Shown here: positions 1 through 40,706 of the stretch, in pieces
Numbering within the stretch: the stretch's first letter is position 1
Layout of the letters: the number at the start of each line of letters is the position of its first letter
Source: Candidatus Woesearchaeota archaeon
GTDB lineage: Archaea > Nanobdellota > Nanobdellia > Woesearchaeales > GCA-2687795
Assembly: GCA_002687795.1 (NCBI GenBank)
Contig: NZBG01000032.1
Location: 1-40,706 of the forward strand
Length of the DNA: 40,706 bases
Reading direction: 5' to 3'
Program-made: the position numbers and the translations under genes
Notes under the pieces: generated by a model
What the model was told of the DNA's origin: nothing
Database searches by the model: none
Seen by the model: the letters and a program-made list of their open reading frames with translations, nothing else

Positions 1-414
1 CTGAAAGCAAAAGAGGTTATCAGCATAGAAGGAGTAGGCTCTGTTAATGTTGGAACTGAAAAACCAAGGGTATTTTATTATGCAAATATCCAAAAGAATG
101 TTAAGAAGTTTTCTAACATTGGAGTAAATCCATTAAAAGAAGGCATTATAATGGGTGTAACCGGCACTATTCTGGTGAGCATGGAAAAGATTCCCTTATC
201 CTGCATATTTGCTGAGACTCATACAGAGCTGCCTGACAGCAAAGCTGCTGCAAGAGTAATTGAAACACTAGACCAGTATCTTGGCCTAAAAGTTGATACT
301 AAGCCATTACTAAAACAGGCTGAAATGTTTGAGAGCAAGATAAAAGGCATATTATCCAAGAGCCAGGAAAGCAAGGATCTGCAGGAGAAGAAGAAGATGA
401 GTTATGTAGGATAA
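1..414 (+). CDS. PAC2-family proteasome assembly chaperone-like protein, 5'-truncated by window edge
   Basis: Frame open from base 1 (LKAKEVISIEGVG...); C-terminal motif 'FAETH..LPDSKAAARVIETL..YLGLKVDTKPL..QAE.FE' typical of PAC2/PbaB-like proteins. Confidence 0.75.
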   Translation: MKAKEVISIEGVGSVNVGTEKPRVFYYANIQKNVKKFSNIGVNPLKEGIIMGVTGTILVSMEKIPLSCIFAETHTELPDSKAAARVIETLDQYLGLKVDTKPLLKQAEMFESKIKGILSKSQESKDLQEKKKMSYVG

Positions 415-439
415 ATGCAAATCGGGGATTTGCATTTAT
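411..439. repeat. 13-bp perfect inverted repeat with 3-nt loop, overlapping the stop codon (terminator- or REP-like)
   Basis: ATAAATGCAAATC-GGG-GATTTGCATTTAT. Confidence 0.8.
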
Positions 440-440
440 T

Positions 441-705
441 TCCTCCCCACTATCATAGAACTTCTCGCGTGTCCCACCCCTAACAACTGGTTTAGCACTC
501 GTATAACTATATGAATGGTGCTTAGAATATCTCCCAATTCGCACAACTACTAGAGGGCCCACCCCATCACGAGTATTGTTTACTCGCAGAACTGATAAGA
601 AGGTGTTGATGTTTTTCTTGAGTGTCCCTCCCCTAACAATAAGAGTCGCACTCGCACAATTAAGTAGAAAGTGCTTGATGTTGCCAACTAATTCTAAGAA
701 CTACT
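441..705. repeat. Three-unit degenerate array CCCWCCCC-N16-ACTCG-N16-GTG in a convergent intergenic region
   Basis: Anchors at 473/497/518, 558/582/603 and 626/650/671 with identical internal spacing; partial fourth C-run at 441-448. Confidence 0.75.
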
Positions 706-1315
706 TAGTATCCCCAAGCCCCAGCTCAGGCCATAATGTTCCCTTCTCTCCCTCTGGGAGATATACAGGTCTCTGTAGGTATGTTTTGATAGCTTCCTGG
801 AACCTGTAGGAATACCTGTAAAGCTCTAGCTTAAATGATTCAAGCTCTTTCTTGAAGATTCTCTTATGAAAAAGCTCATTAAAATTCTTTAAAAACGGAT
901 GGTCTCTCCAGCCGGTGCCGCATTCATGCTGCCAATCCATCTCCAGCCTTGACTCAACGATTATTTCCACTTCTCCCCAGTTTGTGTCAAACTTCTGCCC
1001 CTGGTGCATAACCTCTGTTTTCCTTAAATAAATAACCTTAAAATTTACATTAATTATATACCTATAATACTTATCAACCTCCTTCTTAATTCTCCACCAG
1101 ATCATTACCTCATCCCCCTTCTTTGGCTTTTCCCTGTTTAGGTAATAAGTCTCAGGGAAATCTACGCTGGACCTGCTGACAAGGCCTTCTTCAACAAGCC
1201 AATGGTACATCATCCTATAGAGAAGCTTGAGGTGAAAGTAATCCCTATGCTTAATCCTGAATCTTGCTGCTGGCAAGAATATCCTATCAGAGAAAGTATG
1301 TTTTAAATCAACCAT
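701..1315 (-). CDS. Hypothetical protein (204 aa)
   Basis: Long ORF, ATG start, genome-typical codon usage, AT-rich TATA-like sequence upstream; no recognised motif. Confidence 0.75.
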   Translation of the reverse strand: MVDLKHTFSDRIFLPAARFRIKHRDYFHLKLLYRMMYHWLVEEGLVSRSSVDFPETYYLNREKPKKGDEVMIWWRIKKEVDKYYRYIINVNFKVIYLRKTEVMHQGQKFDTNWGEVEIIVESRLEMDWQHECGTGWRDHPFLKNFNELFHKRIFKKELESFKLELYRYSYRFQEAIKTYLQRPVYLPEGEKGTLWPELGLGDTK

Positions 1316-1478
1316 AGGATTTTATTGTTCTTGAAATTATTTAAATCTTTCTTTATGCTTTGCAATCCAGTCCAGGTTCTATTGAGAGCACATAGTAAGA
1401 TTTGAGGATTACATAATAAGGTTTTCTTCTTGTTTTGTCAAAAACTTTATATACTATATGACTACATAATAAGATATT

Positions 1479-1994
1479 TTGTCCCAAAAAGAGGAAAAAA
1501 GGCTGCAAATAGAGAAATCTTTCTTAGTTCAGAATAGAGACATCCTTTTGTCAATTCTAAAATCACTTTCTCCTGAAGAAAAAAAAGAGATTATATCTTC
1601 ACTAAAAGAGCAGGTAAAAGAGGAATTCACTGTGCCTATATCTGTTTTCAGGAACAATAAGCTCAGTTGCCTTGAAACAATCGTGAAATACCTAAAGGAG
1701 AACTATGATCTTAAATTAATCAAAATATCAAAGCTTCTTAACAGGAACAGCAAGACAATCTGGGCAACCTATAACAAGGCGGCAAAGAAATTAGCTAAAA
1801 GATTCATTGCTAAGGAAGAAAATATTTCTATTCCTCTATCAATCTTCAAAAGTAGGAAATACAGCGTTCTGGAATCAGTTGTTGGCTATCTCAAGGAAGA
1901 GCATGAGCTCTCTTATCACCAAATCTCAGAATTACTGAACAGGTCTTACAGAACTATTGCCACAGTTTATAGAAGATACAGGTTAAAGAAATGA
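1479..1994 (+). CDS. Protein with tandem helix-turn-helix repeats (sigma-70 region 4-like), putative regulator
   Basis: Two internal repeats 'IP.S.F...K.S.LE..V.YLKE...L....IS.LLNR...TI...Y'; stop overlaps the next start (ATGA). Confidence 0.7.
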   Translation: MSQKEEKRLQIEKSFLVQNRDILLSILKSLSPEEKKEIISSLKEQVKEEFTVPISVFRNNKLSCLETIVKYLKENYDLKLIKISKLLNRNSKTIWATYNKAAKKLAKRFIAKEENISIPLSIFKSRKYSVLESVVGYLKEEHELSYHQISELLNRSYRTIATVYRRYRLKK

Positions 1995-3244
1995 AAAACA
2001 AGAACAGATTAGGAATTGGAATGCTCTTGTCAATATTAGTATTATTGATATTTATACCTTTAATCACGTCTTTCTCCGGAAATAACTCAGGGTATAGCAT
2101 ACCTATTGGTTATGAAGGCATAGGAACTGGCGTAGGAGAGAGTATAGGAGGGGTTTCTGTGCCTATAAAGAAGTTTAATGTTGACAGGGATTTACTGAGG
2201 GCTGAATTAAAACAAGGAGAAACAAAAAAAGATAGTCTTGTTATAACCAATGAAGGGGAAACTATTCTGGCATTTAGTATAAATGTAATTGGCTTAGAAG
2301 ATATGATTCTTGTTATGGAGAATGATTTTGTATTGCTGCCTGGGGAGTCTAAAGAAATAACGGTATATCTCTCAGCCAGCGAGAACCAGCCTATAAAGCT
2401 ATACACAGGCAAGCTGCTGGTTACAGCAAACTATGAGATGAAATTGATTGCTGTTATTCTGGATGTCACAAAGAAAAAGCCATTGTTTGATATCAACGCC
2501 AAGGTCCATAATGTCACAAAGAAGGTGCTGAAAGGAGAGGATGTTGAGGCTGATATCACTATGATAAATGTAGGAGATTTCAAAGAGATTGATGTTACAT
2601 TGCATTATGCTGTCCGGGATCTTGATGGAAATACAATCAATTTCAGGGAAGAGACAATGGCTGTAAAAGAGAAATTGTCAATCGCAAGAAGGCTAAGGCT
2701 TCCGGAAGATATTGATTATGGCACATACCTGTTCTATGCTGAGGTCAGGTATGGCAAAGAGAAGGCAATGAGCACTGATGTGTTCGAGGTTGTTGAGGTA
2801 AAGCCTGTTGTGGAAGTAAGGAGGTTTGCAAGAATATTAGACTTTAGAAACTATATCCTGATCATGCTGCTGACCATAATATGCATATTGCTGGGAACAA
2901 TAGCCTATAAATCATCCAGGATATTCATGTTCAGGTTTAGGTATAATGAGTTAAAAAGGGAGACAGCTTCATTAAGCGAAAGGAAGCTTGAGATCAAAAG
3001 GAAGTTCAGGCAGCTAAGGAGCGTTGAAGAAGGAATAAATATAGAGAGGTTCAATACTTTGCTATTAAACATAATTTCGAATGTTAAGGAGAACAGGGTG
3101 GATGAGGAAACCATCAGCAGGTATAATAAACTGGTTGATATCTATAACAAGATAAGGCCCAGCAAGATCAGGAGGAAGGATAAGCTTGAATTGTATAGAA
3201 GAGTTGTGTGGATAAGAAAATATTTGATGAGGTATATAGAATGA
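1991..3244 (+). CDS. Secreted/membrane-anchored beta-sandwich (Ig/CARDB-like) surface protein
   Basis: N-terminal hydrophobic signal, beta-rich 'ITNEGET...F.L.PGESKEITV' modules, C-terminal TM followed by a basic cytoplasmic tail. Confidence 0.65.
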   Translation: MKNKNRLGIGMLLSILVLLIFIPLITSFSGNNSGYSIPIGYEGIGTGVGESIGGVSVPIKKFNVDRDLLRAELKQGETKKDSLVITNEGETILAFSINVIGLEDMILVMENDFVLLPGESKEITVYLSASENQPIKLYTGKLLVTANYEMKLIAVILDVTKKKPLFDINAKVHNVTKKVLKGEDVEADITMINVGDFKEIDVTLHYAVRDLDGNTINFREETMAVKEKLSIARRLRLPEDIDYGTYLFYAEVRYGKEKAMSTDVFEVVEVKPVVEVRRFARILDFRNYILIMLLTIICILLGTIAYKSSRIFMFRFRYNELKRETASLSERKLEIKRKFRQLRSVEEGINIERFNTLLLNIISNVKENRVDEETISRYNKLVDIYNKIRPSKIRRKDKLELYRRVVWIRKYLMRYIE

Positions 3245-3594
3245 ATGAAAAACAGCTTCAGCTTTTGGAATGGGTTGGTAAGCTTAAAAACACTGATAAG
3301 CTTATCGTTGTAGAGGGCGTTAAGGATAAAAGAGCTTTGGAGAAGTTCGGGATTGAGGATATTATAACCCTCAAGAAAGCAATCTATAAAACAGCCGAGG
3401 ATATAGCAAAGCAGGAGAAAGATTGCATAATACTTACCGATTTAGATAGGGAAGGCAAGAAACTGTATAAAGAGCTAAGCACAAAGCTGCAAGACCTTGG
3501 AGTCAAGGTTGATAAAAGCTTCAGGGAGTTTCTGTTTAGGAAAACAAAGTTAAGGCAAATAGAGGGTTTGAGGAAGTATTTGGAGAAGCTATAA
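3241..3594 (+). CDS. Small stand-alone TOPRIM-domain protein
   Basis: 'IVVEG.KDKRAL' and 'IILTDLDREG' TOPRIM motifs; ATG at 3241 overlaps the upstream stop. Confidence 0.85.
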   Translation: MNEKQLQLLEWVGKLKNTDKLIVVEGVKDKRALEKFGIEDIITLKKAIYKTAEDIAKQEKDCIILTDLDREGKKLYKELSTKLQDLGVKVDKSFREFLFRKTKLRQIEGLRKYLEKL

Positions 3595-3595
3595 C

Positions 3596-3680
3596 ATGTC
3601 AGAAAAGCAGAGCTTTTCTGAGCATACCAGAGTCGGTGCCGTATCCCCTATCTAAAGGCAGGAGTTTTGGCGCCGACTCT
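3596..3680. repeat. Compound palindromic REP/MITE-like element
   Basis: TCAGAAAAGC-AGA-GCTTTTCTGA (3599-3621); AGAGTCGGTGCC...GGCGCCGACTCT (3629-3680) enclosing an imperfect CCCT..C-TAAA-GGCAGG hairpin. Confidence 0.75.
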
Positions 3681-3724
3681 TAGTACAAAAAGTTATATAA
3701 ATAAAGGCTGTTTATTGAGCTATT

Positions 3725-4576
3725 ATGATTAAAAACCAATTAAAGACTGTTGTGCTTTTAGGGTTATTGACAGGTGTTTTGCTCTGGGTTGGCAACCTTA
3801 TGGGCGGGATGCGGGGCTTAACCTTTGCATTATTTTTCGCTATATTGCTCAACTTTGGCTCATACTGGTTTTCTGATAAGATAGTGCTAAGGATGTATAG
3901 GGCTAAGGAGGTCAATGAGGAGAGCGCTCACAGACTATTTAAATTAGTTAAAGAGGTTTCTCATCTTGCTAATATTCCTATGCCTAAGGTTTATATTATT
4001 CCTACAGATAATTCAAATGCCTTTGCTACAGGCAGGGATCCTAAGCATGCAGCTGTGGCATGCACTGCTGGAATACTGAAGCTTATGAATGATGAGGAGC
4101 TTAAGGGTGTTATTGCACATGAAGTTTCACATATCAAGAACAGGGATACTTTAATCCAGGCAGTTGCTGCAACCATTACAGGCGTTATAGCCTATGTTGC
4201 TATGATAGCCAGATGGGGAGCTATTTTTGGCGGCTTTGGAGGAAGGGATAGGAGAGGAGGATCTGGTTTAGAGCTTCTTATGCTTGCGATTGTTACTCCA
4301 ATCATTGCTGCTATTATACAGCTTGCTATTTCAAGGAGCAGGGAGTATATTGCTGATGAAAGCGCTGCTAAGACGCTGCATAATTCTTATGGATTAGCTG
4401 ATGCGCTTGAGAAGTTAGAGCATGATGCAGCAAGGCATCCTATGAGGTTTGGAAGCCCTTCAACTGCGCATTTGTTTATTGCGAATCCTTTTAGCGGGAG
4501 AGGAATGATGAAGCTGCTTTCTACGCATCCTCCACTTCAGGAGAGGGTTAAGAAGCTGAGAGGGATGAGGGTTTAA
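3725..4576 (+). CDS. htpX: Membrane zinc metalloprotease HtpX (M48)
   Basis: NAFATG, HEVSH (HExxH), SRSREYIAD and STHPP motifs; TM segments. Confidence 0.95.
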   Translation: MIKNQLKTVVLLGLLTGVLLWVGNLMGGMRGLTFALFFAILLNFGSYWFSDKIVLRMYRAKEVNEESAHRLFKLVKEVSHLANIPMPKVYIIPTDNSNAFATGRDPKHAAVACTAGILKLMNDEELKGVIAHEVSHIKNRDTLIQAVAATITGVIAYVAMIARWGAIFGGFGGRDRRGGSGLELLMLAIVTPIIAAIIQLAISRSREYIADESAAKTLHNSYGLADALEKLEHDAARHPMRFGSPSTAHLFIANPFSGRGMMKLLSTHPPLQERVKKLRGMRV

Positions 4577-4580
4577 TCTA

Positions 4581-5615
4581 TTATTTTATATCTAAGACTA
4601 TCTTCTTATCCTTAGCATTAACCTCTTTCACAATCTTATGCCATTTCAGCTTCTCCTTGATTTCATCCCAGCTGTACTTTTCTTTTGCTTTATTGATATC
4701 CTTGATAATGCTTTCAATCAACTGGTATTTAGAATAAATCAGTTCTGCCTTTTTCCTTGATTCCTGTTCATTCTTTTTCAGCTCCTTAATCTTATCTTCC
4801 TGTGTTTGCAGGATAGCGCTTAGCTTGTCTTTCTGTTTTTGGAACCTTAGTTCTTCAGGGCTTTTGGTTTCTGTTTTGTTGGAGGATTCTATTAAGTTGC
4901 TAAAGGTTTTGAATCCTTTTAAGTCTGGTGTTCTGGTTTTTATGGTTTTGAATGCTGAGAATAATGTGCTGGTTTCTTTTTCTTCCAGGAGTGAGGGCTT
5001 TTTGTTTTTGTCAATGTTTGTTAGAGTACATACTTCTTCAGAATAACTTCCACCTAACCCAATCTCTGTGGCTAAAAAAGTAACCAGCTTGTCTTTCTTT
5101 GTTTTCTTTAAGATTCCAGCCAATTCATTCTCCTTTATCTCAAGGAAATTATATTCTTTTTCAGGATATTTGTATGTTATTCCCTTTTTTATTTCTCTCT
5201 GGCTCCACTTCTGCTGCTCTAACTGGCTGATGATTGTGTAGTTTTCATCGCAGAGGATTATGTTTCCTTTGCTGAAGAGTTCGATGATAAGGATATGGCT
5301 GGTTTCTTTTTCTAGGTGGAACTCAATAATTCTTTCAAAGTTTTTCTGGATTATTTTCCGGATTCTGCAGTTGTTAAGATGCTTTCTCAGGAAAATGGAA
5401 AAGTTAGAGGGCTTTTCAACAGCCTCCTTTTTATCAGCCAGGAATATGAAAGAAGGCAGAATTACCTTAAGATAGCTTTTTCCTTTATTTGGCGTATGAA
5501 GCTGTATATAGAGCTCTTTCTTTGAAGGCTGGTAGATATTGTTTATTTTTGAACCTATTAATATCTTAAGTTCCTTTAGCAGATAATATATGTCCAATGC
5601 TGTGAGTTGGTTCAT
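4581..5615 (-). CDS. NFACT-N/HhH half of RqcH/Rqc2-like ribosome quality control protein
   Basis: 'LTALDI..L..EL...IGSKINNIYQ', 'F..FLRKHL', 'NFERII', 'LIIELFSKGNIILCD', 'GLGGSYSEEVC'; ends after the first coiled coil. Confidence 0.8.
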   Translation of the reverse strand: MNQLTALDIYYLLKELKILIGSKINNIYQPSKKELYIQLHTPNKGKSYLKVILPSFIFLADKKEAVEKPSNFSIFLRKHLNNCRIRKIIQKNFERIIEFHLEKETSHILIIELFSKGNIILCDENYTIISQLEQQKWSQREIKKGITYKYPEKEYNFLEIKENELAGILKKTKKDKLVTFLATEIGLGGSYSEEVCTLTNIDKNKKPSLLEEKETSTLFSAFKTIKTRTPDLKGFKTFSNLIESSNKTETKSPEELRFQKQKDKLSAILQTQEDKIKELKKNEQESRKKAELIYSKYQLIESIIKDINKAKEKYSWDEIKEKLKWHKIVKEVNAKDKKIVLDIK

Positions 5616-5679
5616 AAGCTATTCTAATCTTCTATAAGTTTAAAAAATTATCTTAAATATATGAAATATTAGAATTAAA

Positions 5680-5826
5680 TGCGAGAGCCGGGACTTTCAA
5701 ACCTGAGGATGTTCCTCAATAATATTTGAACCCGGGTCTCAACGTGTTTGCATAGCAAACATTCCGAAAACCTATGGTTTTCCGCTATTGGCAACGTCGA
5801 ATACTAGGCCACTATACTACTCTCGC
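5680..5826 (-). tRNA. tRNA-Gly(GCC) with two introns: 43 nt at 37/38 (5746-5788) and 31 nt at 59/60 in the T-loop (5694-5724)
   Basis: Acceptor GCGAGAG/CTCTCGC+A, anticodon arm CGACG-TTGCCA^A-CGTTG, T arm CCGGG-TTCAAA^T-CCCGG; removing both inserts leaves a 73-nt cloverleaf; BHB-like junctions (TTGC/GCAA, TTCA/TGAA). Confidence 0.9.
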
Positions 5827-5891
5827 ATAAGGCTATAGAATTCTGTTTTGTTAATAAAGATTTCGGATAAATCCAGATTTTCCTATGCCTA

Positions 5892-8078
5892 TTATATCCC
5901 GCCCATAATAGCCCCGGCAACAAGATTGAACAATACCATAACTATCAAAGATATTATGGAATACAAAACAACGCTTTTGGTCATATTGCTTCCTATCATA
6001 TACCTCTCGTTTAGCTTATCGCTTCCATTTTCTATGCCGTTTGTCAATATGCTCATTATATAGATTGTCTCGATTACATACAGGCCTACAATTATCTGAA
6101 AATGAAATGTTGTTACACCATCGCTAAACAATTCAGACAAGCCAGCCATACCCCCTGCAGCTGCTTCCCCTCCTCCAGTAGCTTTCTTTAACAAAGGCCC
6201 AAGGTTGCCTATTATTGATGTTATCATTGAGGTAATTCCAACAACAATCCCGGAGATAGCAGGGGCAAGGAATTTTATCTGTGATTTCATCGAGCTGATT
6301 ATTTCAGCCAGCAAGTCTTTTAGCCTTTCATTGACCTTATGAATCTCTTTAATATACCTTGCAACATTAGTCAATGCCTGGGCAGCAATCTTCGGCCCTT
6401 TTTTAATGCTCTCAATCAAAACCTTCATTGAGCTTTCTATTATGTTAGAAGGAAAATAAACCAATGCACCTGTTGTGGGGTTAAATATCGCATCCTTAAC
6501 GCCAAGGCCAAGCTTTCTTATATTTGTTGATACCATTGCAAAGAAATTTCCGGAAACGGTGCCTTCCATCGTATCAGACACTTTACTAAAGGCAATCTCA
6601 GCAGGCAATCCATCTCCAAGCCTGTTGCCTAACTGAAACAATGCAGAAGCAAATTCAGCCTCAAGTTTTTTGGTATTTTCTCTTACCTTGATAACATTCT
6701 TTGATCTGAGCTTGAAGTAAATCCCAATACTTAATCCAACACCTAATGTTACGAAAACGCTAAGCACAGACGCTCCCAACCCAAAAGGGCCTATTATCTT
6801 GCCAACCATAGAGCCTTCCGTTGCGCTGCTCTCCCTATATCCCAGAAAACAATACTGCCTGCCGCAGGAAGAGCCTTCAAGCTCCCTGCCAAAGCCAAAA
6901 TCAGGGAAACCCATGGCATGCAACAGTATGGGGCTAAGGCCTACAATAAGGAAAATCATTGCAATAAAAACACTCAGCCATAGAGGATTTATCTTAATCT
7001 CCACTCCGCCTAAATTAATCAGTATATTTCTGTATTTCCTTAATTCTGGATTAGTCTCTGCTATATCAGAATCTCCATAACCCGTTGGTCTCCTAGCTAA
7101 AATGCTCTTGCCTAAATAAAAGGTTCCAATAGGCAATAATACATTATACAATGTAGCAATATGATACCATCTGACCTCAGACATAAAACTAACTATTAAA
7201 GGAAGTATAACAAGGCCTAATATGGGCATTATTATACCCAGCATATGCAGCATGGTTATTGGACTTTTGAGGTTCTGTGCATAATGAAGCATCTTTTCAT
7301 AAGTCTCTTCAAGGATAACATCAAGTGATTTATCCAGCATTGTCAGCCTTCTTTCCTCTGAGCCTTCATATAAGGAAGATTCTATCAAATGAAAGCTCTC
7401 GATAAACTCCCTGTTCCATTTTCTCCATGTGTCCAAATAACTGTCTAATGATTCTTTTACTGACTCATATTTCTCAGTTTCAACATCCCATAAAACCTTT
7501 TTAAGGTCAAGGGACAATGGCGGGCTTAGATGCTCAGAAGCAAAATCAAGCGCAAGCTCAAGGTTCGAGGTATGCCTCATATAGGTAACCACATAGAATA
7601 TGCATAACACCATCTGGTTGCTTGCCTTCATCCTCCAGCTGTTAGCAATGAAATCAGGGAGGCTTTTTAGGGGGGCTATAAGCAAAGCACCTACTAAAAA
7701 CGAGATTAAAACAAAAAAGACTCCTCCAGTCAGAACAAAACTTATCAGGCTGCCAAACAGGATGATTAAAATCGGCGCAAGGAGCGAGAGTGATGTTGAT
7801 CCTGTAGGTGTTATATTAAGATGGCATATATTGATTGATTCCCAGAGCTCTTTTTCCCTTTTGGCGTCTGGCTTTATCTTAAGTATCTTCTCGCTGATAT
7901 TACAGAGCTTCTCATAGAAAGATAAATGAGTTGGGGTTATCTCCTGCTTAAACTGCTTATACTCCATGGAGAAGATTACTTTAGATGTTTTTTCAACAGG
8001 AATATTAAGCTGAGTTTTAATCCTCTCTTTATATTTTCTAACTAATTCATTTATTTCCCTTTTTTCTGCAGCAGGAAT
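5892..8078 (-). CDS. Large TadC/ArlJ-like (T2SS F-family) pilus platform membrane protein; probable start is ATT at 8078
   Basis: Two F-family-like halves with multiple TMs, downstream of a VirB11-type ATPase; frame open 37 codons upstream of the ATG at 7967, with SD GAGGTGA (8085-8091) 6 nt before ATT. Confidence 0.75.
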   Translation of the reverse strand: MPAAEKREINELVRKYKERIKTQLNIPVEKTSKVIFSMEYKQFKQEITPTHLSFYEKLCNISEKILKIKPDAKREKELWESINICHLNITPTGSTSLSLLAPILIILFGSLISFVLTGGVFFVLISFLVGALLIAPLKSLPDFIANSWRMKASNQMVLCIFYVVTYMRHTSNLELALDFASEHLSPPLSLDLKKVLWDVETEKYESVKESLDSYLDTWRKWNREFIESFHLIESSLYEGSEERRLTMLDKSLDVILEETYEKMLHYAQNLKSPITMLHMLGIIMPILGLVILPLIVSFMSEVRWYHIATLYNVLLPIGTFYLGKSILARRPTGYGDSDIAETNPELRKYRNILINLGGVEIKINPLWLSVFIAMIFLIVGLSPILLHAMGFPDFGFGRELEGSSCGRQYCFLGYRESSATEGSMVGKIIGPFGLGASVLSVFVTLGVGLSIGIYFKLRSKNVIKVRENTKKLEAEFASALFQLGNRLGDGLPAEIAFSKVSDTMEGTVSGNFFAMVSTNIRKLGLGVKDAIFNPTTGALVYFPSNIIESSMKVLIESIKKGPKIAAQALTNVARYIKEIHKVNERLKDLLAEIISSMKSQIKFLAPAISGIVVGITSMITSIIGNLGPLLKKATGGGEAAAGGMAGLSELFSDGVTTFHFQIIVGLYVIETIYIMSILTNGIENGSDKLNERYMIGSNMTKSVVLYSIISLIVMVLFNLVAGAIMGGI

Positions 8079-8119
8079 GATATGTCACCTCTTTTCAAAC
8101 CAAAAATATTATCTTTCTT

Positions 8120-10385
8120 TTAACTTACCCCTTTCCTCTTAATAGCCCTCTTAACCCATTCATCCCATTCAAAGAATATCTTCTTGCTGTCCAGGTTGCC
8201 AACCTCTTCTTTCACTTTATCAGATATCCTATGGAACTCATCATTAGACTGTATAACAAAAGGGGCTTCCAGCAAGTCAAGGTTTTTTGAGTTGTTTGCA
8301 TAATCAACCAATGTTTGCTTGATCTTTGCCCTTAACTGGATATTGTCCCAGACAGCATCCCAGTTGCCAGCCCATTCCTTGACATTGCCTGCAATGGATT
8401 TCAGTATGTCTGACTCGCCGTTAATAAGGTCATCAGAAGGCTTAAGCTCATCAGATATTGAGTCATATTTCATCAAATCAACAAAGCCTTTCTCCAGCAT
8501 AGGGTCCTTTTCCCAGTGTTTCCTTACTTCTGTGATTTGGGTAACCCTTCTCCACCTATGCAACCCATCCGCGCTCTTGATAGGGTTAGCAACAACAATA
8601 ATATCGGTTGCCTTAAAGCTTGTTCTTGGCACACCAAGGTCATTGACAACCCTGTCAAAGACGCCATAAGGGCTGTCACCATGAATGGTCCCGGCAACAA
8701 CATTAGCAAGAGCACCAACCCTCATTGCTTCGTAAAGTGCCAAAGTCTCTGTCGATCTCACTTCTCCAACAATCAGGCATGAATCACCCATTCTCAATGT
8801 TGTCCTTATTCCTTCATCTGCAGGCACTTCTGCTGAGCCCTTTGTCATTGCAGCCGCAACCTTCATTGGTTGAACATTATAGCCAAGTTTTCTTAGGGCT
8901 ATCACTGGTAATTCGAGCGTATCCTCAATAGAAATTATCCTGTACTTCCTCATGATTTCTGTTAATACAGAGCCTAATAAAGATGTCTTTCCTGAACTTC
9001 TTGTTCCCGCTACCAACATTGTCCTGCTGCCATCAACCAGGAAGCTTATGATGCCTGCCCCAAGAGAATTGATCATCCTGTTATTGACGAATAAAGGCAA
9101 TGTCCATGGCTTGTCCCTATGCCTCCTAAACGCATAAGCAAGCCCTGAAGGATTTAAAGGACTCCCAACAACACAGATTCTTGAGCTTGCACCAGGGAGT
9201 ATTAGCTCTGTATCAAGGATAGGATTAGCCTCATCCAATGGCCTGCCACTGATCATCCTTAGCTTAGAAGCCCATGATTCTGCCTCTGTAACAGTCGGCA
9301 CTATATTGGTCTTGCAGTCATCATAATCCTGGTGTATAAGAAAGATAGGTATCTGCCCCATAGGAGAGTTGATTGTGATGTCCTGCACCTTTTCATCCTG
9401 CAGTAACAGCTCTATAAGCCCAAAGCCAACAGTATACCTAACCAGTACCTTTGTAAGCTCGTTTATCTCCTTTGTCCTTAGCCTCAGGTTTCTGTAGCTG
9501 GCAAGCTCTTCTATAAGGTCATGGCCAACATTAAAGAAGACCTCTCTCATCCTTTCAGGGTCAACAAACTCGCTCTTTTTCGGCTTATGCTCAGACATTA
9601 TCCTCCTTGCAGCATCAACCAGCTCATATTTCTGCTCAGAAAGCTTGAACTCTGGGGGAATCACATGGTAAAGGCTCTGGATCGTATCAGGCAGTTTAAA
9701 GATTGTAACCTCTGTATCTCCCACAAGATATGCATCTAACTCTTCACCATCCCTGGGATAAGAGGCCATCAGCCTTGTGAATATGAAATCAGGCTTTATT
9801 GCAGGGTTGAGGATCCTTCTGTATGCTGACCTGTCCCCTGGCTTATACCCGGCCAGATGAGACTTGGCAATTGTAACCAGCTTAGTCTTCTCAAGCAGCT
9901 TAATAATATATTCTAATAATGAAATATAAGATTTAATAGCTGATATTATCTTTGGGTTGGTTGCCTTTGTTAAATAGCTCTTTTCCCTTCTATGGATTCT
10001 TATAACCTCAACATAAGCCACTAAAGGGTCTTTTTTGAGCAGATTAAAAAGAATGTTCTGGATTTCTGCATATTTTGAAGGCTCAGTGATTGAATAATAA
10101 TTGATTATCTTTTGCTTTACAAGCTGGTTGTAAAGCCTTGCAATCTCAGTAAGCATAGCTGTCTGGGCAGAATCATACTCATAGTCCCTTTTCTGCACAT
10201 AAACGATCTTTGTAACATGGCCCACCTCAGCAAGAATATCGCATGTCTTTGACATTGTGGTGGGGTCATCCTCTAAAGAAGGGACCCTTGTATATTTCTC
10301 GCAGTCAACTCTAAGTATTACATCCTCCCCTTCCCTGAGCACATCATAAGAAAAGGCCTCTTTTTTTTTTGTCAAACAAAGGCAT
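8120..10385 (-). CDS. VirB11/TadA/ArlI-family secretion ATPase; ATG at 10385 is out of frame across an A10 run (alternative in-frame TTG at 10375)
   Basis: Walker A GTRSSGKT, SIEDTLEL, Walker B IVGEVR, GTIHG; ATG CCT TTG TTT GAC A10 GAG GCC needs A9 to read MPLFDKKKEAFSY. Confidence 0.85.
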
Positions 10386-10516
10386 TTTATGTTTAGTAAT
10401 CTATAATTGCACTAAGATTATAGCAAATATAAAGGTTTTGATTTCTATAAGATATTTTATTACCATTCTAGGATACTCACATAAAATTAATAACCAATAG
10501 AGTTCTCTTTAGGTTT

Positions 10517-10975
10517 ATGCCATTAATCGGTTCTGATTCCCAATCCCAGCCAAAGCCTGAGCACAAAGGCCTGTTTGGCGGGAAAGAAAAACCTAAGCAA
10601 CTAGATAGCCATAAGGTTGACGAACAGCTAATCAATATGGATAACAGGCTCAGGGTGATAGAAGAAAGGACTTCTAACCTGCAGAGAAGGTATATGGTAA
10701 CTGAGCAGAATATGCTGAGCTCGAATAAGAAATTCAGCTCTGAGTTTAAGACAATCAACCTTGATATAAATGAGATTAAGAAGGAAATAAGCCAGATAAG
10801 GGTAAAGGTACTACAGATAATCGAAGAATTAAAGAAATGCGCAAGAAAAGAAGAAATCACAATGATAAAAAGGTATGTTGATATGTGGGAGCCAATCAAT
10901 TTTGTTACAAGAAAAGAGGTTGAGAAGATAATCGGGGAAATGCTGCAGGAAAAACTCCAGGAGAAGAAGCTATAA
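10517..10975 (+). CDS. Coiled-coil hypothetical protein divergent from the pilus ATPase
   Basis: Heptad-rich sequence, C-terminal 'RYVDMWEPINFVT', ATG start. Confidence 0.75.
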   Translation: MPLIGSDSQSQPKPEHKGLFGGKEKPKQLDSHKVDEQLINMDNRLRVIEERTSNLQRRYMVTEQNMLSSNKKFSSEFKTINLDINEIKKEISQIRVKVLQIIEELKKCARKEEITMIKRYVDMWEPINFVTRKEVEKIIGEMLQEKLQEKKL

Positions 10976-11674
10976 ACTTGCTGTTCTGTTCTTTTTATTA
11001 AGTATAAAGGATTGTGTATCACCGCCGCAATATGTCTTTATTAAAGACTTTAGCTCTTCTAACACTTTTTCCAGCTCAGCCTTCTCCACAGACTGCAGGC
11101 CTTCGACATATATGACAGCGTTTTTTGTATTTTGGGTTACCCTTGTTTTATAGCATTCTTTCCAGTTCCATTTTCTGCATAATACCTCAACATCATCCAT
11201 GTATATTGCCTCGCCTTTATCAGGATTCTGCCTGGTGCTTTCATCAGCAGGGATAAAGTTCTCGCTGCCATCTGCAAAGGCTAGCTTAATATCCCCAATA
11301 ACCTCATCCATGTCATCCCCTCCTGTGGGAATAAGGTATTTTAATGAGAGATAGTTGTAAATGTCAACAAGTTTGCTCTTTCTTGGTATATCTTTTCCAT
11401 CAAGCACTGTTCTCATTAAGGCTTCTACAGAAGAATGATACTTATGCGGCTCTGAGCCAAATGCCAGGAAAGCGCTTCTCCATGGCGAAATCAGCTTATG
11501 TTTAGCTAATTTTTCAGGGATAAAATCAGTCTTAATCAACATCTCTACTTCTTTCAGCAATTTCTGTATATCTTTATTTTCGCCTTTATTATCTATTCCC
11601 CTAGCTATGAGAATTCCTATATTCAGTTTAGGGAATTTCCTGAATATCTCTTCTGTTACCTCAACTTTCTTCAT
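10970..11674 (-). CDS. Stand-alone B3/B4 (PheRS beta editing-like) domain protein
   Basis: 'WR.AF..FG......SSVEAL.R', 'LVDIYN..SL...IP.GG.D.D', 'LCRKWNWK'; start at MKKVEV (11674), because the upstream part of the listed ORF belongs to the acidic gene. Confidence 0.85.
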   Translation of the reverse strand: MKKVEVTEEIFRKFPKLNIGILIARGIDNKGENKDIQKLLKEVEMLIKTDFIPEKLAKHKLISPWRSAFLAFGSEPHKYHSSVEALMRTVLDGKDIPRKSKLVDIYNYLSLKYLIPTGGDDMDEVIGDIKLAFADGSENFIPADESTRQNPDKGEAIYMDDVEVLCRKWNWKECYKTRVTQNTKNAVIYVEGLQSVEKAELEKVLEELKSLIKTYCGGDTQSFILNKKNRTASL

Positions 11675-11816
11675 CTTCCTCTTTTTCTTCCTCAGCGTCT
11701 TCATAGCCTTTCATAAAGGCTTCTTCACGAGGCGACATTTCGTCATCTTCCACTAAATCTTCTCTGGATTCCTCATCATATACTGACTCATCCTCTTCTT
11801 CATCTTCGATTGACAT
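11661..11816 (-). CDS. Small highly acidic protein (51 aa), missed by the ORF track
   Basis: MSIEDEEEDESVYDEESREDLVEDDEMSPREEAFMKGYEDAEEEKEEDEES; TATA-like TTTTAAA upstream; stop overlaps the B3/B4 start. Confidence 0.7.
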   Translation of the reverse strand: MSIEDEEEDESVYDEESREDLVEDDEMSPREEAFMKGYEDAEEEKEEDEES

Positions 11817-11900
11817 TTTAGATTAACAAGAAAAAGGGAGTTTAAAATAGTTTTCGTAAGGCTTTTAAATGAAGATTTTAATTAATAAAAAACATTACTT

Positions 11901-11922
11901 AAAAGTTTTTGCAAAAACTTTT
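11901..11922. repeat. Perfect 22-bp palindrome downstream of fusA
   Basis: AAAAGTTTTTGCAAAAACTTTT. Confidence 0.85.
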
Positions 11923-11968
11923 TTAGCCTAAAAGAAGCAGGTAAAACATAATTTAATTATTATAATTC

Positions 11969-14155
11969 TTACTTTCCTTTTGCAACTCCGTCTTCTCCCA
12001 CACTTAACCCTTTTCTTTCCCTTATCTGACCTACTATCTTGGTTTGCAGGTCTTCAGGCAGTCTTTCAAACATCTGGTCAACTAGTGAAGAGCTTCCCCT
12101 GCCACCAGTTGCGCTTCTAAGCTCAGAGCTCCAGCCGAACATTTCTCCTACTGGCATCTTTGCTTTAATGATCACAATGCTTTCTTCCTGCTGCATATCA
12201 AGCAATTGCCCTCTTTTGTTGGCAATAAGCTTGGATATATCTCCCATATAATCGGCAGGAGCCTCTATTCTCAGCACCTGCAATGGCTCGTACAACATTG
12301 CTTTAGCATTAAGCATAGCAACTCTTATAGAATCCCTAACAGCAGGATAAACCTGGGCAGGCCCTCTATGGATAGCATCCTCATGAAGCTTCATATCCAT
12401 CAACATAACCTTTACCTTGATGCTTGGCTCTTTGGCCAAAGGTCCTGCGCCCATAACATCTTCAAACATGTCCATTACCATGTCAATAACCTCTCCGATA
12501 TGCACCTGGCCCCTTGTCATGTCGATAAGGATGTTGCCTTTATAGACATCTTTAATCTTCAGAGCAATCTTTGAGTCTATGCCAAGCTCAACAAATTTGT
12601 CCCTTAGCTCCATATCCTTCTTTTTGATTCTCATCTCAGGCACAGCGCCTTCTTTAATGCCTTTTACAACAGAATCCTCCAAAGGCTCAACAACAAAATA
12701 GAACTTGTTATGCTTGTTAGGGGATTTTCCTTCCACTTCTCCTGACTTCTTTGTTATTGTCTCCCTGTAAACAACGATTGGCGGTGATGTCTTTATTTCA
12801 ACATTCTTTTCTGTCTTTATCCTGTTCTCTATAACCTCTAAATGAAGCTCTCCCATGCCATGCATAAGATGCTCTCCTGTTTCCTCATTGATTTCAATCT
12901 GGACAGTAGGATCTTCCTTAGATACCTGCCTTAATACTTCTATCAGCTTTGGCAAGTCAGCCGGGTTCTTTGCCTCAATAGCCTTTGTAACAACAGGATC
13001 AAAAATATGAGTGATTTTCTCAAAAGGCTCTGTTGGAGAGGATGTTATTGTTTCGCCAGGGTATGATTTTATGCCGGCAACACCGATTATATTTCCAGCG
13101 GGCACATTACTAATAATTTCCCTTTTTGCCCCATTATAAATAAAAACCTGCTGAATCTTTGAGTTTTGCTTCATTCTGTTAAGATATATGTCCATGCCTT
13201 TTTTCATTGAGCCTGAGAACAGTCTTCCTGCCGATATTTCCCCTGCTTGGGGATCAACAACTATCTTTGTGATAACAAAGAATAAAGGACCGTCTGCATT
13301 GCATTTTATTAATGATTTGCCTTCATCGCTTTCAAGCTCGCCATGCCATATTTTAGGGATTCTGTATGTTTGAGCAGCCATAGGATTCGGCAGGTGCTTG
13401 ATAACCATGTTCAGAACAACTTCATGCAAAGGCGCCTTGTCAGCCAGCTCTTTGTAATTTTCCCCTCCATGGTAATGGTCTATAACATCCTTGAAAGTTA
13501 TGTTCTTCTGCTGCATATAAGGAATAGAAAGCGCCCAGTTATGGAAAGCTGAGCCAAAAGCAACGCTCCCATCCTGCACATTGACCTGCCATTTATCTCC
13601 GTATCCTTCAGGCGCAATCTGCTTAATCAGCTTGTTTACCTGAGTAATTATCTTTATGAAACGCTCCTGCATCTGTTCAGGCGTCAGCTTGATCTCTTTG
13701 ATAAGCCTGTCAACCTTGTTGATGAACAGCACTGGCTTGACCAGTTCCCTTAATGCCTGCCTTAACACTGTCTCTGTCTGGGGCATCACGCTTTCAACAG
13801 CATCAACCAGGACAACAGCTCCATCTGTTGCTCTCATTGCCCTTGTAACATCACCACCAAAGTCTACATGCCCAGGGGTGTCCAGTAAGTTGATTAAGAA
13901 TTCCTTTTCTTCAAAATTATGAACCATAGATACAGCAGCTGTGTCAATTGTTATGCCTCTTTCCTGCTCATCCTCATGGAAGTCCATCTTTAAGGCTCTG
14001 CCTGAATCTTCTTTGCTCATCATGCCGCAGCCTGCCAGGAGGTTGTCTGAGAAGGTTGTCTTGCCATGGTCAATATGGGCGCAGATAGCGATATTTCTAA
14101 TATTATCTGGCTTCTTCATTATTTCCGTAACCCTGTCAACCATCTTCTCTGCCAT
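11969..14155 (-). CDS. fusA: Archaeal translation elongation factor 2
   Basis: AHIDHGKTT, RGITI, DTPGHVDF, NKVD; diphthamide loop HEDAIHRG. Confidence 0.97.
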   Translation of the reverse strand: MAEKMVDRVTEIMKKPDNIRNIAICAHIDHGKTTFSDNLLAGCGMMSKEDSGRALKMDFHEDEQERGITIDTAAVSMVHNFEEKEFLINLLDTPGHVDFGGDVTRAMRATDGAVVLVDAVESVMPQTETVLRQALRELVKPVLFINKVDRLIKEIKLTPEQMQERFIKIITQVNKLIKQIAPEGYGDKWQVNVQDGSVAFGSAFHNWALSIPYMQQKNITFKDVIDHYHGGENYKELADKAPLHEVVLNMVIKHLPNPMAAQTYRIPKIWHGELESDEGKSLIKCNADGPLFFVITKIVVDPQAGEISAGRLFSGSMKKGMDIYLNRMKQNSKIQQVFIYNGAKREIISNVPAGNIIGVAGIKSYPGETITSSPTEPFEKITHIFDPVVTKAIEAKNPADLPKLIEVLRQVSKEDPTVQIEINEETGEHLMHGMGELHLEVIENRIKTEKNVEIKTSPPIVVYRETITKKSGEVEGKSPNKHNKFYFVVEPLEDSVVKGIKEGAVPEMRIKKKDMELRDKFVELGIDSKIALKIKDVYKGNILIDMTRGQVHIGEVIDMVMDMFEDVMGAGPLAKEPSIKVKVMLMDMKLHEDAIHRGPAQVYPAVRDSIRVAMLNAKAMLYEPLQVLRIEAPADYMGDISKLIANKRGQLLDMQQEESIVIIKAKMPVGEMFGWSSELRSATGGRGSSSLVDQMFERLPEDLQTKIVGQIRERKGLSVGEDGVAKGK

Positions 14156-14185
14156 TGTTTTTGCCTCTTAGTTAGTTTAGAATAA

Positions 14186-14668
14186 TTATTTCAAGATATG
14201 AACATCATGTACTGAGGAATACGAATGAATCTCCTCTTTCCCGAACCATAGCTTGATCTCCTTTTCCGCATCCTTTTCATTTGCAGATGCATGTATCAGG
14301 TTTTTGATGCCTATTCCTTTTTTATCAGCATAATCATAGCTTATATGCGCATAATCTCCTCTTATTGTGCCGGGAGGAGCACTTTTTGGGTCTGTGGATC
14401 CTGCCATTTTCCTTACAAGGGATATTGCTTCAACGCCTTCAAGCACCATTGCAACAACAGGCCCCATTGTTATCAGGGACTCAAGACCTGAATAAAATTT
14501 CTTGTCAACATGCTCTGCATAATGCTTCTTTGCAAACTTCTTATCAACCCAAACCATCTTCATGGCAGCTATCTTAAGGCCTGCCTTTTCAAACCTCTGG
14601 GTTATCTCCCCAACAAGGCCTCTTTGGACACCGTCAGGTTTTATTAACACTAATGTTTTTTCAATCAT
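14186..14668 (-). CDS. ndk: Nucleoside diphosphate kinase
   Basis: IKPDGVQRGLVGEI, PGTIRGD, NLIHAS (catalytic His). Confidence 0.97.
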   Translation of the reverse strand: MIEKTLVLIKPDGVQRGLVGEITQRFEKAGLKIAAMKMVWVDKKFAKKHYAEHVDKKFYSGLESLITMGPVVAMVLEGVEAISLVRKMAGSTDPKSAPPGTIRGDYAHISYDYADKKGIGIKNLIHASANEKDAEKEIKLWFGKEEIHSYSSVHDVHILK

Positions 14669-14846
14669 TTTTATTTACCTCTTTTTCGCTTCTTGCCCAC
14701 TTTAGTTTTGCAGGCTTTCTTTTTAATTTTAACCTGTTCTTCTCGCATTTAGATGAGCAAAAATATTCTTGTTTGCCTGTGGCATATACAAACATCTTGC
14801 CTGTGCCTTTTTCAATATTTCCGCCGCAAAACGAGCATTTTGCCAT
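14661..14846 (-). CDS. rpl24e: 50S ribosomal protein L24e
   Basis: CSFCG..IEKGTG.MFV...G....FCSSKC, KLKW; conserved operon position. Confidence 0.95.
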   Translation of the reverse strand: MAKCSFCGGNIEKGTGKMFVYATGKQEYFCSSKCEKNRLKLKRKPAKLKWARSEKEVNKND

Positions 14847-14847
14847 T

Positions 14848-15189
14848 TTATCTTGTATTACCTCTCCCGCCAGACCTGTTCAAAGGCCTTGCCTCAATCT
14901 CTGTTTCTCTTAGCATCAAAATATCCCCTATCTGCAATGGGCCTTTTGCATTTCTTCTTATAATCTTGTTTTGGTCTCTGCCATCCAGAACCTTGCATCT
15001 CACCTGGGTGGCTTCTCCCCTTGAGCCTGTCCTGCCGATTATTTCCTCAACCCTTGCAGGAAATGCCATTGAAAACCTTATGCTGCCTTTAACCTCTTCC
15101 TTTTTCTGCTGGGGAGGTTTTCCTGCAGGGGGCTTGCTATCATTTGCTTTTGGTTTTACTTCTTCCTTTTCCTTTTTTTCCTTAGCCAT
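14848..15189 (-). CDS. rps28e: 30S ribosomal protein S28e with Lys/Pro-rich N-terminal extension
   Basis: IIGRTGSRGEATQVRCKVL.G......RRN.KGP...GDILML.ETE.EA. Confidence 0.93.
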   Translation of the reverse strand: MAKEKKEKEEVKPKANDSKPPAGKPPQQKKEEVKGSIRFSMAFPARVEEIIGRTGSRGEATQVRCKVLDGRDQNKIIRRNAKGPLQIGDILMLRETEIEARPLNRSGGRGNTR

Positions 15190-15193
15190 TTTT

Positions 15194-15544
15194 TTAGGTG
15201 CTCTGGATCTTCTTGATTACTTCCTGCAGCAAGTCCTTTGCTTCTCCAGCTTCAACAATTGCTATGCTTGCTGTGCCGACTCCCAGGCCTGCTGTTACCC
15301 CAAGCTCTTCTTTGCTTGGTACCTGAACGCAGGGAATCTCCTTTTCTTCTGCAAGCAAAGGCATATGCATTGTTATTTCAGGTGGGGTCACGTCCTTTGC
15401 AACAACAACAAGCTTAGCAATACCTCTCTCTATAGCTTTTGTTGTCTCGTTTGTGCCCTTCCTTATCTTGCCTGTTGTTTTAGCCACTTCAATAGCTTCG
15501 TAAACTTCTTCAACAAGCTCTTTTGAAATTTCTTTAATAGCCAT
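15194..15544 (-). CDS. rpl7ae: 50S ribosomal protein L7Ae (K-turn binding)
   Basis: GKIRKGTNETTKAIERG.AKLVV.A.DV.P.EI..H.P.L.EEK; SD GGAGGT. Confidence 0.97.
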   Translation of the reverse strand: MAIKEISKELVEEVYEAIEVAKTTGKIRKGTNETTKAIERGIAKLVVVAKDVTPPEITMHMPLLAEEKEIPCVQVPSKEELGVTAGLGVGTASIAIVEAGEAKDLLQEVIKKIQST

Positions 15545-15665
15545 TTTAATTTACCTCCTGATTATAGTGATATGAATGAAGAGAGCTAGAAAACTAACCT
15601 CTCTCAAACCATTTCTGGTTCTCATTAATCACAGGTTAAACTAGAGAATGTGAACTTTATTTAAA
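15545..15665 (-). promoter_or_regulatory. Promoter and structured ~90-nt 5' leader of the rpl7ae operon
   Basis: TATA TTTAAATA (15658-15665); nested helices GTGAT/ATCAC, AATGA/TCATT, AACCA-GAAA-TGGTT, GAGGTTAG-TTTT-CTAGCTC. Confidence 0.55.
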
Positions 15666-15690
15666 AAGGTTTCTATGGAAAACCCAAGAA

Positions 15691-16671
15691 TTAAGGCTTT
15701 ATAATAACCTTCAAGGATTCATCCCCTTCAGTTACGAGCTTGAAGCCTTTCTCAATATCTTTTAATGGGAGTCTGTGCGTTATCATATCATCCACCTTGA
15801 TTTTTCCTGAACTGAGCAGCTCAAAGGCTTCTTTCATGTCATCAGGAGCGCAATAATAAGATGCCATAATCTTAACCTCTTTTCTCCAGAAATCGTTGAC
15901 AGGCACAATAACATCTTTGTCAGGATGGGGAACAGTGAATAATATTATGGTGCCGGCTAAATCAACAGCTTTCCAGGCCTGCTCTATTGCAGGCATTGCC
16001 CCGCTGCATACAATAACAACATCAAATTTCTCTTTGAGCTCTTCTTTAGCATTAAATGTTCTGGCTCCTAATTTCTCTGCGAATTTTAATCTGTTTTCAT
16101 TGATGTCTGTTGAGGTTACTATTGCCTTTTTATTGAGCGCCAGCTTTATGTGCAACAGGCCGGACATGCCACTGCCTAAAATTAGAACATTATCATTTTC
16201 CTTTATTCCTGCAAATTTCTGCGCCCTTACTACACATGCCAAAGGTTCTACAAAAGTTGCAGTGTCATAGCTCATATCCTTTGGAATCAAGAAAACAGCA
16301 TTATTGACAAGCTCTTCAGGGATAAGTACAAATTCAGAGAATGCTCCCGGCAGTCTTGCCTTTGCATTCGGGCATACTGAATGATGGCCTTTTTTGCAGT
16401 ATTTGCAGTTGCTACAGCCTATTTTAGGGGCTACAAAGATCCTGTCCCCTTTTTTGTAATTATCAACAGAAGAGCCTATCTCAACAATCTCTCCGCTGGC
16501 TTCATGGCCTGGGATAAGCGGTGCTCTTGGCAGCCTGTACCATTCAACAATATCGCTGCCGCATATTCCGCAGGAATGAACTTTGAATAGAATTTCATTG
16601 GCTTGCGGCTTAGGCTTTTCTCTTTCTTCTATCCTTATATCATTATTGTTATACCAGACTGTAACCTTCAT
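15691..16671 (-). CDS. Zn-dependent MDR dehydrogenase, sorbitol/iditol/threonine DH-like, NAD-type
   Basis: CGICGSD, GHE, structural CxxCxxCx7C, EPLAC, GSGMSG, acidic residue in TDIN. Confidence 0.9.
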   Translation of the reverse strand: MKVTVWYNNNDIRIEEREKPKPQANEILFKVHSCGICGSDIVEWYRLPRAPLIPGHEASGEIVEIGSSVDNYKKGDRIFVAPKIGCSNCKYCKKGHHSVCPNAKARLPGAFSEFVLIPEELVNNAVFLIPKDMSYDTATFVEPLACVVRAQKFAGIKENDNVLILGSGMSGLLHIKLALNKKAIVTSTDINENRLKFAEKLGARTFNAKEELKEKFDVVIVCSGAMPAIEQAWKAVDLAGTIILFTVPHPDKDVIVPVNDFWRKEVKIMASYYCAPDDMKEAFELLSSGKIKVDDMITHRLPLKDIEKGFKLVTEGDESLKVIIKP

Positions 16672-16687
16672 TTAGATTCCTCGGGGC

Positions 16688-17467
16688 CTATTTGCTTTTG
16701 TCAAAGATATCCTGTGCTTCCTTTACAGTTGCATCTTTGTGTATTATAGCTTGGAGAGCTGCTGCCATTGCAACCGGATGCGCATGCTGCCAGACGTTCC
16801 TTCCGAGGTTAATCCCAACAGCGCCTTTCTGCATTCCGTCATGCACAAACTCAAACACTTCTTTTTCCGTCTCGCATTTAGGGCCGCCTGCAATAACCAC
16901 AGGAACAGGGCAGCCTTCCACAACCTTATCAAAGTCCTCGCACCAGTATGTTTTAACAACACTAGCCCCTAATTCAGCTGCTATCCTTGAGCATAAGCCA
17001 AGATAACGCGCATCTCTTTTTTCTAATTCCTTGCCAACAGCTGTAACCCCCATCACAGGGATTCCATACTCCTGGCATTCATTCACAAGCTTTGAGAAAT
17101 TCATCAGGGTCTGGTGCTCATATTTAGCGCCAACATAGATAGAAAACCCAACTGCCTGAGCATTAAGCCTTAACACTTCCTGGATTGAGGTTGTGATTTC
17201 CTCATTTGATAAGTTATCTCCAATTATGCTGTTACCCCCTGAAACCCTGAGTATGATTGGCTTGGTGTTTTCAGGCTCAACACAGTTTCTTAGAACTCCT
17301 CTTGTCATAAAAAGTGCATCAACATAAGGCAGTAATGGTTTAATGGTTTCTCCTGGCTTCTCCAGCTTGCTGGTTGGCCCAAGAAAGTAGCCATGATCAA
17401 CTGGCATAAAAAAGCATTTGCCATTTGGCATTAATTTTGCTAACCTATTCTTCATTCCCCAATCCAT
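16688..17467 (-). CDS. lsrF: LsrF-family 3-hydroxy-5-phosphonooxypentane-2,4-dione thiolase (class I aldolase fold)
   Basis: N-terminal MDWGMKNRL, DHGYFLGPT, RIAAELGA.VVKTY (Schiff-base Lys), VIAGGPK, GRNVWQ. Confidence 0.85.
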   Translation of the reverse strand: MDWGMKNRLAKLMPNGKCFFMPVDHGYFLGPTSKLEKPGETIKPLLPYVDALFMTRGVLRNCVEPENTKPIILRVSGGNSIIGDNLSNEEITTSIQEVLRLNAQAVGFSIYVGAKYEHQTLMNFSKLVNECQEYGIPVMGVTAVGKELEKRDARYLGLCSRIAAELGASVVKTYWCEDFDKVVEGCPVPVVIAGGPKCETEKEVFEFVHDGMQKGAVGINLGRNVWQHAHPVAMAAALQAIIHKDATVKEAQDIFDKSK

Positions 17468-17486
17468 TTTAAGTACCCCCGATTAT

Positions 17487-17699
17487 TTATTGTTCTGGCT
17501 TGATTACTTCAAAGCCTTTGTCAATCAGCCAATGATGAAACTGCCATGTTGTGAATTTGCAGCCTGTCCTGCAGGAAGCTCTTATCTTTTCATATTCTTC
17601 AGAGCCTTCCTCAAGAGAATTTAGCTGAAGCTGCACCGGGCATTTTACATCATTGCAAAATTCCCTTTTCTTATAATCAGTATATCCTGGTATTGCCAT
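17487..17699 (-). CDS. Small Cys/His-rich putative metal-binding protein, first gene of the lsrF operon
   Basis: C-x4-C ... C-x3-C ... FHHW; TATA TTTATATA upstream; short spacer to lsrF with SD GGGGGT. Confidence 0.7.
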   Translation of the reverse strand: MAIPGYTDYKKREFCNDVKCPVQLQLNSLEEGSEEYEKIRASCRTGCKFTTWQFHHWLIDKGFEVIKPEQ

Positions 17700-17752
17700 A
17701 TGAGAAGGGAAAGAGGGTTGATATATAAAATTTATGCTGTTTGAAAAAAATC

Positions 17753-17924
17753 GAGGGCTTTACCCTGCCATAAATGACAGGGATTCAGCCAGCTCTATTT
17801 TTGAGCATCCTAAGAAATTGCGGAGCAATTTCTGGGACACCAAAAATTCCAAAGGAATTTTTTAGTGAATAAGAACGGGCATTCGTCCCCTGCTTAAAAG
17901 TAGGGAATTCCTACCCGTTTTATT
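17753..17924. repeat. Cluster of nested palindromes (REP/MITE-like, IS200/IS605-end-like hairpins)
   Basis: CCCTGCCA-TAAA-TGACAGGG (17763-17782); AGAAATTGC-GGA-GCAATTTCT (17813-17833); AAAAATTCC-AAA-GGAATTTTT (17842-17862); AATAAGAACGGG...CCCGTTTTATT enclosing CCCTGCTTAAAAGTAGGG. Confidence 0.8.
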
Positions 17925-17966
17925 TAATCTAAAAATATATATATAACAAAGAATTAACATAAAGTT

Positions 17967-19088
17967 ATGCAGGCCTTAGCAATAACATCAAAAGGAATGG
18001 AAGATATCGCAGCATTAGAGATAAAGGAACTGATTAAAGCAGAGAGCAGTGTGAAGGAGTCCTGCGTGATGTTTGAGCCTAAGAAACTGGAGGATTTATG
18101 CACTTTGTGCTATAAGGCACAGTCAGTTTCAAGGATTTTGGTTCTGTTCCATCATTTTAAGTTTAAAGATAAGGCTGATTTACTTAAGAAGATTAATCTT
18201 GAAAAGATTGATTATAACAAATGGCTTGATAAAAAGAACACATTCAAGATAGAATGCGAAAGGCTTGGAAAACATAACTTCTCAAGCCAGGAGATTGAGC
18301 AGGAGATAGGGGAACTTATTTCTGTTAAGAATAAGGTTGAGCTAAAGAACCCTGATATTACATTTTATGCTTATATTTTTGATAAAGAGCTTTATTTTGG
18401 GATAGATTTCTCAGGGTTTGAGCTAAGCAAAAGGCATTACAAGATATTTAACCATCCCAATGATATCAAGGGCCATATTGCTTATGTGTTGGTAAGGCTT
18501 AGCGGGTTTAAAGTTGGGGATGTTCTTTTAGACCCTTTCTGCAAGACAGGGGTTATAGCAATTGAGGCAGCATTATTTGCTTCAGGTTTTCCTGTTAATT
18601 ATTTTAGCAAGGATAAGTTTGGGTTTTTGAAGTTAAAGCCTATAAAGAAGTTTAATTTTGATACGGTTGACAAGAAAACAAAGAAAATTAAAAAACATAT
18701 ATTCGGTTATGAAAAATCATCCTTTTACACACAGTCTGCTAAGAAGAATGCTAAGATTGCAGGCGTTAATGATATGGCTGAGTTCTCCAGCAATGATGTT
18801 GAATGGGTTGATACGCACTTTAAAGAAAAGGAAGTGAACAGGATAGTTACATATCCTCCTATACTTTCTAAGAAGAGCAATAAGAATGAGATATTAAAGC
18901 TTTACCAGGAGCTGTTCTATCAGGCTAATTATTGTTTGGCTAAGGATGGAAGGATAGTTGTCCTGACTAAAGATATTGAGCTGTTTAAGGAGAAAGCTAA
19001 GGGGTATAAGTTTAAGGTTGTTGAGGAGAGGAAGGTTTGGATAGGGGAGATGGTTATGGACATTGTTGTGTTTGGAAAAGGTTTATAA
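17967..19088 (+). CDS. THUMP-domain RNA methyltransferase (Trm14/RlmL-like)
   Basis: N-terminal 'T.KGMEDIAALEI', THUMP 'G.HNFSSQEIE..IG', 'ID.SG.EL.KR.Y', 'LLDPFC.TG.IAIEAA'. Confidence 0.85.
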   Translation: MQALAITSKGMEDIAALEIKELIKAESSVKESCVMFEPKKLEDLCTLCYKAQSVSRILVLFHHFKFKDKADLLKKINLEKIDYNKWLDKKNTFKIECERLGKHNFSSQEIEQEIGELISVKNKVELKNPDITFYAYIFDKELYFGIDFSGFELSKRHYKIFNHPNDIKGHIAYVLVRLSGFKVGDVLLDPFCKTGVIAIEAALFASGFPVNYFSKDKFGFLKLKPIKKFNFDTVDKKTKKIKKHIFGYEKSSFYTQSAKKNAKIAGVNDMAEFSSNDVEWVDTHFKEKEVNRIVTYPPILSKKSNKNEILKLYQELFYQANYCLAKDGRIVVLTKDIELFKEKAKGYKFKVVEERKVWIGEMVMDIVVFGKGL

Positions 19089-19122
19089 TATTAGGCTGAT
19101 TATCCTTTCTTAGGCGATACTT

Positions 19123-20226
19123 ATGAATGTTGATGGAAAACACTACAGAACAATCTGGCTGAAAGAAGATGATAATAAGGTTGTTCAGATAATTGATCAA
19201 AGACCTCTCCCGTATGAATTTGTAATTGAAGATCTTAGAACTGTTGATGATGTTGCAGTAGCTATAAAGGATATGCATGTTAGGGGCGCAGGATTAATTG
19301 GGGCAACTGCTGGTTATGGTATGTATATTGCAGCCTTGGAAGCGCCAAAAGAAGGTTTTGATGATTTCTTGAATAAAGCTGGTGAGAAATTAAAAGCAAC
19401 AAGGCCCACTGCTGTTAATCTTGCATGGGCTGTTAAAAGGCAACTTGATGCTGTATCAAAAGGAAGTTCTGTTGATGAAAAAAGAGAAATTGCATTTAAG
19501 GTTGCTAAAGATATTGCTAATGAGGATGCTGAGTATTGCAGAAGAATAGGAGAGCATGGAATGAAGATTATTGAGGAGATAAGCAAGAGAAATAATGGTG
19601 AAGTTGTGAATATCCTCACGCACTGCAATGCTGGCTGGCTTGCGTTTGTTGATTTTGGTTCAGCTACTTCTCCTATCTATGCTGCTTTTGATAAGGGGAT
19701 TAAGGTTCATGTTTATGTGGATGAGACAAGGCCTAGAAATCAGGGTGCAAGGCTTACTGCCTGGGAACTTCTTAACCAGGGGGTGCCTCATACTGTGATA
19801 CCTGATAATGTGGGTGGCCATCTTATGCAGCATGGTATGGTTGATATGGTTATTGTTGGCACTGACAGGACTACTTATACTGGTGATGTTGCTAATAAGA
19901 TTGGAACTTATCTTAAGGCATTGGCAGCAAAGGATAATGATATCCCATTTTATGTAGCGCTTCCTTCCTCAACATTTGACTGGACAAAAGAGGATGGTGT
20001 TAAAGATATTCCTATTGAAGAAAGAGGAGCTGAAGAGGTTAAGTATATCCAAGGATTATGTGAGGGTGAGATTAAGAAGGTTCTTTTAACACCAGAGAAA
20101 AGCCCTGCTACGAATTATGCATTTGATGTGACTCCTGCTAGGTTGGTTACTGGACTCATCACAGAAAGAGGTATATGCAAGGCTGATAAGGATAGTATAT
20201 TAGAACTTTACCCTGAGCATAAATAA
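19123..20226 (+). CDS. mtnA: Methylthioribose-1-phosphate isomerase
   Basis: IIDQR.LP, VRGAGLIG, ATRPTAVNL, LTHCNAGWLA, VDETRPRNQGARLTAWEL, GDVANKIGTY, NYAFDVTP. Confidence 0.93.
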   Translation: MNVDGKHYRTIWLKEDDNKVVQIIDQRPLPYEFVIEDLRTVDDVAVAIKDMHVRGAGLIGATAGYGMYIAALEAPKEGFDDFLNKAGEKLKATRPTAVNLAWAVKRQLDAVSKGSSVDEKREIAFKVAKDIANEDAEYCRRIGEHGMKIIEEISKRNNGEVVNILTHCNAGWLAFVDFGSATSPIYAAFDKGIKVHVYVDETRPRNQGARLTAWELLNQGVPHTVIPDNVGGHLMQHGMVDMVIVGTDRTTYTGDVANKIGTYLKALAAKDNDIPFYVALPSSTFDWTKEDGVKDIPIEERGAEEVKYIQGLCEGEIKKVLLTPEKSPATNYAFDVTPARLVTGLITERGICKADKDSILELYPEHK

Positions 20227-20269
20227 ATACAAGAATATTTATATAATATCATACAAACCTATATCTAAA

Positions 20270-20545
20270 ATGACAAATGTAATAGTAACAATGAAAATCA
20301 TGCCTTCTTCTCCTGATTCAGACTTAAAGGCAATAGAAGAAGAGGCTAAGAAGGAAATCTCTGAGTTTGGCGGTGAGGTTGGCAAGACTGAACAAGAGCC
20401 AATAGCATTTGGGCTAAAAGCGTTAATGCTTTACTTTGTAATGGATGAGAGCCTTGGCTCAACAGAGGATTTAGAGGAAAAGGTTAAGAAGATAAAAGAT
20501 GTTAATTCTGTTGAAGTTCCTGATGTGAGAAGGGCGATAGGTTAA
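20270..20545 (+). CDS. ef1b: Translation elongation factor 1-beta
   Basis: KIMP.SPD.DL, EPIAFGLKAL; 91 aa. Confidence 0.93.
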   Translation: MTNVIVTMKIMPSSPDSDLKAIEEEAKKEISEFGGEVGKTEQEPIAFGLKALMLYFVMDESLGSTEDLEEKVKKIKDVNSVEVPDVRRAIG

Positions 20546-20546
20546 A

Positions 20547-20565
20547 TGTTTAACTGCGTTAAACA
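20547..20565. terminator. Short hairpin between convergent genes, at the left island edge
   Basis: TGTTTAAC-TGC-GTTAAACA right after the ef1b stop. Confidence 0.5.
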
Positions 20566-20608
20566 ACATACAAATACTAAAGAAGAATATTCATAAGATT
20601 AGTTGTTA

Positions 20609-21052
20609 CTATGTTAATTCAGATGTTGCTCGATCTTTCTTTAAATCATGAGAGAATATTAAAGCAATAACTAGAAGTCCTAAAACAAAACAAATATTAC
20701 TTGCCCATGTTAGAATTGTAACTTTATTACTATATTCTTTTATTTTACCTGTAATAATTTCAAGTTCATCCCTTCTTTCTCGCCATTCTGATTGGTCTAT
20801 TTGTCCCATATTGTAGCTTAAATTTGCCATATCTATATTTTTATTTATTACAGCTTCTTTTATTGCCATTAATTTGTACCATTCAGAATATGAATAATCA
20901 TAAACAAAGTCAAAAAGGATTTCATTTTTTTTATCAAATTCTGTTATTATATTTTGATAATCATTATTAGCCAAACCACTAAAGAACTGAGATAAACCAA
21001 ATAATAAAACTAATATAATACCTAAGACTTCTGTTTTATTCTTTTTGTTCAT
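20609..21052 (-). CDS. Two-TM hypothetical membrane protein
   Basis: Hydrophobic N- and C-terminal segments flanking a helical loop; TATA upstream. Confidence 0.65.
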   Translation of the reverse strand: MNKKNKTEVLGIILVLLFGLSQFFSGLANNDYQNIITEFDKKNEILFDFVYDYSYSEWYKLMAIKEAVINKNIDMANLSYNMGQIDQSEWRERRDELEIITGKIKEYSNKVTILTWASNICFVLGLLVIALIFSHDLKKDRATSELT

Positions 21053-21144
21053 AATATCATATGAGACAAAGCTTATATAAATAAAATTAGCTTTTGTAGT
21101 ATATGATTGTAGTATGTGGCGTTTGTCATAAGAAGATACATAAT

Positions 21145-21426
21145 TTAACTTAGATTGTACGGAGCTTTGGCAATATAAAAACCGATTATCGAGCCCATAA
21201 AACCTATTAGATATTCTGGTATAGATCTACTTTTAAATAGCAATAACAAGAAAGTGATAGTAATAAGAACACAAATAATATTCCCTACAACATAATGCAA
21301 TTTTGTTAATATAGGTTTTGGTCCTAATAGGTTTTTATCATCAAAAGAAATAGTATCTATGTTTCCTGTTTCCTCAAAATCTTCTATATCATTAATCTTT
21401 TTTTTCTCGGAGATATTTTCTATCAT
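21145..21426 (-). CDS. Small two-TM membrane protein
   Basis: Acidic N-terminus then two TMs ending in 'GSIIGFY'; 6 nt downstream of the RHH gene. Confidence 0.65.
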   Translation of the reverse strand: MIENISEKKKINDIEDFEETGNIDTISFDDKNLLGPKPILTKLHYVVGNIICVLITITFLLLLFKSRSIPEYLIGFMGSIIGFYIAKAPYNLS

Positions 21427-21432
21427 TTAAGT

Positions 21433-21645
21433 TTACCTAAGAGTCAAAACACGTGTTTCTTTATTTGACTTAGGATCTCTAATAATTATTTCATTCCCTT
21501 TTTCTTTTTGAAGTTCAAGGAATTTTGTTACAGAAAGACTGGCCCTAATGACTTCAGTTATTGTTGAAGCATCTAACTTACCTTTCAATTCTTCGAGTTC
21601 TTTTTGAGCTTTGGAACTTAGTTCTATATGTATTTTTTTTGCCAT
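21433..21645 (-). CDS. Ribbon-helix-helix (CopG-like) DNA-binding protein
   Basis: 'KIHIELS....KELEELK......TITEVIRASL'; SD AGGAGG upstream of ATG 21645. Confidence 0.7.
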   Translation of the reverse strand: MAKKIHIELSSKAQKELEELKGKLDASTITEVIRASLSVTKFLELQKEKGNEIIIRDPKSNKETRVLTLR

Positions 21646-21862
21646 TTGGTCCAACCTCCTTTTTATATTTAAAAATAATATAATCCTTAGTATTTAAATA
21701 TGTTTGTATTTAAGCTATTAATGGGAGGGAATAACTACATAGTCAATACATTTAATATACATAATTAACCCCCACAATATACTAAGAAGGGGGTAAAATA
21801 TATAAACTTATTTGTTTTAAACTATAATAATTTTAGCTTATTAAATTATATATCAAATAAGA

Positions 21863-22681
21863 ATGAAGTCTGATAAAGAATTATTGAAAGCGGAGGAAGA
21901 AATAAAGAGGCTCTTAAGTGAGATTGAACATGCTTTGGGCCATGGATTAATCATTTTAGTCTATAATCCTTTAGAAAGTGGAGGCGAAATTATCCCAGGA
22001 GATAGTGATAAAATCTTTTCCTTCTTATATGGATTAAATATTCAACAAGCAGTAGTTATTATTGATGGTCCAGGAGGAAATTTTAATGAAGGAATACATA
22101 TCTCAAATATTTTTAGGAATAAGTTATCAACATACAAAACAGTTGTGCCTCTTATTTGTGGGTCTTCATTATGTTTTACAGTATTAAAATCCGACATGTT
22201 AATTCTTTTGAAAGGAGGGATAATCACACAAATAGATCCCTGCTTTGAGTATAATGGAAAGATTCTTAGAGCTATTCAACACTTGAAGGATAATGATCCA
22301 GTTATCAAAGATAAAGCTAGGGAAATTCTCAGATATGCAGAAGAACAAATTCTTAAATTAATTGGAGAAAAACCATCTTTATTCAAACATAAAAAACATG
22401 ATTTTGGATCGATAGAACATGAAAATATCGTGGAAGGCTTAATGAACAGAAAAGAACATTGTGATGAAGTAGAAAGTATTGCATTCCAATATATCCCCTT
22501 TAAAGTTCATTTTAATGATGATAAAAATTTAGCCTCTCTTTCTAAAGAGCTTATAAAGGCTATTCAAAATTATTTAATTGATACAAAAAGAAGATTCTGC
22601 TTAGGATGCAATTATGAAACAGAGGTTTTTGATGGAATAACTAAATCGACAAGGAAGGGGAAGTTGTTGTTTTCTCCTTAA
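21863..22681 (+). CDS. Divergent ClpP-class (SDH/S49-like) serine protease
   Basis: 'VIIDGPGG', 'TVVP..CGSS....L.SD...L......TQIDP' match the SPGG / VP..A.SA / GPIDP pattern. Confidence 0.65.
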   Translation: MKSDKELLKAEEEIKRLLSEIEHALGHGLIILVYNPLESGGEIIPGDSDKIFSFLYGLNIQQAVVIIDGPGGNFNEGIHISNIFRNKLSTYKTVVPLICGSSLCFTVLKSDMLILLKGGIITQIDPCFEYNGKILRAIQHLKDNDPVIKDKAREILRYAEEQILKLIGEKPSLFKHKKHDFGSIEHENIVEGLMNRKEHCDEVESIAFQYIPFKVHFNDDKNLASLSKELIKAIQNYLIDTKRRFCLGCNYETEVFDGITKSTRKGKLLFSP

Positions 22682-22956
22682 CTATTCAATGATTTGAGAT
22701 GAAAGAAAAAGAATGAAGCTAATTTATTTACCCTGCTCACCGCTTTTGTTTAACATAATGCAGCTATACTGTTCTCATCTGAACTCAAATTACTGATAAA
22801 TGTGTTTATTAAATTAGCGTCACTCAGATTCTTCTAATTTGTCTATACATGATGGATGTACCTTACAAAAATGGAGAATTAATTCACCAATAAAAGTAAT
22901 AATCACAAATATTGCTGAAAATCCAACTAAAAATAGAATATAATTAAACAATGTCT

Positions 22957-23201
22957 GCTTTAATAACCATTCTTGTCTTTTATTTCTCTTCCTGGATAGG
23001 ATTGTTGGTTCTATTTGTGAGCACAGCTGTTGGCCTAATACCTTCTTTAGTTGGTGTTAAGAAAAGCCTTACGATGGGTTGTTTGTTGCTGCCTGTGATA
23101 TTGTTTTTTGTGCTTTAGAATTCATTTCAAACTCAACACATTAGAATGCACAACAATCGCTCTGTCTCTAGTGGTCTTGAACTTGATTGAGGCTGGTGAC
23201 A
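22957..23201. repeat. 245-bp diverged direct copy of 24323-24567 (3' ends of tctA-like gene and convergent surface-protein gene)
   Basis: Ungapped alignment, offset 1366; about 21 mismatches by hand count (~91% identity). Confidence 0.95.
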
Positions 23202-23269
23202 ATACAAATTTGCTAAATATATACCCAATCCCATAAAAGCATTTAATTATCCCCTGAATTCTCTCAGAA

Positions 23270-24484
23270 ATGCTCTTTTTAGAGTTTTTAACAGCAATAA
23301 TGCTTGGCATTAGCTTTGGGATAATCACAGGCTTAATCCCGGGCATCCATGTTAACCTTATTTCCATAATCCTTCTGGGCCTGTCCAGTTATCTGTTAGG
23401 GTTTGTCTCAGCCATTACCGTCTGCATCTTCATAGTTGCAATGGCTATCACACATACTTTTCTTGATGCTTTGCCAAGCATTTTCCTGGGATCTCCTGAC
23501 CCTGGCACTGCATTATCTGTCTTGCCTGGGCATGCTCTCCTGTTGAGAGGAATGGGTTATGAGGCGGTAAGGTTAACAGTAATTGGAAGCTTTCTGTCAT
23601 TACTGGTTACTCTTTTGTGCATCCCTTTCCTGATACCTGTTGTGCCAAAGATCTATGGTTTTATCCAGCCTTATATTGGATATATACTGATAGCGGTTGT
23701 GGTTTATGTTATATTGACTGGAAAGACTAAGGAAAAGATCTTTTATAGCAGCTTTGTTTTTATTTTGTCCGGTATTTTAGGGCAGATTGTGTTTGGCATT
23801 CCTAATATAAAGCAGCCCTTGTTTCCCATGCTTTCAGGAATGTTTGGGGTAAGCATCTTATTAATCTCTTTATCAAACAAAGTGGATATCCCAAAGCAAA
23901 GGGTAACAGAGATGATTAAGGTTAGCAAGCTTAACAAGATAAAGGCTATCGGCGCTGCTGTGTTCTCAGGCTCTTTGACAGCATTGTTTCCAGGCCTTGG
24001 AGCTGCCCAGGCAGCTATCATTGCAATGGCTATTGTTGGAAAGATTGGAACCTACAGCTTTCTTATCCTTATTGGCGGCATCAACACAGTAAACTTCTTA
24101 TTTTCTTTAGTAACATTATACACATTGAACAAAGCCAGAAACGGAGCTGTTGTAGCTGTGCTTGAGATAGTTAAAAGCATTAGCCTAAGTGAATTATTAG
24201 TTTTATTATGCGCTGCTTTAATAGCAGGCTGTGTTGCTGCATTCTTAGCATTAAGGATTGGCAGGGTTTTTTCCAGGCTGGTGACAAAGGTAAAATATTC
24301 CTATCTCTGCATCTCAATAATAGCTTTAATAACCATTCTTGTTTTTTATTTCTCTTCCTGGATAGGATTGTTGGTCTTATTTGTGAGCACAGCTATTGGC
24401 CTGATACCTTCTTTGGTTGGCGTTAAGAAAAGCCTTGCAATGGGCTGTTTGCTGCTGCCGGTGATATTATTTTTTGTGCTTTAG
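23270..24484 (+). CDS. TctA/DUF112-family tripartite tricarboxylate transporter-like permease
   Basis: GIITGLIPGIHVN, HTFLD..PSIFLG.PD, LPGH, KARNG; many TMs. Confidence 0.85.
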   Translation: MLFLEFLTAIMLGISFGIITGLIPGIHVNLISIILLGLSSYLLGFVSAITVCIFIVAMAITHTFLDALPSIFLGSPDPGTALSVLPGHALLLRGMGYEAVRLTVIGSFLSLLVTLLCIPFLIPVVPKIYGFIQPYIGYILIAVVVYVILTGKTKEKIFYSSFVFILSGILGQIVFGIPNIKQPLFPMLSGMFGVSILLISLSNKVDIPKQRVTEMIKVSKLNKIKAIGAAVFSGSLTALFPGLGAAQAAIIAMAIVGKIGTYSFLILIGGINTVNFLFSLVTLYTLNKARNGAVVAVLEIVKSISLSELLVLLCAALIAGCVAAFLALRIGRVFSRLVTKVKYSYLCISIIALITILVFYFSSWIGLLVLFVSTAIGLIPSLVGVKKSLAMGCLLLPVILFFVL

Positions 24485-24487
24485 AAC

Positions 24488-25924
24488 TTATTTCAAACTC
24501 AACACATTAGAATGCACAACAATCGCCCTGCCTCTGGTGGTCTTGAACTTGATTGAAGCTGGCGGCAGCGCGAACCTGCCAACTATGCTTAGCTTTGATT
24601 TGATCCTATAAGTGATTATCCTCTCTTCATTCTCCTCCAAAGAATCTATATCCCATGCAATAATAGTTCCCCTTCCCTCATGCTTTGTTACCTTGCTTGG
24701 CTGGATAGTGCCTATCTTAAACTCTCTCTCAATCTGTATTATATTGGGAATTTTGTCAACAACCTTAATATTGCTGATAGGTTTCTTGTTTCTGTTCTTA
24801 ACCGTTAACATTAGGTTTAGCTCTGAGATTCCATCATGCTTTTTCTTAATCTCCCTTACAGTTTTTAATACAATGAGCGGGCTCCTAAAACCATAATAAG
24901 AAAGAACTCCTACAGTCACCAAAATAATAATCAAGAGCAGAGGTATATAGTTGGTTGTAACGTTTATTGTAACAGAGCCTTGCGCAGGCATGTTAAGCTT
25001 CCATCCAAGGTAAAGCTCTTCCTCTTTAATAACAACTGCTTTAGGTTTTGAAAAAACAAACAATCTCTCGAAAATGTTTGTTTTAATCCTATAAACCTCT
25101 TTACTTTCAGTATTGCTTGGATTAGTTAGTGTAATAACCTGTTTAGTTCTTAATAACCCTTTGTCAGTCTTTACCTCTTCAATGAAAGGCTCAGTATAAC
25201 CTATTACCTGATATTCTTTAACAACTGTAAAGGTTTTATTCTGCACAGACACGGTGGTTATCAATGAATCATTCATAGGTGGATGAAAAGGGTCAAGCAC
25301 AACTGTAAACTCTTCTATTTTCCTCTGCAAAGGCTCTAAAGCAATGCCTGACTTCTGCCCATCAACCAATTCGCTTTTAAGCATTAAGCTCAAATCCCCA
25401 ATGTTCAGCAGATTCTTATTTTTAAGGCTGATCTTGATAACCTGCTTTTGCCTGGGGTCCAGCTTACCATCATTTGGTATATCCACTGTTACAAGAACAT
25501 CCGGCTTAAACTCTGCCTGATGGTATTCCCCGGAAACCAGGTTTAGGTTCAGTATCTTTCTTACCTCTTCATCGGTTTTCTCGGATTCAATAACAAGCTT
25601 GATTTGGTATCTTCCCGGCCAGACCTTTTCAGTGGGATATACTTTTAAGATGGTTGAGACCTCTGAATTTGGTTGAACCAAAATCCCAGATAATCTGTGT
25701 GACTGGGGGCTGGTTTGTACACTCCATAAAGAGAAATCTGGGAGAATTATCCTATACCTGTTTTCATATTCAAGGTTATTTCTTACTGTGACCTTATATT
25801 CTGCGCCTTCGTTAACGAAGATGGTGGTCTTTATTGGCTCTACCTCTATATCAAACCCGTACGCAGAAACATAAAAGGAGCTTAATATAAGTATAACCGC
25901 AAATAAAAGACTTCTTCTTAACAC
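24488..25924 (-). CDS. Secreted/membrane-anchored multi-beta-sandwich protein
   Basis: GTG start with SD GAGGTG, signal peptide, Ig-like modules, TM, C-terminal 'WDIDSL...EERIITY' domain. Confidence 0.7.
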   Translation of the reverse strand: MLRRSLLFAVILILSSFYVSAYGFDIEVEPIKTTIFVNEGAEYKVTVRNNLEYENRYRIILPDFSLWSVQTSPQSHRLSGILVQPNSEVSTILKVYPTEKVWPGRYQIKLVIESEKTDEEVRKILNLNLVSGEYHQAEFKPDVLVTVDIPNDGKLDPRQKQVIKISLKNKNLLNIGDLSLMLKSELVDGQKSGIALEPLQRKIEEFTVVLDPFHPPMNDSLITTVSVQNKTFTVVKEYQVIGYTEPFIEEVKTDKGLLRTKQVITLTNPSNTESKEVYRIKTNIFERLFVFSKPKAVVIKEEELYLGWKLNMPAQGSVTINVTTNYIPLLLIIILVTVGVLSYYGFRSPLIVLKTVREIKKKHDGISELNLMLTVKNRNKKPISNIKVVDKIPNIIQIEREFKIGTIQPSKVTKHEGRGTIIAWDIDSLEENEERIITYRIKSKLSIVGRFALPPASIKFKTTRGRAIVVHSNVLSLK

Positions 25925-26031
25925 AAGTTACCACCTCTGGTTTACATGGCTTGGTTTACTGGTATTTAAAGGTTTTGAATTGGTTTGTCTAAATGATAAA
26001 TTTTATAAGCTGTATATGTTTTTAATGGAAT

Positions 26032-26628
26032 ATGGCTAAGAAAAAGCAGAAAAAGAAAGAAGCCCAGGAAAAAGATACTGATAAGGCTAAAGAAGAGAAA
26101 AAGCCGGATATAAAAGCATCTCTTTCAAAAGAAAGGGTGTTAACAGAGGCTTCTGATGAGGCCAGAGAGCTTTATAACCAGAGCAGGTATGGCACTGTTG
26201 TGGAAGATGGCAAGGTGCAATTATCGCTTTTAGAGGCTTTATACTTAATGGAAAAGGGCAGGCTTAAGGTGCTTGATGGCAGAAACAAGGAAATAAGTTC
26301 TGAGAAGTTCTTAAAGAACGCACAGAAGCTGGAACCTAATTTCTGGGTTAGGTATAGCGTGTTTAAGGATATAAGAAACAGGGGCTATATAATCAAGACT
26401 GCATTAAAGTTTGGCGCTGATTTCAGGGTTTATGATAGGGGTGTTAAGCCAGGTGAGGACCATGCAAAATGGGTTGTTTATCCTGTGCACGAAAGCTCAA
26501 CTGTCACATGGTATGAGTTTGCTGCTAAGAACAGGGTTGCTCATTCAACTAAGAAGAGGCTGTTGATAGGGATTGTTGATGAGGAGGCTGACGTAACATA
26601 TTATGAGATAAGGTGGTTAAGGCCTTGA
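26032..26628 (+). CDS. endA: tRNA-intron endonuclease, catalytic subunit
   Basis: LSLLEALYL, RGY.IKTALKFGADFRVY, HA, RVAHSTKK (Tyr/His/Lys triad). Confidence 0.93.
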   Translation: MAKKKQKKKEAQEKDTDKAKEEKKPDIKASLSKERVLTEASDEARELYNQSRYGTVVEDGKVQLSLLEALYLMEKGRLKVLDGRNKEISSEKFLKNAQKLEPNFWVRYSVFKDIRNRGYIIKTALKFGADFRVYDRGVKPGEDHAKWVVYPVHESSTVTWYEFAAKNRVAHSTKKRLLIGIVDEEADVTYYEIRWLRP

Positions 26629-26629
26629 A

Positions 26630-27220
26630 ATGATACTTTCTGAGGAACAATATAAGAAAATAGAAGAGTTTGCTTTGGATAAAGTAAGTAAACTGGATTA
26701 TAACCATGATCATACTCATGTTATAAGAACTATTAAGTTTGTTGAAATTCTAGCTAAGAAGGAAAATGCTGATGTTGAAGTATGTAGAGTAGCTGCTTTG
26801 TTGCATGATATTGGACAGTCTGTTGAACGTGAGAATCATGAAGAAAGAAGTACGAAGATGACAAGAGAATTTCTGAGTTCTATGAATTTACCCAATGATT
26901 TTGTTGAAAATGTTTGCCATGCAATAAGATGCCATCAGACTTCTTATGTTAAGAATGCTAAGACAATAGAAGCAAAAGTGGTTTATGATGCTGATAAGCT
27001 ACAAGTTGTGGGTGTTTTTGGTTTTTGTAGGGTTTTTACTCATTTTGCTGTTTTTCAGAATTTTAATTTGAAAGATGCGGTTGAAAAGGTGAAAAGTACA
27101 CAGGGAAAAAAGATCTTAAGTCTCCAAACGAAATCTGCAAAAGAAATGGTTAGTGAACCACACAAATTAATGAAAGAGTTCTATGAATTATATGATAAAT
27201 GGGATGAAGTCGATTTCTAG
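26630..27220 (+). CDS. HD-domain phosphohydrolase
   Basis: HD..H..R, ALLHDIG, HEERS, HH-like RCH, DADKL. Confidence 0.9.
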   Translation: MILSEEQYKKIEEFALDKVSKLDYNHDHTHVIRTIKFVEILAKKENADVEVCRVAALLHDIGQSVERENHEERSTKMTREFLSSMNLPNDFVENVCHAIRCHQTSYVKNAKTIEAKVVYDADKLQVVGVFGFCRVFTHFAVFQNFNLKDAVEKVKSTQGKKILSLQTKSAKEMVSEPHKLMKEFYELYDKWDEVDF

Positions 27221-27277
27221 ATATATTAGTTTTGAATCATATAAATATATTTAAACAATCGATTTCTACTTTATATA

Positions 27278-28132
27278 ATGCTTAACAAAGAGGATGTTCT
27301 AGAGATAGTGAAAAGGAAAGGGCCATTAATACCTGTGCAGGTTGGCTCTGAGCTTAAGATTAGCATTATAATGGCATCTGCGCTTTTGGCTGAGCTGGCT
27401 GATGATAACAAAGTAAACATTTCTAACCTTAAGGTTGGTGGCAGCCCTCTTTATTATGTTAAAGAGCATAGGCATAAGCTGCAGGATTACTCAAACAAGC
27501 TGCATGAAAAGGAAAAGAAAAGCTATGAGCTTTTGAAGGAGAAAAAGATTCTGAGGGATAGTTTATCAGAGCCACTTACAAGGGTAACGTTAAGGGAGAT
27601 AAAGGATTTTGCTGTGCCTTTGAATGTGAACTATAAAGGAGTTACTGAAACTTTCTGGAAATGGTATCTTCTTCCTAATGCTGAGGCTGAATCTTTGATA
27701 AGGAAAGAGCTTAATGTTGTTAAGAAGGAAGAGAAAAAGGAGGTTAAGGAGGAGATAAAGCAAGAACAGAAACCCCATCCTGTTATGAAAGAGAAACCGG
27801 TTAAGAAGACAGCCCAGAAGAGTGATGATTTCCTGAAAAAGGTTAATGAATTCTTTGAAAAGAATAAGATAAAGATCACCAACCAAAACATAATAAGAAA
27901 AAATAATGATATTGAGTTCCTGGTTGAGCTGCCAAGCTCTGTTGGAACCTTGGCTTATTACTGCAAAGCAAGGAACAAGAAAAGGATCAATGAAGGTGAT
28001 TTATCAACTGTATTTATCCAGGCGCAGTCAAAGAAGCTTCCTGCATTGTTCTTAACAACCGGCAATATTACTAAGAAGGCTGGGGAGATGTTAAGGAAAG
28101 AATTTCAGGGGATGCAGGTTAAGAATATATAG
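27278..28132 (+). CDS. Hypothetical protein: N-terminal winged-helix-like region, charged linker, C-terminal nuclease-fold-like domain
   Basis: 'GP.IP..V...L.......SA.L.EL', 'GGSPLYY', C-terminal 'YYCKARNKKRINEGDL' and 'LFLTTG'. Confidence 0.6.
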   Translation: MLNKEDVLEIVKRKGPLIPVQVGSELKISIIMASALLAELADDNKVNISNLKVGGSPLYYVKEHRHKLQDYSNKLHEKEKKSYELLKEKKILRDSLSEPLTRVTLREIKDFAVPLNVNYKGVTETFWKWYLLPNAEAESLIRKELNVVKKEEKKEVKEEIKQEQKPHPVMKEKPVKKTAQKSDDFLKKVNEFFEKNKIKITNQNIIRKNNDIEFLVELPSSVGTLAYYCKARNKKRINEGDLSTVFIQAQSKKLPALFLTTGNITKKAGEMLRKEFQGMQVKNI

Positions 28133-28178
28133 GTTTAAACCGAAACGATTAAGTATCAGCTGAATTCTTATTTTTAAA

Positions 28179-29213
28179 ATGGGAGTTGCAATAACAGACT
28201 TATTGATAAGGAAAGAGATAGAGGTTAAAGAACTGGAGAATAAGGTGTTAATTGTTGATGCTCCTATGTGGCTTTACCAGTTTCTTTCTTCTATAAGGCA
28301 AAGGGACGGCTCTTTGTTAACGGATTCTAAGGGAATGGTTACTTCACATCTTATTGGCCTGTTTTCAAGGATACCTAACCTTATGAAGAAGGGTATCAAG
28401 CTTGGGTTTGTTTTTGATGGCAAGAGGCCTGAGCTAAAGAAGAAAGAGGTTGAAAGAAGGAAAACCATAAAGTTAGAGGCTGAGAAAAGGTATAAAGAAG
28501 CCGTTAAGAAAAAGAATATTGAAGAGATGAAAAAATATGCATCAAGGACAAGCAGGCTAAACCCTGAGATGATCGAAGAGGCTAAGAAATTAATCAGAGC
28601 CTTTGGCCTTCCTGTTATACAAGCCCCCTCAGAGGGCGAGGCGCAGGCAGCTTATATTGTTAAGAAAGGAAAAGCATTTGCGGTTGCCTCAAACGATGCA
28701 GATTCTTTGCTGTTCGGCGCAACAAAACTGATTAGGAACCTTTCCATACTTGGCAAAAGGAAGAAGGTAAACAAGTTAACCTACAGCACAATAAAACCGG
28801 AGATAATAGAATTAGCCAAGAACATCAACCATCTTGGCATAGAGCAAAACCAGTTAATAGCATTGAGCATGCTTGTCGGCACTGATTATAACCCCGGCGG
28901 GATCAAAGGGATTGGCCCAAAGAATGCTTTAAAATTAGTGAAGCAGTTTAAGAATGATTTTGATGAGCTGTTTAAGCATGTTAAATGGGATGAGCACTTT
29001 GATTTCCCCTGGACAGATGTTTATTATTTTATTAAGAAAGTGCCTGTGACAGATGACTATGAGCTTGAATGGAAATCTCCTGATCCTGATAAGATAACTA
29101 AGATTTTGGTTGAAGGTCATGACTTTTCAGAGGAGAGGATTGAAAAGATAACTGGTGAAACAGCTAAAGAAAAGAAACAAAAAAGCCAGAAAGGATTGGG
29201 TGAATTCTTATGA
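28179..29213 (+). CDS. fen: Flap endonuclease 1
   Basis: MGV start, DA..WLYQFLSSIRQ.DG, FVFDGK, APSEGEAQAA, GTDYNPGG.KGIGPK, PIP box QKGLGEFL. Confidence 0.97.
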   Translation: MGVAITDLLIRKEIEVKELENKVLIVDAPMWLYQFLSSIRQRDGSLLTDSKGMVTSHLIGLFSRIPNLMKKGIKLGFVFDGKRPELKKKEVERRKTIKLEAEKRYKEAVKKKNIEEMKKYASRTSRLNPEMIEEAKKLIRAFGLPVIQAPSEGEAQAAYIVKKGKAFAVASNDADSLLFGATKLIRNLSILGKRKKVNKLTYSTIKPEIIELAKNINHLGIEQNQLIALSMLVGTDYNPGGIKGIGPKNALKLVKQFKNDFDELFKHVKWDEHFDFPWTDVYYFIKKVPVTDDYELEWKSPDPDKITKILVEGHDFSEERIEKITGETAKEKKQKSQKGLGEFL

Positions 29214-30082
29214 TGGAATGGTATATGTTTGCACTGGGCTCAGCGGTTACTTTTACACTGTTCCAGATTATTAGGAAAAAGGCTTTGTTAAAGGTTCATG
29301 CAATGAACTTTGAGTCTGCCAGAACAATATTTGTTGTTATGATCAGCCTGTTCCTTATACCTTTCCTGGACTTTTCTTTTGACAAGAGTTCCTTGTTTTG
29401 GGTGTATATTGTCTCTCTGTTGGCAACAACAGGTATATTGTATGCTGCAAAGGCATTCAGGCATGATGACATATCCTTAATATTTCCCCTTGGCAACCTG
29501 CGCCCTGCTTTCGTGGTGGTGTTAGCCTTTATTTTCCTGTCAGAATCCATCGGGGTAAGGCAGATAACAGGCATAGGAATATTACTGGTTTCAGCTTACC
29601 TGCTTGAGTCTGACCATCACCTCTCTAACTTTGTTGCTCCTATAAAGCATTTGATGAAATCAAAGGAAAGCCTTTATTTTATTTTTGCAACATTCCTTTT
29701 CAGCATCTGCTCTATCCTTGATAAGTTTATAATAGGAACAAAGATCACCAATATCTTTACTTATTTCTTTTTAGTATGGATATTTATAGCAATAAACTTC
29801 AATATAATCCATGCCTTTTTGTATGGAATAAAAGAGGTTGTTAAGTGTGTCAGGAAAACAACATACCTTCCCTTTGTTGTTGCCCTTTTATCTGTGGCCG
29901 GCAACCTCTTAGCGCTTAAAGCAATCTCCATGGCATATGTGTCATTAGTGGTGCCAATTATTATGTTATCCACTCTGCCGGTGGTTATATTCGGAGGAAG
30001 ATTTTTCCATGAGAAATTCCTTATGTTCAGGTTGGGGGTGTCAGCGTTGATGCTCATAGGAGCTTATCTTATTATTATCTAA
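29210..30082 (+). CDS. EamA/DMT-family transporter
   Basis: About 10 TMs in two repeats; 'LAFIFLSE.I...QITGI'. Confidence 0.85.
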   Translation: MMEWYMFALGSAVTFTLFQIIRKKALLKVHAMNFESARTIFVVMISLFLIPFLDFSFDKSSLFWVYIVSLLATTGILYAAKAFRHDDISLIFPLGNLRPAFVVVLAFIFLSESIGVRQITGIGILLVSAYLLESDHHLSNFVAPIKHLMKSKESLYFIFATFLFSICSILDKFIIGTKITNIFTYFFLVWIFIAINFNIIHAFLYGIKEVVKCVRKTTYLPFVVALLSVAGNLLALKAISMAYVSLVVPIIMLSTLPVVIFGGRFFHEKFLMFRLGVSALMLIGAYLIII

Positions 30083-30083
30083 A

Positions 30084-30908
30084 ATGACAAGATTAAAACA
30101 AGCATTAAAAGGAAAGCTAACAGCAAAGGAATTCTCTTACCTTAGAGCATCCTTTGATGTAATTGGAGATATTGCAATAATCGAAATCCCTGATGAATTA
30201 ATCAAGAAAGAAAAACTCATTGCGGAAACCCTTCTGAATATGTTGAAGAATGTTAAAGTTGTATGTAAGAAAGCTGGCATTCATAAAGGAGTTTTCAGGA
30301 CTCAAAAACTAAAGGTTTTGGCTGGAGAGAAAAGGAAAGAAACCATCCATAAAGAGAATGATACAAGAATAAAAATTAATGTTGAGAAGGTTTATTTCTC
30401 TTCAAGGCTGAGCACTGAAAGGAAAAGAATCTATCAGTTAATAAAACCAGGCGAGTCTGTGCTGGTTATGTTCTCCGGCTGCGCTCCTTACCCTTGCGTT
30501 ATCTCTAAGAATACAAAAGCAAAGGAAATCTATGCTATAGAAATAAATCCTGTTGCCCATAAATATGCTGAAGAGAATGTTAAGCTGAACAAGATTGATA
30601 ATGTTAAACTATTCCTTGGCGATGTAAAGGATATCATCCCCAAACTAAGAAAGAGGTTTGACAGGATCGTGATGCCTTTGCCTAAGTCTGCTGAGAATTT
30701 CCTTGATACTGCGTTGGCTTGCTCTAAGAAGGGGACTGTAGTTCATTTTTATGATTTCTTAAATGAAAAGGAGTTTGAGAAGGCGCATGATAAGATTGAT
30801 AAGGCCTGTAAGAGGAATAAGAGAAAGTATAAGATTCTTAGGACAGTTAAATGCGGCCAGTTTTCTCCGGGAGTGTTTAGGGTTTGCGTTGATTTTAAAG
30901 TAAGTTGA
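30084..30908 (+). CDS. Trm5/Met-10+ family tRNA G37 methyltransferase (short form)
   Basis: SFDVIGDIAI, VYFS.RL.TER, MFSG..PY, EINP.A, DRIVMPLP. Confidence 0.85.
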   Translation: MTRLKQALKGKLTAKEFSYLRASFDVIGDIAIIEIPDELIKKEKLIAETLLNMLKNVKVVCKKAGIHKGVFRTQKLKVLAGEKRKETIHKENDTRIKINVEKVYFSSRLSTERKRIYQLIKPGESVLVMFSGCAPYPCVISKNTKAKEIYAIEINPVAHKYAEENVKLNKIDNVKLFLGDVKDIIPKLRKRFDRIVMPLPKSAENFLDTALACSKKGTVVHFYDFLNEKEFEKAHDKIDKACKRNKRKYKILRTVKCGQFSPGVFRVCVDFKVS

Positions 30909-30914
30909 AAAAAA

Positions 30915-30991
30915 GACATGCGTTCCTAAGTTACTTCCGTTAATCATCGGCTTGCGCCTCATTGGGTGTTCACTAAGTCATCACACATGTC
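30915..30991 (-). ncRNA. Candidate double kink-turn, C/D-box-like small RNA (77 nt)
   Basis: 9-bp terminal stem, two GAU-bulge/tandem G.A motifs, GGC-GCAA-GCC tetraloop, TATA TTTAAAAA about 22 nt upstream, T7 tract downstream. Confidence 0.7.
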
Positions 30992-31028
30992 ATAGTCAGA
31001 AAGTAAGGAGGGTTTTTAAAGGTTTACT

Positions 31029-32684
31029 TTATTTCTTCACAGCTTCAAACAACTCGCTCAGATTAATCTCTAGCCCTACAACAGGCACTTCAATTCCAAA
31101 GTTCTCCAGAACCTTTGGATTTATCTCTCCAATGTATGCAACCTTTTTACCCTTAACAATAACCCTTCCAACCCTGCCATTTATGAAAGAGCTATGCTTT
31201 GTATCCTCAATTGTGTATGTAACCCCAAACGCTCTTGTTAAGCCATCCAACACCTTTTTTATCTCTGTGAAATCCGCCTCTGCATGCGCGCTTATAACAC
31301 CAAGCCTTTCATAATCAGTTACTTTATCCTCTTTTCTTACTGTCACAGTCCCCTGCTCAAAGATTTTCTGAGGGTATTCAACATGCTTATTCTTTGACAG
31401 GAAATCCATAAGAACAGGCAGGAGCCATGTCCTTACCACTGAATATGTCTTGGAAACATACTTGCTTATCTCAACTGTGCCAAAGTCCTCGCAGTTCATC
31501 TTTTTGTATAGAAGCTCCTTGTTGGAGAGCATAGGGCTCATTACCTCCTGACAGCCATAACCAACAATAAGCTCTCTTGCCTTATCAACGAATTCCACCA
31601 TTGGCAATGTTTCACCGATAGTATAGCTTTCCAGGGGAAGCTCTTCAATCTTGTTATAGTCATACATGATTCCTATATCTTCAATAACATCAAACTGGTG
31701 GAGAATATCTTTTCTGTAATGAGGAATCTGCACAACGCCTTTACTATAATCATACCTTGCTCTTTCTATAAGATTCTTTATCTCAGGATCCTTCAGATCA
31801 AGGCCGAGCAGTTCCTTGATTTTATCCTTATTTAGTTTTATTTTATCATTAAACAAGAATGGTGTTACTATTTTTTTGTCTGGGTACTTTATATCAACGC
31901 TGTATATCTTAAAGCTTCTCTCAAGCAATGCCTGGGAAAATATGTTTGTTGCCAGGAGTATTGCATCCTGGTCATCACCGGTTACCTCAAAGAAGAGCTC
32001 TTCATCTCCCACTTCAATTTTTCCTGAAAAGTTAGAGTTAATTATAGGCGGGAAGCTCAGCACCTCATCCTTGTCGTCAACAAGTATAGGATATTTGTCA
32101 AAGCCTTTCAATATCCTGGCATATTCTATGCCTTTAGGATGCTGCTCAAGTATTTGGTTAAGGTCCAGTTCCTTATTAAATTCCAGGGGAACAAACTTGA
32201 TGGATTCAGGGTTGACAGCCTTGTAATGGACAGGGAACTTTATCCTTTTATATGAATAAAGGCCAATTGAAACCTTCTTTCTTTTTCTGCCATAGTTCTC
32301 GCAGAGCTTTTCCTGCAGCTGTATCATCTGCATCAACAGCTTTTCATTAATCATCTGATCCTTTGCAACAAAGGCTGCGATATACGGTCTTATCTTCTTA
32401 ACTGATTTGTCAACGATGACCTTGTAATCTGCCTTGTTTAGCTTTAGGTTAGGTATACCCTTATCCAGATTAAGAACCCCTTTAAGCAACCTTGCAACTC
32501 CCTCAACACTCCAAAGATAAGGAAGGTTAGTGTCGCCAAAATCCGCCTTAACCTCATCAGACTCTTTATCATAACCATCAAACTCTGCCTTGCAATAGAA
32601 TAAAAGCTCTTTCAGCTCATCAATGCTTAATCTTTTTCCAATAAGCTCCTGTAAATCATTTAATGAAAAGGTTATTGTTGGCAT
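31029..32684 (-). CDS. pheT: Phenylalanyl-tRNA synthetase beta subunit (archaeal type)
   Basis: MPTI start, LWSVEG.AR, IRPYI, QEKL...YGRKR, LSFPPIINS, R.DILH..DVIED, GEINP.VL.NF. Confidence 0.95.
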   Translation of the reverse strand: MPTITFSLNDLQELIGKRLSIDELKELLFYCKAEFDGYDKESDEVKADFGDTNLPYLWSVEGVARLLKGVLNLDKGIPNLKLNKADYKVIVDKSVKKIRPYIAAFVAKDQMINEKLLMQMIQLQEKLCENYGRKRKKVSIGLYSYKRIKFPVHYKAVNPESIKFVPLEFNKELDLNQILEQHPKGIEYARILKGFDKYPILVDDKDEVLSFPPIINSNFSGKIEVGDEELFFEVTGDDQDAILLATNIFSQALLERSFKIYSVDIKYPDKKIVTPFLFNDKIKLNKDKIKELLGLDLKDPEIKNLIERARYDYSKGVVQIPHYRKDILHQFDVIEDIGIMYDYNKIEELPLESYTIGETLPMVEFVDKARELIVGYGCQEVMSPMLSNKELLYKKMNCEDFGTVEISKYVSKTYSVVRTWLLPVLMDFLSKNKHVEYPQKIFEQGTVTVRKEDKVTDYERLGVISAHAEADFTEIKKVLDGLTRAFGVTYTIEDTKHSSFINGRVGRVIVKGKKVAYIGEINPKVLENFGIEVPVVGLEINLSELFEAVKK

Positions 32685-32739
32685 TTTGTGATTATCAGCT
32701 ATTTAGAATATAAATTATTTATGTTTATAAAGGTTTAGT

Positions 32740-33837
32740 TTACCCTGTATCATACCTCAATATAGCAGCAACCTTGCCCATGTCCCTTAACTGGGCACCT
32801 TCCCTTGTTTCTGTTGAGATGATCTTGACTTCAGAGCCAACCTGCTTTGCCTCTTCCTCAAGCTTGTCTATCTCTTTATCATCTAAATCTTCTGATAGTA
32901 ACAGGGTTTCAACAGCACCGTTCTTAAGGCTCTTCGCTACCTCTTTCTCCCCGTAAGAGACCATGCCAGGCTTTTTGGATAAAAGTTCAAAGAACTTGGA
33001 CATTATATCCTTTTCAGCCATAACTTCTTCCTTGGCCAGCACATCTTTTGATTTATCTAACAATTCCTGCAATCCAAACTCTCCTGTATAAGATATATCT
33101 TTAATTGCAATAATCTTTTTCTTTAGCTCTGTTGTGATAAAGTCCCCATCAATAAGGTCATGCTTTGAAGGACCGGGACCGCCCATAATAATGCCCTTCA
33201 ACTCCTTTTTGCCAAGGAACTCATTCTTCATATGATCTGCTACTTTTTTGTAATGGTCTTTTATGGCGCCTTCCCTTATTCTTGCATACCTGGCAGCGCT
33301 TTGTCCTCCAGCTTTTATTTTCCCAGGCACCTGGGAATGCGATTTCAGGACAGGCACAATAGTCTTTCCTTTCAGATAAGCAATGTTAGCATCCCTCCTG
33401 TCAACTATAACCAAGGCATAAATCTCTTTAACCTCCATCATATCCCTTAAAAGATCAAGAACGAATTCTTTATCGCACCTGTATATTCTTGTTTTCAATG
33501 GCACTGGAGGCTCAATGCTCCATACCTTCAAGTCCTGCTGCCCTTCCTTTGATGCAATATTACCTGAGAAGGCTGCCAACCCATTCTCTGGTGTTCTCTT
33601 GAACAGCCTTAGATGCTGTATCATCCTCTCAAGGGCATCTACCACATTCTTTCTTGTGGAAGCTGATTTTATGTTTGAAGCTGTGCCCTGCTCCTGGGAA
33701 AGATGGTTGATTACCTTGTTAATATCATAACCTTTGGGGATATAAACACTAACCAGTTCTGTATGGCGGCCCCTATGTAATTCCAGTTCCTTAACGAACT
33801 TCTTCAGTTTATGCTTTTGTACTGTTGTTAGTGTCAT
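32740..33837 (-). CDS. prf1: Peptide chain release factor aRF1
   Basis: GRHTELVSVYIP, TASNIKS, YRCD, GGQS, AAILRY. Confidence 0.97.
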   Translation of the reverse strand: MTLTTVQKHKLKKFVKELELHRGRHTELVSVYIPKGYDINKVINHLSQEQGTASNIKSASTRKNVVDALERMIQHLRLFKRTPENGLAAFSGNIASKEGQQDLKVWSIEPPVPLKTRIYRCDKEFVLDLLRDMMEVKEIYALVIVDRRDANIAYLKGKTIVPVLKSHSQVPGKIKAGGQSAARYARIREGAIKDHYKKVADHMKNEFLGKKELKGIIMGGPGPSKHDLIDGDFITTELKKKIIAIKDISYTGEFGLQELLDKSKDVLAKEEVMAEKDIMSKFFELLSKKPGMVSYGEKEVAKSLKNGAVETLLLSEDLDDKEIDKLEEEAKQVGSEVKIISTETREGAQLRDMGKVAAILRYDTG

Positions 33838-33897
33838 ATTATTGCTATAAGAAGGGCTTATTTAATAAATTTACTTAGAATCACAAAAGAATAAATG

Positions 33898-34050
33898 CTA
33901 TCCGCTCCACTTGCCCCTGCTTACCCCAAGGATGCTTTTGCAGTGGGGACAGGAATACATGATTTCCTGCTTGATAAACCCTGCTCCTTTCTTTTCAAGC
34001 TCAATATCATCGAGAGTTACTTCACCTTTACAGAAGGGACATTTTGCCAT
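33898..34050 (-). CDS. Small zinc-finger protein (50 aa), missed by the ORF track
   Basis: MAKCPFC...CPHCKSILG; TATA TTTATATA upstream. Confidence 0.75.
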   Translation of the reverse strand: MAKCPFCKGEVTLDDIELEKKGAGFIKQEIMYSCPHCKSILGVSRGKWSG

Positions 34051-34084
34051 AAAACTGTATAAATCATGGATTGTATATAAAGCT

Positions 34085-34960
34085 TTATTTTTTGGTTACA
34101 AAATAATTAGATAATATAATTAAAACGCCCCCTAAGATTACATTTAAGCCAATGGATTGGGAGAATATGATTGCTGCTAAAACGGTTGCGCTTACTGGCT
34201 CTAATAATAACAGGATGCCTGCAACAGAAGCATGAATATGCTTAACGCCTTTGTAGAAGAGGGAATGAGGGATAACGCCTGAGATTAATGCAAAAAGAGC
34301 AAAGTATATCCAATAATGTGATGGGAATCCTAAAGATAATCTTACAATACTTTGGTCTTTGATAAAATAATTTAAAACGGGCCATAGCAATAATAACCAT
34401 GCTAATGAAAATGCTGCAAACCCAAATGTTGTTGTGATATAATGCTGCTTATTCAGCCCGCTTTTCCTGCCCCAGATTACCCAGAGAGAGATAAATATGC
34501 CTGCAATCAATGCTGAGATTATTCCTTCTAAAGGACCAGCAGATTTTATGTCCCATGGTTTAAGCAGACAAAGTAAACCAATGACTGCAATGGCAACAGA
34601 TAAGATTTTTCTTGATGTTATATGTTCTTTTAGCAATATCTTCCCAAAAAATACAGTCCAAATAGGCTGGCTGTATAATAAGAAAGATACAATTGCAACC
34701 GGAACACCCAGAACAATCCCTATATATTGAGTTAAAACTGCAATGGCTCCGATCAGCCCATAAATTATAAAGAAGAATAGCATTTTCTTCTTTATCATGT
34801 ATTTGGGCTTAATCAGAATAAAGAGGAAGATAATTAAGGCAATAAAAAATAACCTGACCACAGAAATTTCATAAGCAGATAAGCCTAAATCTGAGAAAAA
34901 CTGCCCCCCGGATGTTATGATTCCATATAATATTGCTGCAATTATTACAGATAGATTTAT
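34085..34960 (-). CDS. EamA/DMT-family transporter; frame extends 33 codons upstream of the GTG at 34861, to ATA at 34960
   Basis: 'LLYSQPIW.......LKE', 'LLLLEPV.A'; upstream frame encodes the missing first TM (INLSVIIAAILYGII). Confidence 0.75.
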   Translation of the reverse strand: MNLSVIIAAILYGIITSGGQFFSDLGLSAYEISVVRLFFIALIIFLFILIKPKYMIKKKMLFFFIIYGLIGAIAVLTQYIGIVLGVPVAIVSFLLYSQPIWTVFFGKILLKEHITSRKILSVAIAVIGLLCLLKPWDIKSAGPLEGIISALIAGIFISLWVIWGRKSGLNKQHYITTTFGFAAFSLAWLLLLWPVLNYFIKDQSIVRLSLGFPSHYWIYFALFALISGVIPHSLFYKGVKHIHASVAGILLLLEPVSATVLAAIIFSQSIGLNVILGGVLIILSNYFVTKK

Positions 34961-34979
34961 GTTTTAAATAAGAAAAAAA

Positions 34980-35052
34980 AGCGAAGGGGGAGACTCGAAC
35001 TCCCGAAAAGTCGCTCTGCAGGCGACCGCCGTAGCCGCTGGGCCACCTTCGC
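34980..35052 (-). tRNA. tRNA-Cys(GCA), intronless
   Basis: GCGAAGG/CCTTCGC acceptor, GTCGC-CTGCAGA-GCGAC, GGGAG-TTCGAGT-CTCCC, U73 discriminator, T-run downstream. Confidence 0.95.
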
Positions 35053-35196
35053 AAGTATATAGCTAGAATTCTCCGGATTTAATAAATGTTACTGTAAATC
35101 AGAAAGTTTAGATAATTTAATAAATGTAATCCTCTAAACTTAGTTAATGCGGGAAGGAACCTTTATATATAAATCAGCCCAATATATTATCATAAT

Positions 35197-35768
35197 ATGG
35201 CAGGCTCTAAACTTAAGGTGGATGAGACACTTAAAAAGAATCTAAAGTATTTAAAGGAATATGTAGCTTTAGCAACAGTAAAGGCTAAGGATTACCAGAA
35301 AACAAACATAGAGATTATCAGGCATTTAATAGATACTGATAATATCCCAGGTGTCTATGTTACATTAAACAAGCCCTTCAAAACTATGCAAAGGCTGCTT
35401 AAAGAGAAAAAGATTGATACAAGAATGATTATCTTTATTGACGCTGTTTCTAAAGGCGCTGATGGAAACATAAAAAAGACAAAAGACTGCCTGTTTATCG
35501 GCTCACCTGAAAACCTGAGCGATATCGCTGTTGCAATGGACCAGGCTGTGATGGCAATTCAATCAGAAAAAAATTCCTATTCTTTGATTCATTAAACACA
35601 TTATTATTGTATAATAAAGCAACAACAGTCGCTAAATTTATCCATTTCCTCGCAAGCAAGATGAGGACCTGGAAGGTAAAGGGTATAATAGTTTCACTGC
35701 ATAAAGATAAGGATAAGGAATTAATAGATGAATTGTCACAGTTCTGCGATGTCATAATGGATATATAA
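35197..35768 (+). CDS. KaiC/RecA-like (DUF835-like) single-domain protein interrupted by a -1 frameshift at A7 (35567-35573)
   Basis: 'GVYVTLNKP', 'IFIDAVS', 'SPENL.DI'; -1 frame continues FLFFDSLNTLLLYN...DELSQFCDVIMDI* (190 aa joined). Confidence 0.75.
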
Positions 35769-35801
35769 AATTTATTACAGTTTAAAAAAGAGGTGAAGAG
35801 G

Positions 35802-36278
35802 ATGAAAAACTTAGGTTATCTGGCTGCTTTAGTTGCTATTGCCCTTGGATTGATGGCAATATTCAAGATTGTTGTTAACCTTGAGATTGCTATTGGGTTT
35901 GTAACAATTTCTTTTGGTATTTTGGCGATTATATGGACATCAATGGCTCTCAAAAGCCTTTCACCAGGCTCTTCACTAAAGAAGCATACTGCTACATTTC
36001 TGGTCTGCTTGATATTTATTCTCATGTTCTCCATATGGCACACTATGGAGAAATTGTTTGAATGGAGAAAGAGTGTTGTTGAGGTAATGCTTTATCCTGG
36101 CTATTTCTTTATAACTGCCGCTTTCCTTATCTTTGTGTTTGCCGCCTACCAGATTCTCGTAATGGGCAAGGAGTTTGGCTTTAGCGCAGAAGCATCAAAA
36201 ATCAAAAATGTAATTAAAGAAAAGAAAAAGAACAACAAACATAAACCAGGCTTAAAAGCTAAACAATCCGCTAAGTAA
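35802..36278 (+). CDS. Multi-TM membrane protein, partner of the KaiC-like gene
   Basis: SD GAGGTGA before ATG 35802; four hydrophobic segments and a basic tail. Confidence 0.7.
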   Translation: MKNLGYLAALVAIALGLMAIFKIVVNLEIAIGFVTISFGILAIIWTSMALKSLSPGSSLKKHTATFLVCLIFILMFSIWHTMEKLFEWRKSVVEVMLYPGYFFITAAFLIFVFAAYQILVMGKEFGFSAEASKIKNVIKEKKKNNKHKPGLKAKQSAK

Positions 36279-37229
36279 ATTTCTTACAAGAAACCTTACT
36301 ACCAAAAAGACAGCCATGGAAAATAAGGCAAGAGCCGGTATAAATTTAATGCCCTGTTTCTCTTTCCCTTTTGATATCAGGCCGATAACCAGAGAGCCCA
36401 ACACTGATGTGGTTAAGAGCACTGTTACGGAAAACTTGATAATGAAATCTATTGAAATCTTTATCTCTGAGAAACTAATAGGCATGGCAGCTGCAGCTCC
36501 TGCCCCCTGAGGAAGACTCAGCATACCCATGTTCTTTGTTAAAACCTCAACCAGGAATGTAGAAAGGCCAAATAACATAGGAGCGCCAAAACCTACAGCA
36601 ACAAAAATAAATATTACATACATCATAACATTAGCTCTTATCTTGTCATCAATAAGCCTTTGCTGCCTTAAGTTCTTAGCGGTCTGCTCCAATAAGGCTG
36701 CCAGCTGGCCGCCTGACCTTAACCCGGAGTTAATCAAAAGAACAGTTTTTTCAAGCTTCTCAGACTTAAGTCTGGAGCACATGCCCAGCAAAGCCTCATC
36801 AATATCCTTGCCCATTGTTATTTCCTTGCCAACAAGGTTGATTTCTTCCTGGAAAGGGCCAAACTCCGGCCTTGCTGATAACAATAAAGCCTTATCAGTG
36901 GTTAGGCCTGCCTTTAGGTTAGAGGCCATTAACTGCAATGCATCAGGCAGGATGTCCTCAACAAATTTTGCTTTTGCATCTATTCCCAGCACAAGGAAGA
37001 TGTAAACAAGGAATTCAATCAGCAGAAATGAAATTATAAAGGTTAGAACCAATGGCAATCAGATTATGTTAGAAATAAACAGTGATACAGCCAAAGATAA
37101 CCCAAGCCAAAAGAATAATACAAACCCCATAAACTTGGATGGATTTATCTTAACATTTGAATATGTAAGGAGCTTTCTATAGCTTTCTTTTATCTTCTTT
37201 GGGTAAAGTAATGCTAGGCCTCTATACAT
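36252..37229 (-). pseudogene. TadC-like T2SS F-family protein with in-frame TGA at 37059-37061
   Basis: ATG 37229 abuts the upstream gene and is in frame for 56 codons, then TGA, then 'LPDALQLMASNLKAG...ARPEFG'. Confidence 0.75.
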
Positions 37230-37230
37230 T

Positions 37231-38118
37231 TTAACTCAGCAAATTCGGTCTTTTTGATTTTATCATACCTAAAAACATAATCTGGAAAAAAACCACAAAC
37301 CCATATAATCCCCAAAAGGCAAATTTTGTGGCTGACTCTGATAATGCAATAAAAGAGCTTATTATAATAAGGAATGTTATGCCAAGAGCAGGGATAATCA
37401 CCACAACCAGCATATAAAACATCGCCAGGGGATTTAGCTGCGAACCATACTTTTGGATTTGCAATACCTGCTGCTCTGATAAGGAAGAAATTATTTCAGT
37501 TAATACAGAAGACATCTCTGAGCCGGCTTTTAATCCGTTAACCAGTTGCCAGAGAGCCCTCCTGAAGAACAAGGAAGGGTTGACAGCCGCAACCTCCTCA
37601 AGAACTTCTATCTGCGACTTGCCTGCGTTAATTTCCTTTACTGCCCTGGTAAATTCAGCTGATATTTCACCATAATTTTCCTTTGATATATTAACCAGGA
37701 TATCAAAAAAGGCAACGCCTGAATTAAACTGTATCAGGATATTCTGCAGCGCGGGCAGCAGGTTTCTTTCAATGCTTTTTACTCTTTTTCTGGCAAGCAG
37801 CCTTGGGTACATTATCTGCTGCATAAACCCAAAAAACGAGAATATCAGGGAAACAGTAATGGAAAAGAGCAAAAACTTTTCAACATCAGCCAAATATAAA
37901 AGCAGATTAGAAAAGACAGCAATAAAGATAAAGGTTATCAAAGAAGATAGGAAACAGATGGTTATATATTCCCTTGGCTTTTCCTCTATTTTTGCCTGTT
38001 TGAGGCCTATCTCTATAAACGGAAAGAACATAGTAAGATAATCACCTAACCCTAAAAATAGGTGAGACCATTTTCTTAATACCTTCACTGGAAAGATTGA
38101 AAAAGGGAGTTTAAACAT
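37231..38118 (-). CDS. TadB/TadC-like T2SS F-family pilus membrane protein
   Basis: 'IERNL..AL......NSG', 'YGEIS.EF', 'Y..QLNPLAMFYM'; operon with ATPase. Confidence 0.85.
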   Translation of the reverse strand: MFKLPFSIFPVKVLRKWSHLFLGLGDYLTMFFPFIEIGLKQAKIEEKPREYITICFLSSLITFIFIAVFSNLLLYLADVEKFLLFSITVSLIFSFFGFMQQIMYPRLLARKRVKSIERNLLPALQNILIQFNSGVAFFDILVNISKENYGEISAEFTRAVKEINAGKSQIEVLEEVAAVNPSLFFRRALWQLVNGLKAGSEMSSVLTEIISSLSEQQVLQIQKYGSQLNPLAMFYMLVVVIIPALGITFLIIISSFIALSESATKFAFWGLYGFVVFFQIMFLGMIKSKRPNLLS

Positions 38119-38132
38119 TTTAAAAATCTCTG

Positions 38133-39635
38133 TTAAATAACTTTTCCTGGCTTTATATTCTTATTGACAGAGCTTATCAATGATTCCCTGTCCAGAGAAT
38201 AATCGCTGATGATCTTCCCAACAGCATTTATATCTCTTATTTTGTTCTTAACCATATAGTTTAATATATTAGTTTTAGTCTTTAGGTCATTATTAATCTC
38301 TGACTGGCTCATCCCTGTATGCCTGCTCAATTCTTCAAACAGCCTTACTGATTTGCCATGGAAAATTATCTTGTCTGTTGAGGGTTTCCATCTATACAAT
38401 AGGTTTGGCTTAACAGTTGATTTTCCAGATCCCTCTGTTGTGACAAATTCTCCTATTTGATATATCCTTCTGATACTTCTTCTCCTATCCCTGAACATCA
38501 CAACATTGAGGTTCACTGCTTTAAGCAGGTTGGAGGGCACTTCTATTGGCGGATTGACCAGTCTTTGTATTGTCTCATTGATAGAATCTGCATGAACAGT
38601 GGCATACACGCTATGGCCAGTATGCATTGCCTCAAACAAAACTTCTGCCTGCTCCTTTCTTCTCATTTCTCCTAATATTATTCTGTCAGGCCTCATCCTC
38701 AACGAATTAATCAATAAGTCAAGCTCTGTAACAGCTCCCTTGCCTTCATGGTTGGGCTGCCTTGTGACGAGAGGGCACCAATAAAGGAACTTGGGCAGCT
38801 GAAGCTCTCTTGTGTCTTCAATCGAGATTATCCTATGATTAGGGGGGATAAAGGGTATGACAACATTCAAGAAACTGGTTTTTCCGCTGCCTGTGCCCCC
38901 GCTTATTAATATGTTCATTTCATACTGTATCGCAAGCCATACCAAGGCGAATATCTCAGGGTTGGATGTTTTATTTGTTATCAGGTCTGTAACAGTCCAT
39001 GGGTCACGGGCAAATTTTCTTATTGTGATTGTATTTCCCCTATTGGAAATAGGGTAAAGCACAGCATTCGCCCTGTCCCCTGTTACAAGATGGGCATCAA
39101 GCAAAGGGTTCAGGGTTGTTACCTGTTTTCCAACCCTTCTGGCAATCGTGTTGGCATAGTTCTGTATCTGCACTTCGCTGTCAATAGATACATTTGTTTC
39201 AAGCCAGCCATATTTCTTATGGTAAACTCTTATTGGCTCAGATGCTGAGTTAACTATGATTTCTTCCAGAAAGTCATCATTCAGCAGGAACTCTATATTC
39301 CCAAGCCCAACCATCTCATGCAATAGCAATCCAACCAAGAGATTTTTTGTTTTGTCATCTATTTTAGGCAGTTTTTCTTTTAGGAATTGTTCTGCCTTGA
39401 CTCTAAATTTTTCTTTTAAGGAGGCGATTACTTTTGGATCCAGGATCTCTGCTGTGCTTACAGTAACCTCTGTAACAAGCTTATGCCTGATATCATCCAA
39501 TAACGAAACAGTGGGTTTAGATAGTTTAGGAATAACTATATTATATTGCAGAGGTTTCCCTTCTTCTTTTACTATCTCAACATCAATCTATATCTCGTCT
39601 ACCTTGATCCTATACTTTTCTTTTATTTCTTTCAT
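38133..39635 (-). pseudogene. CpaF/TadA-family pilus ATPase with in-frame TAG at codon 16 (39588-39590)
   Basis: GGTGSGKTS, SIEDTREL, LRMRPDRIILGE, TGH...TVHA; ATG 39635 with SD GAGG, in frame with TTG 39500. Confidence 0.8.
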
Positions 39636-40706
39636 TTGCCTCTTTTTCCACTTTTAACTCTGGCTCTCCAAAGGGTGGGTAATGTAGCTTTAACATGCTA
39701 TGACCCTCTAAGATCATACACCATTCCTCAGCCAGCTTTTTATCAATCCCAAAATACTTTTCTATTTCTGACAGCTTAATACTTCCCCTTCTTTTAACTA
39801 ACTTGTACAATACATCAAAGTCTGTTTCATATTTCTCCCTTTTAATTTCCATTCCCTTGATTTCTATTAATCTTTCCTTTTTTGTTTCTTCTTTTTTGGG
39901 CATTTTCCTTTTATTTAACCTATATCCCAACAAAGACAATAACATCAGAGAAATCCCCAGGATAAAGGTAATCAAATGGCGGTAAACAAATGTAAAAACA
40001 ACAATGAGCATGGAAATAAAAAACATGGTATAGTATACTTCCGGCTTGTTTATCTTTTTTGGCTTTGCAGCCTTTTCCTGTTTCTCCTTATGCAGCTTTG
40101 CTGCTTTTTCCTGTTTCTCACTGCGTATCCATAAACAAATCTCCTTCAGCTTAGAATACAGATTTCTTTTCTCTTTAAACTCAAGGGGCTTGCTGATTAA
40201 TTTGCCATAAAGCCACCTTAGCTTAAGATAGGAATCTGTAACCTTACTAATGTTCTTTTCTGCTATAAATTTATTGGCTTTATTTATCAATGTCCTGAGC
40301 TCTGATACATCCTTTTCTAATCTCTTTTTTAGCTTAAGCTCTCTCCTTTTCTCTCTTTCTCCCTCCTTTTTCCTTGCCAGAATCAAGACAGTCGATATTG
40401 ATATCAAAACCGCGCCTATGATAGAATAAACCAATTTATGATAAACTAATGCAACACAAAAAACAACTAAAGAGATAAAAAATGCAATAATGTATACAAT
40501 TAATCCGTCTTTCCTTTTGGGTTTCTCGAGCTTCTCTTGTTTTTCCGGAGCCTTTACAAGCTTTTTATTCTTTATTGTCTTCTTATTATATAACGAAGCA
40601 CGATAAAAAAATGAACCTCCCCGCACTAAAGTGCGGGGTATCATATTAAGCAAAGGAAGTAACTTTCCTTTGTTGTCCGCCAAAATTCCAATATCCCTGG
40701 GATTCA
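39610..40706 (-). CDS. Membrane protein with two repeated TM-hairpin modules and C-terminal winged-helix-like domain; start uncertain
   Basis: Frame open to window end; 'ETDFD.LY.LV...G.IKLSEI...F......EEW..IL......L.YP' C-terminus; overlaps the ATPase start. Confidence 0.65.
   Translation of the reverse strand, partial: NPRDIGILADNKGKLLPLLNMIPRTLVRGGSFFYRASLYNKKTIKNKKLVKAPEKQEKLEKPKRKDGLIVYIIAFFISLVVFCVALVYHKLVYSIIGAVLISISTVLILARKKEGEREKRRELKLKKRLEKDVSELRTLINKANKFIAEKNISKVTDSYLKLRWLYGKLISKPLEFKEKRNLYSKLKEICLWIRSEKQEKAAKLHKEKQEKAAKPKKINKPEVYYTMFFISMLIVVFTFVYRHLITFILGISLMLLSLLGYRLNKRKMPKKEETKKERLIEIKGMEIKREKYETDFDVLYKLVKRRGSIKLSEIEKYFGIDKKLAEEWCMILEGHSMLKLHYPPFGEPELKVEKEANERNKRKV
40611..40644. 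repeat. IS200/IS605-end-like hairpin
   Basis: CCCCGCAC-TAAA-GTGCGGGG (40619-40638) flanked by ATGA/TCAT. Confidence 0.75.

Follow-up and report, generated by a model that had tools for sequence, protein, structure and literature searches.

The intergenic gap behind a PAC2-family gene, in the contig of the Woesearchaeal genome analysed here, is made up of two adjacent members, A and B, of a modular intergenic element specific to DPANN archaea of the Woesearchaeales type, preceded by a hairpin that overlaps the end of the PAC2 gene. The dispersed-element part of this reading is close to certain. Its copies arise at new sites and disappear again within the span that separates congeneric species, and some of its sites are occupied across families. 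As judged from sequence, it is probable, by a modest degree of confidence, that it is a mobile, co-transcribed 3′-end or intercistronic cassette which punctuates transcripts.

Anatomy of the gap

The window, i.e. the whole stretch of 40,706 nucleotides that was analysed, is the + strand of contig C32 of a 925 kb (0.93 Mb) assembly, which consists of 39 contigs and is 76% complete; archaeal genes in the window include PAC2, aEF-2, NFACT and IF-2B. The original prediction described a 286-bp gap between two stop codons (415-700), and these are the PAC2 stop at 412-414 (+) and that of the convergent ORF 701-1315 at 701-703 (-). All of the sub-motifs that it named are present in the gap. Exact matches to CCCWCCCC-N16-ACTCG start at 473, 558 and 626 of the + strand, each followed by a GTG after a second N16, and none of 100 dinucleotide shuffles contained any match. 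A repeat search recovered the common flanks of units 1 and 3 (462-523 and 615-676, 71% identity over 62 nt), the tail pair 536-551 and 690-705 (81% identity) and the recurring submotif, the latter as a ACTCGNANAACT box at 497, 582 and 650. Independent DNA contigs from other runs span 311-491, 498-576 and 579-818 of the window, and the arrangement is therefore not an assembly artefact; no contig on 1-1600 skips a module, these contigs being short, breaking at repeats and silent on population variants.

The exact pattern is confined to these three positions in the 925-kb assembly, and looser copies of the unit, which had been overlooked, occur at about ten other loci of the genome. Also overlooked were a perfect 13-bp hairpin overlapping the PAC2 stop (P1 in Table 1), whose 5′ arm begins at the third position of the last PAC2 sense codon and continues through the TAA stop, and two extra C-strings, CCTCCCCA and TCTCCCAA. 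The three fixed-geometry units are simply repeated C-string/box modules, one from the A copy and two from the B copy. Their constant internal spacing had been taken as a sign of selection on geometry; the C-strings and boxes are indeed constrained, but the start-to-start spacings are 85 and 68, and the array itself is irregular.

Table 1. Features of the gap and of the two genes that border it (window coordinates).
Feature	Position	Strand	Remarks
PAC2-family gene, 3′ part (proteasome assembly chaperone-like)	1-414	+	Pfam PF09754, E=1.7e-18
P1 hairpin	411-439	+	13-bp perfect arms, 3-nt loop
A element	440-529	+	contains unit 1; nhmmer match 437-509, E=6e-12
A C-string 1, CCTCCCCA	442-449	+	preceded by linker TT
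A box 1, TATCATAGAACT	451-462	+	
A C-string 2, CCCACCCC	473-480	+	followed by TAACAA
A box 2, ACTCGTATAACT	497-508	+	
GTG of A	518-520	+	
B element	530-700	+	contains units 2 and 3; nhmmer matches 539-594 and 617-662
B C-string, TCTCCCAA	530-537	+	
B C-string, CCCACCCC	558-565	+	
B C-string, CCCTCCCC	626-633	+	
B boxes	538-548, 582-593, 650-661	+	
Convergent gene, 204 aa, function unassigned	701-1315	-	no Pfam family

The A element shares 86% identity with its syntenic counterpart on contig C55 of G001, a genome of the same genus, and its stretch 442-489 is 94% identical to C3:24387-24434 of the own genome (G000). In B, the stretch 531-627 shows 93% identity to own C33:677-773 and 82% to own C6:6581-6663. 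In G001 the syntenic gap has just a single module behind the hairpin, and the homologue of ORF 701-1315 comes next; since B is absent there, it represents an addition in the lineage of the window. No terminal inverted repeats were found in the A and B types, including both window copies.

The convergent gene belongs to a family present in 389 of the 401 genomes of the order, with about three paralogues in each, another own-genome member being at C6:6696-7214 (-). AlphaFold models it as a long antiparallel sheet against which helices pack (mean pLDDT 74), and a fold search gave no PDB match at E<=0.001. In G000 and G001, both paralogues lie next to an element; a specific link between the two was rejected, given a gene family in 389 of 401 genomes and an element in 18.

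Beyond this gene, the window contains an HTH-encoding ORF at 1479-1994 that is 47.5% identical to a paralogue on C34, a membrane-anchored ORF of 417 aa at 1991-3244 with paralogues on C35 and C15, and a small Toprim protein at 3208-3594. On contig C18 (5893-6075), tRNA-Ala is followed by a second tRNA-like sequence, uncalled by ARAGORN, with extra letters in the T-arm region, and the orthologous tRNA on contig C3 of G001 has an insertion at the same place in the T-arm; these may be intron-containing tRNA genes.

A dispersed family at gene ends

The genome-wide scan for the unit, which the original prediction had called for, shows that the units belong to a family scattered over about 13 loci of the own genome, as judged by blastn, regular expressions and an nhmmer HMM of the core, with a unit size of 85-190 nt. 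Using 400-720 as the query, blastn returned partial own-genome copies on C33, C6, C3 (two), C5 and C18, and further copies in G001 and in G024, a member of the same order. In its full form the element follows the order gene stop, covarying hairpin, short U-rich linker, CCUCCCCAYUA and GCACAAC box, then, after about 10 nt, CCCNCCCC and, after about 15 nt more, a second CACAACUAA box. The own-genome CCCNCCCC sites lie in the context CCTCCCCAYTA, GCANAAC box, CCCNCCCC, TAACAA or GACA, and the second box, of the CACAACTAA type, comes about 10-15 nt after the TAACAA or GACA. An alignment of 31 elements from 14 genomes showed CCTCCC.A and CCC.CCCC to be invariant while the fill varies, the two C-strings of one module starting 29-32 bp apart, i.e. 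about three helical turns. There is no consistent reading frame across copies, and terminal inverted repeats (13 bp, with 12 positions matching) are confined to the C12, C18 and C34 copies, which are about 90% identical. In the own-genome copy at C3:18364-18472 (-), at the ATPase proteolipid junction, about 45 nt of GC-rich sequence are inserted between box 1 and C-string 2, and nhmmer therefore splits this copy into two matches.

The pattern CCTCCCMA-N21-24-CCCNCCCC has 43 sites in 18 of the 401 genomes and 15 of the 258 genera of the order, compared to a single site for the reversed control. Fourteen genomes have the full architecture; on visual inspection, the single matches of the four others lack hairpin and boxes. 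Strict sites number 1-7 per positive genome, which is low everywhere, and no burst is seen. A stricter pattern gave 25 matches among 185,579 species representatives, of which 21 have the full architecture and are, without exception, in records titled Woesearchaeota, Nanoarchaeota or uncultured archaeon (nine of these 21 sites coincide with the 43-site order-wide set); the other four are bacterial, and all lack the full architecture. Copies were not found in viral contigs or phage records, and Rfam gave no match overlapping the array in 300-1500 even at E<=10, one tRNA being its sole match in the window at the gathering threshold. The abstracts covered by a literature search contain no account of this motif.

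These counterparts dispose of the idea of a decaying neutral tandem duplication private to the locus, which had been named as the outcome if no counterparts existed. The resemblance of units 1 and 3 (71% over 62 nt) is what such a duplication would leave, but these modules recur, with invariant motifs, elsewhere in the genome and in other genera, which refutes it and leaves it next to no probability.

The position of the element is tied to genes. A same-strand gene ends 8-85 nt ahead of C-string 1 in 23 of the 31 elements, four follow a divergent gene and four have none, and the stop codon is placed just ahead of, within, or just past the hairpin. On the downstream side there is a same-strand gene in 19 cases, a convergent gene in seven and none in five. 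The flanking genes are functionally unrelated and often operonic, the occupied junctions including S13|S4, NTP-transferase|epimerase and UDG|ParA-like. Two junctions are each occupied in two genera, viz. RnfA|RnfB (G347 and G207) and DUF3467|DnaK (G218 and G024), where the second RnfA|RnfB case, like a DUF134|MinD-like case, rests on G207, an unpublished genome. In the own genome, the junction between atpK and atpE (V-type ATPase proteolipid, then the next subunit; names that rest on reading the translations, without a family search) is occupied, and S13-type and proteolipid-type gene ends precede elements in further genomes, according to a reading of 120-nt flanks. One copy in G018 lies between a TATA box and a start codon and is thus a 5′ leader there, not a 3′ end.

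That copy would suit a promoter or 5′-leader cassette serving the downstream gene, in which the AT-rich linker would stand in for a weak TATA box and the GCACAAC box would be the start region, with the C-rich leader controlling translation. The 19 same-strand downstream genes, with box 2 at 6-25 nt ahead of the start codon, and a TATA-like stretch upstream of the hairpin in the own C9 copy point the same way. Such a cassette is nevertheless improbable, since seven of the 31 elements face a convergent gene, including the window and G001 PAC2 copies, the tRNA promoters of the own genome are canonical (aaNNTTTATAAAT) with no such box in the conserved core of the element, and in the C3 and C33 copies TATA-like boxes lie apart from the element, on its downstream side.

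Where the copies lie, how many there are and how they are oriented likewise speak against the suggestion that the units are sites resembling archaeal origin recognition boxes (ORBs). Archaeal origins have one to a few clustered sites per genome, commonly inverted about an AT-rich region and beside replication genes such as orc1/cdc6, whereas the array here, at 441-705, is close to the start of one of 39 contigs. The sole Cdc6_C/Orc1 match, in an assembly that is 76% complete, is at C24:6108-6374, a contig on which nhmmer finds no element copy; the element is dispersed over about 13 loci; and the window units are all direct, 23 of the 31 copies being co-oriented with the upstream gene. Of the more general idea of a phased protein-binding array, the locus-specific part has fallen away, as the geometry is that of the family modules, and binding at the DNA level survives with a slender chance. 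A DNA-level array of this kind, ORB-like or bound by a chromatin protein, would account for the G-strings on the minus strand, for C-string starts some three helical turns apart within a module and for primary sequence that is conserved without pairing. We regard it as very improbable, given an orc1/cdc6 gene on another contig without an element copy, the dispersed loci with their orientation tied to the upstream gene, and a hairpin strand bias that points to RNA.

The hairpin and its strand signature

RNAalifold, applied to the 31-sequence alignment, found the 5′ hairpin as the only structure. Helix 1 is 90% paired, against 30-40% in slid controls, and none of 500 shuffles reached its covariation score. 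Compensatory changes are present at all six scored pairs, the hairpin sequence differing freely among copies so that pairing alone is kept. Over the 45 nt ahead of C-string 1 the mean folding energy is -11.5 kcal/mol; for 400 ordinary gene ends of the own genome, used as controls, it is -3.8.

The two strands of the hairpin are not equivalent. Among 41 distinct elements, the sense strand is the stabler in 29 and the antisense strand in eight, with four ties, and the hairpins have 55 G·U pairs in the sense against eight in the antisense direction (Wilcoxon p=0.013). The 400 control gene ends, which come from the own genome only while the elements are from many genomes, are without bias (193 vs 191 for stability and 446 vs 470 for G·U pairs). 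As G·U pairs on one strand are expected from selection on RNA made along the direction of the upstream gene, this bias points to an RNA-level function of an element transcribed in that direction, and it is the main argument, an indirect one, for a role at the transcript level. We would put an RNA function at near even odds. The conserved primary sequence beyond the hairpin could equally be read on DNA.

No further pairing was detected between the C-strings and downstream G-runs, which scored 4.23 and 4.06 against 4.18 and 3.92 in shuffles and so pair no better. In a candidate GUGUC/GACAC stem around C-string 2, no more than half of the cells (50%) are paired, and a covariation of the N position that was glimpsed in a few copies failed across the whole set; both were discarded. 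The U-run behind the hairpin is usually 3-5 nt long, variable, and absent from some copies, and 411-439 is not listed in a simple/consensus terminator scan. At the level of the genome, neither hairpins after stop codons (21.5% vs 21.8%) nor the hits of a general terminator scan (19 found vs 18.0 expected) are enriched.

Several other candidates were rejected. An origin from the 3′ end of 16S rRNA does not hold, as the 16S gene of G018 ends in GGATCACCTCCT and then an unrelated spacer, with only CCTCC in common; pairing with 16S was dropped too, because GGGGTGGG occurs once in the G018 16S, but the N position of CCCNCCCC varies within G018 (a 16S gene was not found in the own genome or in G001). 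A small peptide was dismissed, the 22-codon frame across the A element being present in the window only and the other copies having no start codon. Inspection by eye revealed no C/D boxes, and no inverted R' site of the kind needed for attC-like R''/R' sites; a G-quadruplex or i-motif was set aside because the fourth G-tract has two G only.

The strand bias also bears on the proposal of a dual-spacer guide RNA co-transcribed with ORF 701-1315. That gene is on the opposite strand, the hairpin bias points to the + strand, and the family of the gene is near-universal, unlike the element. A search with the N16 fill gave no other match in the own genome or in phage and viral collections, the 16-mers not having been queried singly against viruses. 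The guide-RNA reading thus fails on strand, on the lack of a target and on the lack of a family match. Independent small RNA genes, or an array in which the variable N16 would serve as guides, might be expected to show conserved boxes with variable fill, as seen here, and some bacterial sRNAs typically have their seed regions in C-rich single strands. Even so, with no Rfam match or C/D boxes, no regular repeat-spacer period (85 and 68), fill that matches nothing else and no conserved promoter upstream of the hairpin, only a very slight probability can be given to small RNAs of this sort.

In the reading that we prefer, the element would be transcribed together with the upstream gene and act in RNA. 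The hairpin would form at the end of the upstream cistron, as a 3′-end or stabiliser structure, and the unpaired C-rich strings behind it would be putative recognition sites for a factor. Together they may punctuate the transcript, by termination, 3′-end protection or processing, and uncouple the neighbouring gene; in that case it would be understandable that operons and gaps between convergent genes alike tolerate and retain the element. The four elements that follow a divergent gene and the 5′-leader copy of G018 count against the 3′-end part of this reading. Against its mobile part count the restriction of terminal inverted repeats to the C12, C18 and C34 subfamily and the uneven length of the flanking repeats, and a mobilising enzyme was not identified. 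A more ambitious version envisages a lineage-wide RNA punctuation signal of Woesearchaeales, spread by copy-and-paste, at which a putative C-tract-binding factor ends, cuts or stabilises intercistronic transcripts; the proposed functional counterparts of the hairpin and CCUCCCC/CCCNCCCC cassette would then be bacterial Rho-utilisation or REP-stabiliser sites. This version is offered tentatively, as an unlikely but credible one.

Gain, loss and likeness to known repeats

Six of eight resolved orthologous sites differ between congeners, a count that leaves out three further sites. Constraint is suggested by the syntenic A element, which is 86% identical between G000 and G001, where genes flanking other loci are 68-82% identical. 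The own C5 element is absent in G001, where the empty site already carries a hairpin, and it is flanked by an exact 7-bp repeat, CTAAAAT. Also absent in G001 are the own C18 element, with flanks ATTTG (5 bp), and the hairpin and B element of own C33, with flanks TAA (3 bp). A second genus adds two sites that are filled in G018 and empty in G145; one of them, at the UDG|ParA-like junction on contig C4, has an exact 8-bp flanking repeat, TGTTTTAA. Flanking repeats at the five junctions are thus 7 (C5), 8 (G018:C4), 5 (C18) and 3 bp (C33), with G018:C11 ambiguous. About 70 nt upstream of the element on G018:C4, the first 27 nt of the downstream ParA-like gene are present a second time, in diverged form, and the event at that locus was therefore more complex than a simple insertion.

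Conversely, the aEF-1beta site is filled in G001 only; the window has a hairpin there, after the stop at 20545, without the C-rich core. The distance from aEF-1beta to the next gene in G001 is about 92 nt, holding the hairpin and one element. In the window, about 2.4 kb of 27-30% G+C with three small ORFs (20546-23020) lies between aEF-1beta and the next conserved gene, and is possibly an insertion island.

Sites common to G000 and G001 are those of PAC2 and of the paralogue of ORF 701-1315, the latter with different module types. The PAC2 3′ end carries hairpin and element in G000, G001 and G187, the last of these from another family of the order, and the hairpin sequences differ while the pairing is kept, a further sign of constraint.

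This pattern of turnover brings in the main rival, which holds that the element is selfish, non-autonomous mobile DNA (MITE/REP-like) with no host function, its hairpin and C-strings being recognised by a putative transposase or recombinase and gene ends being safe landing sites. The differences at six of the eight sites, the 7- and 8-bp direct repeats at two junctions, the roughly 90% identity of the C12, C18 and C34 copies with their 13-bp terminal inverted repeat, and the 93% identity of the window B copy to C33 are all as it would predict, and PMC11602168, in which MITEs are reported as abundant and dense in one Woesearchaeal genome, is in keeping with it. We consider it rather unlikely as a full account. 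The copy number is low, with 1-7 strict sites per genome and no burst, most copies lack terminal inverted repeats, and viral contigs and phage records yielded none; the PAC2 site is filled in two families, between which the hairpin has changed in a compensatory way, and the sense-strand G·U bias would be unexpected for a signal read on DNA only.

DPANN archaea are uncultivated and, to our knowledge, almost nothing is known of how transcripts are ended, processed or insulated in their compact genomes. The family described here offers a signal that is defined by its sequence and simple to search for, lies at gene ends and within conserved operons, and is still being copied to new sites. Should it punctuate transcripts, it would give a handle on DPANN gene expression and on a protein reading C-rich RNA; should it be only a selfish repeat, it would still mark recent change in these genomes, and would caution that arrays of fixed geometry in them can be pile-ups of repeat modules.

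Among known systems, archaeal ORBs have a G-string on one strand beside a partly palindromic box, a feature that the element resembles, but the element is not beside orc1/cdc6, is dispersed, all direct and tied to gene direction, and has no identified AT-rich unwinding element at its flank. The element is also like MITEs, archaeal ones included, in being small, non-coding, multi-copy and polymorphic for presence at orthologous sites, with short flanking direct repeats at some junctions and one subfamily with 13-bp terminal inverted repeats; it differs in that most copies lack such inverted repeats, the flanking repeats are of several lengths, some sites are conserved across families, and the element has no known parent transposon.

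BOX elements of Streptococcus pneumoniae and the BIME/REP sequences of enterobacteria are short, modular and non-coding, with variable numbers of sub-units; they are intergenic, often after genes or inside operons, co-transcribed, foldable, and gained or lost between relatives. The element is like them in being short, non-coding, modular, dispersed at gene ends and in operons, and gained and lost. It differs in being archaeal, in having about a dozen copies rather than hundreds, and in a hairpin that varies and is partly built from the upstream coding end. Where REP and BIME have a conserved palindromic unit, the element keeps the pairing of its hairpin and not the sequence, and its conserved part is an unpaired C-rich tract instead of a palindrome. 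It is, then, a small dispersed intergenic repeat, unusual in joining an unpaired, invariant C-rich core to an RNA-type strand signature.

Follow-up and report, generated by a model that had tools for sequence, protein, structure and literature searches.

A conserved LsrF–zinc dehydrogenase gene pair of anaerobes and its possible place downstream of MTAP and MtnA

The locus and its genes

The stretch of archaeal DNA analysed here (hereafter the window; 40,706 nucleotides) contains three minus-strand genes between positions 15,691 and 17,699 that are separated by gaps of 19 and 16 nt and therefore read as one operon. The 5'-most gene encodes a small Cys/His protein of 70 amino acids (17,487–17,699), the middle gene a 259-residue homologue of LsrF (16,688–17,467) and the 3'-most gene a Zn dehydrogenase of 326 residues (15,691–16,671). 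A gene for a 367-residue MtnA (19,123–20,226) lies on the plus strand, divergent from the operon and with its start 1,424 bases from that of the small gene; it runs in the same direction as the housekeeping genes of the window. Between the operon and MtnA, 34 nt upstream of the latter and also on the plus strand, lies a THUMP methyltransferase gene (17,967–19,088). All gene positions and the gene order given in a preliminary description were reproduced, and the coordinates bear out its estimate of about 1.4 kb to mtnA as well as its caveat that this gene is divergent and lies behind the methyltransferase. The latter carries UPF0020 and THUMP domains and scores 212.7 bits against NF040721, below the cut-off of 280; it is probably a Trm14-like tRNA methyltransferase, and no homologue was found in the related loci, within or outside the phylum, at E≤1e-5. 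We regard it as an intervening gene and leave it out of the pathway.

The MtnA gene is a true one by the curated model (TIGR00512, 409.6 bits, cut-off 279). A role as ribose-1,5-bisphosphate isomerase was rejected, as the TIGR00511 score of 164 bits falls below the cut-off of 314. Judged by these scores, the protein is probably a 5-methylthioribose-1-phosphate/5-deoxyribose-1-phosphate isomerase, and we propose it as the supplier of substrate. For the small Cys/His protein, Pfam and NCBIfam gave no match even at E≤1. At 21 of 80 loci outside the phylum a homologue with 40–69% identity immediately precedes LsrF, none was found at the seven further LsrF loci within it, and C15, C20, C43, C47 and H55 are invariant across 12 sequences.

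The LsrF homologue passes the equivalog model NF006081 (342.3 bits, cut-off 297) and matches the E. coli LsrF structures at 248 bits, as against 137 for MJ0400. Assignment as an ADH synthase (TIGR01949, 189 bits, cut-off 299) or as an archaeal class I FBP aldolase (126 bits, cut-off 430) was rejected, both scores being below the curated cut-offs. Residues D57, H58, K203, G226, G227, G253 and R254 of the E. coli enzyme, whose roles are described in excerpts of Diaz 2009 (PMC2728841), are conserved. Given the equivalog score and the retention of Asp57/His58, of the lysine that forms the Schiff base and of the residues that bind phosphate, a small phosphorylated keto-sugar would be the expected ligand, and we propose that the protein is a CoA-dependent thiolase of class I aldolase fold. 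The D251-M252 pair is replaced by N-L (the 'NL' subtype); Asp251, for which the same excerpts propose a catalytic role, is Asn in 76 of 85 aligned sequences and in that of the window. In the tree the window protein sits inside a clade of 77 mostly bacterial sequences, with the phylum's weak DhnA-type matches branching outside the LsrF group. The other seven LsrF proteins of the phylum possess the full E. coli residue set, Asp251 included, and score 331–425 bits on the thiolase equivalog.

These features bear on an alternative that we consider distinctly unlikely, a DHAP shunt that uses a class I aldolase. In it, 5-deoxyribulose-1-P or methylthioribulose-1-P would be cleaved directly by the LsrF homologue into DHAP and an aldehyde (acetaldehyde or 2-(methylthio)acetaldehyde), which the Zn dehydrogenase would then reduce (or oxidise), along the lines of the DHAP/ethylene shunt known from bacteria. 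The fold and the catalytic lysine are indeed those of a class I aldolase, and with Asp251 replaced in the window's clade the chemistry need not match that of E. coli LsrF. The retained Asp251 and the thiolase scores of the seven relatives point the other way, and the excerpts of Diaz 2009 (PMC2728841), which present substrate-analogue structures, offer an aldolase mechanism as no more than a working model.

The dehydrogenase belongs to the MDR superfamily (ADH_N and ADH_zinc_N domains). It has 22 NCBIfam matches, none of which reaches its own cut-off, the top one being Tdh at 158.8 bits (cut-off 380). The closest solved structures are ketose reductase and the sorbitol, butanediol and xylitol dehydrogenases. 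In 66 of 66 aligned dehydrogenases we find the Zn ligands C37, H56, E57 and E142 (a Cys-His-Glu-Glu site), the structural-Zn residues C86, C89, C92 and C100, and D189, the NAD-type Asp; before the structural-Zn loop, 65 of the 66 read SHH and that of the window reads APK. The earlier guess of an NAD-type, polyol-class enzyme is thus upheld by the invariant Asp189, the ligand pattern and the nearest structures, and the protein may be a ketose-1-phosphate 4-dehydrogenase. A Zn site of the polyol/secondary-alcohol type, rather than the Cys-His-Cys site of aldehyde reductases, also argues against the shunt with a class I aldolase, although the known shunt, as given in part of PMC6302742, reduces its aldehyde with an unidentified alcohol dehydrogenase.

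Neighbourhood of LsrF in other genomes

Within the phylum, LsrF is over its cut-off in 8 of 401 sampled genomes, which belong to eight different families. The preliminary description had staked its proposal on cross-genome linkage to mtnA and mtnP, and this linkage is strong: MtnA is over its cut-off in 7 of the 8 LsrF genomes versus 21 of the 393 others (Fisher 3e-8), and MTAP in all eight versus 141 of 393 (p 3e-4), in tests that did not control for kinship or genome size; phylum genomes with LsrF and MtnA tend to be larger, which may inflate the co-occurrence. Adjacency is frequent. The dehydrogenase is paired with LsrF in six of the eight (abutting in G000, G222, G269, G035 and G346, one gene apart in G350), and five have MtnA no more than 5 kb from LsrF (G000, G222, G244, G035 and G346). 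In G269 and G244 the dehydrogenase has MTAP as its immediate neighbour, and in G346 APRT and MetK also stand beside MtnA. At E≤1e-70 the dehydrogenase occurs in 9 of 351 phylum genomes, each time beside LsrF, MtnA or MTAP. Its gene overlaps the MtnA start in G167, where the two are translationally coupled; G167 and G268 hold dehydrogenase–MtnA operons with no LsrF-model match at E≤1e-20, and G315 has LsrF without the dehydrogenase. In G035 the operon also contains a class II aldolase-family gene. Among 28 MtnA-bearing genomes, six have LsrF only, nine the aldolase only, one both and twelve neither, a distribution that is not significantly complementary (p=0.36).

The set outside the phylum comprises 80 LsrF loci of 69–76% identity from many anaerobic bacterial phyla, Hadarchaeum and Bathyarchaeota. 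The dehydrogenase is next door to LsrF in 62 of them; seven have in its place a fused aldolase::SDR gene, which is of the rhamnulose-1-P aldolase type (NF006194, 889 bits, cut-off 686), and among the other 11, five run out within 500 bases. Together with the six of eight loci of the phylum, these 62 show that the LsrF–dehydrogenase arrangement is more than chance. An MtnA-like IF-2B gene (TIGR00524 score 197, cut-off 186) shares the operon in nine loci, four of which additionally carry a PNP_UDP_1 phosphorylase, so that in a bacterial variant an MtnA-like isomerase and a nucleoside phosphorylase are co-operonic with the module. In genomes where the module stands alone, MtnA is over its cut-off elsewhere in four of four. 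A class II aldolase-family gene is found in the operon at 18 loci and, fused to SDR, at the seven already mentioned (25/80); an aldolase-type LsrF would be duplicated by it, here as in G035. CoA-related neighbours recur in the context loci (family III CoA-transferase in 5, acyl-CoA ligase in 3, CoaE in 6), which favours the thiolysis proposed below and counts against cleavage by a class I aldolase.

Might the pair degrade another phosphorylated deoxy- or keto-sugar, its proximity to MtnA and MTAP reflecting shared regulation or nucleoside-sugar scavenging with no direct hand-over? Candidates would be fucose/rhamnose 6-deoxy-hexulose-1-P (giving DHAP and lactyl-CoA), 1-deoxy-xylulose-5-P, or a spontaneous diketone such as phospho-DPD. 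We find this rather doubtful. It is consistent with the 71 of 80 outside loci that have no MtnA-like neighbour, with the seven rhamnulose-1-P-type fusions, with a PfkB sugar kinase after the pair in 8 Nitrospirota-type loci, with an aldehyde dehydrogenase neighbour in 8 outside loci and with an alpha-L-fucosidase beside the pair in one (L094); chemically, C4 oxidation of 1-deoxy-xylulose-5-P would likewise yield 3-hydroxy-2,4-pentanedione-5-phosphate (P-HPD). It fits poorly with the confinement of the phylum's dehydrogenase to the company of LsrF, MtnA or MTAP, with its coupling to MtnA in G167, with the loci read from small archaeal genomes, which show nothing that would indicate breakdown of fucose or rhamnose, and with a window genome in which LuxS was not found.

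Genome content and a proposed route

The assembly is that of a very small archaeal genome (925 kb, 75.8% complete). It holds one MTAP over the curated cut-off and 22 radical-SAM genes over theirs, which we count as the putative source of substrate for the module. The absence of AI-2 genes and of a class II aldolase, reported earlier for the window, extends to searches of the whole 75.8%-complete assembly: PF00596 has no match in either, tblastn with E. coli LsrK, R, C, D, B and G returned nothing at E≤1e-3, LsrA hit just a generic ABC ATPase, and neither LuxS nor RuBisCO or a RuBisCO-like protein was found. With LuxS, LsrK and LsrG not found, no other route to P-HPD is seen in the assembly; nor was an alternative taker of the MtnA product found there, be it a class II aldolase or a RuBisCO-like protein. 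The missing PF00596 match and the linkage to MTAP and MtnA suit a shunt with a class I aldolase equally well. The ordinary annotation, under which LsrF processes imported phospho-AI-2 and its neighbours are unrelated, is highly improbable. The window protein does exceed the LsrF equivalog cut-off, and anaerobe homologues are so read in print (for example Sfum_2464, in a passage of PMC10787695); however, the 91 context loci contain no homologue of LsrK, G, B, C, D or R, these and LuxS were not found in the assembly, and the conserved partner is a dehydrogenase absent from the Lsr system.

What, then, might the two enzymes do together? We tentatively propose, with close to an even chance of being right, that the operon is one instance of an uncharacterised two-enzyme module that is widespread among anaerobes, acts downstream of MTAP and MtnA by C4 oxidation followed by thiolysis and is unrelated to AI-2 uptake. 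MTAP and MtnA would be promiscuous and would take in S-adenosylmethionine by-products, namely 5'-deoxyadenosine and perhaps methylthioadenosine. MTAP would release adenine and 5-deoxyribose-1-P, which MtnA would convert to 5-deoxyribulose-1-P. The NAD-dependent, polyol-type dehydrogenase would oxidise the C4 hydroxyl to give P-HPD, and LsrF, with its conserved lysine as the Schiff-base residue, would move the acetyl group to CoA, yielding DHAP and acetyl-CoA. Starting from methylthioribulose-1-P, the route would give DHAP together with methylthioacetyl-CoA. The gene identities, the operon structure, the conservation of the pair and its co-occurrence and adjacency with MtnA and MTAP are observed; the substrate, the oxidation site and the CoA dependence we infer.

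Several observations weigh against this oxidative–thiolytic route: the Asp251-to-Asn replacement, the missing His-His in the dehydrogenase of the window, and the MtnA-like neighbour in only nine of the 80 outside loci; a class II aldolase sharing the operon could itself be the cleaving enzyme. The salvage pathway first suggested for this locus stands in its gene identities, its linkage and the presence of MTAP, and is complicated by the aldolase co-operons, the changed Asp251 and the LsrF-less operons. Its supposed usefulness to a fermentative cell finds no backing, as triose-phosphate isomerase, ADP- and AMP-forming acetyl-CoA synthetase and PFOR were not found in the 76%-complete assembly, where only a thiolase and GAPDH turned up. 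Our literature search found no publication describing the LsrF–dehydrogenase module; if the proposal is true, it would be an undescribed route turning S-adenosylmethionine waste into central metabolites.

Comparison with known systems

E. coli LsrF, the P-HPD thiolase (PDB 3GKF, 3GLC, 4P2V), and the window protein belong to one curated family (248 bits) and have in common Asp57/His58, the Lys that forms the Schiff base, and the three Gly and one Arg that bind phosphate. They differ in context, since the window has no lsr operon, LsrK or LsrG and its LsrF is partnered by a Zn dehydrogenase; in the Asn-Leu that replaces Asp251-Met252 in the window's clade; and in the origin of the substrate, which here would arise by oxidation instead of by a kinase and an isomerase. 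The DHAP shunt for 5'-deoxyadenosine and methylthioadenosine uses, according to part of PMC6302742, MtnP or MtnN/MtnK, MtnA and the class II aldolase Ald2/DrdA. MTAP and MtnA, both over their curated cut-offs, are present here and DHAP is again the expected product, but a class II aldolase was not found, and the third step would be an oxidation and CoA thiolysis to acetyl-CoA and NADH with no free aldehyde. ADH synthase AroA' (MJ0400) and archaeal class I FBP aldolase (DhnA family) share fold and family (PF01791) with the window LsrF, which falls below both curated cut-offs. The dehydrogenase resembles the polyol MDR enzymes (sorbitol, ketose, xylitol and butanediol dehydrogenases and galactitol-1-P 5-dehydrogenase) in its Zn ligands, its structural Zn and the NAD-type Asp after the second beta-strand; it reaches no curated equivalog, however, and its family has invariant residues of its own, such as the His-His that is Pro-Lys in the window's subtype. 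Tdh–Kbl (threonine dehydrogenase and 2-amino-3-ketobutyrate CoA ligase) and LsrG–LsrF both make a beta-dicarbonyl, which is then cleaved with CoA. Substrates and the fold of the cleaving enzyme differ, and our dehydrogenase lies outside the Tdh equivalog, but the order of dicarbonyl first and CoA second is the logic of the module proposed here.

Genes of the locus and of its genome

Three genes of the window lie tightly packed on the minus strand. The first, at 17487-17699, encodes a 70-aa Cys/His protein, the second (16688-17467) an LsrF homologue and the third (15691-16671) a Zn dehydrogenase; the gaps between them are 19 and 16 nt. Across a divergent spacer of 267 nt stand a THUMP methyltransferase (17967-19088), MtnA (19123-20226) and then EF-1beta. 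Gene calls and curated models agree in every particular with the gene content and layout set out in the preliminary description, which had read MtnA, the dehydrogenase and LsrF as a salvage route for 5'-deoxyadenosine. LsrF scores 342.3 bits against the equivalog model NF006081 (cut-off 297) and MtnA 409.6 bits against TIGR00512 (cut-off 279). For the LsrF gene, ADH synthase (AroA', TIGR01949; 189.4 bits, cut-off 299.45) and archaeal FBP aldolase, whose model score is under the cut-off, were rejected, as was ribose-1,5-bisphosphate isomerase for the IF-2B gene (TIGR00511; 164.2, cut-off 314.1); a place for the latter gene in the AMP/RuBisCO pathway was rejected on this score and on the lack of a RuBisCO_large match in the assembly. 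The dehydrogenase matched 22 Zn-dehydrogenase families and reached the cut-off of none: L-threonine 3-dehydrogenase gave its best NCBIfam score, yet only 158.8 against 380, and galactitol-1-P 5-dehydrogenase (GatD) 133.3 against 550. The 70-aa protein is without a match in curated models and, like the other unlabelled neighbours, returned nothing usable from Pfam at E<=1. Its AlphaFold2 model, built from 12 sequences, has a mean pLDDT of 57.8, which is insufficient for searching by fold; in the ESM Atlas the sole match was a cluster of 1908 members that carries no name; and the predicted complex of the protein with LsrF (score 0.00, mark 0.32) weighs neither for nor against an association. Further along the window, a 55-aa ORF (22951-23118) just upstream of the gene for a 404-aa membrane protein (23270-24484) repeats the C-terminal ~50 residues of that protein almost exactly, as if the 3' end of the gene had been duplicated in part.

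5'-Deoxyadenosine is a product of every radical-SAM enzyme and an inhibitor of these enzymes. To our knowledge, the established routes for its disposal all end in a class II aldolase, and many radical-SAM-rich anaerobes are without an assigned route. The assembly that contains the window as contig C32 (925,456 bases in 39 contigs, 75.8% complete) has 22 radical-SAM domains over cut-off, and ten of these sit on contig C34, several within about 5 kb (28933-33666 and 43706-46185), an unusually dense cluster for a 925-kb genome. Its one PNP_UDP_1 gene (contig C3, 61188-61925) is MTAP (TIGR01694; 287-288 bits, cut-off 275), and there is one spermine-synthase-like domain. For 5'-deoxyadenosine/MTA salvage, the genome has both opening steps, and no known third step was found. 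At 75.8% completeness, which makes every absence provisional, the assembly gave no match to the class II aldolase (Ald2/DrdA, PF00596), RuBisCO or RLP, TIM, LuxS, or LsrK, R, C, D, B and G. Homologues of the lsr operon (LsrK, LsrG, LsrACDB, LsrR) were also lacking from 91 context loci, bar generic ABC ATPase matches. Despite the name that LsrF carries, a role in AI-2 metabolism is very unlikely.

What might the cell gain from such a route? The suggestion that its products benefit a fermentative cell found no support in this 75.8%-complete assembly, where a thiolase (contig C23, 4335-4997) is the sole acetyl-CoA user seen; GAPDH is present, and ADP-forming acetyl-CoA synthetase domains, AMP-binding ligase, PFOR and Fe-ADH_2 gave no match. 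With a thiolase but no PFOR, AMP-forming ligase or ADP-forming synthetase domain, no source of acetyl-CoA is evident in this incomplete assembly.

Linkage within and beyond the phylum

A lack of linkage across genomes of LsrF and the dehydrogenase with MtnA and MTAP had been named as one result that would refute the proposal; linkage was found among 401 sampled genomes of the phylum (G244, G322 and G333, which are unpublished, enter the counts). Eight genomes, from eight different families, have an LsrF-model score above cut-off. MtnA, above cut-off in 28 genomes, occurs in 7/8 LsrF carriers versus 21/393 others, the exception being the 180-contig assembly G269, while MTAP, present in 149, occurs in 8/8 versus 141/393; with relatedness and genome size uncontrolled, Fisher tests gave 3e-8 for LsrF-MtnA and 3e-4 for LsrF-MTAP. 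The genes are also physically close. The dehydrogenase adjoins LsrF in the window's own genome, G222, G269, G035 and G346 and is one gene apart in G350; MtnA lies within 5 kb of LsrF in the window's genome, G222, G244, G035 and G346; MTAP adjoins the pair in G269, and the dehydrogenase is beside an APRT-like/MTAP pair in G244. In G346, PanB, adenine phosphoribosyltransferase (APRT) and the SAM synthetase MetK come after MtnA (context locus L006, 13566-16084) and make with it a small SAM/adenine-recycling neighbourhood. At E<=1e-70 the dehydrogenase was detected in 9/351 genomes of the phylum, namely seven LsrF carriers, G167 and G268; it was not found in G315, which has LsrF and MtnA. The dehydrogenase overlaps the MtnA start in G167 and is one orphan gene away from MtnA in G268; neither genome has an LsrF-model match at E<=1e-20. 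Such dehydrogenase-MtnA operons without LsrF do not fit the scheme. The orphan gene of G268 (L091, 9031-9891; 286 aa), which has neither a Pfam match at E<=1 nor a homologue in the compared loci, might stand in for LsrF as a non-homologous substitute. Two further neighbours were noted: a pair of paralogous proteins of 446 and 481 aa between MtnA and LsrF in G222 (L002, 2013-4804), both with a GXGXG region resembling formylmethanofuran dehydrogenase subunit C, and one gene combining reverse transcriptase and HTH_40, 2.7 kb from the dehydrogenase-MtnA operon of G167 (L090, 8918-10609). All-against-all BLAST of unlabelled neighbours revealed no extra gene shared by the phylum loci, and none of the seven other LsrF loci of the phylum has the small Cys protein.

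The gene pair is very common. Searches returned at least 8000 LsrF relatives, all at E<=1e-30, and 5442 dehydrogenase matches at E<=1e-40. Among 80 LsrF loci outside the phylum, taken from one-genome-per-species contigs, the dehydrogenase is beside LsrF in 62 and an aldolase::SDR fusion takes its place in 7 more; in five of the remaining 11 the contig ends within 500 bases of LsrF, and six have neither partner. A homologue of the 70-aa protein is directly upstream of LsrF in 21/80. Nine Nitrospirota-type loci have the order CxxCxxCC protein, LsrF, dehydrogenase, with a PfkB kinase next in eight. Nine Planctomycetota/Omnitrophota loci read MtnA-like IF-2B, class II aldolase-family protein, in some cases aldehyde dehydrogenase, LsrF and dehydrogenase, and upstream of these operons stands either a class IV aminotransferase or, in 4 loci, a PNP_UDP_1 phosphorylase, together with Amidohydro_2. 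Genes that handle CoA recur near the pair, in the form of family III CoA-transferase (5 loci), acyl-CoA ligase (3) and CoaE (6). Where the module stands alone, MtnA is above cut-off elsewhere in 4/4 genomes, which counts as weak evidence given its presence in 8/14 control genomes. We conclude that the gene module is real, conserved and hitherto undescribed, and that in this phylum it is robustly tied to genes of SAM by-product salvage.

The class II aldolase-family gene found in 25/80 outside loci and in G035 is unexplained within the scheme. In the combined operons the protein is about 333 aa long (L012, 5462-6469, with relatives in L017, L039, L042, L049, L066, L078, L082 and L084); aldolase models span only its residues ~11-192, and the C-terminal ~140 are conserved beyond them. 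The idea that LsrF and class II aldolase are strict alternatives after MtnA was dropped as a firm claim, because the counts among MtnA carriers (LsrF 6 versus aldolase 9, both 1, neither 12) tend in its favour but are not significant, and many bacterial operons hold both. The pair might instead act on a different deoxy- or keto-sugar phosphate, a reading that we consider unlikely, if well worth keeping in mind.

Conserved and divergent residues of the pair

Aligned with E. coli LsrF, the window homologue keeps the Schiff-base Lys203, Asp57/His58 and the phosphate site Gly226, Gly227, Gly253 and Arg254, residues whose roles are taken from Diaz 2009 (PMC2728841). That paper proposes as catalytic Asp251, next to the catalytic lysine in E. 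coli LsrF. This position is Asn in 76/85 aligned sequences, the window LsrF among them, a substitution that does not fit the scheme. At positions 251-252, Asp-Met is carried by E. coli and the phylum's seven other LsrFs, Thr-Leu by one of the 85 rows, and Asn-Leu by the window LsrF together with 75 more. The closest relatives of the window LsrF, 72-78% identical among the best matches listed, are, where named, mostly bacterial (Omnitrophota, Nitrospirota, Desulfobacterota, Chloroflexota and others), and identity to other LsrFs of its own phylum is only 44-56%. A quick tree with SH-aLRT support only places it inside a 77-sequence clade, beside a Bathyarchaeota sequence, and groups E. coli LsrF with six LsrFs of the phylum. 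Marques 2014 is said to be the study that defined LsrF activity, CoA-dependent acetyl transfer from 3-hydroxy-2,4-pentanedione-5-phosphate (P-HPD). In 116/401 genomes of the phylum the only match to the LsrF model is the weak one (78-201 bits) of a DhnA-type class I aldolase, presumably an FBP aldolase for which the LsrF label is unwarranted.

The dehydrogenase has the features of a polyol-type Zn dehydrogenase (MDR): the Cys-His-Glu plus Glu catalytic zinc site (C37, H56, E57 and E142), four structural Zn cysteines (C86, C89, C92 and C100) and the NAD-type Asp D189 are each present in 66/66 aligned sequences. At a site where 65/66 aligned relatives carry 'SHH' the window protein has 'APK', and this departure at near-invariant positions is at odds with the scheme. 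The 'APK' motif is common to its 57-73% identical relatives, two of them labelled Aenigmarchaeota or Aenigmatarchaeota. A metagenome scan with the dehydrogenase gave 4 loci only, 2 being copies of one sequence; one contig pairs an 'APK'-subtype dehydrogenase with an Asp-Met LsrF, so the partnership is not confined to one subtype of either protein.

A candidate route and its relation to the DHAP shunt

By chemical reasoning, oxidation of the C4-OH of 5-deoxyribulose-1-P by the dehydrogenase would yield 3-hydroxy-2,4-pentanedione-5-phosphate, exactly the substrate of LsrF; this substrate could thus arise without LuxS, LsrK or LsrG. The polyol-class zinc site and invariant NAD-type Asp of the dehydrogenase are in keeping with the oxidation, and the retained lysine, Asp57/His58 and phosphate site of LsrF, together with the CoA-handling neighbours, with the chemistry as a whole. 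Oxidation followed by LsrF is the most economical explanation; it is unproven, and we would place it slightly short of an even chance. The main rival shares the pathway context, and with it the linkage to MtnA and MTAP, but assigns ordinary class I aldolase activity to LsrF and aldehyde reduction to the dehydrogenase; set beside the Asn at position 251 on one hand and the recurrent CoA-handling genes on the other, it strikes us as rather improbable. Returning to oxidation followed by LsrF, we tentatively raise a broader proposal, one that may well fall short: thousands of anaerobe genes annotated as 'AI-2 aldolase' and 'L-iditol 2-dehydrogenase' might form one undescribed module, a ketose-1-phosphate 4-dehydrogenase with a CoA-dependent C-C thiolase, serving as the main anaerobic outlet for 5'-deoxyadenosine, possibly also methylthioadenosine, and giving DHAP, NADH and acyl-CoA, not a toxic aldehyde. 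In genome-reduced archaea such as this one it could then be among the few sources of acetyl-CoA.

The searchable literature (subscription papers and supplements excluded) yielded no paper combining LsrF with 5-deoxyribose, none combining 5-deoxyribulose 1-phosphate with acetyl-CoA, a dehydrogenase and DHAP, and none placing LsrF in SAM by-product salvage. That literature names neither methylthioacetyl-CoA nor a dehydrogenase for 5-deoxyribulose- or methylthioribulose-1-phosphate; 'LsrF' never occurs in the DHAP-shunt or methionine-salvage papers found, and the papers with that string are unrelated biomedical work. A methionine-salvage review (PMC6302742) proposes that an aldolase acts on 5-deoxyribulose-1-P and, in the ethylene shunt, an alcohol dehydrogenase that it leaves unidentified.

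What would follow if the proposal is true? SAM by-product salvage would gain an energy-conserving, aldehyde-free branch, a very common gene pair would receive a function, and a misleading 'quorum sensing' label would be corrected, one already interpreted as AI-2 signalling in anaerobes: in a syntrophic-bacterium transcriptome study (PMC10787695), an LsrF homologue is read as an 'AI-2 receptor'. Compared with the DHAP shunt, the genome departs at the class II aldolase (Ald2/DrdA), not found here, and shares the phosphorylase (MTAP) and MtnA steps.

Follow-up and report, generated by a model that had tools for sequence, protein, structure and literature searches.

A small RNA between trm5 and pheT of a Woesearchaeota archaeon, a probable C/D-type methylation guide with non-consensus boxes and a predicted A-loop target

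What kind of RNA, if any, occupies the 120-nt gap between the convergent genes trm5 and pheT in a 40,706-nt contig of a Candidatus Woesearchaeota archaeon, here called the window? An original prediction made from the letters alone had placed a small RNA with two kink-turns (K-turns) at this site, and Pfam domains agree with the location, assigning Trm5 to 30084-30908 on the plus strand and PheT to 32684-31029 on the minus strand. We compared the window with six further PheT loci (L001-L006), together 126,300 bases from up to seven genomes. Sequence, fold and a conserved copy support a 77-nt RNA on the minus strand (30991-30915, with its 5' G at 30991), built from two K-turn motifs, a terminal stem of 9 bp and a hairpin with a GCAA loop. 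With good confidence, we regard it as a C/D-type 2'-O-methylation guide with non-consensus C (AUGACUU) and D (AGGA) boxes and a target in the A-loop of 23S rRNA. On this reading it is a known kind of RNA with unusual boxes.

The 5' strand of the terminal stem (GACAUGUGU, 30983..30991) pairs with the 3' strand (ACGCAUGUC, 30915..30923), and all nine pairs are standard or G.U, one of them being a U.G. K-turn 1 follows, with the bulge G-A-U at 30982-30980, the C-like box AUGACUU at 30975..30981 and a sheared GA at 30979-30978 opposite the GA of the D-like box AGGA (30924..30927). The tandem G.A pairs are succeeded by C-G, U-A, U.U, A-U and G-C. An internal loop with strands of 10 and 11 nt separates K-turn 1 from K-turn 2, in which the GA of the D' box AUGA (30959..30962) pairs with the GA of the C' box AUGAUUA (30941..30947), with U.U and A-U next. 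Its bulge G-A-U is at 30948-30946, and the apical hairpin GGC-GCAA-GCC (30949..30958), unchanged in L001, provides its canonical stem. The two spacers are a 12-nt D' guide (AGUGAACACCCA, 30963..30974), in which A30967 is the fifth nucleotide upstream of D', and a 13-nt D guide (ACGGAAGUAACUU, 30928..30940), whose last three nucleotides pair with the C-side strand in an extended inner stem. The RNA is followed by a U7 tract (30908..30914), a likely archaeal terminator that overlaps the stop codon of trm5. The thermodynamic fold returns the terminal stem, the extended inner stem and the hairpin, with an energy of -19.8 kcal/mol (z = -2.30) on the minus strand and -14.5 (z = -0.69) on the plus strand; z-scores across folds were modest (-1.7 to -2.3). 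Both the U.G pair and the difference in fold energy point to the minus strand. The features listed in the original prediction, namely TATA box, stem, K-turns, loop, boxes, hairpin and U7, were all recovered on this strand at the coordinates given here.

The order of C-like box, 12 nt, D', hairpin, C', 13 nt and D-like box corresponds to the spacing of an archaeal C/D sRNA. Compared with the usual range of 10-12 nt for guide spacers, the C-D' spacer measures 12 nt and the C'-D spacer 13 nt, one above the range, which we counted as fitting. The RNA without its U tail (77 nt) is longer than the roughly 50-70 nt usual for archaeal C/D sRNAs because of the 9-bp terminal stem and the 10-nt apical hairpin. 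The predicted layout of a C/D guide whose D boxes are not CUGA is therefore borne out: the non-canonical stems of the K-turns face the internal loop, spacers of 12 and 13 nt lie between the boxes, and a terminal stem closes the molecule.

The letters of the terminal boxes depart from the consensus, which speaks against the guide reading. In eukaryotes, positions 5-7 of box C and positions 1-2 of box D matter for the assembly of Nop5 and fibrillarin. The box C consensus is RUGAUGA according to PMC7994747, and near the 5' end AUGACUU fits it at positions 1-4 and departs from it at positions 5-7. An overlapping GUGAUGA was considered as box C and ruled out, as L001 reads AAUGACUU there. Near the 3' end, AGGA keeps the GA of the CUGA consensus and replaces CU by AG, and this AG forms C-G and U-A pairs with the altered letters of the C-like box; at the sequence level, the K-turn geometry appears to be kept despite the changes in the terminal boxes. 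The internal boxes are closer to consensus, with C' matching RUGAUGA at six of seven positions and D' matching CUGA at three of four. Here too the two changes offset each other, G-to-U in C' and C-to-A in D', so that the compensatory U-A for the consensus G-C, which had been proposed for AUGAUUA and AUGA, is indeed present. Degenerate internal boxes are frequent in published archaeal sRNA lists. According to PMC7994747, L7Ae binding requires tandem GA pairs, a 3-nt bulge with a uridine preceding the GA, and a terminal stem, all three of them present in K-turn 1. By sequence, both K-turns contain features of this type (stem, two sheared G.A pairs and the bulge uridine), with the hairpin stem standing in for the terminal stem in K-turn 2.

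It had also been anticipated that standard scanners would probably miss this RNA, and our searches agree. A regular expression for consensus C/D boxes gave no match in the window and L001-L006 (126 kb), and a relaxed version matched only the element and its copy in L001. The lack of any canonical C/D sRNA in these 126 kb also counts against the guide reading. At gathering scores, Rfam returned only tRNA-Cys for the whole window and a single tRNA for the fetched loci, and a search of the element region with E-values up to 10 gave a single noise match only.

The original prediction further gave the RNA its own promoter. A TATA-like octamer on the minus strand (TTTAAAAA, 31020-31013) has its first T 29 nt upstream of the 5' G of the RNA. 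It is the centre of a promoter-like block, TAAACC-TTTAAAAA-CCC (31010..31026), of which all 17 nt are identical in L001, unlike the 8-10 nt directly upstream of the RNA, which differ. The signals resemble those of tRNA-Cys in the same window, where TTTATTAA lies 34 nt upstream of the mature 5' end and a T8 stands at the end of the gene. Box A of Nanoarchaeum equitans is TTTAAA and is located 26 nt upstream of the transcription start (PMC3491384). It is plausible from these sequence features that the TTTAAAAA block serves as a separate promoter of the RNA. A scan for bacterial-type signals, with archaeal promoters outside its model, detected neither a promoter nor an intrinsic-terminator-like site; archaeal termination needs a T-run only. 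Because no T-run terminator of pheT precedes the RNA, the two could equally well be transcribed together. Thus, the part of the proposal that stands is a conserved box at the right distance with signals similar to those of tRNA-Cys, while a strictly separate transcript is not supported over co-transcription.

The strongest indication that the element exceeds chance comes from sequence conservation in L001, a Woesearchaeota contig with a PheT 79% identical to that of the window. The same element lies between pheT and trm5 there, identical at 72 of 75 positions of the RNA and at 7/7 of the U7 tract, compared with 117/169 (69%) in the 3' coding DNA of pheT and 168/209 (80%) in the coding DNA of trm5. 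Unpaired loops, bulges and both spacers are invariant. Loops and guides are hence conserved as strictly as the stems in this comparison, which points to a sequence-specific function rather than a mere hairpin. The terminal stem of L001 has 8 bp, and its only stem difference, at the second pair, is compensated (A-U to G-C); standard pairs occupy 33 of 33 pair cells in the two copies. The original prediction had named missing conservation or covariation in relatives among the findings that would speak against it, and what we observe is a nearly unchanged copy with one compensated stem change. This covariation is one pair from two near-identical copies, and with n = 2 its shuffle control (238/500) carries no information. 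Matches to a loose double-K-turn descriptor are not unusual: there were two in the real 126,300 bases, and 40 shuffle sets averaged 1.6 each. A stricter descriptor, devised after seeing the element (8 bp or more in the outer stem, UGA in each turn, positions 3 and 4 paired, spacing of 15-19 nt), gave the same two real matches and none in 200 shuffles. The covariance model (R1), built from the two copies, matched only these in the 126,300 bases and revealed no paralogue. Downstream of pheT the element is missing in five of the six PheT loci (L002-L006), where the gene order is pheS-pheT in L002 and L004-L006 and pheS-HIT-pheT in L003; the 10-nt guide core was not found in these five loci. Regarding a mobile origin, we detected no similarity to phage or plasmid records.

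The reading as a divergent methylation guide, already put forward in the original prediction, gains a candidate target from the D' guide. This guide shares 11 of its 12 nt with the D' guide of N. equitans sRNA10 (NeqsR10), aligned in the same register, and the sole difference is the nucleotide adjoining D'. In the supplement of PMC4644070, sRNA10 reads C box, AGTGAACACCCT, CTGA. It is a published C/D sRNA detected by RNA-seq, and its predicted methylation site is the A-loop uridine equivalent to E. coli U2552, the first of that loop in 23S rRNA (Randau 2012, PMC3491384; Dennis et al. 2015, PMC4644070); Additional file 2 of PMC3491384 lists 3200 reads and the PLEXY target of D' as Neq 23S-2630 within GGGGUmGUUCACC. 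The stretch GGGUGUUCAC in the N. equitans 23S A-loop is the exact complement of guide nucleotides 2-11 (10 contiguous nt) and covers the unusual G...A closing positions implied by C4 and U10 of the guide. By eye, A-loop guides in the same register also occur in M. kandleri sR17, I. hospitalis sR33 and S. acidocaldarius sR7, and U2552 is a predicted guide target in five of seven species (PMC4644070). In E. coli 23S rRNA, the best site of the D' guide is 2548-2559, with nine Watson-Crick pairs and one G.U among 12 positions, and the fifth nucleotide of the guide lies opposite U2552, as the fifth-nucleotide rule expects. Shuffled guides reached the score of the D' guide in 103 of 300 cases for E. 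coli rRNA and in 294 of 300 for Haladaptatus, so these scores are not significant alone. The archaeal LSU consensus at helix 92 (cgGGcUGUUCgCCcg) would give a C.C mismatch adjoining the target nucleotide. Judged on E. coli and N. equitans rRNA, the D' guide is complementary to rRNA at a plausible 2'-O-methyl site.

No such partner emerged for the D guide, for which E. coli and Haladaptatus rRNA contain no convincing site. Among the Haladaptatus sites, the best one (10 of 13 pairs at 23S 1745-1757) adjoins a cluster of published guide sites, though N. equitans sR21 targets another nucleotide in this region. The complement of the D guide was not found in published alignments of seven archaeal rRNAs, and a suspected helix 93 target near E. 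coli 2605 was dropped because it shares only four letters. Apart from the guide's own locus, the window has a single complement with 11 contiguous nt (40665-40655, minus strand), and a hairpin loop in the HgcC-like element at the window end is perfectly complementary to the D guide over 11 nt. Nothing relevant came from a literature search on HgcC.

Other functions have to be weighed against that of a methylation guide. The RNA could be a structured L7Ae binder, either a decoy or regulator of L7Ae or a chaperone of rRNA folding that pairs with the A-loop without catalysis. Both K-turns carry the features that L7Ae needs, the terminal boxes are off consensus outside the GA pairs, and the D guide is partly tied up in a stem and has no rRNA target found. 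Moreover, Pfam searches for L7Ae, Nop5 (Nop) and fibrillarin domains found none in the 39 ORFs of the window and the 93 ORFs of L001-L006, although this absence is weak evidence against a guide, as it covers only about 126 kb over up to seven genomes. Fibrillarin was found in more than 90% of the archaeal taxa surveyed in PMC8481954 and in 140 of 148 genomes in PMC7608942, and COG1889 (fibrillarin) and COG1498 (Nop5) both belong to a set of 38 archaeal single-copy completeness genes (PMC9258230); these reports speak against a mere L7Ae binder. Published methylation guides show the same 12-nt spacing, and their A-loop guides stand in exactly this register to D'; the shared register suggests a methyltransferase positioned by the box, since only then would the register matter. 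We therefore consider a function restricted to L7Ae binding or rRNA folding to be unlikely.

The position of the element in the gap between two convergent genes could also reflect a shared terminator or 3'-UTR hairpin of pheT and trm5 with no function in trans. The element ends in U7 across the stop codon of trm5, its TATA-like box, which on the plus strand reads TTTTTAAA, could terminate trm5, and pheT has no other T-run before the element. Nevertheless, the negative result of the terminator scan and the invariance of loops, bulges and both spacers, as opposed to 69-80% identity in the coding flanks, argue against it. A terminator would also account neither for the K-turns and the 12-nt spacing nor for the guide shared with N. 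equitans, and we regard this explanation as very improbable. An H/ACA-like pseudouridylation guide, a single hairpin that has an internal pocket and carries a K-turn in its upper stem, would accommodate the 10/11-nt internal loop between the lower stem and the upper K-turn hairpin, and the sole Rfam match was to an H/ACA family, albeit at noise level and on the opposite strand (11 bits, E = 7.9). Such a guide is hardly credible here: U7 directly follows the lower stem where ACA would be expected, the upper stem between pocket and GA pairs comprises two pairs only (U.U and U-A), and the guide register fits the C/D rule instead. Nor is the H/ACA family known to have another K-turn in its lower stem.

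As a C/D-type methylation guide, the RNA would be transcribed on the minus strand, either from a TATA-like box of its own, as the 3' end of the pheT transcript, or in both ways, and would end at U7. It is predicted to fold into the 9-bp terminal stem, K-turn 1 (AUGACUU with AGGA) and the GCAA-closed K-turn 2 (AUGAUUA with AUGA). By analogy with the C/D family, L7Ae would bind each K-turn, followed by a Nop5 dimer with two fibrillarins. The D' guide would then pair with helix 92 (A-loop) of 23S rRNA. Its fifth nucleotide upstream of D' would face the first uridine of the loop (E. coli U2552), and this uridine would receive the 2'-O-methyl group. Methylation of the U2552 equivalent is proposed because of the guide homology and the fifth-nucleotide rule as applied to the rRNAs of other organisms. 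Hence, the RNA most likely directs methylation of one universally modified A-loop uridine, a position among the most widely conserved ribosomal ribose methylations, and would be a pointer to RNA-guided modification of this nucleotide in a mesophilic, small-genome DPANN lineage. In the literature outside subscription journals, we found no C/D sRNA described for this lineage.

The boxes suggest that C/D letters beyond the GA dinucleotides may be replaceable by compensating Watson-Crick pairs, and with such swapped letters consensus-based scanners and Rfam would miss the genes. Both K-turns have U-A in place of the near-invariant G-C, and the terminal one also has C-G in place of U.U. It may be speculated that Nop5 and L7Ae of the lineage could have co-evolved to read the altered box, that the RNA may be one of very few guides retained in a small mesophilic genome, and that its D guide may act on a non-ribosomal structured RNA, the HgcC-like element. 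The combination of recoded K-turn boxes in the C/D RNPs of the lineage, very few remaining guides and a non-ribosomal D target is tentative, and we rather doubt that it holds. If the boxes are recoded, standard scanners would miss the whole guide set of the lineage, and the structure and guide described here offer a concrete seed for finding the remaining guides in these genomes.

Among known RNAs, NeqsR10 shares with the window RNA the 12-nt guide between box C and D' (11/12, same register), the first 23S A-loop uridine as predicted target, a DPANN host and a T-run after the gene. It differs in its consensus-like boxes (GUGAUGA, CUGA, AUGAAGA and CUGA), a D'-C' linker of 3 nt (K-loop) instead of 11 nt (GGC-GCAA-GCC hairpin plus G), unpaired ends (PMC3491384) instead of a 9-bp stem, and a D spacer of 12 instead of 13 nt with an unrelated D guide. 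Judged from their sequences, the two may be either orthologues or the result of convergence on the same target. By eye, M. kandleri sR17, I. hospitalis sR33 and S. acidocaldarius sR7 are likewise complementary to helix 92 with the first loop uridine at the fifth position from D'/D, and in each species the guide follows the rRNA in the letters that face the helix-92 stem. In contrast to the window RNA, they stem from hyperthermophiles and carry CUGA beside the A-loop guide. D boxes of the CCGA type exist in other sRNAs of the PMC4644070 lists and, by eye, in sR17 and sR33 only at the other box. The 3b-3n replacements in PMC4644070 sRNAs, where present, are of the G-C type, and none of the rows compared has U-A at the fourth position of both K-turns. 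The bacterial Um2552 methyltransferase RrmJ/FtsJ modifies the same nucleotide, and its loss slows the growth of E. coli (PMC7994747). It is, however, a stand-alone enzyme that uses no guide RNA. Two other Woesearchaeota loci contain FtsJ-like ORFs (L003 16648-17001, L006 2061-2762), and the window contains none. In yeast, snR52 guides methylation of the equivalent A-loop uridine with Spb1 as back-up, and the eukaryotic A-loop guides differ in that they act as snoRNPs with Nop56/Nop58.

The small RNA occupies 77 nt on the minus strand (30991-30915), between the genes for PheT (32684-31029), upstream on the same strand, and Trm5 (30084-30908), which is convergent on the opposite strand. Both neighbours were named by Pfam, in agreement with the location originally predicted, and all letters and coordinates that the original prediction gave for this region proved correct against the window sequence. 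Reading downward from 31026, a promoter-like block (TAAACC-TTTAAAAA-CCC) is followed by a spacer of about 20 nt, the RNA and, directly 3' of it, a run of seven T that is overlapped by the stop codon of trm5. ORF annotation confirms the archaeal character of the window, which encodes EF-2, aEF-1 beta, a tRNA-intron endonuclease, FEN1 and aRF1.

From 5' to 3', the RNA consists of the first strand of a 9-bp terminal stem, a C-like box (AUGACUU), a 12-nt D' spacer, a D' box (AUGA), an 11-nt linker holding the hairpin, a C' box (AUGAUUA), a 13-nt D spacer, a D-like box (AGGA) and the second 9-nt strand of the terminal stem. According to PMC7994747, the boxes of C/D RNAs follow the consensus RUGAUGA and CUGA, their guides span 10-12 nt and the methylated nucleotide faces the fifth one upstream of D or D'; L7Ae needs a stem that brings the boxes together, a bulge uridine and two sheared GA pairs. 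The spacing of the family and all three L7Ae sequence features are found here, which bears out the proposed C/D layout with D boxes (AUGA and AGGA) other than CUGA. Beyond AUGA...GA, the box letters miss the consensus; the off-consensus letters change on both strands so that they pair, as C-G and U-A in the terminal K-turn and as U-A in the internal one, the latter being the compensatory pair that had been anticipated.

Thermodynamic folding of the minus strand recovered the 9-bp terminal stem, the inner stem (C-G, U-A, U.U, A-U, G-C) and the GGC-GCAA-GCC hairpin, with an energy of -19.8 kcal/mol (z = -2.30) compared to -14.5 kcal/mol (z = -0.69) for the plus strand, on which the U.G pair of the stem would become a C.A mismatch. 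The letters that define the K-turns (a 3-nt bulge with U as its last base, then GA facing GA) are likewise present only on the minus strand. At the level of sequence, the claimed architecture of two K-turns, terminal stem and GNRA hairpin stands. The non-canonical stems of both K-turns face the internal loop, which is the topology of box C/D RNAs. A loose double-K-turn descriptor gave two real matches in 126,300 bases, where 40 shuffle sets averaged 1.6; a strict descriptor, composed only after the element had been seen, gave the same two matches and none in 200 shuffles. The loose pattern is thus not rare, and the comparative evidence argues better for more than chance.

A PheT query of genome contigs returned six contigs, of which L005 has Methanosarcinales in its title and the other five Woesearchaeota. 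Only the closest, the Woesearchaeota contig L001, contains the element; its PheT is 79% identical and its gene order (aRF1-pheT-trm5-EamA-FEN1) is that of the window. In the other five, nothing resembling the RNA was found downstream of pheT, and the gene order around pheT differs. Between the window and L001, the RNA is identical at 72/75 positions, the T-run at 7/7 and the 17-nt promoter-like block at all positions, compared to 117/169 for the 3' coding DNA of pheT and 168/209 for trm5 coding DNA. The expected conservation in a related genome was therefore observed, above the level of the flanking coding DNA. All unpaired letters of both spacers, the hairpin loop and the second bulge are unchanged. 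The first bulge letter is G in the window and A in L001, the outer end of the stem shows an A-U to G-C change plus the loss of one terminal pair, and a few bases immediately 5' of the first G of the RNA differ. Standard pairs are kept in all 33 scored pair cells, an observation without a statistic since these two sequences are the only copies found.

The compared loci showed several further features. In the window (31029-33837) and L001, pheT comes after aRF1 and has no pheS next to it; in L002, L004, L005 and L006 pheS immediately precedes pheT, and in L003 a small HIT-domain ORF separates the two. The window also encodes a separate B3/4-domain protein of 244 aa (10970-11704). The aRF1 of L001 (728-3652; 975 aa) carries an intein with LAGLIDADG endonuclease and HTH domains (Pfam), and that of the window (32740-33837; 365 aa) is without insert. 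The Trm5/TYW2 ORF of L001 (5733-7289) has 519 aa compared to 274 aa in the window and probably carries an insertion, possibly another intein, since its methyltransferase domain was matched in two stretches. An ORF of L003 (4410-5630), a contig titled Woesearchaeota, has sigma-70 region 2 and region 4 domains, unexpected in an archaeon, which could reflect horizontal transfer or a problem of binning or assembly. L005, titled 'uncultured Methanosarcinales archaeon', has the gene order of L004 and a PheT 58% identical to that of the window, which falls among the values (49-62%) for the four Woesearchaeota loci more distant than L001; its label may be due to mis-binning.

Transcription would start from the conserved TATA-like box, which begins 29 nt upstream of the first G, a distance comparable to that of tRNA-Cys in the window and of the N. 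equitans box A (PMC3491384). As pheT is without its own T-run ahead of the RNA, a transcript that reads through from pheT and is then trimmed is just as possible. From either origin, the transcript would end at U7; tRNA-Cys in the window also has a U-run signal 3'. Signals are packed tightly on both strands at 30908-31020: the plus-strand version of the TATA-like box is TTTTTAAA, the first T-run past trm5, and judged from its letters may terminate trm5. Since U7 overlaps the trm5 stop, trm5 transcription would cross the small RNA gene antisense. With both K-turns formed, as their letters predict, L7Ae, Nop5 and fibrillarin would assemble on the RNA as in the rest of the family. No genes for these RNP proteins were seen among the ORFs of the window and L001-L006. 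Fibrillarin is reported from >90% of archaeal taxa surveyed (PMC8481954) and in 140/148 genomes (PMC7608942), archaeal single-copy markers include fibrillarin and Nop5 (PMC9258230), and N. equitans has both (PMC3491384).

For the D' guide (30974-30963), the 23S rRNA of the E. coli K-12 rrnH operon served as reference. The best site was 2548-2559 (9 Watson-Crick pairs and 1 G.U over 12), so that the fifth guide nucleotide faces U2552, where the loop of helix 92 begins. The score itself is unremarkable, as 103/300 shuffled guides equal it. The archaeal rRNA proxy was a complete operon (16S, 23S, 5S) of Haladaptatus salinisoli (NZ_CP085330.1, 402265-412450), located on a sequence submitted as a 540-kb plasmid; in its 23S the A-loop only ties for best site, with a score reached by 294/300 shuffled guides. 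The Rfam archaeal helix-92 consensus would mismatch the guide at position 4. Guides for E. coli U2552 are predicted in five of seven archaea (Dennis et al. 2015, PMC4644070), and the DPANN archaeon N. equitans has a helix-92 variant (23S alignment, supplement file 2) that contains a stretch exactly complementary to guide nucleotides 2-11, with both positions unlike other archaea included. Going by the fifth-nucleotide rule and by the identity of the guide with published ones, pairing of the D' guide with helix 92 would direct methylation of the U2552 equivalent.

Neither E. coli nor Haladaptatus rRNA offered a convincing site for the D guide, and its complement is absent from the published alignments of seven archaeal rRNAs. 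Three nucleotides of this guide pair with the strand on the C side as part of the extended inner stem. Apart from itself, the window holds a single perfect 11-nt complement to it, 40665-40655 on the minus strand; 10/300 shuffled windows give an 11-nt match to either guide. This candidate pairing, regarded as a lead only, would involve the loop and 3' arm of the first hairpin of a structured element (40598-40706, minus strand, cut by the window end) with hairpins CAAAGGAA-AGUUAC-UUCCUUUG and CCCCGCAC-UUUA-GUGCGGGG, then U7. The element folds at -32.7 kcal/mol (z = -2.4) and has a weak, sub-threshold Rfam match to HgcC (14.3 bits vs gathering score 50, E = 0.32). A long ORF called at 39610-40704 overlaps it, the start of which probably lies downstream of the element.

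We found no literature on C/D sRNAs in Woesearchaeota or in DPANN archaea other than N. equitans, subscription journals being outside the scope. Compared to archaeal C/D sRNAs, the RNA does not match boxes C and D letter by letter, lies somewhat above the length range and has a complete K-turn with a GNRA hairpin in the position that a K-loop occupies in most archaeal guides. A Watson-Crick pair in place of U.U is already known from the M. kandleri and I. hospitalis lists (e.g. AUGAGGA with CCGA, read by eye), and a U-A at the fourth position of both K-turns was not seen in the published sRNA rows examined. The D' guide is identical at 11/12 positions, in the same RNA half and in the same register to D', to that of N. 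equitans sR10 (box C, AGTGAACACCCT, CTGA; PMC4644070, supplement file 1), a match that fulfils a prediction rather than resulting from a trawl, because the E. coli result had predicted the supplement entry. sR10 is represented by 3200 reads, and PLEXY assigns its D' guide to the uridine within GGGGUmGUUCACC at 23S 2630 (Randau 2012, PMC3491384, Additional file 2). M. kandleri sR17, I. hospitalis sR33 and S. acidocaldarius sR7 are helix-92 guides with, by eye, the same register. On its sequence, we file the RNA as one that would work like an archaeal C/D sRNA, specifically like the published A-loop guides, with a new box variant.
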